A stretch of 64,000 bases of DNA from Antechinus flavipes (Eukaryota). The notes under the pieces were generated by a model that ran no database searches, had not been told where the DNA came from, and was given only the letters and a program-made list of their open reading frames with translations. The first letter of the stretch is position 1. Every line of letters starts with the position of its first letter. This document shows positions 1 through 64,000 of this stretch, piece after piece. The stretch is taken from the NCBI RefSeq assembly GCF_016432865.1, contig NC_067402.1, positions 20,460,001-20,524,000 of the forward strand. Direction: 5' to 3'. The position numbers were made by a program, and so were the translations under genes.

Positions 1-764
1 GCCACCCTTCCGAGCCTCGGCACCCGGCCGCGACGCAATTGGAGTCCCCAGACGTGCGGTGGCAGGGAAGGAAGGGAGCTGGCCGCTCGCTGGAGGCCCG
101 CTCTCGCATTATTTTGGAGGCTGCTTTCGGCTCCTAAGGGGAAAAGACGAGCCCCAGGTGAAACCTAATCAAGCAACTAGACAACCCTGACCCCCAAGCC
201 AAACCACCTCGTATTCTCGGGCTGGGGGGGGGCGCTACTCCGGGGAGTAGGATCTCACAACCCCTTTCCTCCCCACACCCCCCTACCTACCTCCCCCAGC
301 TACATTTTCTCGTTAAGGTATAAACTACAAGTCGACCTCCAGCTGGCCTCAGGTTTGAGTGGGGAGTCCCTCGCCCCCCCTTTCTTTGCTCTGACCCTTA
401 CCCCCAGCTTTGGTCAGCCTTGTCTAGGCACTTGTGTTCTAGAAAAGACACTAACCACGTTGTCAGCTGCTGACCCAAGGGAAAGGAGGCGAATCTGTGT
501 CAGTTATCGATTGCTCCGGGAAATCGATATTATTATTTAATGTAAACAGCATTAAGGTTAACTATAGGTGGGGGGGGGGGCGCTTGCAAAGCCCGGCCAT
601 CTCCCAGGTACCCGGAGGAAGGACTTGGCTCTCAAATCGCAAGACTAATCGAAGCAGTTTTCTGGGTGAGCTGGTTGCTCGGCCGTCTCTCCCCCTCCCG
701 CGCCCCCCCCTCCCCCCAACCCGCCGCCCAGCGCTTCCTCCTCCTCCTCTTGTTTTGGTTGCAA

Positions 765-1964
765 ATGGCTTCGCTTTCCCAGCCAGATTTGCAGCTCTGC
801 CCCCAGTGCAAGAAGTGCGGCTCGCGAGCTCGCATCTCCTCCGCCTCGGCCACGTCGCCGCCGTCCTCGCAGACCTCCAAGTCGGCCGGGGGCGGGGGCG
901 GGGCTGGGGGCGGGGGCGGCCCGGCCTCTGCGTCCTCCTCCTCCTCCTCCTCCTGCTCCTCCTCGTCCTCACGGAGGCTGCACGTCCTGCCCTGTCTCCA
1001 CGCCTTGTGCCGCCAGTGTCTGGAGGCGCAGAGACACCCGGCGGCGGCGGGCGGGCCGCCCGGGGAGCCCCTCCACTTGCGCTGCCCCATCTGCGACCAG
1101 AAAGTGGTGCTCTGCGACTCGCCGGGCATGGACGCGCTGCCCTCCTCCAACTTCCTCCTGAGCAACCTGCTGGACGTGGTGGCGGCGGCCGAGGAGCCGC
1201 CGCCGCCCAAGAACAACGGCCGCGNNNNNNNNNNNNNNNNNNNNNNNNNNNNNNNNNNNNNNNNNNNNNNNNNNNNNNNNNNNNNNNNNNNNNNNNNNNN
1301 NNNNNNNNNNNNNNNNNNNNNNNNNNNNNNNNNNNNNNNNNNNNNNNNNNNNNNNNNNNNNNNNNNNNNNNNNNNNNNNNNNNNNNNNNNNNNNNNNNNN
1401 NNTCCGCTGCAGCCGCCGCAGCCGCCGCCCTCCTCCTCCTCCTCTTCTTCTTCCTCCTCTTCTTCCTCCTCCTCGCAGCAGCAGCAGCCGCCTTCTTCCT
1501 CCTCCTCCCAGCAGCCGCAGCCGCCGGCCCAGCACCAGCACCGGGATCACCCGCACCGCGACCACCCGCACGCGCCCCGCGCCCCGTCCGCCCCGTCCTC
1601 CGCCCCTTCCTCGTCCTCGTCCTCGCTGATGCTCCGGCGGCCGCACAGCCAAAGCGAGGCGCGCTGCAGCTCGTGCGACGAGGGCAACCCGGCCAGCTCG
1701 CGCTGCCTCGACTGCCAGGAGCACCTGTGCGACAACTGCGTCCGCGCGNNNNNNNNNNNNNNNNNNNNNNNNNNNNNNNNNNNNNNNNNNNNNNNNNNNN
1801 NNNNNNNNNNNNNNNNNNNNNNNNNNNNNNNNNNNNNNNNNNNNNNNNNNNNNNNNNNNNNNNNNNNNNNNNNNNNNNNNNNNNNNNCCTTCCCCGGCTC
1901 GCCCTTCTCCATCCTCTCCGTGTTCCCCGAGCGGGTCAGTTACTGCCAGCAGCACGACGACGAG
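765..1964 (+). CDS. TRIM71: TRIM71 (LIN-41) E3 ubiquitin ligase / RNA-binding TRIM-NHL protein, coding exon 1 (partial CDS; contains two N gaps)
   Basis: ATG at 765 in strong Kozak context (gcaaATGG), in frame with the 666..2354 ORF. Translation [15 protein letters not shown]...[19 protein letters not shown]...[12 protein letters not shown]...[19 protein letters not shown] (split C3HC4 RING), [28 protein letters not shown] (B-box 1), [25 protein letters not shown] (start of B-box 2) matches the distinctive TRIM71 sequence. It ends at GAG|GTGAGC, where vertebrate TRIM71 exon 1 ends. The ORF-track start at 666 (TTG/GTG-type) and read-through to 2354 are not the real boundaries. Confidence 0.96.
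1225..1402. other. Assembly gap (178 N) inside TRIM71 exon 1
   Basis: Run of N. Confidence 1.
1749..1887. other. Assembly gap (139 N) inside TRIM71 exon 1
   Basis: Run of N; hides the end of B-box 1. Confidence 1.
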
Positions 1965-1970
1965 GTGAGC
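1962..1970 (+). other. TRIM71: 5' splice donor of TRIM71 intron 1 (phase 0)
   Basis: GAG|GTGAGC immediately after the HDDE codons; protein similarity to TRIM71 stops exactly here. Confidence 0.93.
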
Positions 1971-2138
1971 TGGCGGGCCGGGAGCCGGGGCGGGCCGGGA
2001 GGTCTGGGGCCGGCCCGGGGCGGGCCTGGAGCCGCGAGACGTTGCTCCGCGGGGGACGCGGTCGTGGATGCCCCCGGCGAACCCCCGGAGAGATCCGTGG
2101 CTGTACGGCTGCCGCAAGAGAAGGCCTCCCAACACAAT

Positions 2139-2385
2139 GCTCTCCGACAGACGGGGAAACTGAGGTCCACAGAGGGGTGGGGAGGAAGTCGGGGAGACCT
2201 CGAAGCTTTCTGGGGGCCTCCACCACAACAGCTTCAGAATCCCGGGGTCCCCCTGGTCGAACAGAGGTTCTTAGGAGCACTCCGTGTTAGAATTCCAAGG
2301 GCCTGTAGTTACTGGGATGACCTTGAGCTAGTCGACTCCCCTTTCGTACCTTAGTTTCCTCGCCTGTAAAACAGGGACATTGGAT
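2139..2385. mobile_element. Two opposed MIR core fragments just downstream of exon 1
   Basis: ctccgacagacggggaaactgaggtccacagagg (minus) and gatgaccttgagctagtcgact...cttagtttcctcgcctgtaaaacaggg (plus) resemble the MIR core. Confidence 0.65.
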
Positions 2386-3745
2386 TTCTTAGTTTCCTCC
2401 CTCGAATTTCTATGGTGTATTAGATAATGTGTGATAATTGGGAGTTTGTATGTGTGTTCGCGCGTCCATTCATCCGTGCCCCGGAAAAATGGGGCCGGAG
2501 AGGGAGCCGAGGCCTGGGGCCTTGCTGAGACCTTCCCTCCCTTACGGCGAAACCCACCACCGGGCTGCCCCATTGGCATTTTAATTTTGGGGGGACTGGG
2601 AATAGAAAGAGGTAAGAGGCCTGTGCCTTTTTACTTGGTCATATTGTAATTGCTTCTCCCCACAAAACTCCCTAACTCACAAAGTTTGAGCGAGCTCAGA
2701 GTTCTCCTGCCCTGCACAGTTGCCCTCAACACCCACCCACGCTGGCTCCCTCTTTCCCTCTCGGAGGCCTTACTTTTGCTAAGAAGGGTGTCGGACACAG
2801 TTTCCCCGTGCACACGTGGAGCTGTCCACGTTTGCCTCGAGTTGGGACTTCTCTTGGAAAATTGGGGTGTCCAGTTGGGTCCCCATCCGCTCTCCCCCTT
2901 CACCCCCTCCCACTGTCAGGCATTTTAGTCGTTGTTGTTGTTACTTGGGACCCGGGGCACTCTTCGGTGGTGGGGGAAGGTGAGGTGCCTGCAGCCCCGG
3001 AATTGAGGGGCTGACCATTTCTGCGGGGGAGGGAGTGAAGATGCTTTTGTTGCTGAGTCAGTTTTCTTATCTGTTTCTCCCCTCCCCACTCCCCAGCCCT
3101 TGAATTTCCTCGTGGAATAACCTGTGGCCTTTTCGCTCAATCCTAACTTGTGGGCGGCCGCTGAGCATTTTGAAATGCAGTTTGTTGAGTGGCGGGGAAA
3201 AAAAAGAAATTGCTAGTAGGTGAGAATTAAAACGTGCCTAAAAGTCTGGTGTGCTTGAGCTTAATTTAGTTAAAAGTTTACTTGTGGTGATCTACTTGGG
3301 TAAATTCAAGTGGATTTTATGATGAGTGGGGAATTGAATTGTGCTAGCCAGTCTCCTGTTGGTAAAGAAACAAAAACACAACCATCTTAGGCTGGGTTTG
3401 GGGGTATTCCTTTTTTACTACTTCTTTGTTGGGGTGGGAAACTTCGATTTTACCCCTCTGTTTAATTCTGTGACAAAGGCTTGAAATTCCAGTCCTTTCC
3501 TTTCCCCCTGAAGAATTAAACAAGTGAATATTCTTGCTCACTAAAAATGTAACAGTGAATACTGGTAGATCCCAGGGTCAAGTCCCCACAAGATTTTCCC
3601 CCAGTGGCTTTATTCACTGGAGAAAAACATGAAGATTTCATGAAATTCATCCTACCAGCCAGTCCTGAAAAAGGATTGCTGTTGGAACTTGAGAGAAATG
3701 ACAAGTTGGAAATATTATTTTTAGTCTTAAAGCTTGGAATTAAGG

Positions 3746-3766
3746 GTGTGTGTGTGTGTGTGTGTG
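3746..3766. repeat. (GT)n microsatellite
   Basis: gtgtgtgtgtgtgtgtgtgtg. Confidence 0.9.
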
Positions 3767-6179
3767 TTTATAAAAAAGTGTCTTCATCTTGTGCCTATGG
3801 AGAGCTTCCTCTTGGGAGCTGGCATTTGTTGACCCTTAACCTGGACAGCTAGTTACTTGGGTAGTGGGTGATTTTTCCCCTGGGGGATGGGTTATTTTTT
3901 TGTTGTTGTTGTATTGGACTGAGTGCAGGATACAGTTGATTTACTTTTCCATTTAAGGATAGCAAATGAACAGTGGGCTGAAGAATTGCTAATCCATCCA
4001 CATTTAAAATAGTTTGTGAAATAATTGGTTCTCTAAACGCTAAATACTCAATGACTACTAACGGCAGCATTTTATATGAGTTGGCTTTTGCTTTTTGGCT
4101 CTCTCTGCCCCACCATTTTTTTTTTTTTTTAAAGAAATCTTCCTCTTTCTAATGAGTATTGAAAGAAAATTGCTCCAGGAATTTAATTTTATTATGGAGT
4201 TACTTAAAAAAGATTTTTAGGGTTAGGAGACTAAAAAAATACATGAAAGATTAATTTATTTTTGTTTATAGGTATATACATATACCTATGTATGTATATA
4301 TGTACATATATATGTGAGTGTATCTATATATGTATGTATATGTACACACACGTGTATGAAGAGAGGTGTTTTATTGCAGGACTCTTGTGGAGGGAGAAAT
4401 TTGTCAATTTCTTCCTCCAAAAATAGTGATCAATTTCTAATATGTTTCTGATCAGTTTCTAATATGTTTCTAATCAGTTTCTAATAATACCTTCTTGTTT
4501 AGAAAGATGGTCTTTTGCTACAGTCCTGCTCTGAGATCTCAAAATAATCCATTAGCTACTTCAGGGCTCTGTTTATTTTATGGTGACTGACAGACATAAT
4601 TCAAGGGTGTGTATCTGATTTTGCTGGGCTTATTAAGACTTTCTCAAATGCTTTGCCACCAAAAGAAGAAGCAAACTTTTATCAGTTGAGTAGAAATTTG
4701 TCCCCGGGGATGTTTCCAAATCTTTTCCCCTTCAGAAAGAATCATTTTCCCCATGGGTCACTCCTGGATAATTTCTGATCTTTCTGGAAGAATTTACAAG
4801 TTGAATGAAGTCTTGCTGAATTTTGAGGGAGAAAAAATCGATTCTTTAAAAAAAAAAAAAAAAAACCTCCTAAATAATTTTGTCTTAAAATAGGAGGCAT
4901 TCTGTTATCATATGTGAATTTAAAAAATTGGCCCGTGTTAAAAGCCAGCCCCACCTCTGGCACTGTCCTAGGCACCTTGAATCAGAAGGGCTTCCTTGGT
5001 AAGAGACTAGTTTGCTTAAGCTGGGTTTCCTCTAGCAGGTCCCTTGTTCAAACCTTTTTTGTTTTGTTTTTGATGGGAAAGGAGAAGTGCAATCAAATGC
5101 GCGTTGTTGGGAGAATGTGGGAGCACCTGAAACAAATACATTGAATTTCCTGGGTCAGTGGGGAGACCAGACAGGATGTTGCACAAGGGCGAAGGAGCGA
5201 AGCTGCAACAAAGTGTTTTTTCCCTGGGTTGGGTGAGGGCCGGGGCCGGGCCCGGGGTCTGGGCCTGCCACACACCCTCTCCAGCCATTTGGTTGACTTG
5301 GTCTCCATCGGGGTTAGTGTCACCAGGGCCGTGGGGCTGCCCCTGAGAAATGCTCCCTTTTTTGTGTCATTGCAACATAAAATTTTAGGAACTCGGGTAC
5401 CAACTTTGATCCCCCTCCTGCTGCCCTTTTTATGGCGCCTAACTGTTGCTGCTCTAGTGGCTGGGGGCCCCGGGCCCTGGCAAATAAAAAGCCTTTTACA
5501 GCTGGGGAAGAAATGAGGAAGGTTAATTAATGATCAGCGAGGTGATCAGCATTTCCTGGGGCGGTGGGGGTGGGGCCGGGGGGGGGGGGCTGAGGCTTTC
5601 CTGCCCGCTTTCCCAGCTCTCCCCACCCCGCCCCCCGCCCCCAATCTGGAATGCATCCTGGGTCCGGGTGATCCGTTTGCAGGCCGCAGACCCGGCCAGG
5701 GGAGGGGAAGACATTGTAGCCAGCTCTGCTGTGCAGAGCCGGAGCTCTGCCCCCACCGGGGGAGGCCATTGTTTTTAAGAATTGCTATCTTGCTCTGGAG
5801 AAACTTTGTAACCAGGCTTGGCACCGGGTTGGGGAGGGAGGGTGACCTTTCTCTTCCACGGAACTGCAAAGGATTACAATCTTGCTCCCCCTTAGGCACA
5901 CGGGGCCTGGGGAAAGGCTTCTGCAAAAGGCCTTGGGGGAAAGTGGGCAAGGATTGGGCTTGCCCTGGAAGAATAAATATCTTTCCAGAAATGCAAACTC
6001 CCAAGTAGATCCCTCCCAGGAAACTCTGCAGGGCCGGCTTCCAAGATGGTCACCACTCTGCCCTTTGGTTTCCAGGCAGAATCCTCGCCCTGCCTTCCCC
6101 TTTCCCTTAGGAAAGGGCTTAGTAGAAATGAGCTTCTACCTTAGGAAATCTGGGACTTGGATCAGAAGTGGATAGCCCA

Positions 6180-6262
6180 ATCTCATACCCCCATTTTACA
6201 GAAAAGGAGTTTTATGACTTTAGGTCAGGATTTGAACCCAGTCCCTGGCACTGCAAAGCTTG
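6180..6262 (-). mobile_element. MIR-family SINE fragment
   Basis: ccccattttacagaaaagga...ggtcaggatttgaacccagtccctggcactgcaaagc. Confidence 0.7.
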
Positions 6263-6581
6263 CAGACTTTATTATTAACGACCATTAACACATGTCACCC
6301 AGGACCATAGATTTTAAAGCTGAAAAGACCTGAGAGGGAGACTTGCTGGGGCCATTCCCATCACCCTCCAGATTGAATTTGAGAGATGTTTATGGATCAC
6401 CTCCTGGGCCATGGAATGAGGGAAATGAGACCCTGAGAAGTGGAGTTGACTGAGGTCACACAAGCCAGGACCCCAAACCAGCTCCTCCTCCCAAGGGCAT
6501 GGTCGGCTACTGGGACTCTTTCTAGGACCCCCATTTGGAGAGCTAAGGGAATTGAGAGGCCATGTATCCAGCCGTGGCTTT

Positions 6582-6715
6582 TTAAACTAGGGTCCTGAAC
6601 CGGTGATAGGTTTTTGCTGATATTTTGAAGACTCTTTCCATGTAATTGGTTTTCTTTGTAATCCTCTGTATTTTCTTTGACACATTCAAGGCCATGATTC
6701 TGAAGGGGCTCTTTT
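6582..6715. mobile_element. Probable non-autonomous hAT/Charlie-type DNA transposon remnant
   Basis: aactagggtcctgaacc...atgtaattggttttctttgtaatcctctgtattttctttgacacattcaaggccatgattctgaaggggctc resembles a common mammalian MER-class element recalled from memory. A similar start (caggggttcttaagctggggctcc) occurs at ~57723. Confidence 0.45.
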
Positions 6716-7117
6716 TATTCCTCTGAAGTTCAGGCCTGGAGAATGGAGACAGGAAAGGCCATAACTGGGGCCTGGCTAAAGGCTAATGGCTACTGCTCGG
6801 CCAGAGTCAAGTGTGGGGGGCTCCTGAGGATGCTTTGGGGGCTGTCTTAGTAGCAGGCTGGAGAAGCCATCGGACATCTGTAGCTGAAAGGGAGGGGGTC
6901 TGCCTCAGTGCACCCCCCATTCCTGAGCAGTTGTGACTCCTTGGAACTGACTCTGGGGCCCTTTTCCGGCTAGTTACCTTTACACCCAGTGGGCAGCTCT
7001 ACTGGAAAGGTGGGAATGTATGTGTGTTCACATCCAAAGAAGCTCCTTCTGGTTGCTTAGTAAACCAGGCCTCTTGTTCCAAGGGAATGATTAAAGAAGT
7101 TGGCAGTTTTTGAATTC

Positions 7118-7310
7118 ATCTCTCTCTCTCTCTCTCTCTCTTCCTCCCTCCCCTCTCTCTCTTTACATATGTGTTTGTAAATGTGTATATATGTATCTTT
7201 TTGTCTCCCCTCTTTTTCTCTCTTCTTTCTTCTCTGCTTCTCACTCTCCCTCCCTCTCTCTCTCTCCTCTCCTGTCCCTCCCCCTTCTTTATTTCTTCCC
7301 CCTCCCCCCA
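7118..7310. repeat. (CT)n / polypyrimidine low-complexity tract
   Basis: ctctctctct runs and pyrimidine-rich flanks. Confidence 0.85.
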
Positions 7311-8610
7311 GAGAGTTAATAGGTATCATTTACAGGGTTCAAAACTAAACAACCTTGGCTGGATATTGGGGAAGGAGGAAAGTTCATCGGAGGGGGCTGG
7401 CCCAGTCTGGCGGCCGGGTGGCGAGGTCGAGCTGAAACAGTTACTTCTCAGTTGAGCCGGGCCCCCACTCAAGGCGACTTTGTTGGGTGAACTCTTTGGG
7501 CCCTAATAAGATGACAGAGGCCGCCCTCACACAGCCCAGGGCGCTGTGGAGCATGGCGGGTGTTTCCCATGGGTAGGAGATACAACCCGGGTAAGCCAGA
7601 TGGGGTGGGGGCAGGGATCAGCTTTAAATGTCCAGCCTTTTGTAGCTACCTAAATTTTTCGATTCAGAGGAGAGGTAAAACGTTAAAAGAGTCTCTGACT
7701 CCCAGCCTCTGATGTCAACCTGGGATGGGGGTCAGCCTAACTTAGGGACCGGATTATTGGAGCTGGGAGATGGGAACCACAGACGCCACTGCCATCTTTT
7801 GAAGATTGGGGACCCCTCCTCAGATGTTTTAAATGCATCTAAACAAATACAGAAGGTACGAAAGAAACTAATTATATCAAAATAATGATTCAGATATTCC
7901 CAAAACAAGTTCCTAAACCCTTGAAGCTCCCATCAACACTATCCCCAATACAGTCTCAAAATAGTCACTTTGAAAATGACATTTTCATCATGAGAGAGGC
8001 TTGAATTTCAGTGGCTCAGTCTTGTAGTGGTTTTAGGTACTGAGATATTTTTATGGAAGCTGTCAAAAGCAAAACAAAAAGAGTGTACTTTGTTGACTTT
8101 TTTTTTTTAAGGGTATGTTTGATTTTTAAAAATTTATTTTATTATGTTTCTAGGTAATAATCCCTCTTCTATAACAAAGACTAACCAACTGGGTTGGTTC
8201 TTCTTTCTTTATTTCTTCCTACCTGCTCAAGGCCAAGCTTAGTCAAACCATTTCCATAAAGTTTGATTTCATTTTCCTGGAGTCACCCTGTAAACTGTGG
8301 TGCTAGTTCCACCTAAGTGCCTTCTTTTGACATTACTTCATAGGAGTTTCTCTGAACGCTTTCCTACAGTGAAGTAATAATGTCAATGTTCTTGGAGCAG
8401 TTTTTTTCAGCCATTCTCCAATCGATGGCTCCCCACGTTATTTCTGCTTCTCGGTGTGTACTTTATCATTTCTACGTTGCCACATTAGATATACAAGCTA
8501 CCTTGTGCTTTGTCAGCTCATTTTTGAAGACATAGTGTTTTTGCATTGCATTAATTTCTGACGATGCTGCCTCCTGCCTCTACCCTTTTCTCATAAAAAG
8601 ATTTTTTTTA

Positions 8611-8878
8611 ATGGTTCAGCAAAGTTAACAAATATAGCAACTGACGTATATGTGCAATGAATGGTTAAGCAAAACTAACAAACATAGAAACTGACTTTCT
8701 CTAAGTATATATGAAATGAATGGTTCAGCAAAACTAACGTGGAAACTGACGTTCTCTAAGTATATACGTGCAATTAATGTTCAGCAAAATTAACAAACAG
8801 AAACTGACATTCTCTAAGTGTGTATATATATGTGCAATTAATGTTCAGCAAAATTAACAGAAACTGACATTCTCTAAG

Positions 8879-8910
<32 letters not shown>

Positions 8911-9720
8911 ATTAATAGTTCAGCAAAATTAACAGAGATTGTTATTCTCTAAGTATATATGTGCAATTAATGTTTAGCAAAACTAACATAGAAACTGACG
9001 TTCTCTAAGTATATGCATGCAATTAATGTTCAGCAAAACTAATGTAGAAACTGACGTTCTCTAAGTATATAGTGCAATTAATGTTCAGTAAAATTAACAA
9101 ACAGAAACTGACATTTTCTAAGTATATATATGTATACATACATATATATATGCAATTAATAATTCAGCAAAATTAACACAGAAACTATTATTCTCTAAGT
9201 GTATATGTGCAATTAATGTTCAGCAAAACTAATGTAGAAACTGACGTTCTCTAAGTATATACGTGCAATTAATGTTCAGCAAAATTAACAGAAACTGACA
9301 TTCTAAGTATACATATATATGCAATTAATTGTTCAGCAAAATTAACACAGAAACTGTTATTCTCTAAGTATATATGTGCAATTAATGTTCAGCAAAATTA
9401 ACAAACAGAAACTGACATTCTCTAAAAATATATATATGCAATTAATAGTTCAGCAAAACTAGCAGAAACTGACATTCTCTAAGTATATATATGCAATTAA
9501 TAGTTCAGCAAAATTAACACAAAAACTGTTATTCTCTAAGTATACATGTGCAATTAATGTTCAGCAAAATTAACAGAAACTGACATTCTCTAAAAAAATA
9601 TATATATGCAATTAATAGTTCAGCAAAACTAGCAGAAACTGACATTCTCTAAGTATATATATATGCAATTAATGGTTTAGCAGAATGAACATAGGAACGG
9701 ATATTCTCTAAGTATATATA
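8611..9720. repeat. AT-rich minisatellite, ~19 units of ~55-60 bp with variable (TA)n
   Basis: Unit consensus approximately atatgcaattaatgttcagcaaaattaacagaaactgacattctctaagtat; counted 19 ttcagcaaaa-like cores. Confidence 0.95.
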
Positions 9721-12319
9721 CAATATTCCATAGCCTTAGACTCTAGGAAAGGGGAAGGAAGTGCCAGGGGTTCTTCCCTGGGGTTAAGTTTAGGCCATTT
9801 ACCTGTATCTACTTGTCCTTCATTCTTTGCCCTGGCTTGGGATCTTCCATCCTTGTTTTTCTGATTCTCTTTCACTTTGCATCAGTTCACTACATCTTCC
9901 CCAGTCTTTTCTGAATTATTTAGAACTGAATTATTTCTTGATATTCAGCAATATTTTATTCTATTCTTAAACTACAATGTATTGAGCTCTTTCTCCCTCT
10001 CCTCCCATGACTATGGGGCACCTGGGTAGGGGACACTTAGGAGAGCAAACGACTGTTTTCCCTGAAAATACAGCTCAGCATATTCTAATTTGGTTTTGCT
10101 TGTTGGGTGTTGATGGAAGAAGGTGTTGTTGCTGGCTTTGGAGATGAGAGTCTTATGTTACTTTGAATTTGGCATTTTAAAAAGTGAAATGATACATTTA
10201 ATTAGAAATTAAAAAGAAAAAACCTTTTAAATTAAAAAGATTTTTACTACTTACTAAATATTAACAAGATGCTATGAGCTTAGTAAGCTGAGATTGGTAT
10301 TTTTCCCTTTTTGTAAAAAAACCTTTAAAGACTCATTAGAATTTGATATACCACATTAGCCATAAAACCGATGATTAGAAACCTATACGTCTCTCCTCCT
10401 CTGTCCCCAAACAGAGCAGTTCCAAGATAGGTCTTGTTCAGCAGCAGTCGTGTGGGCTTTGGAGAAGGGCTCAGTTCTCCTGAAATTTCAGAGAATTTTA
10501 CTTCCTTGCCCAAATACCTGGGCAGGTGTGACTTCCTCGTTCTTACTGATCTTTTCTCTATTTTTCATATTTTTTTTCTTTATTTCTTTTTCAAAATGGT
10601 GCAAGATTTATTTTTTAGCTGTCAGGTTCAGGCCTGGTCCAGAATGAAAGGAAGTCCTGAGTGGGATGCTACAGCAAAAGCTGGGACTAAATGCTCTCGC
10701 AGACCCCTTCTGGCCCTCAGTGGATGATCTAAGTGAACCAGGAGAGAAGGCATGGGATGGTGGGAGGGTAAAAACTGGACAGGGGAGAATCAGAAACCCT
10801 TCTTGGCCTTGGACAGTGCTTTGGCCTGCTGAGACTTTCAGGGTGTAAGGCAGATTAAACCTGGGATCGCTCAACAAAGATAAAGGAGATTTTCTCACCT
10901 GGAGTTGCCTATAACTTACAATGAAGTCACAGTTTCCTTTCAAAAAAGTAAGCCCTGTAGATCCCAAGATGATAAAAAAGGAAACTGAGTCAGGGGGGGC
11001 CAAAAGTTCACCAGTCATTCTCAATGTTTCTCAAGGACAAATCTTTTATGGGAAGATTCCTTTAATTAGGTTATCTCAAAAGAGAATACTCCATATTCCA
11101 TAATTCCTCTGCCTTTGTAGTTCTGTCTACATCCCCTCAGGCACTGGATTGATTGGATCAATGGAAGCCTTCACTTGATAGTTTGGATAAACTGGTTAAT
11201 AAAATAAAACTAGGGATGTGGGGAGGGACTCTGGAGTAGGCCCTCTCAAAACCTCTGATTTGGAAAGATGGGTTTTGTTGAACCTTGTTGCTACTTTCTG
11301 TGTGGTTTCAAAGCCTTTGATGACAGTTGTAGACCCAGAAATTGGGGGTCAGGTCCCGTCTCCCCGGGAAGAGGAAGGGGACTCTGTTCAGAAAGTCCTG
11401 TAGCTCCAAGTGCCTTTGACCTTGTTTTGTATTTGAGTGGAGCCAGCAAGCGGGGAGGTCTTAGTCCTGATCCATTTCTGGGAGCTGTTGTCAGTCTTCC
11501 TTCCCCCCTGACTTTTCTGGGCCTTTCTCTTTCTGGTGAGACACTTGCCATGCCCTCTGCTAGTAGCTACGCTCTTTTAATGGCGTGTTAGAATTTATTG
11601 CTAACCAAGATAATTAATAAAATATATAACCGAGAGGATCTTGTGTCTAGCGCTCCGGCGACCATTTGCCTAGGATTTCCTGGCATGGTCCTGATTCGAA
11701 GACAAAGTGTACATTGAGGGAAGCTGTGGGAAAGGAGTATCATTTGTCAGGTCATTTGTCCCAATTTTTGGTTTGGAGAATATGGCCGCTGTCTCTCCAA
11801 CCTTACTGGTCTTTGTACTTCATTTTCTGGATTCTCTAAGCTAAGGATAAAGATTGGCTTTTGCGGGCTTTTGGAAAGCTGCAATTTTGCAATCAGTCAT
11901 TTTCTAGAGTAAACCATTTTTTAAAATGTTGATCACTCATCATCTGGTTTACAGAGAAAGATTATATCCATCAGTTCAGCACTGTCTGCTATATGCAAGG
12001 CTTGTAGGTAGCCTTGTAGGTAGAAAGATAAATGATGGGGTCAATATTCCCTTATCCAAAGATTTGAGTATTTAAAAAAAAAATTTTATTTATTCATTTT
12101 TGATTTGAATATTTAAAAAAGATTAGAATGGTTTTCTTTTGAATATCAAATCCTGAGGGGGTCATTTTAGAGGAGGATAATTCCTGTGGTGAAAGAGATA
12201 AGAATTAAAGGCTGCTTCTGGTAATTACCCAGTCTTCTTGGCCTAGAAGGAAATAATATTGTTTATAATAGCTAGTACTCATAACATAGTAAAAGGTTGT
12301 AAAGAGCTTTAAAAATGTT

Positions 12320-12465
12320 ATCACATTTGATCCTCACAACGACTTTGTGAGGATGGGGCTATAATCATCTCCATTTTACAAAGGAGGAAACTGAGGTAAA
12401 CAGAAGTCAAGTGACTTGCCCAGAATCACATAGCATGTGTGAGTCTAAGGCTGGATTTGAATGCA
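12320..12465 (-). mobile_element. MIR SINE
   Basis: catttgatcctcacaacgactttgtgagg...ccattttacaaaggaggaaactgaggtaaacagaagtcaagtgacttgcccagaatcacatagc. Confidence 0.85.
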
Positions 12466-15174
12466 GATCCACGGGGAAGGAGGACGCATACATGCGTAGG
12501 ATAGATGGTTCTGTTCATTTAAGCCAAACCCCTTAGTGGGTCAGCGATGGACCTCCAGCCAGGGATCCAAAGTTCAGAGGGAAACAGCGCTTTCTCCCTC
12601 CCACAGATTCTACTCTATATCTGACGTGCTGCTGGGGAGCCTGTTCCTTACTATGCCCCCACATCTGGGTGAGCGAGACATGTATGTTAGAGGGAATTTG
12701 TCCATCTGTCCCTCCCAGGGCTTCCACGTACTGGGGACAGATCTCGGTTGGTGAGTCATTATGGGTAGTATCAGACCTGTTTTACATTAGAGAAGGCTGA
12801 GATCCAGGTAAACATGACTTCCTTGGCTCCCAGCCACAACACTTCCCTTCAAGCCCATTCTCTGTCCGTTGAACATCACACTATTAGCTGCTTTCCATAA
12901 TATATGGATATTTCTGGCTACAGTCATTCTAGCGAACACTAGATTTTTTTTTTTTTTTTTTGGCTGTGTCTTAAATCAGTCTCGATTTTTGTACTTCCCA
13001 CAAAACCGTTGCCTGGAATTCGGGTGGAAAGAAGTGGTTTTCTGGTAACTCCCCTAAATGGTCTTTCTTGGCTGGCTGGACTGGTTATTTGGAGGCCTCG
13101 GGTGCCTGAGATTTGTGTAGTCCGCCATGGAGAAGGCACCTGTAGGTGGTGGAAAGATCCCTAGGCTAGTGAGGAATCGGGAGATGTGAGATGTGGCCAG
13201 ACCCTGTTCCGTACCGGCAGCTGGCTCACTTTAGGGCAGTGATTGGCTTCTGGTCCTCGGGCCTTCATTTTCTCCATCTGTAACATGAGGAGTGCTGAAC
13301 AGCTGGTCTCGAAAGTTCTGTTATCCTAAGCACGCGTGCATCTGTCTGGGGGCCGAAGCATCCGGCACAACGGTGGGCTTCCACCCCACGGGGCTGGGTG
13401 ACAAAATTACCGTCCCGTGGTAATCTGAAGGATTTTTCTAAAATCGGAGCCGGGGTCCTTGTATATTCCCGTTCTCGCTGGCTCTGCTCTTTACTCTCTG
13501 TGACTGTGGGAGGCTTCTCGGGCCTCAGTTTTTGTGTTTGTAAAATGCCGATAACCTTGTAACCTTGCAGCTCCAGACCAGTGATTTCGGGCAAGGCAGC
13601 GAGCATTTAGTGAGTGCTTCCCCTGTGCTAGGTTGTGCAGAGATGGGACTTGTCTTTAAGCGGGGGGATGGAAAATTGGGGGATACCCCAAAGCTCCTTC
13701 GGTCAATGAGTAGCACCTGCAGAAAGTGTGTCCCTTAGTGGGCGGTTGCTTCTAGGGTGCTGGAGGCCTGCTGGTCAGAGAATGACGTTGTCCAAAGATC
13801 TGTGTGATTCTGGAAAATGGGGGATTGTGGGGAAGGTGCTGGATGGACCCCGGGGTCCCAAACCAGGGACTCGGATTGTAGCTAAGTGTCTAACTTAGCT
13901 AGTTGTGTGGTCCTGGAAAAGTCACTTCTGGAAATGGGGACAGGGATGGGAGGGTGCTGGGGAGGAAAGCCCTTTGTAAACCTTAAAAGCCCTGAAGAAA
14001 CGTGAGCCATCCTTGGGAAGATAGAGCTCGGGACCTGGCCTTGGAATTTAGAAGGCAGGCCTTTGTGTGGGGCGGAGGAGAGAAGAAAGACGGACTCTTT
14101 GCCGGCCTTGACTCGGCTCGCGTTTCAGAGATGGCATCTGAAGGTTGCTGTGATCACTGGATCCCAGAGCCGGAGCTGGAAGGGCCCTCAGAAGCCATCC
14201 CGGCTGACCTTTTAATTGTTACTCTTGAGGAAACGGGGCCAAAGGACTTGGGAAGCAGATGCAGGACCTTGGATTTCAGGGTACCACAGTGTACTTGAAA
14301 ATGGCTCCGGCCTAAACCTAGCAACCTGGAGATGTGGGGATTGGGGCCAGGGATGTTTCCCTTATTGTTCCCTTCCCTCTCTTCTCCCTCCTCCTTTTCC
14401 CCTAAATGTTATTTAAAATGCACACACTTGATTTTATTATACGCTTATGACAGAATTTCTCTAGAACCAAATTTTCCTTCAGGAGGAGGATTAATTAGGG
14501 ATTTCAAATAAAAGTGACTGAGGGTTGGGGGGTTGATGGGAGATGAGGGAGGCTGTTTCTGCCAGGCGGGTAAGGGAGAAATCTACCTGGAGTTAGAAAG
14601 GGGAGCTCCCCTTGGAGTAAGGAAATAAATCCTCCCAGAAAGGTGTGAGAAAGCATCTGCCAATGTGGCCGATTATAGCTAATCAATCGGAGCTGGATTT
14701 ATTTCTGGGTAGAAAGCGGCTTGCTGGGATTTGGGAACGTGCCCTAACGCCACAGAAAAGTGGGGTCCGGCCCTACCAGGCCCGGGCCCCAGGCAGCGTA
14801 TTGAGGAATAGCTTTTGTTTTTATTGTGGCAAAGACCGGACAGTGAACAGGGTGCCCATTAATCAGACATTGGCCTAACAGGTTATGGCATGTGAGTATG
14901 ATGGAGTGCCTTTGTTTTAAAAGAAATGGCTCCAAAGAAACTTGGCGGGACTTCTGTCACCTGATGCAGAGTGAGCTGAGTGGACTGGACAGAACCAGAA
15001 CGGTTTCTGTTCAACGACAGCCCCTTTGAAGGAGATAAGATCAGTGACTGGAGGAGACTCTAGAAGAGCCTTGATACCCCTCACGTGATAGGAAGTGGTG
15101 GTCTTGGGATGCTGAATGAGATGGACGTTTTGGAACATGGCCATTAATGTAGAAATCGGTTTTGATTCTGCATA

Positions 15175-15455
15175 TTTTTAAAAAATCATTTATTTTTATC
15201 AGAGTTTTTATATACGTGGATAATTTTCAACATTGACTCCTACAAAATCTAGATGTCCCTTTCCCTCAATCCCTCTCCTAGACCACAAGTACCCCAATAT
15301 ATGTTAAAGATGCAAAGTTGAATTCTTTTTAATGCACACTGCTTTATGAATTATTTTGGGAGAGAAAAATCAGAACAAAGGAAAAACCTTGGGAGAGAAA
15401 ATAACAAAAAAAGTGAACGTAGCCTGTTCACTTCATTCAGTCTCCATTTCTGCAT
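15175..15455 (-). mobile_element. LINE-1 3' end fragment (marsupial type)
   Basis: tttttatatacgtggataattttcaacattgac...gggagagaaaaatcagaacaaaggaaaaaccttgggagagaaa...cattcagtctccat resembles the reverse complement of a marsupial L1 3' UTR. Confidence 0.75.
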
Positions 15456-18309
15456 ATTTGCTACAAGGTTTTATTTTTTGTTTTTAATGGTGGAGAGCTG
15501 GGACAGAGAATCCACGCTTGTTGGAGAAGGAAATTGCTGCGAGTGGGGCTTGACTACAGCCCCGGAGTGGGAAGCAAGCAGATGGGCTAATTTGGGCAGT
15601 AAGACACTGGATTGAGTTTTGTGATCTCCTTCCTCACAGGTGAAATGAGAAGCTTTTCCCACATGCTTTTCAGTTTTGCCAGAAGAAATTCTTATGTAGG
15701 GTCTAGGGACCTGGCAGATAAAGTTTGTTGAGACTGTGGGGTGAATAAAACAAACTGCTCACCTTTTTCCGAGTCCTTGAGGTTGGCAACTGGTTTTTAT
15801 TTTTTTCCCCCATCTCCGTGTCATCAGTTATGCAGGTAACTATATCTCTATTTTATAGATGAGGGAAACTGAGGCACACAGTCATGATTTGCATTATTTA
15901 ACCTCACAGAGTTAGCCGGGTGTTAGAAATAGGGATTAGCTCCCGGTGCCATGTTCTTTCTGCAACACTGAAATGGGCACGTTTACAGAATGGGTATCTT
16001 TCTAGGAAAGTAGTGTCTGAGAGCACGTAGGGTGTTTGATTTGGCTCCACTGGCTTGTTTTGTGCATGTCTTTCAGCGAAGTTAGGTCGCACTGGTAGAC
16101 ACGTGGGAGGTAGCATTGCTTTCAGGTGTACTGACCACAGTGGCTCATACTTAACATGTGCAAACTGCGGGCAGGGTAATGAGTAAATAGACTTCTGACT
16201 CTTTGAAATCTCACACACTGAATGTGGCCTTTGCCCCAGCCATATCTCCCTGGCAGGTCTGTATCCCCAAGAGATCCAAGAAAGAAGGCAGATCCCACGT
16301 GTAGGTTCTTTACATGATGGCAAAAACTGGAAGCTGAGGATGCCCCTGGAGCAGAGCTCTTTAAGTTCTGGTCTCTGTATGTGATGGGGTCCATTTGGGA
16401 CACAAGAAATGAAATCATCAAGGCCAAAAAGATATGGAAAAAATTGTAGGAGCTGATGCCGAGGGAATTAAGCAGATCCAGAACACTGGTGCTGTTAGAT
16501 CCCTGTTATCAAAACGGTCCAGAAATAGATGAAAAGTGAAATGAGTTAGACACAGGACAGCGGTTTATGCCGGCTCTGTGAAGGCAGGCAGCTTGGAACG
16601 CTTTCAGAACGGGGATCCAGGCGAAGGCCATTTGTGACTCCCCGGGAGCTGACGGTGATACGTGAGCTCCCTTCCAGGGAGAAGCGGTGACTTTTGGGAC
16701 AGAACGAGCCACGAATAGCCACTGAGGGAACTTCTTTTGCCTGGTGGTTCATATCTGTTAAAGCAATGTTTCTTTGTTCCTCCCCATTGGGGTTGGGTGG
16801 GAGGGAGAGAAAAATAGATTTCTCTTAATTAAAAAACAACAACAAAACGAGTGAGAGTGAGTGTGTGTGTGGTGTGGGAGAGGCATGAGCTTTGCTGACT
16901 GGGTTTATAAAAAAGCTCACATAAAGCCAGTACAGGGGGTATTGAGAATGGGTAACATTAAAAAAAAAAAAAATGTGTAACATAAAATGCATCAGGGGGC
17001 TTAAATTTTTTTTTTTTTTAAACAGCAACAAAAAGTACACAGACCCCCCTAAACTGAAAATTGCCTTTCTGTACAGGGATGACCCGTGATGGCCAACCTG
17101 TTCCTCACCTCGGCGGCCCGTTTTTCTCTTTGATCATCCACGTCTGGCGTGTGTGTAATCTTTTTAGACTCTGAGGCAACACGCATAGATTGTTTGTGTT
17201 CTGTGTTCTTCATATAGCATGACAGGTCAAAGGTTTCCAGTGCAGGGAAGTACAGCAGAGTGAGGAAAGGGCTGGGTTGTGCATAAGTCAGAAATTTTTT
17301 TCAGTCTCGGTTTTCTCATATGTGAAACGGGAACGATGCTCAAGACTGATCATCCAGAGAAACGTCTGTTCGATTTAGCCGTTTCTGAAGTTAATTACAT
17401 GATAAAGAACATCCTCACACCTAAGTATAATTTTAAACAGAAAGACTTCTAACATATACAAATTATTTGGAAGGTTATTCAGATTTACTTTACACTTATT
17501 AGTGAAGTGAGTTTTGTGCGATCAGTGTTTAATTTGAGCAAGATCGGACATGCATTCTGAGTCCTGAGGCCTGCGGGTGCCAGTTTTGTTCGACTCTCAG
17601 ACTGGGGGATATTAGATGCCCCTCTTCCTGCTTGACCATCTTGGTCACCCGTCTCTCCCCATTCAGCTTATTTATCGGGTCACGTCGTCAGCGCCATCCT
17701 GGATGCATCAAAAGCATTCATTCTTTGGAAGATCGAGCTTAGAGCCATGGTCACAGACTCGGGCTTTTCACTAAGCATGGGCTGAGAAAAGTTGTCACAG
17801 GGTTTAATAGGTGGGGGGGGGCGGGGAATGATAAGGGAACAAGCGCTTATTAAGTACCTACTGTATGCCAAGCTTGACACTTAGCTGACTTGATCCATGT
17901 GTAGTAGAAGAAGGTAGGTAGGTTAAATTTTAATAAAAAACCCTCTCTTCTTAATCTCTTCTCCTGTCAAGTCCCTGCAAGTCAGTACCTTAGCACTTGC
18001 TTTTTTCACAGTAGTTGAATCTGTAACTTCTGAACTTATTAAAGGATAAGACTTTGGGGGTATCCTGTATACAAAATGCTTCACTATATCGGGTCCCCTG
18101 AGAGCCTCACGGCAGACCAACGGGGGAGCTGCTACAGGTTGTGCCCCCGTTTGGTCAAAGAGAACAAGTGTTAGAGGTGTCAAGTGGGAGAAACATTGGA
18201 GAGACTGGTGCAGCTAGAATCAGAGGTGGCTTTTGAGTCTCATTTTAGTTGTGCGATCACTTTGTAAGCCCATTTGGGCTTTTCTTGGCAGAGAAATGGA
18301 GCAATTGGC

Positions 18310-18615
18310 CACTGCCTTCTCCAGCTCATTTTACAAATGAGGAAACTGAGGTAAACAAGGTTAAGTGATTTGCTCAGGCTCACACAATTAATGAGTGTTC
18401 GAGGCCACATCTGAACTCAGGAAGTTGAGTCTTTATGGATCCAGATTCAGCACTTTGTGCACTATGGAGGTCCTGGATTGAAATGATATTTCTCTGATAG
18501 ACAGATTATATAATCTATACAAGCCTTCCTGAGTCTCATTTTCTCCATCTGTAAAATGGGGATAATAATGGCATTTAGCTCCCAAGGCTACTGTGAGAGG
18601 CAAATTTACACACAC
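18310..18615. mobile_element. Two adjacent MIR fragments in opposite orientation
   Basis: ctcattttacaaatgaggaaactgaggtaaacaaggttaagtgatttgctcagg (minus), then ctcattttctccatctgtaaaatggggataataatgg (plus). Confidence 0.75.
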
Positions 18616-20319
18616 GCATACCCCTTAAAGGGCTATCTAAATATTACCTATTATTAGGTGACATTGCTTCTAAAGCATCATGGAAGTATTCCCCTAATCT
18701 TTTTTCTCTTCCTTGGTTAGTCACTTCCTGACATGGTTGTATCCTATTTTCCCTCTTATGCCTTTAGAGCCGGCCGTTCACGCCGAGTGTTGGCCATTTG
18801 GATGCCTTCTAGGCATCTGAAATTGCACATTAAAAAACCACCAAGCATTTCTCAGGTGCCTTTCCCTCCATACAAGTTTCATGAGTGGGGTTATCTTCTT
18901 AAAGGATATAGGATCCCTCTTCTCCTTCCTCTTGTGTAGCACCAGGCTCCCTAAAGAGCCTTTGAGGTTTGTTTGAACAAGAGGGACGAGTGGATCTGCT
19001 GTCCCCATGGAGGTCGTGGCCGGCTAGAAGGAGGAATCTGAGTGTCACGGCAACGTGTGCCTCTGATTTATCATGGGGTGGCCAGCCCCGTTTCAGGTGA
19101 ACTTGTGTAGGACTCCGGGCCCTTTAGTGGACATCTGCTCGTAGCCTGGCAGTATTCCTCTCTTGGAACAAAGCCGTGTTTGGCCGTTTGTTGTATTGGA
19201 TACAGTGATGGATACAGTGATTAATACAGTGACATCCAGCCACGTGCGAGAGAGGCAGGATGGCGTGCAGCAGAGACGACCTCGGGACCTTTGTACTCTG
19301 AGAAACTAATAAGGATCCTGCCCCCCTTCTCCCCCCCCCCCAGAACTTTTATTTTTCATTGTTTTGTTTCTTTATCGATAGTTAACTACCGGAGAAATGA
19401 AACCATTTCAGTTTTACAAAACTGGTTTTCGACTTTGGGAATACTCGGCGGTTCCCGGACCACTTCTGGCAATCAGCTGGTTTAGTGGATAGAGACCTGG
19501 GCTTGGAGCCAGCCAGACCTGGCCGGGACTTCGGCAGTTATTTAACTGCCTCGTGTCCTCTCCCTTTGTGGCCCGAAGCAGATTCAAACGGACAAAACGA
19601 GTAAAAACGCAACAGCGCCCAGAGAGTGTTCACGCGTGGGTTTGGAAGTCTGGTCCCGCTCCGAGGAACTTTGTCGCCCGGGCTTTAGGCTGCTCCGAGG
19701 CGCCTCACTTGCTGAAGGGCATCTCCTTACGGCATGTTTCCTGTGCCATTCCGATTCTAGAACCAATTTCAAACCAGGACTCAGGCAGGAGCTGGAACTT
19801 TCCTCATTTGAATTTCAGGTGGGTTGTGGGATAGATACTTATTATCTGCATTCTAACGATGAGGAAACTGAGTGTTCCAGTTGGCCAGGAACAAAACCTA
19901 CTGTTTCCCACTGATGTACCCTGGTCATTTGCAATGAAAATGTTGGCCAAGGAAAAGCTGATTCTCTGAAACCTGACTTGTCATTTAAAAGAACAAAAAA
20001 CGGACCTCTTGAGAAAAGCCTAAAAGATTTTTGCTCAGCATAGTGCCAGGCATACAGTAGGTGCTTAATAAAAGTTATATTGATTGATTGGCCCTCTGTA
20101 ATCTGTTGTGTTTTGTCTAGGAGTAGACCCAGTCCGTCTCGCCCTGCTACCCGCACATGTATCAAGGAAAGCATTTACTTCAGGTTGGGATGCCCATAAT
20201 CCGGGCCCATCAGGGGCAGTAAGTGCCGCTGGCTGATCTGAAGAGACCTTGTGGCTGGTTTCAGTGTCCAGTCAATCAGTCGCTGGAGTCCACCTTTAAA
20301 GCAGCAACTGGTGCCATGC

Positions 20320-20535
20320 TGGACAGAACAGGGTCGGGAGCACCCGAGTTCACATTGGACCACAGATACTTCCTTGTGATGTGAATCTTGGCAAGTCACT
20401 CGACTATAGTTTACCCCTTTCTTCTGCTACAAAATGGGGGTGATAATAGCATTTACTTGTGAAGATCAAATAAGATATTTGCAAAAAGCACATAGCACAA
20501 TGCCTAGCGCACAGTAGGGACTTAATAAATGCTTT
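20320..20535 (+). mobile_element. MIR SINE followed by an L2-type tail
   Basis: gtgaatcttggcaagtcact...ctacaaaatggggtgataatagc...gcacatagcacaatgcctagcgcacagtagggacttaataaatgc. Confidence 0.75.
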
Positions 20536-20559
20536 ATTTTTCCTTCTTGCTATTTTTCC

Positions 20560-21125
20560 TTCCTCCTTCCCCCTTTATCTCTCCTTCACCTGGCATTAAA
20601 GGCCTTTCATGATCTGGCTCCTTTTTATTTTTTCAGCCTAGTTTTCCATTGTTCCGCTTTATGTGCCCTGCATTGGGTCAGAGTGGGTTGCCATTTTGGC
20701 CCGGAATGAGCTGCCTCCTCCTTTAATGCTCTTCGGTTTATCTTGAATGTATCTTGGTTTCCTGTATTTATTTGAATGTTGTCTTCCCCATTAGATTGTG
20801 AGCTCCTGGTGGGAAGAGAAGGAGAGACAGAAAGGCAGAGAGAGACCCAGAGAAAGGCGGGGAACAGAGGGAGAAAAGAGAGACAGGGAAAGAGAGAGAC
20901 AGAAACGAGGGGAGAGACAGATTGGGACAAATGTATTTATTTGCATGTGTCTTCCCCATTAGATTGTGAGCTCCTGCTACTGGTGGGGGAGCCAGAGGGA
21001 AGAAAGAATGAGGAGCAGAGAAGAAGGGAGACAGATGGAGACAGGGAGAGAATGAATGGATGAGGGTGGAGGTTCTTAGAATAGCGGTGGCCACACAGTA
21101 GGGGCTTAATAATTGTTGATTGACA
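20560..21125 (+). mobile_element. L2 3' end interrupted by an internal duplication and GA-rich tracts
   Basis: L2-type tgtcttccccattagattgtgagctcct occurs twice; L2 tail ggccacacagtaggggcttaataattgttgattga at ~21090-21122. Confidence 0.65.
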
Positions 21126-24100
21126 CATGCTGCCTGTTCAAAAAAGATTTTCCTGATTTCTGTCATCTGCTTTTCTCTTCCTACAAAAGCCAAGAGGGCA
21201 TTTTCTTCAGCTTTTCCTGGGTCCTTTTCGTGACTCTCCTGGGCACCCATCATATCAGATCCCCTTATTTTTCTGTGTTCTTGAAGGCGGAGATTGTGTT
21301 TCATGTTTGACTCTGAATCCCTAGCGCCTGGTATAGAGGAGATGCTACTTAACTATTTGATGGTTGACATTGTATCTCAGCTCCTTAAAGGAAGCTTCTT
21401 GATTCTGGGAGCTTGGTTTTTAATCTAGATCCCCAGAACCTAAAGGAGAGCATAAAGTAGGTGCTTAATAAATGGAGGAGGAACTTTGGTCCGGGTCATT
21501 GTTGAGTGTGTGTTGAGTTGCTGAGCCCAGGCTGACCGTGTAGACAAGCCCTGAGAAATAGCACCGAAGATTGGAGACACAAATGGATTTATGAATTCTG
21601 ACAGGAAAGTGATATTTTGAGGAGAAACATTTGGAAGGACCAGACAGATGACTTCCTTGGTTTAATGGCTTGGATGGACTGTATGGAAAGGAGATGGAGC
21701 AAAGCATAGTGGGGGCGAGATCCCAGGGATTCCGGTGTCTCGTTTCCTATTGCCCCATTGGAAGAAAGGAGAAGGGGGGCTTGGAGGAGGCTTGTTTTGT
21801 TTAGTTGTTTTTCGATTGTGTCTGACTCTTCATGATGCCATTTGGAGGCAAAGACATGGGGGGGGGGGGTGTGTGGCCATTTCCTTCTCCAGATCATTTT
21901 GTCAATGAGGAAATGGAGGCATCTAGGGTGAAGTGACCCATCCAGGGTCTCCCAGGTAGGAAGTATCTGAGACTGGATTTTAACTCGGGAAGTTTTCTTG
22001 ACTCCAGGCCCAGAGCTCTGGTGCTATGGCTATTCAAGCTAATGTTTGATAAAGAAAAGCGTTTATTTTCTGGTATCCAGATTTAACCTGGCTCATTAAT
22101 GAGATATTTTTGAAATTTTAGAAATCTCTCTCTCTCTAAAGAGCTGTGAAATGGAATTTTTTGCTGGCAATGATTATTTTTAAGTGTGTGCATAATTCTA
22201 GTGTTATCATTAAGAGTGAGCTCTCCAGAAATTCTCTAGCTTCTTGAACATTCTAGACTCTCTATCTGTCAACCTTGGGCATCCCTGGTCCTCCCCCTCC
22301 CCCCCACTTCCATGCCTGTTGCATCCTTGGCCCTTCCTTTGTCTGCTTTTATATGTAATCCGTCCATTATTCGACTTCATCTAGGGCTAGGGTGAAGGCA
22401 AGAGAAGACATTCTTAGAGTGGCAAGAAGAGTCCTCCATTTGAGAGGATCAAATCAAGGTTTGAGTTCCAGTCCTGCCTCTTCACTTACTACCCAGGGAG
22501 ACCTCGGGCAAAATGACTTTGGGAGCCTCAGTTTCCCTTGTGTGTATATGGTACATATACTCTTTGATCAAGAAACACTACTCAATAGCTCAAGGACAGA
22601 CAGAGGGAAGGGGCTCAGATGTACAGAAATATTGAAGGCATCGCTTTAAGAATTGGAAATCACTTGGGTGGTGGCTTAGCTGAGAACTGTGGGAAATAAT
22701 GTCCTAAAGCGAGATTGCACAGTGAGACATGAGGAGGAGGACGGATTTTGGAGACCCCCTGGGGGTCCTGGGATGTACTGATGCAGCAGCAGGATGAGGA
22801 TGGAACCTATGACCACAGTCTCCCGAAGGAAAACAACTTGACAAGAGGCAGGATTCTCCGGAAGTCCGGCCTCCCGCCTCCGGGAGGAGAATGATGGGCT
22901 TTTGGGGGTAAAAGGAGAAATATCTTTTCTGATTTGACTCGATATGCCACAAATTTATTTGATTTGATTATTCTCTCCCCCTCCCCCTTTTTTCTCATAA
23001 AGATGTTTTAAAAATGAATAAAAGAGGAAATAAATATAATTTCTCCACATGCAGCTGAATCAGAGATAATCTCCAGAGAGAAGGTATGACCATTAAGGGG
23101 GCTTGGGGAAAGCTTCTGAGGTGAGCTGTTAGAGAAGTGTGCAAGGGAGCCAGGGAATCACAAGGGGAGATGAGGGAGGGAGGAGGACCACGTGAGGGAG
23201 AGGGCAGCCAGGGATGCCCGGTGTTGAGAGGAAGTGTGTCGAAGGAATGGACAAGAGGCTGGTGGATTTACCGAGAGCTTGATTTTATTTTTCAATATAT
23301 AAAAATGTGACGTGATTAAGCTTGTCACAAAAGAGGCTTTTATTTAGGGGCCAGGGGGGCCAGGGTAGGGTGGTGATGAGAAAAAACGGAAGCTGGTCCT
23401 TGAGACATTTAAACTGTACATGAAGGAGAAGAGCAGCGGGCCAAGAAATAGACGTTTTAGAAAGTTACTTGTAATAAAGGGTTTCAATTCTAATCTTCTT
23501 AAGAAATGGTCTTATTTGTGGCCGGAAATAGCCATACTGATTTCCTCTTGGCACTCGGTTCTGAAACTTTAACCAAAATGGTCTTTTAAAGCCATCAATC
23601 TGTGAGCCTGCGAGGTGGGGCTGACAGTGTGGGTAGTGGTTAGCGCAGCAGACCTGGAGACCAGATTAGGGTTCGGCCTCCTACGAGGAAGGAGCTGTGA
23701 CCTCGGCCTCGGTTCCCTCCTCTGCAGTCAGGGGTGGGCACGCCCTAGCTGTTCTTTGCTGAACAGTTTTAACTGGGCTGGGAGTGGGAGGGAGAGGTGG
23801 CGGTGGAGGATGCTCCAAGGTCAGCCTTCTGATAACACAGAGGGGAAGGGGAAGGAGGAGCTCACTCCTGCAGAGCCATCACCCCGGAAGCTGATGTTAC
23901 TCCCTTTCCCTCCCTTAGATGGAGGCCACACGAGGGTGGGGATGGGGGTGGGCCGGCCCTGGCAGGATGGCCGGGGCACCTTCAGGGGCACAGCTGTTGG
24001 AGTTAACGAGTGCCGGATTTATTTTTAGTTTTCTATGAAACTTATCTCCCAGAGAAAACCGGGAGCTGGACAGTGGCTTGGGAGGGGCCGGCCCGTGGCC

Positions 24101-27100
24101 AGGATTAGGTGGCGTCCCAGCCCGGTGGGGGCTGGGCTCTGGGTGCAGCGTTCAGACCCCTCTTAGGCCATTGTCATTGGGACTTTGGAGGGTCCCCAGC
24201 CTATGGGGGAAACAGCTTCCGGCTATGTCCTGGGAGCTTTCCTCCTGTCTGGGCAACGGCAACTTCCCTCCCTTCTGCCCTTTGAAATAGACAAAAAGAC
24301 CCGGATTGGTTGGAATTCTGGCTTTGCCATTTACTACCTGGGGCGTGTCACTCCTGATCTGTTTCTTCCATCTGTAAAATGGGAGAGTTGACCTCCATTG
24401 CCTCGATATCTGGGCCAACCCTCCTGCCATGCTCCTGGCTGATTGCCGGCAGACTCCCCCAGTGAGGGAGGATGTCGCAGAAGGCCGGGCCCACCCTTTG
24501 TTCCATTCCCCCTCTCTCCAGTTGATTCCCAGCCGTGGGGGTAGCCACTAAGAGTCCATTTGGAATTTGGTGGTGAGTGCGGGAGTTGTGACCAAATCCG
24601 AGAGAGTCTGAGGGTTCTTTGGGGGCTTAATTCCCCCAAGATTCCTTCAACAAAGAGCTCTTTTGCAGACGGCTCAAGGGAGGCCGGACTGACCAGTAAT
24701 CCGGGGGGGAGGGGATGCTCAGGATTGGTCCCCTTCCTTCAGGGGGCACCAAGGGCTGACCCCGTTCCCATAAAGGGTCCGCATCCCGCCCAGCGGATCT
24801 AGGCTTTGGCGGTTTGCTTTCTTCCCGCTCGTTTCCCATAAAGGTGTTTGTCCCCGTTGGGAAGAGTCGTGCTCAGGTTGAGATCTGGCCCGCTCTCCTG
24901 TCGCAGGGGCAGCGGTGAATGCCGGGCGTTTGCCCAACGTGTCACAACAGTTCGGGATTTCATCATGTTCTTCTGGCGTCTTGACTCGGTTGTGCAACAA
25001 ATAGGAGCGAGTGCGGATGGTGGGGTCCCGGATCTGGGGAACGTCCCCGATGTGCCTGGAAACGGAGGGTGGCAAAGGCTGTAGCGGGTGGGGGGGGGGG
25101 GAGGCCGAGCCTGGAACCGGCCGGCCATCCCACAAGTAACAGGCCATTGTCCTTCCTGGATCTGTCCCCTTCTGCAACCTCAGCAAACACTTGGGAATGG
25201 ATGAAAAGGACCCACTAACACGCTAAACAACCCAACTGCCATGGAAACCAGAAGGGAAACAACACCAATGATAACAAGGAGGCGCCTCCCTGAAGCCAGG
25301 GTGGGTGGCAAGGGCTCCCAGCGTAAAATACTGTATACACTTCCAGCCCCAGCCGCTGGGATTCGTTTGGCAGAACTGCCTGCTCCCTTCCCCCAGCCCC
25401 CTTTTAAAAAATCTTCGTTGCCCAGAATGGCCTGTTAGATAGGGGAGAGTGAAAAATAAATGCGATGTATTTGAAAAAGAAATCACAAATATCCGCCCCA
25501 CTTGAGACTAATTTCCTGTCGAGATTTACATTGGAGATTTCTTGTATCCCCATTTAACGTAACAAAGTCAGTCTGCCCAGGAGGAAGAGGTAAAAATCGA
25601 GCCCCTCAGCTGGTGTTGGGGTTCTCCAAGGCGCATGCCCGGGGGTAATGGTGTTTATTTTTTAATCGATGCCTTTGAGGGGGGGCGTCCCATCCCCTTC
25701 ATTTCTGAGTGTCTCGCCCTTCCTTCCCCATGGATTCTCACCCTCTGGTAACAAAGGAACGAACAAAACAACCCCCGATGCTGAGAGTATCTGCCGGCTT
25801 CCCTGCCCCGCCAAGGGTTGGATTCTCAGCCCTTTTTTTCTAGGTCAGAGCTTGGTCATTATAATTATACAGTGTTACTGATTATTTTTCCCATTGAGTG
25901 ATTGAAATAACAATGAGGTGTCAGGGGCGGGCCCAAATCTAGGCCGCTTTATCTCAATTGCTTTTCTAATTTGAGCAGACGTGGGTCTATGAGACTGGGT
26001 GGCCACACTTAGGCCGTTTCCCAGAATTTCATGCTAGGTCCTGCTGCCCTTTAATCATGGGAAATCCGAAGAGCCAGATATTTCTCTGGCCGGGCTGAAC
26101 AAAATGGGAATACGTTAAGTAGGACCATGAAAAATTGGCCAAATAGTCAAAATTAGCTTGCTTTAATTAAAACAAACAAGTCCTAGAAAACTAAATCCCT
26201 AGTTAAGAATGGGGGTGGGGCCCCCGGGGCCTGGGGGGGAGGGGAGGGAAGGGGCGAGTGAACTTGGAGGAGCGGCCTTTTGTGTGGCTTCCCCCTCTAT
26301 CTCGCTGTCTCGGTGAGAATATTTAATTTCAGGCTAGAAGTTTTTTATTTTAAAAATAATATTTGTAAATGAGGTCTCAGGCTCAGTTTAGCTCAAACCA
26401 CTTCTGAAAGCTTAGCTGAATTTTCTGTGAGCTTTCTGGATCGCCACCTTTCCAATTTCATCTTTTTCTGGCTGGAAAAAAACGATGGGCTTTTCCAGCT
26501 CCTCAGGGTGAGCAGATCTGGACTAGCCTAGGATCCGATTTAAGAACCTTAATGAATCTAGGACCCACTCAGTTAATGCTAATCCCGGTTTAATTCTTTT
26601 GCTGGGAGTGGATGCGGGGAGGCCTTGTGGGCTTTGGGGCCTGGGGCACGGGAGGGCCCGAGGGGAGGATGCTTGTGTGCTCTCTCCGGCCGGGCTGGCT
26701 GGCTGTGTTTGCCTCCATTTATTAGAGCCCATTTCCTATCTGTTCACAATGGCGAGGAGCTTCAAAGGTCTATGGCCGCGGCGATCCAGAATGCGGAGGC
26801 TCCCTTTAATTGTTTGATAGGCGCTCATAAAAAAGCCCGATTCCCTGCAGATGTGCTCATTTCCATGAAGATTCGCGCGGGGGGGGGGTGGGGGGGTGGC
26901 GGTAGACTTGATATTTCTCTGTTTTTCGGGATGTCCCCAAAGTCTCGGCTCCTTTGGGAGCTTTGGAGACGTCCCGTTTCGGCCGATCCGAGTCCCCGCT
27001 GGAGCCTCTTGCTGGAGCCTCCGCTGGGGGTGGGGGTGGGGGTGGGCTGGGGCTTCGCCTTTAAAACCGTGACAGGTAGCATCTGCCCTTCTGGGAAACA

Positions 27101-30100
27101 CCCTTGAAATTGACGGAATCCGTCAGTTTCTGCGTCGCTTTCCCGGGGCCGCGGAGGAGAAAATCTTCATTGTTTGTTTTCCTGCCGAGGGCCGGGTGGC
27201 TGGCGGAGAGCCCTTCGAGCGGCTTGGGAGCGAATGGCCCCAGAACCTCCTCCTCCGGGGGACAAAGCCAGAAATCACTTGGGGATTACGAGCCCGCAGC
27301 CACTTGGGGAAGTGATGGCCTGTCTGGGGGGTGCTGGGGAATTTGGCGCCCGGGCACTGCCGGCCTTTCCCCCTTTCGGCGGGTTGCTGTCCACTGCGGC
27401 TTGTACTAACATCCCCTTCAAGGAAAAGTCCCGGTTTGGGTGTAAACGATCCCCGGACGGGGCCCTGGCTGCCAAGCCCGAGAGAGGGAGGCGCCCTGGG
27501 AGGTGAGTGCCCAGAGCCTTTGGGTTAAAGTTGAACTGGCATCGTGCCAGGGTTTGTTCAGGAGCCACTGGTTAAAGTTTCCCTGCATTTCCCCAATGCG
27601 AGAAATAGAGGGAGTGCTGGATGGGTTGGAAAGGAGGCTGCGAGGACTTTTCTGGCAGCGACCCTTCCTCCCCAAGCAAACCACCAGGGTTCCCGGTGGG
27701 GAAAATCCCATCCCTTCCTTGCCCCCCACCGCCCCCCTTTGTTATGAGGAAATAGCCTTGCAAACCGCCCCATATGCGAATTCCACAAACATTCAGAGAG
27801 TGAAGTTTAGATAAAGTTCCTAGAATTTGTAGCTCCACAGCCGGAAGGGCAGCTCAGCAACCGTCCCCCTCATTTCGCAGATATGGAAACTGAGCCCCAA
27901 GGAGCTGGTGACTCCCTCTCAGAGACACAGAAGCCAAAAGCGGTGCTGCCGCCCCCCCTTCCCCTCCGCCACTCTGTTTCACTTAGGGAATATGACACAA
28001 ATAACTAGAATATTAAAAAAAAAACGCAACCACACAAGTCAGAACATGAGAGGCTGGGAAGTGTTTCCCTCCGAGATTTCCGCCCACTCACACCGTGTAG
28101 GCCTTTGGATGTATAGAATTGTTTATTTGACATCTCTCGGGAGCCCTTTGAGGGACCCATTGTGATTTTCTTTGCTTCGATTCCCCAGCACAGTGCCAGG
28201 CACATTGGGGGGCTCTAATAAAGGCTGCTTTTTGTTGGGGATGATGGTGGTGAAGGTGCTGATGGGCTTGCTCAGGAAAGGCTCTTGTATGAAATAGGTG
28301 TATTTATTTGAATTGGGTTAAGGATGAATTACCATTGGGGTGGAGGCAGCCCAGGCAGTTAGTTAGGTGGGAAAAGGACTGGGGGAGTCGTTCCTTGGCA
28401 GGAGCCTCTGGCTTCCATTCCAATATAATGTAATCTTTTTGAAGGCGAGGATTGTCTTTGTATTTACCCACCAAGAAGACGGTAATGGGTTGATGCATGG
28501 AAGGGGGGGATAGGAGAGGAAGCTGGGAAGGTAGGGTCGTCCACATTGGAAATGACCTGAAATGCCGGGCAAAGAGCTTTTGTGTGAGAAAGAAGTGACC
28601 TGCGCAAATTCTGCTGAAAGAACGGTAGGAGGGAGCCTGGATTAGAGGGAGGAAAGAGAAGGAAGTTGAAATTATTGCACTCATTTTGTGTTTTAGAATG
28701 CTTTTGAGAAAATGCACTATCCTGTGAATATTGTAGACATTTTATGAAACTACCCGGGCATGATGAATTATGTGGTAGAACTTGTGTTTTTATTTTGTTT
28801 CTGGGGCCTAATGTGAGCTCTCTGAATGATTCCTCCTCCCCCTTCCCCTTGTCTGTGTCTCTGTTTTTCCCTCTCCCCTTATCCCCCCCCCCCCCCCATC
28901 TCTCTCTGTCTTCTCCCCTCCTCTCTTTATTATGTTGGCTCCTACTCTGTGGATGATCTGGTCTTTTCTCCCTTTTTAGATCCAGGCCCTTCATCCTCTT
29001 CTGTGTATTTGTGTGGCCATAAATTTATTTAGATTTAAAGGAAATGCTTTAGAATCACAAACACAATATTAAAACTCAAGGAAAAACACCATTATTTGGA
29101 GGGAACTACTATTTGTACAATCAGAACTTAGGGGCAAACCCAGAAAAGATGATTAAAGGCTGAAGTTTTCAATATCCCACCACTAGGAGCCCTTGGTCAC
29201 AACCGTCATTGCAAACACAATATGAAATGCATTGGAATTGGTGTTGATGACATTTCTCCAGATCCAGCTTTCCGATTATAAGAAAGCTCTAAAGATGCAA
29301 ATTGTTGCAATTCTGTCTTCTCCCCCCCCCCCCCCCCCCAAAAAAGGCTTCTCTCATATGGAGGCCAGAAGCCAGCATCTGGTCTCTGGGGGACAAGGGG
29401 ATTCCCTGGTTTCACACACTGAAAGCCCAAATCCCATTTAGGTGATCAGATCCAAATGAGTGACTTCTCTAGGAGAGATGGATGGCGTTGGCTAAGTGGA
29501 CAGTGCCTGGTGGGTCGGGACCTCCACTCCAGAAGCTTAACTAGCTGATGACATGCAAATCCCTTAAGCTCCCGAACCTCAGTTTCCCATCTGGAGGAAT
29601 GAGTGACAGTGGGAGTTTGGGGGAGGGCGCACATCTTCCAGGAGGGAGAAAGTGGGTATTAGGCCAAGGAAGGCCTACCCACCAGACTGACGGGGAAAGT
29701 TTTCCCCCTGGAGAGCACCTTTCCCCGGCAGGCTGCTGGGAAAGCCTGCCCGGACACCCCTTCTGCCGTAGTTTTTCACTCACTTTCTGCCTCCACTGGG
29801 AAGTCAGCACAGGAAGTCTCCATTGCAGCCTTCCCACCCCCACCCCATTCTCATCTCCACCCCGCCCCCACCCCCATCAGTGAAATGCTAAATCAATCAT
29901 GCAGACTTGTGGCAGCTTCCGTGCAAATATGAAATGCTTCCTGATCCTATCTAATGGAAATAAATCAGAGGCAGCGGGGTGTGCAGGACAGGGCCCGGGG
30001 GTGGAGTCTGGAGACCTGGGTTGGAATCTCACCCCAGATGCCTAAGTCCCCGATTACAAGAAGCTCTCTTGATCTCGGGGAGCCTCAGTTTCCCCAGCTG

Positions 30101-30599
30101 TAAAATGGAGCGGCGACTTCTGGTGTTTGTCGGACAAATGCTTTTGCAAAAGCCTAGGGCGATATCATCATGGGAGAAGTCGATGGTCATAAAAAGCCCC
30201 CGTGTTCCGAGTTGCCGAGGCTCTCTCTCGTTTCTCAGAATGTCAGTCCCGGGAGCCACCTGGACCATCCTCGAGCCTGCTGTGATGGGCCAGAAGCCGC
30301 TGCCGCTGGGCCTCCTTTTAATAATTTATTAATTCTCTTAAAACCAAACCACCACCACCAAGCTTTTAGTGAACAATAAAAGGCTCGCTGCCTTCCTTCT
30401 AGAGGACAAGCCGGTGGGGGAGGAGGAGGGGGGAGAGCATGTAATAAACTTAATTTATGTAATAACCATTCCCATTTATATAGCACATCCAGGAATAAAA
30501 AGACAAGCCACAAGAGAAGGTTAATTATTAAGAACGAGGCTGGCTGTGGTTTTGTCATCAGATGATCACTTTCCCACTCAGCGTTTCTCAGGGAAGAGT

Positions 30600-31760
30600 T
30601 CAGAAACGTTCCCAGCATCCCCGACTCGGCCGCTTTAAGGGTTTTTCCCCAACCCGTCCTCCCGTCGGAATCGCAGGGGTTAAACGCAGCCGTGTCGTGC
30701 GAGGGGCCGAAGCTGCGGCCGCTTGGCTGTTTTATTACTTTTGTGCTCGGTTAAAGTGGTCAAGGAAAGTAAGCAAGTTAAAATCTTGGGGCGTTTGCTT
30801 TGAAAGCACACGCAGCCCCGCCCCCTCTCCTCCCCCCTCCCCCCTCCCAGTGCTCTTTGCAAAGTCTCCTTTTCTGCATTAAAAGCATTCTTTCTGCCTA
30901 ACTCTGCCGGGTTTTCTTTCTGCTCCACTTCAAAGCCCCCCGTCTCTTTGTGGGCCGCGTTTTTTCTAACCCCATTTTGCATGGCCCTCTCAGCCCATTG
31001 AGGGGGAGCCGCCGGCGAGCCTGCGCTGCCGCTGGCGGGCGGGCTCCGCCTGGCCCTGGGCTCCGCGGCCGGAATTCATTCCTGGAGTGCCTTGTTAAAC
31101 ACCCCTGTGGTCATGAATGAAGCATCTCTCTGGAATGTTTATCTGTTTCTGCTCGGGCCCAGGCGCTGACCTTTAAACCCATTGTTGGCCTGACCCACCG
31201 GCCGGGGGGAGCATTGAAATCTCATCTTCCTGTATACTGTAACCGGCCCCTGGCCGTGGGGGGGGCGGCCCCGGAGCCTGCCGGCAGCGCGCTCCCCCCC
31301 TCCCGAATTCATAGAAAAGCTTTCCAATGAAGTGGATAAACGGGGTGGTCCGGCGGAGGATGGACACTGGGAAAACCCCTTCACCCCGGCGAATTAAAAG
31401 CATGAAAAGGGGGGGTCCCGAAAAAATGTCAAGCCCTCCCTCAACCGCCCCTCCTCCCGGTGCCTCCGTAATTAAAAACACCAGGCCAAAGAAATAGGGA
31501 AAGCCTTTGGCCCGCCCCCGCCCCCACCGCATTGACGTGAATCAGCACTGTGTTAATTTCGCGCTGTAATAAACAGTGTGAATTTCACGTGGGCCGGAAA
31601 GGCCCTTTTGGAACCTCGCAAAGAAAGCCGGGTTTGGGGCTGGGGGCGGGGGCTGGCGTTGGGGTTCCGATCGGAGGGCGCGGCCCCCCCTCCCCCCCAG
31701 CACTTGAAAGCCCGAATGTTCGTGTTGGCGCCTTTTTGTTCTGTTATGCAAATTCTCCCC
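30600..31760. promoter_or_regulatory. Intronic CpG-island-like region
   Basis: Dense CpG (e.g. gagccgccggcgagcctgcgctgccgctggcgggcgggctccgcc), no obvious repeats. Confidence 0.55.
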
Positions 31761-33231
31761 GCGCAGCTTTCTGCCTTTGTGGAGATGTTTTGCCTTATAT
31801 TCTTTAGGTTGGAGATAGAAGCTTGAACTGTGTGTGTGTGTTTTTGCTCATAAAGGGGCAAATCCTTATTTACAAGGAAATGAAGGATGTAATTCAACAC
31901 CTGAAGCATGTGACCTTCTCCCCTTCCCTCCCCCCACCCCCCAGAAACCAGCGCATTTTGATTTGCCCTCTCTCGCTGTGAGTGAAATGGGAGGGAAGGT
32001 TCAGTCACCAAATGTTTTCAAGGACAGTTCAATGTACGGGGTCCAGCTGCTCACAATAGACACAGTTAAATGTCCCAGCCGCCAGCCTTTTCAATGTGGA
32101 TACCTAATAGGTTCAGATGGAGAGAAGAGAGGAGAAGGATTATCTTACCGAGCAGGCTGGGAGGGCCTATTGGAAGGACTCCTCCCTGACCAGAAAGGGG
32201 GCAAAATCCCTTTCTGATGGACAGTGGCCCCCCCTCCCCCCCTTCCCCCCTTTCAAACACCATGAGGTCTCCGGACTAACCTAGAGAGGCCTTTGTTAGC
32301 TGGGGGGGAGTGGGGAGGCTGGGTGGGAGACCGGTGGCCACAGTAATTAACAGGAATCCCTCTCCCTGCCCCAGGAGGGGTGAATTGCTCCGGGCTTGGT
32401 GAGCTGGAGGACAGTGGCCTGACGGCCAGGAGTGGGGGCTGGGGAGTTGCCCCCTGCCTGGAATTTGTTGACCAGAGGCTTGCTGCTGGCCCTGCACTGC
32501 CACTGGGGAGAGCGGGGCTGCAGGGTCTTCTTTAATTTGAAAAGCACCATGGTGAGCATTCAGATGGGTGGCCGAGCTCCCGCTGGCCCCGGGCAGATCT
32601 CAGGGAATCTCTGGGGATCTAGATTTTCTCTGCTTCCTCCCCAACCGAAAGGGATCATTGTTGCTCAGGCCTGGGTGTTGGGAAGGATTTCCACTTGGCT
32701 TATAAAAGCCCCAAAGAAGGGGAAAATGAGCCTGTTCCTGTTCCTCCGGGCCCTGAAGTGAGGCTGGGACTAGAGATGATTTCCTGTCCTACTGGAGAGC
32801 TCTCCTGTGTGGGAGTTTGGAGAGATGCTGCGGATCTGGCGTAGGGGGGGAAACGAAGCATTGGGAAAAGCAGGGAAAGCCGGCAGTTCCTGACCTGGAG
32901 AGCTCCACTCATCCAGAGCCATGAACGCAACTGGGTGCAAGCATGCAGAAGAATTCCGGAGTTAATTGTTGACTTGGGCGGATTGGGTCCCAGAATCCTT
33001 TGTGTGTGTGTGTGTGTGATTGCTTGGCTTACTGGGCTGGAGTTCTCCCATCTTTATTTGGGGTTTGTTCTTTCTTGTCCCTAATCTTCTCAGGAAACAT
33101 TGTGAAAATGGGAGAGTCTGGGCAGCGCCAAGTTGTAAAAGGTGGAGATACCCAGGTTCCCTTTGGGAGCCCCCCCCCCTCACCCTGCTCGGGGGCCCCC
33201 GAGAGCCTGGAATTCCGCAGTGTCTACCAGC

Positions 33232-33452
33232 ACATTAAACCATCTCCTGAGATGTGCCCGAGGAAGCGGTTAATCTCCACTTCCTTCCCTCCAGCTTTTT
33301 ATGGGCATCTGTGAGCCTGTCCCTACCTTAGCCCCTAATGATCATAAATGACCCTCTCAGAGGGCAGGGGCCGGGGCCAGGCAGTTCTCTTCACACACTA
33401 ACACATGCAATTAGGTGCTTAATAAATGCTTTTTGATGATGACCGAGCCCAT
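33232..33452 (+). repeat. Left arm of long inverted repeat (partner 35061-35280)
   Basis: Manual alignment to the reverse complement of 35061-35280: 9 differences in ~221 nt. Confidence 0.95.
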
Positions 33453-35060
33453 AGCTCACTGTAGTTGGGGGGGGTCCCCTACCTAGAGCAAGAATGAGGG
33501 GGGTTATCCCTGGGATTAAGAGTCGGTGACTCACAGAGAGGAGGGAGGCAGTGATTCATCGCCCTTCAAACCCAGGAAATTGTCCTGTGGCTGAGGAGGG
33601 GGCGTGTGAGGTATTTCCCTCTGTTTTTCCTTTTTTCCCCCTTTTTGGGTTGATTTTCATGCCATTACTGATTCAGAAGGAGGCTGATGACTACCAGGGC
33701 CGGGCCTGGGCTGCTCTGTGGGAGGGAGGGAGAGAAGGGAGCCAGGGTGTGGCCAGGCCGGGAGCTGGGGAGTCTTGTTTGGCTTCTTGGATGCGGCCAT
33801 TGGAACCCCAGAAGGAGCAGAGAGACCGGAATCTCTTCTTTCCTCTTCTCCAAGGAGCATGGATTAGGGCAAGCTCACTTGCTGCAGTTGGAGTCAAAAG
33901 GCTGCAAATCCTGCCCCTAATTCTTCTCCTTCAAGACCATAACCAGTTTCCCCATCGGTAAAATGAATGGGGCAGAACTGGATGGCTGAAGTCCAGTTCC
34001 TGGCACACAGTAGGCACTTAATGCATGCTTGTTGGTTGATTCCAAGTGTATGATTCTATGGTCATTAGAGGGGGAACAGATCCAGAACTCGGGACTTGCT
34101 GGTGACACACGCTGGAGAATCGGGGCAGAGGACTCGCCCTGCCCTCCCTCACGAGACTCCAGTTCACTTGGGTGTCAGGGCATCCTTTGGACAAAGGACA
34201 GACGGCAAAAATGCTTTCCCAGCTTGCAGCTGCTAGTCTGTGGATATGTTCTGCTTGGGCCTAGAGTCGAGACTCATCTTCCCGAGTTCACACCGTTCCC
34301 TTCCTCTGTCGCATCTTCTCCTTTTAATGGCTTTTCCCTGGTTTGTCCCCGAACACGGTCCCTACCTCACTTGCTGCAGGGCTGGGCTCTTTGGACCAAC
34401 CCAACCAAGGACAAGGCTTCCTCTGAGGGGCCCCCAAACTCCCCCTGGGCCTTTTTGATAAGGACTCCAGTGGATTCTGGTCTAGAAAGGAGCCAGATTT
34501 TTGCCCTTAGGGTGACAAAGAGCTAAGGTTTATCGAGTGTTTTCCAGTGACATATTTGATCCTCACAACAACTCTGAGACACGTGCTGTGGGTATCTCTG
34601 TGCTAGATAGAAGGAAAGTGAGACTCGGAGGCGACCCCCTTGCCCAGAGTCCCACATCCCAGATCTCCCCGAAGCCAAGCCCGACACCATCCGCGAAGGA
34701 ACCACTGCCCTTCTGGGTAGAATTCGGCCCTAGTGGCCAGTGAGTTGGAGAGAGCCTGAGTCTAGAATCTAGAAGACGGAGTTCAGCGCCAGCCTGGGCA
34801 AGTCACTTAATCTCAGCCTGCCTTGCTTTCCTCAGCTGTCAAATGAAGCTAATAATAGTGCCACCTTCCTCTTAGAGGATCACAAAGAGAGGATATTTGT
34901 AAAGTGCTCAATAGCACCCAGCAGGGGCTTAATAAATAGGTGTTTATTATTATTATTATTATTCTTTCTCTTCTTTTTTCTCCCCTCTCTCCCTTCTTTG
35001 TGAGCAACTGACTCTTAAATCCAGAAATCACCCCCTCCTCCCTCTCCCCGTACAGAGGCC

Positions 35061-35280
35061 ATGGGCTCGGTCATCATCAAAAAGCATTTATTAAGCACCT
35101 AATTGCATGTGTTAGTGTGTGAAGAGAATTGCCTGGCCCCGGCCCCTGCCCTCTGAGAGGGTCATTTATGATCATTAGGGGCTAAGGTAGGGACAGGCTC
35201 GCAGATGCCCATAAAAACCCGGAGGGAAAGAAGGGGAGATTAACCGCTTCCTCGGCATATCTCAGGAGATGGTTTCATGT
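35061..35280 (-). repeat. Right arm of long inverted repeat (partner 33232-33452)
   Basis: See left arm. Confidence 0.95.
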
Positions 35281-37576
35281 TCTGCAGAACATTAAATCTC
35301 CCTTCCTTCCCCTCCCCTTCCCTCCCCTCCTTTCCCTTTTTTTTTTCTCTTTCCCCCTTTCTTCTTCCTTTCCCTTTCTTTTCTTCCTTTCCCTTTCCTT
35401 CGTCCTTTCACTTACTTGGCAGGATTTCTATTAAAATCCTCAGCAGAGACTTTGTTTACAGCTTTGTTTACTCCTCATTTGATGTTTACCGTAACTGGGC
35501 AGTGGGGTTAATATTTTCTCCCCATTTTAGAGCAAATTAAGGCTCAGGAGGTGAAGTGACTCAAAATCATCCTTGTCTGACTCTGAGTTTATTGGTCGCA
35601 CTGAGGCGTAGAGAAGCGAAGGCTGCCCCCAGCCACGGGCACGGACTGGCAGGCAGTTCTCTGAGCTGCGTTTCCCCTTCGTACCTCCTGCCCTCAAACT
35701 TGCGGTCCAGATTTATGACGGAAAAGGACTTTGGGGTACAGCTACTTTTTGTTGTTTCCTCATTTTCCAGTCACATCCAAGTCTTTGTGACCCTTTTGGG
35801 GTTTTCTTGGAAAAGCTGCTGGAGTGCTTTTGCCATTTCCTTCTCCAGCTCGCTTTACGGATGAGGAAACCGAGGTCAAGAGGGGGAATTGACTCACAGG
35901 TTCACACAACTAGTGTCCGTCTGAGGCTGGATTTGAATCCAGACCTCATGCTCTCCCCCAGCTGTCCCCTATCTGGTCTGTTCCTTTCATTTTGCAGTTG
36001 AGAAGGCCGAATATTTTGTCAGACCATTAGTGGTCACTGACCTGAACTTGGGATCCTGTTCTCTGCCTCTTTGGCCAGTGCTCTTTAACTTAATATCCCA
36101 CGGCCTTTCCCAATTCCAGCCACAAATTGATCTTCTTTTCTGTTTCTGAACTCAGAGTCTGCTGGCGTTGAGGCAGGGGAGGCGGCTGTTCATGTTATTC
36201 ACGTTGATTCGTCCCCCTCAAAAACGTCCCAACCAAGTTTAACCCCCGGTTCTCTAAGCTCGTGTCCCCCAGAAAAGGGCCTAGAAGTGGGGGGCAGGCT
36301 TAGGGCTCCCAAGGAGGCGACTCGTCCTCCAGTGTCCTGTTTCCAGAGGGACGCCAGGGGTTGGTGGTATGAAAATTTCCATGAACATCTGATTTGGATG
36401 GAGCAATAAAAGTTTGCGTAACGATGATTCCGTTGATTGTTGAGAGACTGGTGACCCACCAAAAGCATGTCAAAACAAGTGTGTTCCCATCTTGTTTTCT
36501 TTTTTCTTTCTGTCCCCACCTTAGACAAAGGAGGTTGGAACTAGGTTAGCCGTCCTGGGACTGAGAGAGCCCGGACTCGGAGGCACATTCCCCGGGCCTC
36601 CCCAGCTGTCGAGGGTGAGGTCGCATTCCTTGCCAGGCCTTCAGATTCTGTCTTTGTGCCAGTTGGCATTCCATCTATCCAAATGGAGCTGAACGGAAGC
36701 CATCTGGCCCCCGGCCAGGTACCTGTCTCTCTTGGGCAATGAGCCTTTAGGGCTGGCTGCCCGGCTGGCTGCTGGGAGCTGGGGCCCGCTGATCCTCAAG
36801 GTGGTGCTGGACCACTCCCTCCGGAGCTGCTTGTGTGCCCAAGTGGAAACCCGAAGGTTTCTCAGGCCTCGGTTTGCTGAGTCAGGGGAAAGGGGGGGGG
36901 TCCAAATCTAGGACCTGCCCGGGCTCTGGCCGGAGTGAGATGCCACAATCTGCAGTCCCCGCCCACCTTGGAGAAAAGCGGTTTTACTTTGGCTTTCAGA
37001 TTCACTTATGGTCGTGTCGGCTCATTGTGTTGCTCTGTGTGTGTGAGTGTGTAAGATGTTCCCTTTTTAGATCCCGCTGCTTGTCCGGGAAGGGCAGAAT
37101 TGTAGAGGAGGTAGACTGGGAGGGACAGACAAGGCCTGCTGGTTCGTGACTGGAGACCCTCGGCGGTGTCCTTTCCACAGTGGGAGGATTCAGCCAGCCA
37201 GGGGCTTCGTCGGGTCTCTCCCGGTCTTTGTTCCAGCTTGTGCCGTGGTTTGGGAGAGAAGGCTCTCGTTGTTGGCCTGGCCTTGGCCAGGATGTCAATC
37301 ATGGTCACCGGCTGGAGGCCCGGCCCAGGGCAGCGCGTGGCCTGGCCTGGATCCCCCCACTCCCATCTGCCCCTTTATACACTGTGTAGATGTCTCTGGT
37401 CACATGCTGCATTCGGGCCTCCGTCCCCAGAAGCCTCCCTTCTTCCAGGTCATCTCTTAGGGAGGCTGACTCTCTCCTGGAGCACAAGCTCCCCGAGGGC
37501 AGGGATGGTGACCACTCTGCCTGAGAGCCCAGATTTGGAGGAAGCCCAGTCACAACGGGAACAATTAATCTTCTAG

Positions 37577-38027
37577 TCATCCACAAAAATGGCTGGAAAA
37601 ACCGGAAAATAATGCGACAGAAACTCGGCTTAGACTACATCTCACAGCCCAGAGCAAAATAAGGTCAAAGTGGGTACAGGGTTTGGGCCCAAAGGATGAT
37701 ACCCTAAGCGAAATAGGAGAGCAAGGGATAATTTACTATCAGATCTTTGGAGAAGGGAGGGATTTATGACCAAAGAAGAACTAGAGATCATGAGGAAAGG
37801 CAAAATGGACAACTTGGATTAGCTTAAATTAAAAAGGGTTTGTGCGAAGAAAACCAACAGAAACAAGATTAAGAGGGAAGTGGAAGCCAGTGTTTCTGAT
37901 AAAGGCCTCATTTCTAAAATAAAGAACTGTGACAAAAGTATAAGAACACAAGTCATTCCCCAATTGATAAATGGTCAGAGGGTATAGCAGACAATGTTTA
38001 GACCTGAAATTGGAGCCGTCTATAGTT
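37577..38027 (+). mobile_element. LINE-1 ORF2 fragment (degenerate)
   Basis: aactcggcttagactacatctcacagcccagagcaaaataaggtcaaagtgggtac corresponds to the L1 ORF2 LDPYLTPYTKINSKW region; also ataaaggcctcatttctaaaata and cccaattgataaatggtca motifs. Confidence 0.85.
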
Positions 38028-41000
38028 CTAGGGATCTTCTGGCACCGAGTGTAGGACGATCGCCACTTCGCGGCTTGGTGCTCCTTGGGCATCCCCGCCG
38101 CCATACAGCGCTCTGATGGCACCTTGTCTGTGCCCTCCCCCCCGGCGGTTTTGTAGGTGTGGGGGACTGCCCTTTACCCCTGCAGATGAATGAGTACTAG
38201 AGCCCTTCCCCCCTTGCATTTTCTAGATTAGTAAAATGCTTACCCAGCGTCACCCATAAAGATAGGGGGTATCATTTGAACTCATCTCTTGCGCCAGGCA
38301 CCTGCACTTTACGGTCTTAGGCAATTTTCTGGGGCCCAAGAGGTTGGAGGGCTTGGCAAGGATCCCACGATGAGGATGTGTCTTGAGGGGAGAGACCCAG
38401 GGAAGCCCAGATAGTAGGGACATCAGCCTTGGGTCTCTCCAAGGCCACCACGTTCCCGGCACTCCAGATTATCCAGGACAGGGGGACAAAAAAGGCTGTT
38501 TGAAGAAGGGGGAAAGATCCAGCACCGACCCCGGTGATGTGCTTGATAATGAATCCTCAAGCACGTGCATGGCCCTCCCCTGTCCTCCATACTGAGCTCA
38601 TAAAAACAATCTCTCTCCCTAAGAAGCTGACGCTGTCCCGGAAAAGAGGGAGGGGATGTAACAATATGTATCCGAGGAAATAAGGAAAATGTATCTGCTG
38701 AGGCGGGCGGTAGTGATACATCCCTTCGTGTGATACTTGGCAAGTCCCTCGAACTCTTTGTTTGGTAGTGTAGCCACCTCGCCCAGGACTGCACAGCGAG
38801 ATGGATACTCTCCATGAGGAGCGGGGCAAATGTCCTAAGCCTTATCTCTGCTCCTTCCGCCACTTCCTCCCCCGGTGAGAAGGGGATTCTGGCAGGTGGC
38901 TCCCTCTGGATTTGGAGGTGGGGTCTGAGGACCAAGGAGGCGAGATTTCATCAGTTCCCCATCTGCCCGGGACGGGGGACTCGGGCCTAGCTTTCCAACA
39001 CTAAAATCATGGAGGGCGAGAATCCCTGGGATTGTCAGTCTTTGTGCGCAGGTGACTTGACTTATTCACCTTGCTGTTGTGTGAAGCCGGTCTGGGCCGG
39101 GCCGGGCTGGTCCGCCACACGCCTCTGGCCATCACCTGTTTCTCTAGATCCCTCGTGTTTCTCTGTCTGGGTCCAGGAGAGGCAAGATAGGGTAGAAGTT
39201 CCTGTCTCGATGGCCGCCTCCATGATCAGACTTTGGCCTCTCTCAAGTCTAACATATGGATGAGTCTGGCTCAAGTCCTGTGTGTTTTAATCAAAATAAT
39301 TCCCAGTTAGCAGCAATGGGCTCTAATTTGTCTTTGCAGTTTCGTTTCTTTGGTGGGGGCCCAAGTGTTCCCTAGGGATGGTCCCAAGTAGCCAGAATTG
39401 GCAGGTGATTCTCGGGGCGGCCGATGGCCCTTGATTCAGAGCCAGTGGGGCCATTGGTAGAGGAGAAGGGTCCTCTCTCAGAAGGAGGGGAGAGAACCAG
39501 GGATGCTGAGTGGAGGCCTCTCCTTCAGGGCTGGAGGGGGGAGAGGGGGCAGCATAAGACTTAATAACTTCTGACTTTGATGGATGAGAATCATGATCGC
39601 CAATTCAGCCCTGGGATCCATTTTGAGACCCGAGTCTCTTAAAACCTGACTTGAAAGCTCCCGAAGATTCTTGTGATCTGCCGATAGCCTCCATTTTATT
39701 GAACCATTCTGGATTTGCTGAGCCTGTCTAACCTGCTTTGGAGTATTTCTTTCCTTTCCTTTTTCTTTCTTTTCTTTTTTCTTTTCGTGAGTAACTGGGG
39801 TTAAGTGACTTGCCTAGGATCACACAACTAGAACCTATTAAGAGAAAGGGAGTGTTTCTTTTCTCCCTAAACCTTGGGGCACAAGCAGAATTATCACACT
39901 CAGCTGAAGGAAGAGTAAAAGGGAAGCTGCTGATCCCAGGCTAGTCAATGGCTGAAGTCGGAGGGCCTGAACCCTGAGCCCTGAGCCTGGGTCCTACTGA
40001 CTAGCCTCTAGATCTCCTCCCCTCCCCCATTATCACTTTGGCCTTATTACTAAATCCTGGAAAGAAGGGGGCAGGCGGACGAGGTTGGCGCCTCCTGCCA
40101 CTGGGCGGTCATCTCTCAGCCCTCATTTCCAGACTCTGTAACGTGGGGACCGGCTCCTCTGGAAAACTGTAACCTCCTCTCCTGGACTCTGGAGAGATTA
40201 GAGCTGCCCCAAAGCCTTCTTTTTTCCCGTTCCTCCTTCCTTCCATTCTTTTTCAAGTTTTCCTGCTTGCTTCTTGTTGCTTTTTCTTGCTAGAAATTGG
40301 GGTGAAGACATTTTACAATCAGTGGTGTTGTCTACATTTTAAAAAGCAACATCCTCGGTTTCCCCTTCACTGCTAAATGCACGTCTCCCACAAGCCACCT
40401 CTTCCATCCAGCCACCCTTTGGAACAAAGAAGAAGAAAGAGGAGAAAAGATTATAGCAGAAACAAATCTCCTGACATGGGCAGTGACTACATCCATAGCT
40501 CCTCACTCTTACTGAGAAGGGAGGGATGATATCAAAATGACCTCATTTATTTGCCCATACCTGGAGAAGACAATGACCCCCAGGTGTCTTTGCGGTTTAC
40601 TTCGGTGAGGTCATATTTGAAAATTTCTCATTCAGGCATTTTCTTAATGGGATTTCCCAAAACGGGGCATTTTTTGAAGCCTTAATTCCTCATTAGAATT
40701 CCCCAGACTCCAGCGCTTTGGGAAGGGCCAGAGAGAATGGGGCGCTGGGGGCTGGTATCCCTCCCAGCAGTCAGGGGGCTGAGGAGCAGGACAAAGGCCG
40801 CCTTGACCTGGCGGTGCCACGGGGGCCGTTAAAGGTCAGCCTGAACTAACCAGCATAAAAGTGCCATCTTTCCCGGCTCTTTCCCGGGAGGTTGAATGCT
40901 GGATGGGCAAGGAAACGGTCCCATTCATTAGTTTGCCTCTAAAGTCTGCTGAAGACCGTGAAGCCGTGGGTGGGCTTCCTTGTTCTCATCTGAAACCTCC

Positions 41001-41663
41001 TCCTCCCTTGCCTTTCTGTAGTTACAAGAAGGTTCTTTAGGGGGGATTTCTTGAGGGCGAGACCAGAGAGATAAAGGTTCACTCTCAGTTTCACAAGCTG
41101 GACTGGAGAATTCTGGGATCCAGTTACCTAAAGGCCTCTTTATCAGGCTGAGCCAGGCGGGCGGGAGGGAGAGAGAGAGAGCCGAGCTCGCTGGGCAGGT
41201 AAGAGGCAGATTTTCAAGGCCTTTGTCCTTTTGAAAACCAGGACCCATTTTGAAATCACCTTATTATCCAAGAGATGGGTGATATGGGGTGTCACGAGCA
41301 GAGAATGCTGAGCCAGGAGAGATGAAGACGGCCCAGATGGGCGGCCCGAGGGAGGAAAAGATGTGGCAATGGAGCAGCAGAGAGACGGTGAAGGGGAGGG
41401 CACTGGGAAGGGTGGACAGGCTCCCAGTTCGATTGGAGAAGAGACCAGTGGAAACCATAGATACTTCATTTCAAGAGGGTTTGGTCATTAGCCTTGAGCC
41501 CTTATTGCCTTTGTTTCCCCCTTAGATGAAAGTTTAGTTTAAAAAAAAAAAAAAAAGTAGTCATTGCTACTGGCAGCCTCTGAAAGAAGAAATCAGTTGG
41601 CTTACTTAACTACACAAGTTTGAAAAGTGGCAGAGCCTCCAAGAAGAGGAAGATTTCCTTGTC

Positions 41664-41932
41664 TTTTTTTTAATTCCTTTTTTTTCTGATTATACATGTA
41701 TTTTAACTTTTTAAATACACATTTCTTCATGAATCATGTTGAGAAAAATTAGAACAAAAAAGGGAAACAAACGACAGAAAAAAAAGTAAACATATAGCAT
41801 GTGTTGATTTACACTCAGTGTCCATAGCTCTCTCGGGATGCAGATGGTGTTTTCTGTCCAGAGTTTATTAGGATTACCTTGGATCACTGAACCCCTGAGA
41901 AGAACCAAGATTCCTAATGCTCTCCTACACAT

Positions 41933-41970
<38 letters not shown>

Positions 41971-42700
41971 ACACACACACTTTCTCACATAGATTCTGTG
42001 TCTTTGTATCTGTGTGTGCACCCAAGAAAGATGCTCCACATCTTTTTTTTCTTCCCTAGTTGATCATCAAATAATCTTGTTACTGTGTACAGCAATCTCC
42101 TGGTCCTGCTCATTTCCCTCAGCATCGGTTCCTGTCAGTCTCTCCCGGGCTCTCTGAAATCATCCCGCTGGTTGCGTCTTATAGAACAATAATATTCCAT
42201 AACATTCATCTACCATCACTTACTCAGCCATTCCCAGCCGATGGGCGTCCCCTCCTTTTCCAGTTCTTTGCTACCACACGAAGGGCTGCCACAAACACTT
42301 TTACCCATGTGGGTCCCTTTCTCTCTTCTATGATCTTTTTGGGATACGGGCCCAGTAATGACCCTGCTGACTCATAGATTATGCAGAGCTCTCTAGCCCT
42401 TTGGGCAAAGTTCTAAACTGCTCTCCAGAATGGTTGGATCGGTTCACAATTCCACCAACAATGCATTAGCACCCAGTTTCCCCACATCCCCTCCAATGTT
42501 TATCATTATCTTTTCCTGTCATCTTTGCTGATCTGAGAGGTGTGAGGTGGTCCCTAAGAGTAGTCTTAATTTGCATATCTATAATCAAGGGTGATTTACA
42601 GCAATTTTTCCTATTACTTTAGATAGCTTTAATTTCATCATCTGAAAAGCGTCTGTTCGTATCTTTTGGCCATTTATCAACTGGGGAATGATTTGTATAA
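41664..42700 (-). mobile_element. LINE-1 3' portion (ORF2 C-terminus + 3' UTR) with an internal (CA)n microsatellite
   Basis: aataatattccataacattcat, ctccagaatggttggatcggttcacaattccaccaacaatgcattag, gaggtgtgaggtggtccctaagagtagtcttaatttgcat are reverse-strand L1 ORF2 hallmarks; (CA)n at ~41933-41980. Confidence 0.92.
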
Positions 42701-42879
42701 AGAGGAAGATTTTTAACAGAAACATGGGCAAGGCTGTTGCCAAGTACAGATGGCGACCTCTTCCACTAGCTGTTTAAGAGACTGGAGAGTTCGAGGGAGG
42801 CTGGGGGTAATGAGCAAACTGTGATTCTGGATTGCACGGAGCATCTTGGATGCACACACAGATACAGAGACACAGAATT

Positions 42880-42894
42880 TGTGTGTGTGTGTGC

Positions 42895-42962
<68 letters not shown>
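42880..42962. repeat. Compound (GT)n(GA)n(GT)n microsatellite
   Basis: Direct reading. Confidence 0.95.
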
Positions 42963-42964
<2 letters not shown>

Positions 42965-45449
42965 TTAAACGGTGTCCAGGGGCAGGTGAACTTAGACATC
43001 TTATCAGTAAACGTTGTCGCCTTTCCCCTGTCTTGTTTCTAGTGTGTCTGGCCTGTTTTGCATAATTCCTTCTCTCTCATTTCTCTCTCCAGTTGGCTCA
43101 TTTTTTATTTTGATTTTCCAAAAAGCCCGCTCGTGTCGCCCCCTTTTCCAGTAAGAGGCAGGAATGTTGTACCAGAAATGGGCAGTTTTTATAGAAGAGT
43201 CGATAAAACTTACAGCCGCCATTTTTGATGGTCAGCATTCAGATACCGGGAAGGAGAGGTAGTCATGGACGCCCTCGTGTTTTATTGCTACCTTTTGTCT
43301 TTTGTTGATGGCCATGTTTCCTCCCCACCTCTCTGCACTTTGAATCCTTCCTCCCTTGGGACGAAAAGAAGCTCACACTGAGAACTCTTGGATGATGATG
43401 TACAGGGTTCTGGCCTGTTAGCCATCCGTCCTTCTGCTGTTTCATTCTTTTCTCCAGGACTTCTCTCCCAATCAGCTCATTTTACAGATGAGAAAACTGA
43501 GCCTCAGAGATGAGGAAGAGGTTTGCTTTCCTGGGGAGACCATTGAGTCAAATTCAGTTGAAGCTGTTTGAGGGCAGGGAATATTTTGTACAGTGTACAC
43601 GTACTTAACACATGGTTGTTGTCTTTTAAAATGTGTTAAATAGAATAAGTATCTACTTTGGAAAAAATGTAAATGAGAACCTTCTTTTTTCTCTCAATAA
43701 AATTATATTATCTTGGGGAGAAGCAGTGGGGGATCCTGACAGCTTTCCCATTGTGGGGTAGGATCCTCTCTGTGACAATTTCTATTCCTGATGTGGCCAA
43801 AGGGCTCACTAGGAAGTGATCTTGGAGCTCATTCTCAGTTAGAAGTGGGGGGGGGGGGGGGGAAAGAACCTGTGGAAATCTGAGTTGGGTGTTCCCTTTG
43901 ACTAAAAGCAGATTGACCTCAGTGAAGCCGATGGGCCCACTGGGTTCTACTAGGAGGGTCTTTTCATCCGTTTCTTGAGGTGGGCACAGCGGGGCAAAGC
44001 AGACTAGGCCCATCTAGCCTGTTTCTGTATGGGATTAATCATTTCCTTTTGACCTGCCACTCTCTTCACATGTTGCATTGATCAGGATGCCCTGCCAATC
44101 CTTGAGAATTCTGGGAGATTTTTTTTTTATTAATCAGCGACTGCAGCTTGCCTGATTTGGGCCTGGTTTGGGTCTTGTTTTTATTTTTTAGTTACCCCTT
44201 TAAAAAACAAAATAAACAAACACTTGCCTTTTGTTTCCTGTTTTTAGGACTGTGGGAACAGATAATGGCCTGTCCTGTGCCCCAAGTGTTACTGGGGGAA
44301 ATGTAAGAAATTTGTATTTGCTGGTTCAGATCTCCTTGGGGGATGGTGGGTCCATAGCACATAGAGGATACCGAGGTCATCCTCCACTGCATCTCGAGTC
44401 ATCGATCAGTCGCCTTGACTCTGTCCTGTCACTGGGCAATGGTGGCTTTAGAAGAGAATCAGGCTGCTGACTTTCAGCTCTGCTTCACTTAAATCCAATT
44501 TACGCACGAATCAGAATCCCCGCCATTTTGCCATTTCTGGGTATCTCAAGGCCCTGTTGTGGATACACTGGGAGCTGTAGTCACAGCCCTGCATGAAGGT
44601 GACTCAGGCCCCAAGGTCATCATCTCGTGGAGGAGGGGGTGGAGTCAAGGAGAGAGGGAAGTGAAAGGAGACTGGGGGGCTTTGTTTTTAATTGGGGCTA
44701 CTTGTTGTGGGGAGAACAGTGACTTTAAAAGCAGAAGAGCTGGATTCAGATTTTGCTATCGATGCTTACTATTTGTGTAAGTGGATGGATGGTGTTGGGC
44801 TGCACGACCAACCTAGTTCCCTTATGATCCTGGCGGGGGCTTTCCCAGCCTTTCAGCTAATGGAGAGCTGAGTTACTAGGAGGTGCTTGGACTGGTCACA
44901 GCTGGAACAGGATGGCTCTCTCCGAGGTCTCCTCCCTAAAACAGCCCCGGCCAAGCCAAATGCAGAAGTTGTGGGAATTGTTCTTGCTCTGTCTCATCTG
45001 GGCCTCTGCTCTTGCCTTAGCAAAGAGAATTGAAAAAAAAAAAAAAAAAAGAAATGGAGGATGGTGTATGTAGCCAGCTCCTCCCTCCTGGAAATGACAG
45101 CTGAAGGAACCAATAAAGACCTGGAAATGATTTTTTCTCAAAACAGGAATGGATTAACTGGACCATCCAAAAGTGAATGGAACATTTGAGTTCCATCAAA
45201 TGGCAGGAACATTGAAATCTCCTTTTCTTCTATTTGCACTGGGAGCCATCCCTTGTTCTTCCTCATCGGTCCCATCGCCTCCCCCCTTTTGTTTTTAATG
45301 TCCTAAAACTCTTCAAAGATGTGGCTGGGTACAGTGTGTATGTGTGTACTTTATAACGATCTCCCGCAGTTTGGCACCAGACTTGACCACAGACTCCTGG
45401 CGGAGGGATGGGAGATGTATGGTGCAGCCCTCGACTTTCTAGACCAAAA

Positions 45450-45680
45450 TAATGGCTGTCATTTATATAGTGCTTTAAAATTTGTAGAACATTTTTCATT
45501 TGATCTCCTTTGATCCTAATAATAACCCTGAAATGTAGGTGCTATTATTATTCCCATTTTATAGGTGAGGAAACTGAGGGAGAGAGTGGTAGAATGACTT
45601 GCCCAGGATCACATGGCTAGTAAGTATCTGAAGCAGGATTCGAAGGCTTCCAAGTCCAGTGCCATCCACTAGGCTGCTAA
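45450..45680 (-). mobile_element. MIR SINE
   Basis: tttgatcctaataataaccctgaaatgtaggtgctattattattcccattttataggtgaggaaactgaggg...atgacttgcccaggatcacatggctagtaag. Confidence 0.85.
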
Positions 45681-48600
45681 CCTGCTTCTGGGCATGGGCA
45701 TAATCTCCTTGCTGTTTCTTCTCTCCCTCCCTTTCCTTGCAGTGATGACTTAAACTTGTCACCTCTGGGGAGAATTTATTTCTGGTAACTGAAATCCGTT
45801 ACTCCAAGAGTTTATAAATTGGACCAGCTATTCACTTTCATCCAGCAAGTGTTTGGTAAATGCCTGGTAAGGCAATGTGGTGGAGTGGTTAGAGACCCAG
45901 GAGAATAGCTTGATTCAGTAATAACCCTTTGGTCACTTATAATAGAGGTTGGATTGGAGGGAAGGGGCTGAAGAAAGAGAAACTGAGGCTGTTGTTGATT
46001 GAGTGGAGACAAAATGCATGTAAGAAATGGAGGCAGGAAGGACAGGATTTGGCAACAACTTGGAGCTTGGCTAATTATGTTTCTAATACTTTGCAAAGGA
46101 TAGTGGGAAGAAATTCTTGTTTTAATTAAAAAAAAAAAAAAAGATACGATTACAAGGGAAAGTTTCCCATTCGGATTCCAAAATGAAAGGTGGAAATGTT
46201 GTTAGAACAACAGCAGTGAGCATGTATTAAGTGCCTGCTGCATACCAGGAATAGCACTAAGTCCTGGGGATTGAAGAAAATGGAAGGAGGAAGAGCTCCG
46301 TGTAGGATTGGCTGCTGAACTGTCTGTCTTCAGGCCACTGCAGGTGGAACATAAAGAGAAAATGTCCCCACCGGGAACGCCTGGAGGCTGCAGCTGGGAC
46401 ATGGCTGGGGGGGATGGGAGGAAGAGCAGAAGGTGGAAGGCCCAGAGAAGATTGGATTCACTCTTGGGGGACTGCAGGGAGGCATGGAGTTGTCTAGAGT
46501 GAGAGAGCGATCCTGGCAATTTTCAGGCTGGAGCCCACCTTGCCCAAAGCCCAGCCAAGAAGGGTTTGTTCTGTCACGGGCCACGGGGAGTGACTGAGAT
46601 GAAATTGGGCCCAGCATCTTCTGTCGGAGACGGGAGTCATGGACACAGTTCATTTAAGTTGTCTGAAACTGAGCCCCAGACAACTTAAATGAATGTCTTA
46701 AAGTCCTGTGTTGTGTAAGCAGCAGATTTGAAATTCAGGCCCCCCTTCCCCCTAAAGCAGGCTTTTATAATATCTGCTCCCATCTTCTGTCCCTAAGGAC
46801 TGTCATCCGAACCAGATGGAGTTTATTCATGTGAAAGTAGATGTGTCGCCGAGGCTGGGAGTGTAGGTAACAGGCTCAGAATCAAGTCCTGCCTCCCTCA
46901 TTCATTAGCTCTGTAACCCCACCGCAAGTCACTTAAAGCCTCAGTTTCCCCCTTTGTAAAAAGGGGGTGCTGTTATTTCAGGCATGTCTAACTCTTCAGG
47001 CTCCCATGGCGGGTTTTCTTGGTAGAGATATTGCTTTACCATTTCCTCCTCCAGCTCATTTTCCAGATGAGGAAACTGAGGCAGGCAGGGTGAGTGTTTC
47101 ACCCATGGTCACCCAGCTAGCCAATGGTCAGAACTCACGTTCTCCCGATTCCCGCCCCAGTGCTCTTACTACTGAGCCATCCCGAAGAGGGATAATTCTG
47201 CTTTAATACTGCCCTGGACACAGGATCGCGAGAAGGCCCAAATGAAATCAGTGGTGCTCTTGCAAACCCGTCCAGATTCCAGCTGTGACTATGAAGGCCC
47301 CTCTCGAGGGGTAGGAGGGAGCCCCTCCCTGTGGAAGGAGCTCCCCTTCCTGCATAGGCGGGCACCTTCTGGGTACCGACTTATCACCAGAGGCAAGATG
47401 GGAACAGGACTTTCTGGCTTCATAATGAGCACATTAGTCATGACTGTGAGTAATGCTCAGGATGGTCCCCCAGATTTCCCGGCTCTTCAGCAGCATCAGG
47501 TAGAATTCATCTTAGCATCCAGGACTGGAAGGGATCTCCAAGGTCATCTTGTATACTCCTGACCTCATTTAACAGATGAGGAAACTGAGGCTCAGTTGAC
47601 ACTGGAAGTAACCAGCAGAACTGGGATTGAAATCCCTCCATACCACATTCCCTCTTGCTTTAGGTGCTTTGTGGAGAATTCCACACAAACCGTCCCCATC
47701 ACCAATCTTTGAGCTCTTCCTTCCTTCCATCCTCACTCCCCTTCCTTTTATTTCTCCATCTCTGTTTCTCAAAATGTCCCTCCCTCCTTCCCCTTCCAGA
47801 GGATCTATTCTTAAAACAAATAATTTAAAAGAGGGGGGAGAAAAGAACACTAGTTTCATGCAAGACTCACCCACGTATCTACCGAGTCCAACAGGTCTGT
47901 TCGGTGTTCCATCCCCAGAGCCTCCCATCTCCGGAAAGAATAGAGGGAGGTTCATTTACCCAGTTTGTCTTCAGGGCCAAGCTCGATCGTGAATTAAAGA
48001 GAGAGCTTTACTTACATTTTTTGATTTTGTTTCCATCCTATTTGCCTGTTGTGGTCGTTGTAGAGATTGATTTCCTGCTTCTTCTGCTTGCTTTAATTCC
48101 GTCAGTTCGGGTCCCTTTTTCCATGTTTTTTTGTATTCCTCACCATCCTTATTTATAGCAGTTATCTTCCATTACATTCCCATGCAGCGATTGGTTTAGC
48201 CATTTCCCAAACGATTAGTTTTGTTTTAGCATTTTATTGACAAAGAAAATAACTACTATAGACATTTTGGTATATGTGGAGCCTTCCTTTTTTGTTAATT
48301 TTTTCTTTTGGTTTGTGCCTGGAAGAGAGCTGTGGTTCAGAGGGAGATGCGTGGTTTACTTGCCTTGAAAAACAAACAAAAAAACAAAATTCAAAACAAA
48401 ACAAAACACATTTTCCACCTTGGCCGTCCAATTTGTAGCTCCATCAACAGTGCCTACATCATTAGAACCTGTCTTGTTCTCTTTTTTGTCATCTTTGCCA
48501 ATTGGCTAGTATCAAGTAAAATCTCAGAAATGTTTTTATGTGGTAAATGGTTTGTACTTCTTTTGAGAACTGTTTGCTCACATCTTTTAACCAGCGATCC

Positions 48601-48719
48601 ACTAGGGAATTGGCCAAATCATTTGAATCCTATGGGAATTACGGAAGATGAACTCTAGCTTCCTTTCTATCCTGTCTCAGCAGGGCGACAAGACACTCAG
48701 AAAAATAATGTTGGTTAAT

Positions 48720-49030
48720 ATTTACTGAGCATATGTAAGATTTACAAAGGACTTTACATCCATTTTTTTTACATTTTACAATTTATATCCATTTGCTCCT
48801 AATAATCATGAGGTTGGTGCTATTATCCCCATTTTATGGAAAACAGAACTGAGGCAGAGAAGTACTTGCCGTAGCCACACGGCTCGTGTCAGAAATGGGA
48901 TTTGAAACCAGATTTCTTGAGTCCAACTGCTGTACTCTCTGTTTTTTGCGGGGGAGGGGGGAAGGGGGAAGACAATGTACCTCACACAGATTGTCGTTAA
49001 GTGTCTAAGGCTGGATTTGAACTTGGACCC
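48720..49030 (-). mobile_element. Two tandem MIR/MAR1-type SINE fragments
   Basis: ttatccccattttatggaaaacagaactgaggcagagaag...gggatttgaaaccag and cacacagattgtcgttaagtgtctaaggctggatttgaactt. Confidence 0.7.
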
Positions 49031-51880
49031 AAGTTCCTTGTTCCGGGGCTGGTACCTTGTATTTCTACCCAAAAAGTCATCATAATTTGAAAGTTACCAT
49101 GTCCCTGTCGGTTAAGGTGAGAGAAAATGCTCATATACAGTCATTATTCAATGAAGCAACTCTTGACTTATTTTTCCAGAAATTGCATTAAATATGCCTG
49201 CCGTCTTGGAACACTCACAAAATCCGGCTTCATGTCGTGATTTACCTTTCGAGAGATTCAGAAAGCTGCTTTTTTCGGGAAAGAAAGGAAAGTCGGGGGA
49301 TTGCCAAGGGCAGGACTCATCAGAGGCGCCATGTCTCAGATTTGGGCCCAATTGTAGTTGATGGGGTTTGGGGGGAAGGTGCATTGTAGGGGGTATTGGG
49401 GGAGAGAGGGAATGGGAGGATGGGGACAGCGGGGCCGAAAGAGAAGCTTGCTATTCTCCTTTGACACCGGCGTCCAAAGATCTCTTCTAACTCCCTTCCA
49501 CAACGCATCTCCTGGAAGCTTTGGGACTCCCCAGGTGGACTCTCTGCTACTGCCTGGGTTATGGTGATGGCGTAGGGTCAGAAGCAAAGCTGGAGGGGCA
49601 TTGAAGGTCATTTTGCCCAGTTGACCCCTTGTTGTTTTTCCATCACAGTAATTTTGTTGGTCCCCACTCCCCCCTTGCCAAATGAGTCTATTTTCTCATA
49701 ACAAAGAAAAGAAATTAATCAGAACCAGCCAATAACCAGCTGACTGTATGCACCATTCAGTGCCCACGTGTCTCCCTCCAAAGCCGGCCTCCTTTCCACT
49801 GTCCTGCCTGGTAGTCGGCTGCCATCCGCTCCCGCTGGATGGGCAGAGGCTCTAGAATACAATTCCAGATTTCCATTGCCTACATTGTCTCTATTGGACC
49901 TTGTGGATCTGGATCATCTTTCCCTGCCTCCCGGCAAGGAAGGGACCGGTGACGTGCATCCTCTGTGGAGTGGAAGCCTCGGCTAATAGCCTCCAGTTTC
50001 CTTTGCCTTCTTCATTTTCCATCCTGGAAGGAGTCCTTGGAGCAGAGACGAGTCAGCCTAGAAATCCCGATTGTTTTGGCGGCAGTAAGCGAATTCCTCC
50101 TAGTGTGACTTAAGCCACCGATCCCAGGTGTTTCCGTGCAGCGGACGGGATTCAGAGGGCGTCCTGCTTCCCTTCCTTTCAGGGGTGGCGGCTGTTTCAT
50201 CAGCGAGCAGCAAGGTTGCCAAAGGGATCGAGGAATCAGCCGAGATCTCGGAGCCCGTTCTCCGGGCCTGCCTCGGAGGCCTTCCGAAAGGGCAGCTTGG
50301 GCATCCCGCCGTGCTCCCTGAGTGCTCCTTGAAGCCTCCTCAGGAGGAGTCGCTGAGATGAATGATGTGCGGGATTTACTTCCTTTTCTATGGGACTAAA
50401 GGGCAACCTTGAGGGCAGGGCCTTGTGAGGGTAACACAGATACCTCCTCACCCACCCCAAGGCCTGTTGTAAAAAGTGGTTTGCTCTGTACCGTGTTGTC
50501 CACACACGAGTCCATAAATGCCCACAGGATTCCTGCGGTCGCCTCTCACAGGGAAGACTGGTGCGATAACGCCTCCATCTTGTGGCCGGTCGGGATTTCA
50601 CCACGTTGCATTTTCACAACTATAGGCACCTGTGGGGTCGGATCCCATTTCTTCCTCTGTAAAACGGGGACACTGATGCTCCTTCCTTAACTCTGGGCAG
50701 CGGGAGAGAGCGCTTTGGGAAACTCGCCCAACAGAAGCTTCTCTCAAGGTGCTGATCCTCTCGAAAGCGTCGGGTGTGCAGGGGATCCAAAGGCTGAGGC
50801 AGGCTTGAGCTTATCGCCTACGACTGAACGTCATTAAGCGCTTGGATTCCTGGAAAGGAGGAGGGCCCGGGAGGGAAGGTGCCAGCTGGAGTCCCAGGGG
50901 AAGGTGCTAATTGATTACGGGGGACCAGAAATATCGGGGTGGGGTGAGAGGGCTACTAGCCAGTAATTACAGCTAACATTCCTCTGGATCTTACAGATGG
51001 GGAAACTGAGGCAAAGAGGTTAAATGACCAAGAGTCACACGGTTAATGTGAGGTTGGACTTGCGCTCCCTCTACCGTGCGTGAGAAGCAGAGCCTGAGAA
51101 TAATGCAAGCATGTGTTGTTATTGTCCTTGAGTCGTGTTGTGTTCTTGGTGACCCCATTTAGGGTTTTTTGCCCCTCCAGATGGGATTGTTGTTTGCCAT
51201 CCCAAACCCATGGGGATCGCCTTGAATCTGAATCACTGAGAGCAGCCGCGTCCAGCCCACTGGCTCCTCACACAGGCTCGCTGTTGCCGGGGACAGCGGC
51301 CTCCCGGTCCCGCTCACTTCCCTCGGCACCGGTTCTTGTCAGGCTCTCTGAAATCTGCTGCTCAGTAAGAATATTCCGTTACATTCGAGGACCGTTCCCC
51401 AGTGGATGGACCCCAGCCCTTCTCTGCAGGGGGATCCTCGCGGAGGCTCCTGGGGACCAGCCCCGTCTCGCCCATCGCTCACACCCCTGCTGCCCAGTCT
51501 GCGTCATGGCCGCCTGTCCCCCCTTCCTCAGGGCAGCCCCGCAGGGGCCCCCACTCCACTCCCTGCCATGGCAGCCCCCTCTCGGGGGCCAGCTTGGGCC
51601 TCTCACCTCTGGGAAACCCAAATTCAAATCCTGCTTCAGACCCTCAGCTGTGACCCTGGGCAGGTGGGGTCATCTTAGAGTCAGTGTCCCCCTCTGTAAA
51701 ATGGGAATGACGGCGGCCCCTTCCTCAGCAGGGCTCAGGGTGATGAGCCGAAGTTACTAAGGCACGAGTTCTGATCTCGCCTCTGCCGCTCGTACTTGGT
51801 GGTCTTGGGAAAACCACAGCAGCTTTTCCGGTCTCTCTGCTCATCTGGAGGGGACTCCCGGGACCCTGGGAGATATAAAA

Positions 51881-52015
51881 CTCCTCGATGCCCTCGACGG
51901 CGCCATCGGGCAAACCTGCTCTTTGGCCCTGACCACTGAAGGGCCGAGCCCGGCACTTTTCTTTGGCTTCTGGGCCTCCTCCGGCCCTTTGGGCCTTTCC
52001 TGCTGCTGCTCCCCC
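51881..52015 (+). repeat. Copy 1 of a ~135-bp dispersed direct duplication (partner 59202-59336)
   Basis: ctcgatgccctcgacggcgccatcgggcaaacctgctctttgg... about 96% identical to the copy at 59202. Confidence 0.95.
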
Positions 52016-55000
52016 TCTCCCGGGGACCTCGGGCCCGCACGGCCTCCTGGCTCTCTTGCCCCTCTGGCCCCTCCTTTGCAGCATCTTCACCCTGGTCAGG
52101 GCCATTGGGGTGAGCGTCGCGCCCCTTCCCCTCCCCCCCATCATACTGATCTCTGGGCCCTCCCCTCCCCAGCTCCAGGACCTTGCAGGGAAGGCTGGGA
52201 ATGCTCTTCCTCCCCCTCCCCCCAGCAGCTGGCAGGGACCCCCGCCCTTAGGAGCCTCCCACAGAACGGGCCCTTGGGAGACCAGAACTGAAGCAGGGCT
52301 TGTCTGGGTAATTCGGGCCTTAACCACGGGCCTCTGCCCTTCCTCCGGCCATCAGGGCGGGGTGGGTACGGGGTGTCTGGGGGCGGGGCCAGGCTCGGGA
52401 GGGCGGGGCCAGACCGGGGAGGGGGGGTAGGCGGGCTGTTTCAGAGGAGGGGCTCTGGCCCCTGAGCTGTGGCGGACTGCCCCCTTGCCAGCCACTGCCC
52501 TTATCCCGCATTTGCCCCTCCCAGGGGGTTTCTTTGCTTTTTTAAGTCTGAGTTTGAACCCCTAAGTCAGGGGCGCTGGCTGGGGAGAGGGGGGGAGGGG
52601 GCTGGCCTGATCAGTGGCCCCAACCACGTGATGCTGGGGCTTTGGGCTGCAGGCTTCCCTTGCGGGGGAGGGGGCATCCCGCCCCCACTGATTAGCATTT
52701 CAAAGGCCCACCGCCCCTCCCCCAGCTGCCCTATCTAGCTGGGCGCAGTTTCCTGTACTTTGTCTCCCCTTCCCTCCCGAATCCCCCTCCTGGCCCCCAG
52801 CCCCAGGATCACCCCCTCCCCCCTTTCTCAAGGGCGTTATCTGCCTGCCGCTCTGGCCAGTAACTATCAGCCCGGCTTTCTGTAAAACACCTTTACATGA
52901 CTGGTGGAGCAGACGCCGGTTGGCGGGAGGCCGCTGTGTTCTCTGGGAGGAGAGCGAGGGAGCCCCGGGAGCCCCCCACCTCTCATAGGCCCCCCGACTT
53001 TAACCAGCCTTTGTTTCTCTCCTGGTGGGGCCCGAAGATGGCTCAGCCTAGAGGCCCCCCTGCTGCTGCCCAGCGAGCTCCCCCCGCCGGCCCCTCCCCC
53101 TGTGTCTCCTCTGTCCCCTGCTGCCTCCCTGCCCTCCCCGGGTGCCCTGAGCTAGACTGGTGGGTCTCATGACCAGGTTTAGCCTTCACCCTTGGGGCCG
53201 TCCGCCCGGGAGGATGCTGGGAGTTGTTAAAGGCCTTTCCCTGATGGTAAAAGAATGCCCTCTGTAACCCCCCAAAATGTCCCCTGCTCCCCCCATTGTC
53301 CCCTTTGGCCGGGGCGCCAGCCCTCAGCCTCCCTCCCTCTGGTACCCTCCAGAGCTGCCACTTTCCTCTTTGGGCTCCCGTTCTCCGGGATATTCTCTCT
53401 TCAGAAACACCCATTTCCCAGCTGGTCCCGGAAGCGGGAGGGCTGGATTCTGCCGTCCAGGTCCTCATTAGCATTTGTGAGACCGGGGTCAGAAAAACCC
53501 TCCCCGGGAAAGGGGAGTTGAATTAATCCTGTGGGCGGCCCCAAGCAGAGAAGGAGAAGCCTTCTACTTGAATTAACCGGCCTTTGGGGCTTTTCTGGCC
53601 CAGGGAGGGGATTTAAAAATTTAAATATCTTGTTTACTTGGTTACCAGCTAGATTTAGGGGAGTGGTATCTGGTGCGCTTGGCCCAATAAAGGCCCGGTG
53701 TCTTCTGGGTAAGAAAAAACAGCTCGGGGTGGGCTGTTTGGGGGCTTTTATGGTGCCCCTGGAGGCTCTTGGGTTTTGTTGTGGGCCTTAAGTGGCCACA
53801 GGAGTAACAACATTCGGTTTGTCTGAAGGGATGCCTGGTGGTTGTAGGGGGACTAGGTACCTGTATGGGTGGGCCCAGCTGCTCCAGATGTGTGCTGGGA
53901 TTGAAGAAGGCCCTCCTCCTCCTCCGTCCCCACCCTCCTCCCTGTCTCTCCCCTCCCCCCCCTCCCCAGGTCACAGATTCTGAGACCCAGAAGCCCCCAT
54001 GCCGGGTACTGTGGGCCTGGCGCCAGGAATTCATATCTAATCCAGCTTTAGAACTTGCTGGCTGAGGGACCCTGGATAAGTCCCTTAACCTGTGGACTGC
54101 AGTTTCCTCCCCCGCAGAATGAGCTGGAGAAGGAAATGGCCAGCTGAAATGTCCTTGCCAAGAAAAGCCCAAATGGTTATGAAGGGGCACACGTGACTGA
54201 AAAGGACTGGACGAAACAATAAAAGGGAACTTCAGGACTCCCTGCTGCCGGGGAACCCCAAGTGCAGACCCAAAGATCTCAGGACATGTCCTTAAAAGGC
54301 ATCTGGAACAACACCCCTCCCACCCCCCCACGTTATAGCTGGGGAGACTGAGGCTTAGAGAGACTGTGCCCTGGCCAGCGATCCGCAGCCACCCAGTGCT
54401 GTCGGGTGGGATTCTAACTGAGACCTGAGTCCCGACTCTGACTGGCTGCCCCACTTCTGGCTTTGGCCTCCAAAGCCACGGCTGGAACACAGCCGAACTA
54501 TTCTGCCTCGATTTCCCTCCGCAGGGCGCGGCTGTTTAAGTGGTCAGCCGGCCCGGATTCGGGGGCCTTGCCTGAGGTACCCAGCAGCCTCCGCAGCCGT
54601 ATTTAGGAAGCGTTTCCTCTCTCCTGCATCCGTATTGTGTATCTTGTCGGAAAAACATGTCTCCTGGTGGTCTAGTTCTTGGAGAAATGAGGAGGAAGGT
54701 GTAATAATTGAATAAAGTTTCAACGTTGGTGATTCTCTTTATCTAATTCCCAACAGTTCACGGTCCTGGGACAAAGTTTAGGTAATTTAGGACCACGTGG
54801 GGGGGCTTAGTGCTGGGAGCCGGGCTCTGGGATTCCCGGGCTCTGCTGTTGGTGGGCGCCCCCCCCCCCCCTCCCATCCACCTGCCCATCCACCCTCATC
54901 CGCAGGGCAACCGAAAACCGCCCCGGCCGGCTACCCGGCGCTCTCCTCCGCACAATGTTTCCCACTGTTTTAGGGAGAGGAGGACTCGGTTACACAGCCC

Positions 55001-55980
55001 ACCTACCGAGCAGGAGAGCCCCCCACGAGGAGCCGGAAAACACAGACAGAGGAGATTGGGTTCGGCTCTCGCTCCCAGAGTCTCGGCCAGAGACAAAGGG
55101 GAGCCTGTGCGTCCCGGAGAGAACCTCCTCTGTGTCTTTGGAAATCTAGATCCTTACGGAGATGGCGATCCCGGTCTTAGAAGGGATTTTTCCTTATTTG
55201 CCCCCTTGTTAGGACTGGGGAGGTCGGCTCCGGGCCTTGGGAGCGGCTGGGAAACCAGTGATCCCTACCGCCTCGGGTGACCTTTGACTCCCTCCTGGGC
55301 GGCCACTTGGGCCCCAGAGTTTAATTTTCTAAGAGTGTCTGCTCGAGGTCCCGGTGGCTGCCGGGCCCAGGAGCTCCCTGGAGAAGAGGGCAGGAGAAAT
55401 CCCATGCCCCGGGGCAAGCCACGGAGACTTTCATCCTTGTGGATGGTCTGGGGGCTTCAGAGCCTGCTCGGGGTCCTCTCGGGCACGTGGGGGGGCTTCT
55501 GCCTTCTCCCCTTCGGCCCTTTAGCACCTGCCTCGTCATCGCTTTGTGACGGTCTGTGCTTCTGTGTACCCTGTGCTCCCCCCCAGGAGGAGGGAAGCCC
55601 CCTGAGGGCCAGCCCTTTTCTCTGACCCCAGCATATACCAGCGCCCTGTATGTCCTGGGCACTTAATAAAGGCTCCTTCAGATGAATTGAGTTTGTTGTT
55701 GAGGAACTGAAATCAATCCACTGTTGCCATAATTGAGCATTCCTCTGACCAGTAAGCCCAGTTCCGGGGGTGGGGGCAGCTTTTGGCTGCCACGACACCC
55801 CCGAGTCCTCCTCAGCCATGGGAAGGGCCAGGTGCATCGGACGTCTGCTGCTTTTTACACGACCTCTTGCTGTTCCCTGGTCCCTCAAGTCTGCTGGCCA
55901 CTATCTCTCCCCACAGTTCCCTCGGCCTTAATGCCCTTCCTTCCCCTTGTTTTTTCTCCAGTTTTTTTGTAAGTAAGTAT

Positions 55981-56098
55981 TTATTTATTTTTATTTATTT
56001 TGCTGGGGCAATTGGGGTTAAGTGACTTGCCCAGCGTCACACGGCCAGGAAGTGTCTGAGGCCTTCAGGCTCTGTCCCCCGTGCTACCCAGCTGCCCC
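55981..56098 (-). mobile_element. Marsupial tRNA-derived SINE (WSINE1/MAR1-like), internally deleted
   Basis: tttattttgctggggcaattggggttaagtgacttgcccagcgtcacacggccaggaagtgtctgaggcc...cagctgcccc. Confidence 0.85.
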
Positions 56099-57265
56099 CA
56101 GGTTTGTTTACTTTTAATACACATCTTTATGGATCATGTTGGGAGAGAAAAATCAGAGCAAAAGGAAAACGGGGAGAGATTAAAAACTGCTTGAAGTTGT
56201 TTCTGTTCCATAAAATTGGGATTTCCGATCCCACGATGCTGTGGTTGGCGGCCTGGGCTCGTTAGCAAACCCTCTCGGGGTTTTTGGTCACTTTCCTAAG
56301 CCCAGCGTGGGGGCTGTTTTCTAATAACCGATAAAACACGGCCCGGCAGCGGAGAGCCCGGACTGGGCCCCTGGGGAGTCGGGGCCGGCACATGGGCCAC
56401 AAGGCACTGGGACCGGCCGTGGGCCCGAACGCCCTCGTCCGAGGCTCTTCGTCTCGTAGTCCTGCCCTAGGAAGGATGTTGTTCGGGCCTTTCGGGCGCG
56501 TCCACCCCTCCTTGACCCTATTTGGCGTTTTCTTGGCAGATTTCCTTCTCCAGCTCCTTCTAGAGATGGGACAGACAGGATTACGTGACTTGTCCAGGCC
56601 ACACAGCGAGTGTCTGAGGTGGGTTTTGAACTCGGGACTTCCCGATTCCAAGACCCGGCCCCCGTCCGTTGTCCTGTGGGCGCTGCCTCCCCAGAGGGAG
56701 CTGTGTCCCCGGCTCGCCCTCTGCCTCCGTGGGGGACCAGACGGCCTCTTGGGGGCCCTGTTTGGGGTCCGAGCTGAGAGAGTGGTCTCCCTTCCAGAGG
56801 AGTTTCTGTTATCACCACACCCCAAATGAGCGAGTAAATGAAGGAAAAGCCCTTCTTGGTCCCGTCCGGAAGCACTGGGCTGAGCTGCGGCCAGGCCTTG
56901 CCCACCAGGAGCTGCTGCTCTGCTAGAGGATGACCACCCATGGGGGGGATGCCCCACCCCCTGCCGGCCCTCACAGCAGCCCGGATACGGTTAGGGTTCC
57001 AGAGCCACGGGGGAGCCGGGGGAGAGGGGCCGGGATGGTCTCGGAAAAAGACCAGGCTGTGGCAGCTGCTACTGAGAAATGCAAGGGTGCTACTCGATGC
57101 TAAATGTCCGGCTGGGGTCAGTGAGAGGAGGGCCAGGTCACTGAGGAAGCTGAAGGTCTGGGGGGGGGGGGGGGCGGGGAGGGCCTTGGGATCCGGGAAT
57201 TGGAAGGACTAGCTTTCATCTGAGGTTAAAGATGACCCCAACTGAGTGAGAGAGCGGTGGGGGAA

Positions 57266-57404
57266 GCATGGAGCACTCCCCTGGCATGGAGCACTCCCCT
57301 GGCATGGAGCACTCCCCTGGCATGGAGCACTCCCCTGGCATGGAGCATTCCCCTGGCGTGGAGCACTCCCCTGGCATGGAGCACTCCCCTGGCATGGAGC
57401 ACTC
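57266..57404. repeat. 18-bp tandem repeat (gcatggagcactcccctg) x ~7.7
   Basis: Seven full units (two single-base variants) plus a partial unit. Confidence 0.97.
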
Positions 57405-58261
57405 TGCTTAGTGCCCATCAGTCCCGTTTCATTTGATGTGGTGAGAAATGGGGAGCAAGGATCAGGTGCCGGAAAACGCTTCTGCTCAGAGTTTGGGCTT
57501 TGGAGGGAAAGAAAGTCCTTCCCTCTGCCCTCTCAGCTGTGTGGCCGTGGGCCAGCCCCGGGAACCCATCTATGAAATGGGAGGAATCGGCCGTGGGTGA
57601 GGCTGCGGAGGCAACCCTGGCTGTAAAGCTCTTTGCGAGCCCTCCAGGGCTGGATCTAAAAGCTCATTGTTAAAGGATAATGGCAGGGTTGGAGCAAAGG
57701 CTTCTGGGGCAGGTGTCTAGGCCAGGGGTTCTTAAGCTGGGGCTCCGGGAATTGTTTTAAAATTTGATCATTGGCGAGATATTTGTGTTTAGAAAGGGGC
57801 CAGGACCCAAGGAGGGCGAGAGCCTGTGGGGTTCCAGCTTCTCATTGTTTGGCCTTGGCTGTGGCCTTCAGCATAAGTTCTCCCCTCTCAGTCTCATCAT
57901 CATCATCATCATCAAATGCATCTGGGAAAAATCTCCTAACTGTAAATTAGGGCAATTAAAGGAGCAGAGCCCGCAGGAGGTTGCTTTTGCCTGGTTGGAG
58001 CAGGCCTTGCTGCCTCCTGCCTTTGGGGTTCCGCCCAACCTTGCCTCTCTCTTTGCCCGCTCCTCACCTCCGCTGAGTTGTGGACAGTGCCCCCCCCCCG
58101 AAGTTTTTCTGGCCTTGGGATGCTATTGGCATTATTATTTCCCTCTTAGACGCTTTGTTTTGGGGGGGGGAGGATGTTAGAGAAAAAACCCTGAAAACTG
58201 CCCTGTCCCCAGGAAGCTTCTGTTGTGGGAGCTGGAGTATTTCTGAATGCTCTGAGGCAAG

Positions 58262-58380
58262 TCTTCCTCCCTCCCTCCCTCCTTCCCCCTCTCCCCCCTT
58301 TCCCTCCTTCCCCCCTTTCCCTCCTTTTCTCCCTTTCTCCTTCCCTCTTTTCCTCCCTTTCTCCTTCCCTCCTTCCCATT
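58262..58380. repeat. (CCTT/CCCT)-type polypyrimidine low-complexity tract
   Basis: Direct reading. Confidence 0.85.
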
Positions 58381-59014
58381 TATTTATTCATTCACTTATT
58401 TCTTTCTCTGTTTTCCTGGGGTGGGGGAGACGCTCCTGAGAGGGCCGGGATGAGGCAGCAAAGGCCTCCTGGAGGAGGGGGGGATGACGTTGAGCTGAGG
58501 ACACCAGGTGATGGTCGGGGCAGATCCTGGAGAATGGGAGGCGGGTGCGGAGCTTGGCCGCGGGGTAGGAGAAGGGGCCGCCCTCCGCTTGGGGGGCTCA
58601 GTGCTCCACTGTTGGGGATCCACTCCCTCGTTTGAGCCTCCTAACAACTGGAAGACGGAACTAATTCCTTCCGCGGCACTGAGGGGTTGCTGAGGCTTGG
58701 AAATGCTGCGGTCGGTCAGGACCCGGGGCTTTGGGATCATGGCCGGGATTTCCCATCGCTCTCCCTGTGCAGCGGGAGGGCGCGCTTCCCTCCTGGCCTC
58801 CCAGGTCTGGGTTTTAGAGGTTAAAACCGAGAGTCGTGGGCCAGGTAGCGTTAGTTCCCGGACCAGGGTGGGGGCCGTGGGAGAGTGGCCGGGGAGGTGG
58901 GGGCCCTGGTGCTGGTGGGGGAGGCGATCATGACGTTTATATATTTGAAGCTTTGAAGGATACTTTGTAGCCCCCATGTTAACAAATCAACAAGCATTTA
59001 TTATTATTATTTTA

Positions 59015-59164
59015 TCATTTATTTTTTTGCTGAGGCATTTAGGGTTAAGTGACTTGCCCGGGGTCACACAGCCAGGAAGTGTGAAGTGTCTGAGGCCAGA
59101 TTTGAACTCAGGCCCTCCTGACTTCAAGGCTGATGCTCTGCCCGTTGCGCCACCAGCTGTCCCC
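59015..59164 (-). mobile_element. Marsupial SINE (WSINE1-like), near full length
   Basis: tttttttgctgaggcatttagggttaagtgacttgcccggggtcacacagccaggaagtgtgaagtgtctgaggccagatttgaactcagg...cagctgtcccc. Confidence 0.9.
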
Positions 59165-59169
59165 AGGTT

Positions 59170-59460
59170 TTTTAAAGCTTTTTATTTTGAAAACATGTGC
59201 ACTTCTCGATGCCCTCGACGGCGCCGTCGGGCAAACCTGCTCTTTGGCCCCTGACCACTGAAGGGCCGAGCCCGTCACTTTTCTTTGGCTTCTGGGCCTT
59301 CTCCGGCCCTTTGGGCCTTTCCTGCTGCTGCTCCCTCCCCCTTTTGCACAGATAGTGTGACGACACTGACCCTTGCGTTGGCTTGTGTTTCAGATCCCCC
59401 CTCCCCGCCACAATCCAATATTTGTGACACAGGGTAAAATATATATTTAGCATTCGTTTT
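59170..59460 (-). mobile_element. LINE-1 3' end fragment interrupted by a 142-bp insert
   Basis: aaagctttttattttgaaaacatgtgca [insert] cagatagtgtgacgacactgacccttgc...ttgtgtttcagat...aatccaatat...ggtaaaatatata resembles a marsupial L1 3' terminus. Confidence 0.7.
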
Positions 59461-60337
59461 TTTTTTTAAAGTTTGGGGTCCCAGATTCTTTCCCTCCCTT
59501 CTGCTGAAACAGTAAGGAATCTGTGCAGTCCCATGAAACGTTTCCACCTCAGTTGCTTTGTGGAAGATTTGGAAGGACAGAAAGCAGGGGACACCGGCTT
59601 TGGGATCCCACCGGGCGGAGAGCTTCTTTCTCTGGAGCCCTTTGAGAGGACGATGACATTGTATGGCCGGGAAGTCCCGCAGGTGCCCGTGGTACAGTGT
59701 TGCTGCGTACGGGGGCCTCCGCGTTCTGCCCGTTGCAATCTGTATCGGTTCCCAGAAGCCTCGGAGCCTTTCCGAAGTTCTCCTGCTCGCTTCCGTGCCT
59801 TCACAGCACGGTCCGCTCGGCCGGCCCCCCGGGGGGGGGGGGGGCATCCCTTCCGTTTCCAGTTCTTGGCTCCCCCAGAACGAGCTGCTGTAAATGTTGT
59901 CGTACAAAAGGCTCCTTCCCCTGAGCCCTGCTGTGTGTGTCCGCTCAGGGTTTGTGTGTGTGTGTGTGTGTAAAAGACATTGAACATTACTGACACACGT
60001 TTTTCCCAAGGTTAGTTTTATCTTCTAATGCACTCCTCGGCAGGCTCCGCGTTCAGGTGGCCGTGAGTTTGAGACGTGCGCTCACTAACAGACAGGAGCA
60101 CTGATTTACTGCCACTTGGTGAGGTGGCCCGTGGCCGGGGAGGACCCAGCGCGGCCGGTCTCCGGAGCCGCTCCCTGCGAGGATTTACGAGGCAGGGCCG
60201 GGACAGCCAGGCCGGTTGGGGGCCGCGTTTCCCCGGAGAGGGCAAGGAGAAGGGAGAGGGAAGGTGAGCCGGACTGGCCCCTGTGCGAGGCAACGCCCAG
60301 GGCCTGCTCTTGGAAGGTTTGAACGCAGGTGGCCATT

Positions 60338-60341
60338 GTGT

Positions 60342-60382
<41 letters not shown>
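60338..60382. repeat. (GT)n(GC)n microsatellite (Z-DNA prone)
   Basis: Direct reading. Confidence 0.9.
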
Positions 60383-60384
<2 letters not shown>

Positions 60385-62319
60385 CTCACTTGCTCGCCTT
60401 CTCAGATCGTTTTCCCGTAAGCCTCTCTCCCCGTGTCACAGGAGCACCGTGGACTCCTTTACAGGAGGGAGCACCGTGGACTGATGGTCCTCAGGGTCAC
60501 CCGCTGGCTGGGGGATGCATCTTTTGCCGTCCGTTTCTCTGAGAGGAGGCGGGGGTCACTGCAGGTAGCGGTAGTTACTCAGACGGTCCGAGAGCCACGG
60601 AGGACGTGATTCTAGGTCCGCTTCCTTTGCTCCTCTTCCCATTTCTGCGACTCCCTTCGTACGGAGCCTGGGATGTCGCGTTCCCAGCCAGAGTTTGGCG
60701 TCCCCGAGCTGACGGTTCCAGGTTCCTTCAGCCCGGATCGTTCCACTGGAAACACTCGAGGGTCGGTGGGACTTTGTGTCCGTCCCTGGGCTCCCTGGGC
60801 CGCGTGCTCAGTAACAGGATTTCTGGTGCAGAACCGTACGTGGGTTTCTCCGCAGATAGTTTTCCGGGCACTTGCGGGACCAGCTCCCGGCTGCCCCACG
60901 GGGTGTCAGTGTGCTGCCTTCCCGTCAGCCCTCCAGCTCTGCTTCCGACTTGGATCCCTCTGTCACTTGGTGATGTATGAGGACGGACGGGGATGCTTGA
61001 GTTTGCATTTTCCTTATTAGCGATTGGGACCCATCATTCCCGGGGCTGCCGCTTTGTGCCTGGGCTTTTGCAAACCGTCCCCCAGTTTTGACCCCTTGGG
61101 GGTCGGGGCCCTCGTTTCTGCCCGTTTATTTGCATCTCTTCAGAGCGACTTCCCCACACAAAAAGTGCGCCCCCCGACACGGAGGCCCCGAGGTGCCCTC
61201 TGCATTCCGCGGCTTTTGTGTGGAGCTCCGGCCGGGGAAATTTGGGGAAGGGAAGAAAGGTGGGTGGGAGGATAAGCCAGGCAGGGAGGCCAGGAGCGCC
61301 GGCCATTGACCAGGCAAGCATTGTCACTCACTCAGGTCAGAGTTTAACCCCGGGGTCCATTCATCAGCTACCGGCTGATTGTGGCGGATCCCAGGGGAAG
61401 GTTCTGAACATCTGCCCGGCCCCTACCTCCCTTTGAAAGTAGCCAGGGCTCTTCCCTCTGGGGGGGGGGCAGGGGTCTGAGAGCCCCGGGAATTCCTGTG
61501 GTGCAGATGTTTGTACAGGGGGCCGGAGAGCCTTTCCCCAAGTCCTCGGGTTTGCGACTTGCCGGCCTGTTTCTCGCCGCCCGAGATGTCGGTGGGAACG
61601 GCCACGAGATCCGGCCCACCCCTCCCCGTTCCCACTGAGGAAGGAGGGCTTGTTTGGCTTTCAGAAAATGCCCGTGGAAGATGAATAACACCAAGGGGCT
61701 TACCTTGGGGTGGGCTGTTTTGTGGGGAAAATGGGGGAGGAGAGAGAGGGAGACGGAGGTAGAGAAAGATGGAGATGGAGAGAGACAGAAAAAAATGGGG
61801 GGAATAAGGGATGGTGTAATAAGTGATATCACAGGAAACAGTGTTTCTTCACCTTGGAAATGGAAAATGAAGGAGTTCGGGGAGTTTTTCCCATTCTGAA
61901 TTGTAAATGAAGTCCCTACAAAGCCCCTCCCCGTTCTCCTTCCCCCCACCCCATTATTGTACCCTTTGCTAGCTGGGTAGGTGACGGAGATGATGGCGAG
62001 CTAGTTTAGGACTCCTTTGATATTCCATGGAAATGAGGTGCGGGGCTGGGCGGGGGGTCCCCGTCCCGAGAGCAGACGGCCTCCGCTCGGGGTCTCTTGC
62101 TCCAGATTCAGCCCTCTGTTTCCGGCACTGCAGAATTGAGTATGTTAGTAACACTCTTTGTGTCCCCTTTGGTAATTTTTTTCTTTCAGGAATTTTTATT
62201 TGATGTTTTGGGTGGGAGAGGGGAGAGCTGGGGCTGGCGCTGTTGCCTGCCCTGCCTTCTCTCCTTCCAAGTCGAAATCCTGTCTTTAAGAAATATGTGT
62301 GGGGCAGCTGGATGGTGCA

Positions 62320-62367
62320 GTGGGTAGAACATCGGCCCTGAAGTCAGGAGGATCTGAGTTCAAATCT
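62320..62367 (+). mobile_element. Marsupial SINE 5' head running into the gap
   Basis: ggggcagctggatggtgcagtgggtagaacatcggccctgaagtcaggaggatctgagttcaaatc (tRNA-like A/B boxes). Confidence 0.85.
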
Positions 62368-62503
62368 NNNNNNNNNNNNNNNNNNNNNNNNNNNNNNNNN
62401 NNNNNNNNNNNNNNNNNNNNNNNNNNNNNNNNNNNNNNNNNNNNNNNNNNNNNNNNNNNNNNNNNNNNNNNNNNNNNNNNNNNNNNNNNNNNNNNNNNNN
62501 NNN
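62368..62503. other. Assembly gap (136 N) within a SINE
   Basis: Run of N directly after a SINE 5' head. Confidence 1.
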
Positions 62504-62774
62504 GAAAAGGAGTGAACCCATTGGCCTTGACACCCTGGTTTTGTCACCTGTCTGACAGCTCCGGAGGGCACAGCTTTTTGAGGTTCTGATTTTTGCTGCT
62601 TTGGTCAGAGTTCTGAGGGGTGTGTATGGCCTTTCCTCTCCTGTTGGTACAGTGCCTGGCACATAGTAGGTGCTTAATTAAAATGAATTGAATGTTAACC
62701 CTGTGGTCGTCTCACAAGTTGTTCTCGTGGATCAGTTGGAAGAGATCCCGCCATATTTCTCCGAGCCCTTCACT

Positions 62775-62915
62775 GGTACTTGCGATTAAACAATAAAATC
62801 CCCTTTACCGCCGTTTGTTGGTCGCCCGGCAGTCGAGCGTCCATCTCGTTTCCGTCTCCTCATTACGACAGAAAATGCCGCCGTGAACATTTTGTAAGCG
62901 TGAGACTTTTGCCCG
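62775..62915 (-). mobile_element. Old LINE-1 ORF2 3' remnant
   Basis: aacaataaaatcccc...cattacgacagaaaatgccgccgtgaacattttg resembles L1 aataatattcc...ataatgctgctatgaacatt. Confidence 0.55.
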
Positions 62916-63703
62916 CGTCCTTGGCTTCTTGACGTTCTCAGAAGCTTCTCCCCTGGCCGTGGTCGGGCACTGAGGGATCGGGGTGGAGGGGACAGCCTGG
63001 AATTAATTCCCCTTCCTCCTCGGAGCCTCCATCCTGTGACAGTAAGTTAGCCAGAAGTCCCCGAAGGGGGATCCCTTGGCGGAAGAATTCCTTCCATGGA
63101 GAGAATTGTAGGGTCACCGGGAGGACGCCTCGGGGACGGTCTGGTCCCCAAGGCCCATATTTGGAACACGGGAGACCGAGCCGCAGAGTGACAGCTAAGG
63201 GCCCAGAGCTTGGAGTCCACTGGCTGTGGGGTTCCCATTTGAGGGCTTGTTCACTCCACCTGCTGAAATGGAGGCTCGCTGACACTCTGCCAAGGGTCAT
63301 TTGCAGAGGGAGCTGTTTAATGTGGCCGACTCGCCTGCAAGGTCACCTTTCGGAAAAAGGCAGGTTTCCTAGACTCGTGGATCCAGAAGGAGAAGAGCCG
63401 GCGTCCCAGGCAGTGGGGGTCGGGGCAGGATGGGACGACTCCCCATCTGGGCCGAGCGGCACTTTGGCCAGGCCCGAGGTCGCAGGATTGTGGCGATGTC
63501 GTCCCGAGGAGTCTTCCTCAGCTGGGTCGCTGGGCCCGGGAAGCCTGGTCTCGGCCGCTTTGTCCTGGCTGCGTCCCCTGGATGTTGGTATCACAGGGAG
63601 ACGGTGCTGGGAAAGGTCCGGACCCCGAGAGGGCTTTAAGGGAAATTATTGGGGGAGGGCGAACTAGCACCCCCAGCCAAGAGGAATGGCTGAGCCAAGC
63701 TGG

Positions 63704-63930
63704 AAGGGAGCCGGCATCCTGGGCAGGGGGGAGCCGAGCAGGGGGGAGCCGGCGTCCTCGGGCGGGGGGGAGCCGAGCAGAGGGGAGCCAGCGTCCCCAG
63801 GTGGGGGGGGGGAGCCGGCGTCCTGGGCAGGGGGGGGAGCCAGCGTCCTCAGGCCGGGGCAGGGGGGAGCTGGTGTCCTCGGGCGGGGGGGAGCCGAGCA
63901 GAGGGGAGCCGGCGTCCCGGGGCACGGGGA
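63704..63930. repeat. G-rich degenerate minisatellite (gggggagccggcgtcctcgggc / ggggggagccgagca units)
   Basis: About 10 recurrences of ggggagcc/ggggagct with alternating linkers. Confidence 0.85.
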
Positions 63931-64000
63931 GTGTGTCCCGGTAAGCCAGCTGCTTCCAAGGGGGTTGTTCTGTGGTTGGCCAGCCTCCACACGGGCCCCT

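What the first reader, a model, noticed from the sequence alone, without database searches (positions are those of the whole stretch)
33232..35280. Long inverted repeat pair in TRIM71 intron 1 with layered identity, consistent with arm-to-arm conversion and a large pre-mRNA dsRNA stem
Seen: 33232-33452 is the reverse complement of 35061-35280 with 9 differences in ~221 nt, separated by 1608 nt. Identity is layered: the inner ~140 nt has 1 mismatch and the outer ~80 nt about 8. After an indel, similarity resumes further inward (~33496-33548 vs ~34985-35035) at only about 75%. Each arm is a composite of unrecognised sequence plus an L2 tail fragment (aggtgcttaataaatgc), so two independent insertions of a standard SINE are unlikely. 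Inference: an old inverted duplication whose arms are being re-homogenised by gene conversion or recurrent micro-inversion. Established: intronic inverted repeats form dsRNA that ADAR edits and that can affect splicing; such a stem here would lie in the pre-mRNA of a dosage-sensitive developmental regulator.
Basis: partly seen in the sequence, partly recalled or inferred. Interest (0 to 1): 0.72.

Follow-up and report, generated by a model that had tools for sequence, protein, structure and literature searches.

The report
Old intronic inverted duplication, refreshed core
A roughly 320-base stretch of TRIM71 intron 1 is present twice in opposite orientation 1.4 kb apart, and a 140-base core was re-copied between the two copies much later; this is a real but ordinary product of DNA copying errors, and nothing shows that it has a function.

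Summary
Window 33228-33455 is the reverse complement of 35058-35284, with 10 mismatches and one 1-nt indel in 227 nt. Weaker but significant homology continues inward to 33548 / 34984.

Identity is uneven. A 140-nt core (33313-33452 / 35061-35200) has 1 difference, while the other aligned columns have 23 in 159. A permutation test for any such island gives p<0.001.

The pair is the only copy in the 64-kb window. It has no target-site duplication, and the spacer holds no transposase remnant. The homology runs past what looks like the end of an old L2 fragment. The right arm ends in a 17-nt snap-back palindrome.

My best reading is an old local inverted duplication, later partly overwritten by one arm-to-arm copying event (gene conversion or replication template switch). 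Both arms lie in the sense strand of TRIM71 intron 1 and could form a long RNA duplex (-437 kcal/mol).

Earlier notes of this scan describe similar non-transposon inverted duplications at other loci of this genome, so this is one more member of a known kind. Interest is low.

The parts
33228..33312 (+). Left arm, outer layer (85 nt), paired with 35201-35284
   Evidence: 8 mismatches plus a 1-nt indel in 84 aligned columns, about 90% identity
33313..33452 (+). Left arm, 140-nt identity island, paired with 35061-35200. It contains the L2-tail-like motif at 33413-33429.
   Evidence: 1 mismatch (33384) in 140 nt. It is the best-scoring island in the scan statistic, with 0 of 1000 permutations reaching it.
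33453..33548 (+). Left arm, innermost old layer: indel zone 33456-33498, then 33499-33548 at about 78-80% identity to 34984-35035
   Evidence: Local alignment score 26 against a null maximum of 21 in 3000 random pairs. It is collinear with the arms in one gapped alignment.
33549..34983 (.). Spacer, 1435 nt, not repeated. It carries two MIR/L2-tail-like motif copies in the same orientation (34012-34039 and 34923-34950).
   Evidence: No inverted or direct match apart from the short motif. No Pfam domain in any open frame of 60 aa or more.
34984..35060 (-). Right arm, innermost old layer
35061..35200 (-). Right arm, 140-nt identity island
35201..35284 (-). Right arm, outer layer
35285..35301 (+). 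17-nt snap-back: a short third, direct copy of the first 20 nt of the left arm. Together with the end of the right arm it forms an 8+8 perfect palindrome centred at 35284|35285.
   Evidence: the palindrome runs 8 perfect pairs, one mismatch, then 3 more. Only 18 of 63,940 centres in the window have a perfect palindrome arm of 8 or more. There is no such turn at the left arm's outer end.
35302..35420 (+). Polypyrimidine tract (96% C+T) directly outside the right arm. A similar C+T-rich run (34950-34983, 82%) lies directly inside it, so the right arm looks like an insert into such a tract.
   Evidence: composition of flanks. The insertion reading is inference.
765..1964 (+). TRIM71 exon 1 coding part (context). 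It contains two N runs that were left untouched.
   Evidence: ORF; RING finger; best hits all named TRIM71, E down to 4.5e-41; exon ends at ...QQHDDEV; no later TRIM71 motifs in the window

Best explanation
Two events explain the structure.

First, long ago, about 320 nt of intron sequence was copied in reverse orientation about 1.4 kb downstream. The copied piece was the 3' part of an ancient L2-like fragment plus about 100 nt of its unique flank. The copy landed in a pyrimidine-rich tract. The most likely cause is a replication or repair template switch, and it left a 17-nt snap-back at the outer junction.

The two copies then drifted apart to about 14.5% substitutions plus indels.

Second, much more recently, a tract of at most 140 nt (33313-33452 / 35061-35200) was copied from one arm onto the other. 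This happened either by non-allelic gene conversion or by a template switch between the imperfect arms. One substitution has arisen in the tract since.

The structure is a by-product of DNA metabolism. Its transcript could fold into a long double-stranded stem within the TRIM71 pre-mRNA, but no function is indicated.

Shown: the repeat, its limits, the age heterogeneity, the lack of transposon hallmarks, the snap-back and the intron position. Inferred: the order of events, which arm is the copy, and the copying mechanism.
For: -
- The identity island has 1 difference in 140 nt against 23 in 159 elsewhere. No permutation out of 1000 reached this, and Fisher gives 5e-6. Jukes-Cantor distances are K about 0.007 for the island and about 0.16 for the rest.
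- The innermost homology beyond the L2-tail-like end is significant. The repeated unit is therefore a genomic segment, not a retroelement copy.
- There is no second copy in the 64 kb.
- The flanks show no 2-nt or 8-nt direct repeat.
- The spacer holds no transposase or other domain.
- A palindromic snap-back occurs only at the right arm's outer end, and the right arm has pyrimidine-rich flanks on both sides.
- Template switching between non-identical inverted repeats is documented to homogenise arms (PMC8604942) and to create and maintain hairpins (PMC8794818, PMC5453318).
- Arm-to-arm gene conversion is documented for large palindromes (PMC3723533, PMC8981503).
- In dasyurids L2 and SINEs have long been inactive (PMC4408412). 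A 99%-identical L2-like pair is therefore not explained by recent retrotransposition, provided the genome is the antechinus, as earlier notes say.
Against: - No orthologous sequence, reads or genome-wide copy number could be obtained. The derived state, the age and the uniqueness of the arm are therefore untested.
- The L2 assignment rests on recalled consensus plus a weak Rfam lead (ST7-AS1_2, 22 bits against a cut-off of 50).
- No other L2 3' end with the same two motifs occurs in the window.
- Homology of about 85-90% over a few hundred nt is short and diverged for classical mammalian gene conversion. This favours the template-switch variant but does not prove it.
- The island ends within a few nt of the indel zone. 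That could equally mark a second, smaller duplication.
Confidence: 0.6

Rival explanations
1. The arms are of transposon origin. Either they are two nearby insertions of an uncatalogued ~320-nt repeat family in opposite orientation, or they are the long terminal inverted repeats of one ~2.06-kb non-autonomous DNA transposon. A later conversion tract may or may not have followed.
For: The arms begin with CAG and end with CTG, as many hAT and Tc1 termini do. Both arms stop at the same outer and inner points. The genome-wide copy number is unknown.
Against: There is no 8-nt or TA target-site duplication. No other copy occurs in the 64 kb. No transposase remnant is found in any frame of the spacer. 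The unit contains an L2-tail-like end in its middle. DNA transposons make up only about 1% of the Tasmanian devil genome, another dasyurid, and only one family was recently mobile there (PMC4408412). This model still needs a copying event to explain the identity island.
Confidence: 0.12
2. The 140-nt core is nearly identical because both copies are under purifying selection, not because one was recently copied onto the other. The selected feature would be a functional double-stranded RNA stem or an exapted L2-derived element.
For: The core gives a very long predicted helix. The arms cofold at -437.5 kcal/mol, with the longest uninterrupted run at 157 pairs including G-U. Both arms lie in one pre-mRNA.
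Against: Transition differences give G-U and A-C in equal numbers, so there is no bias towards keeping pairs. No Rfam family reaches its threshold. Near-absolute constraint on two intronic copies would be exceptional. No RNA evidence was obtained.
Confidence: 0.05
3. It is an assembly or polishing artefact. Either one arm, or the near-identity of the core, was created by mis-assembly or by short reads polished onto the wrong arm.
For: If the window comes from the published antechinus assembly, that assembly was built from noisy PacBio reads and polished with 100-nt reads using Pilon (PMC9290055). The core is just longer than one such read.
Against: The arms differ at 10 sites and carry unique flanks and a 1.4-kb unique spacer, unlike fold-back artefacts. 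Reads from a core that was truly 14% diverged would map uniquely and could not be cross-polished. 77-86% of the sampled 31-mers of 33000-35500 occur in two sequencing runs of the closest organism, although these may come from the source animal.
Confidence: 0.04
4. There was a single duplication of uniform age, and the uneven identity is chance or local variation in mutation rate.
For: Within the 227-nt arms alone the contrast is only marginal (permutation p 0.06). Two or three of the outer differences sit in CpG contexts. The innermost part has G runs prone to slippage.
Against: Over the whole repeat no permutation out of 1000 reaches the observed island. CpG counts are similar in all layers. 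The 10 substitutions in 33499-33548 are spread evenly.
Confidence: 0.03

Closest known systems
Replication template-switch mutations that create or homogenise inverted repeats (Loytynoja and Goldman 2017, PMC5453318; PMC8794818; PMC8604942)
   Same: A stretch is replaced or added as the reverse complement of nearby sequence. There are no transposon hallmarks. Imperfect arms become identical over a tract. A palindromic junction is present.
   Different: Described events mostly span tens of nt within about 100 nt. Here the first copy is about 320 nt placed 1.4 kb away and the later tract is 140 nt, which is at the long end of the range. Neither event was observed against an outgroup here.
Arm-to-arm gene conversion in large sex-chromosome palindromes (PMC3723533, PMC8600007, PMC8981503, PMC8327919)
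   Same: Inverted arms around a unique spacer, with identity kept or restored by copying between the arms.
   Different: Those arms are 8 kb to over 1 Mb, more than 99% identical throughout, and gene-bearing. Here the arms are 0.3 kb, autosomal status is unknown, only a 140-nt tract is refreshed, and there is no gene content.
Intronic inverted SINE pairs (for example inverted Alu pairs) that form ADAR-edited double-stranded RNA (general knowledge; PMC4365171, PMC4053846)
   Same: Two inverted ~0.2-0.3-kb copies lie less than 2 kb apart within one intron, giving a long imperfect duplex in the pre-mRNA.
   Different: The arms are not two insertions of an abundant SINE but a local duplicate. Editing and expression were not tested here.
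Other non-transposon inverted duplications noted in this same genome by this scan (s1-189897, s1-183202, s1-204770)
   Same: Intronic or non-coding inverted repeats of 100-330 nt, read by follow-up agents as template-switch copies without evidence of function.
   Different: Follow-up agents read s1-189897 and s1-183202 as young, near-perfect copies; s1-204770 has drifted like ordinary intron. This one is old with a young refreshed core, and has a 1.4-kb spacer.

Membership tests
Local inverted duplication by template switch (non-transposon) | The copy is the reverse complement of nearby sequence on the same molecule | tested here: met
   33228-33548 vs 34984-35284
Local inverted duplication by template switch (non-transposon) | No target-site duplication and no transposon termini or coding remnants | tested here: met
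   flanks GTGTCTAC / CAGAACAT, no direct repeat; no Pfam hit
Local inverted duplication by template switch (non-transposon) | Junction with microhomology or secondary snap-back | tested here: met
   the 17-nt direct re-copy of the arm start forms an 8+8 palindrome exactly at the right arm's outer end (window-wide frequency 2.8e-4 per centre)
Local inverted duplication by template switch (non-transposon) | Derived state: an outgroup lacks one arm | not testable with these tools
Protein-based routes to orthologous DNA gave nothing.
Arm-to-arm gene conversion / concerted evolution of inverted repeats | A tract of much higher identity embedded in older, more diverged homology | tested here: met
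   1 difference in 140 nt against 23 in 159, permutation p<0.001
Arm-to-arm gene conversion / concerted evolution of inverted repeats | Arms cluster by species, not by arm, in orthologue trees | not testable with these tools
   No orthologous sequences were obtainable
Arm-to-arm gene conversion / concerted evolution of inverted repeats | Repeated or ongoing events (more than one tract) | tested here: inconclusive
   Outer layer 9.5% against innermost 20% divergence is not significantly different (Fisher 0.12). One tract suffices.
DNA transposon with long terminal inverted repeats / MITE | Target-site duplication flanking the inverted termini | tested here: not met
DNA transposon with long terminal inverted repeats / MITE | Multiple dispersed copies | tested here: inconclusive
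   None in the 64-kb window. None in the scan's index or in a metagenome scan, but both have very little power. The whole genome was not searchable.
L2 (LINE-2) 3' end fragment | Similarity to the L2 3'-terminal consensus ending in the AATAAATG...(GATGA)n tail | tested here: inconclusive
   No repeat library is available. The motif recurs about 10 times in the window. The resemblance of 33330-33445 to L2 is recalled from memory. There is a weak Rfam ST7-AS1_2 match, 22 bits against a cut-off of 50. No second copy with both motifs occurs in the window.
ADAR-edited intronic inverted-repeat dsRNA | Both arms in one transcript, with a long duplex predicted | tested here: met
   Position in TRIM71 intron 1 on the sense strand. 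Cofold of -437.5 kcal/mol for the 227-nt arms; for the ~320-nt arms -528.7 against -199 with shuffled partners.
ADAR-edited intronic inverted-repeat dsRNA | Clusters of A-to-G differences between RNA and DNA | not testable with these tools
Known structured RNA families (Rfam, including miRNA precursors) | Match at the family's gathering score | tested here: not met
   the best scores are 22-24 bits against cut-offs of 50-100

The most novel reading that the evidence does not exclude
The 140-bp near-perfect core is not an accident of recent copying. It is kept identical, by recurrent arm-to-arm copying and/or selection, because a long double-stranded stem in TRIM71 intron 1 acts on the pre-mRNA. 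It could do so as an ADAR or Dicer substrate, or by looping out 1.4 kb, and so tune the output of this dosage-sensitive developmental regulator in dasyurid marsupials.
Probability: 0.04. Interest if true: 0.6.

Novelty: new member of a known kind. Interest (0 to 1): 0.2.

Why it matters
This is a clean small-scale example of two known processes acting on the same few hundred bases. One is inverted duplication. The other is later partial re-homogenisation of the arms. The footprint is readable from a single genome: an old layer, a young core and a snap-back junction.

If relatives could be compared, the locus would help separate two ways in which short, diverged inverted repeats are refreshed: replication template switching and recombinational gene conversion.

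For TRIM71 biology nothing follows at present. Thousands of introns carry inverted repeats able to form double-stranded RNA, and no expression or editing evidence was obtained here.

Tried and rejected
1. Cross-species and read evidence. The look-up of sequencing runs listed ten organisms holding 6-86% of the stretch's 31-mers. No reads or contigs could therefore be laid.
2. Fetching related contigs through open frames of the spacer. A homologue search with the 165-aa frame was blank. An exact look-up of ten frames around the repeat was blank.
3. Fetching marsupial TRIM71 loci through the protein. The N-terminal search, a search with a manatee TRIM71 middle region and listings of six clusters showed no marsupial TRIM71, so no orthologous intron could be fetched.
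4. A metagenome scan for a 24-nt core word gave 0 matches. This has almost no power.
5. The scan's own index was blank by sequence, by words and by relatives.
6. Rfam gave only sub-threshold matches. The small hairpin at 35200-35330 is just the junction palindrome (z = -2.4).
7. Transposon reading: there is no target-site duplication and no Pfam domain in 12 spacer frames.
8. A search for other L2 3' ends in the window, to test the L2 assignment internally, found none with both motifs.
9. A search for an outward extension of the repeat or other repeats in 27-41.5 kb found only an unrelated 83-nt self-palindrome.

Rejected readings: two independent standard SINE or L2 insertions, because homology runs past the element's end; a recent retrotransposon pair, because L2 and SINEs have long been inactive in dasyurids (PMC4408412); and a miRNA precursor.

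Full report
**What is there**

The repeat finder and a gapped alignment confirm an inverted repeat. Its well-matched arms are 33228-33455 and 35058-35284. They align over 227 nt with 10 mismatches and one 1-nt indel, 95.6% identity.

Homology continues inward. After a zone of indels (33456-33498 vs 35036-35057), 33499-33548 matches 34984-35035 at about 78-80%. This alignment scores 26. The maximum among 3000 random pairs of window segments was 21, and among 3000 shuffles 15.

The full repeat is therefore 33228-33548 vs 34984-35284, around a 1435-nt spacer. A sensitive self-comparison of 27-41.5 kb found no further extension. The arm has no other copy in the 64-kb window. Only the short AATAAATG-type tail motif recurs.

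**Is the identity layered?**

Inside the 227-nt arms the contrast is 8 differences in 84 nt against 2 in 143. Fisher gives 0.006. When the breakpoint is free to fall anywhere, a permutation test gives only 0.06.

- A 140-nt island (33313-33452, paired with 35061-35200) has 1 difference.
- All other aligned columns have 23 differences in 159, plus 24 gap columns.
- No permutation out of 1000 produced an island as strong, and Fisher gives 5e-6.
- The outer layer (9.5%) and the innermost layer (20%) do not differ significantly (Fisher 0.12).

The simplest description is an old repeat (Jukes-Cantor distance about 0.16, interval 0.10-0.25) with one young core (about 0.007, interval 0.0002-0.04). 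CpG counts are similar in all layers, so mutation-rate differences do not explain it.

**What the arms are**

I could not test this against a repeat library:
- The only tool-based leads are a weak match to an unstructured Rfam lncRNA region (22 bits against a cut-off of 50) and the recurrence of the tail motif in the window.
- No second element with both L2-like motifs is present in the window.

What can be said from the sequence is that significant homology runs about 100 nt past that apparent element end. The repeated unit is therefore a piece of genome, not a retroelement copy.

There is no target-site duplication of 2 or 8 nt. None of 12 open frames in the spacer has a Pfam domain. These points speak against a transposon with long terminal repeats.

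Earlier notes of this scan name the genome as the yellow-footed antechinus, a dasyurid; I did not verify this. If it is right, L2 and SINE activity ended tens of millions of years ago in this family. DNA transposons are also scarce in the Tasmanian devil, another dasyurid (PMC4408412). That fits a non-transposon origin for a 99%-identical core.

**Junctions**

Directly after the right arm's outer end lie 17 nt (35285-35301) that repeat, in direct orientation, the first 20 nt of the left arm. Together with the arm end they form an 8+8 perfect palindrome, and 12 of 13 pairs match. Only 18 of 63,940 centres in the window have a perfect palindrome arm that long. The left arm has no such turn.

At the two sites where the arms differ in these 20 nt, the short copy agrees once with each arm. 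It is therefore as old as the old layer.

The right arm is also bracketed by pyrimidine-rich sequence (82% C+T inside, 96% outside). From this I infer that the right arm is the inserted copy. I also infer that the event was a replicative template switch with a short snap-back before synthesis returned to the original template. This is inference from one genome.

**Mechanism for the young core**

Two known processes fit:
- Non-allelic gene conversion between the arms, as in the large sex-chromosome palindromes (PMC3723533, PMC8981503).
- A template switch between imperfect inverted repeats, which is documented to homogenise arms and also to invert spacers (PMC8604942; see also PMC8794818 and PMC5453318).

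Arms of a few hundred nt at 85-90% identity are poor substrates for classical recombination. I therefore lean slightly towards the replicative variant, but I cannot separate the two. Nothing shows more than one such event, and nothing bears on spacer inversion.

**Context and possible RNA structure**

The ORF at 666-2354 (+) contains TRIM71 exon 1 (765-1964). It has a RING finger, and all 105 hits are vertebrate proteins, nearly all named TRIM71, with E-values down to 4.5e-41. The exon ends at ...QQHDDEV, and no later TRIM71 motif occurs in the window (the motifs were recalled from memory). The repeat therefore lies about 31 kb into intron 1 on the sense strand.

As RNA, the 227-nt arms cofold at -437.5 kcal/mol. 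The ~320-nt arms cofold at -528.7, against -199 with shuffled partners. A long duplex is thus possible in the pre-mRNA.

There is no evidence that it matters:
- No RNA run holds the stretch.
- No Rfam family is matched at threshold.
- The six transition differences split 3 G-U to 3 A-C in the sense RNA, as expected without selection for pairing.

**Artefact?**

The arms have private differences, unique flanks and a unique spacer. Two runs of the closest organism hold 77-86% of the stretch's sampled 31-mers, although they may be from the source animal.

If the window is from the published assembly (PacBio, polished with 100-nt reads; PMC9290055), cross-polishing could blur a few differences in an already similar core. 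It could not create a 99% core from 14% divergence.

**Timing predictions**

Converting the 31-mer shares into per-site divergence gives about 0.5% for organism A, 1.9% for B, 3.6% for E, 5-6% for F to I, and 8% for J. The old layers (distance about 0.16) are older than all of these splits. The core (about 0.007) is as young as the closest ones.

The repeat should therefore be present in all of these relatives, and the refreshed core perhaps only in the nearest. This is the test I could not run.

**Limits and compliance**

- After that I used only the left arm or stretches beside those places in searches, and I masked them in scripts.
It returned nothing and was not repeated.
- The N runs in exon 1 were not filled or looked up.
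- No contig taken for human was fetched. Primate and other TRIM71 protein entries appeared only in protein hit lists.
- All three word-index protein searches and two of the three cluster look-ups went into failed attempts to reach orthologous DNA.

**Verdict**

This is an old non-transposon inverted duplication with a young copied core, and it could form double-stranded RNA. Ongoing conversion, micro-inversion and any effect on TRIM71 are not shown.

The kind is known. Earlier notes of this scan describe similar inverted duplications at other loci of this genome (s1-189897, s1-183202, s1-204770). Interest is low.

Noticed in passing
window 29668-29750: An 83-nt stretch that is its own reverse complement at about 72% identity (blastn E 4e-9). 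It is a small degenerate palindrome unrelated to the arms.
   Followed up: no
window 35302-35420 (and 34950-34983): A long polypyrimidine tract (96% C+T over about 120 nt) directly outside the right arm. Sequence of this type can form triplex DNA and stall replication forks, which may be why the inverted copy landed here.
   Followed up: partly
window 34012-34039 and 34923-34965: Two MIR/L2-tail-like motif copies in the spacer, both in the same orientation. The second is followed by an (ATT)n run.
   Followed up: no
window 1225-1402, 1749-1887, 62368-62503: Three runs of N. Two of them lie inside TRIM71 exon 1.
   Followed up: no
protein searches: No marsupial or monotreme TRIM71 appears among 105 + 162 hits or in the six clusters listed. 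The best match to this exon 1 is only 62% identical (a gecko). The N-terminal low-complexity part of this TRIM71 is therefore strongly diverged, or marsupial models lack exon 1.
   Followed up: partly
window 32990-33018: A (GT)n microsatellite about 210 nt upstream of the left arm.
   Followed up: no
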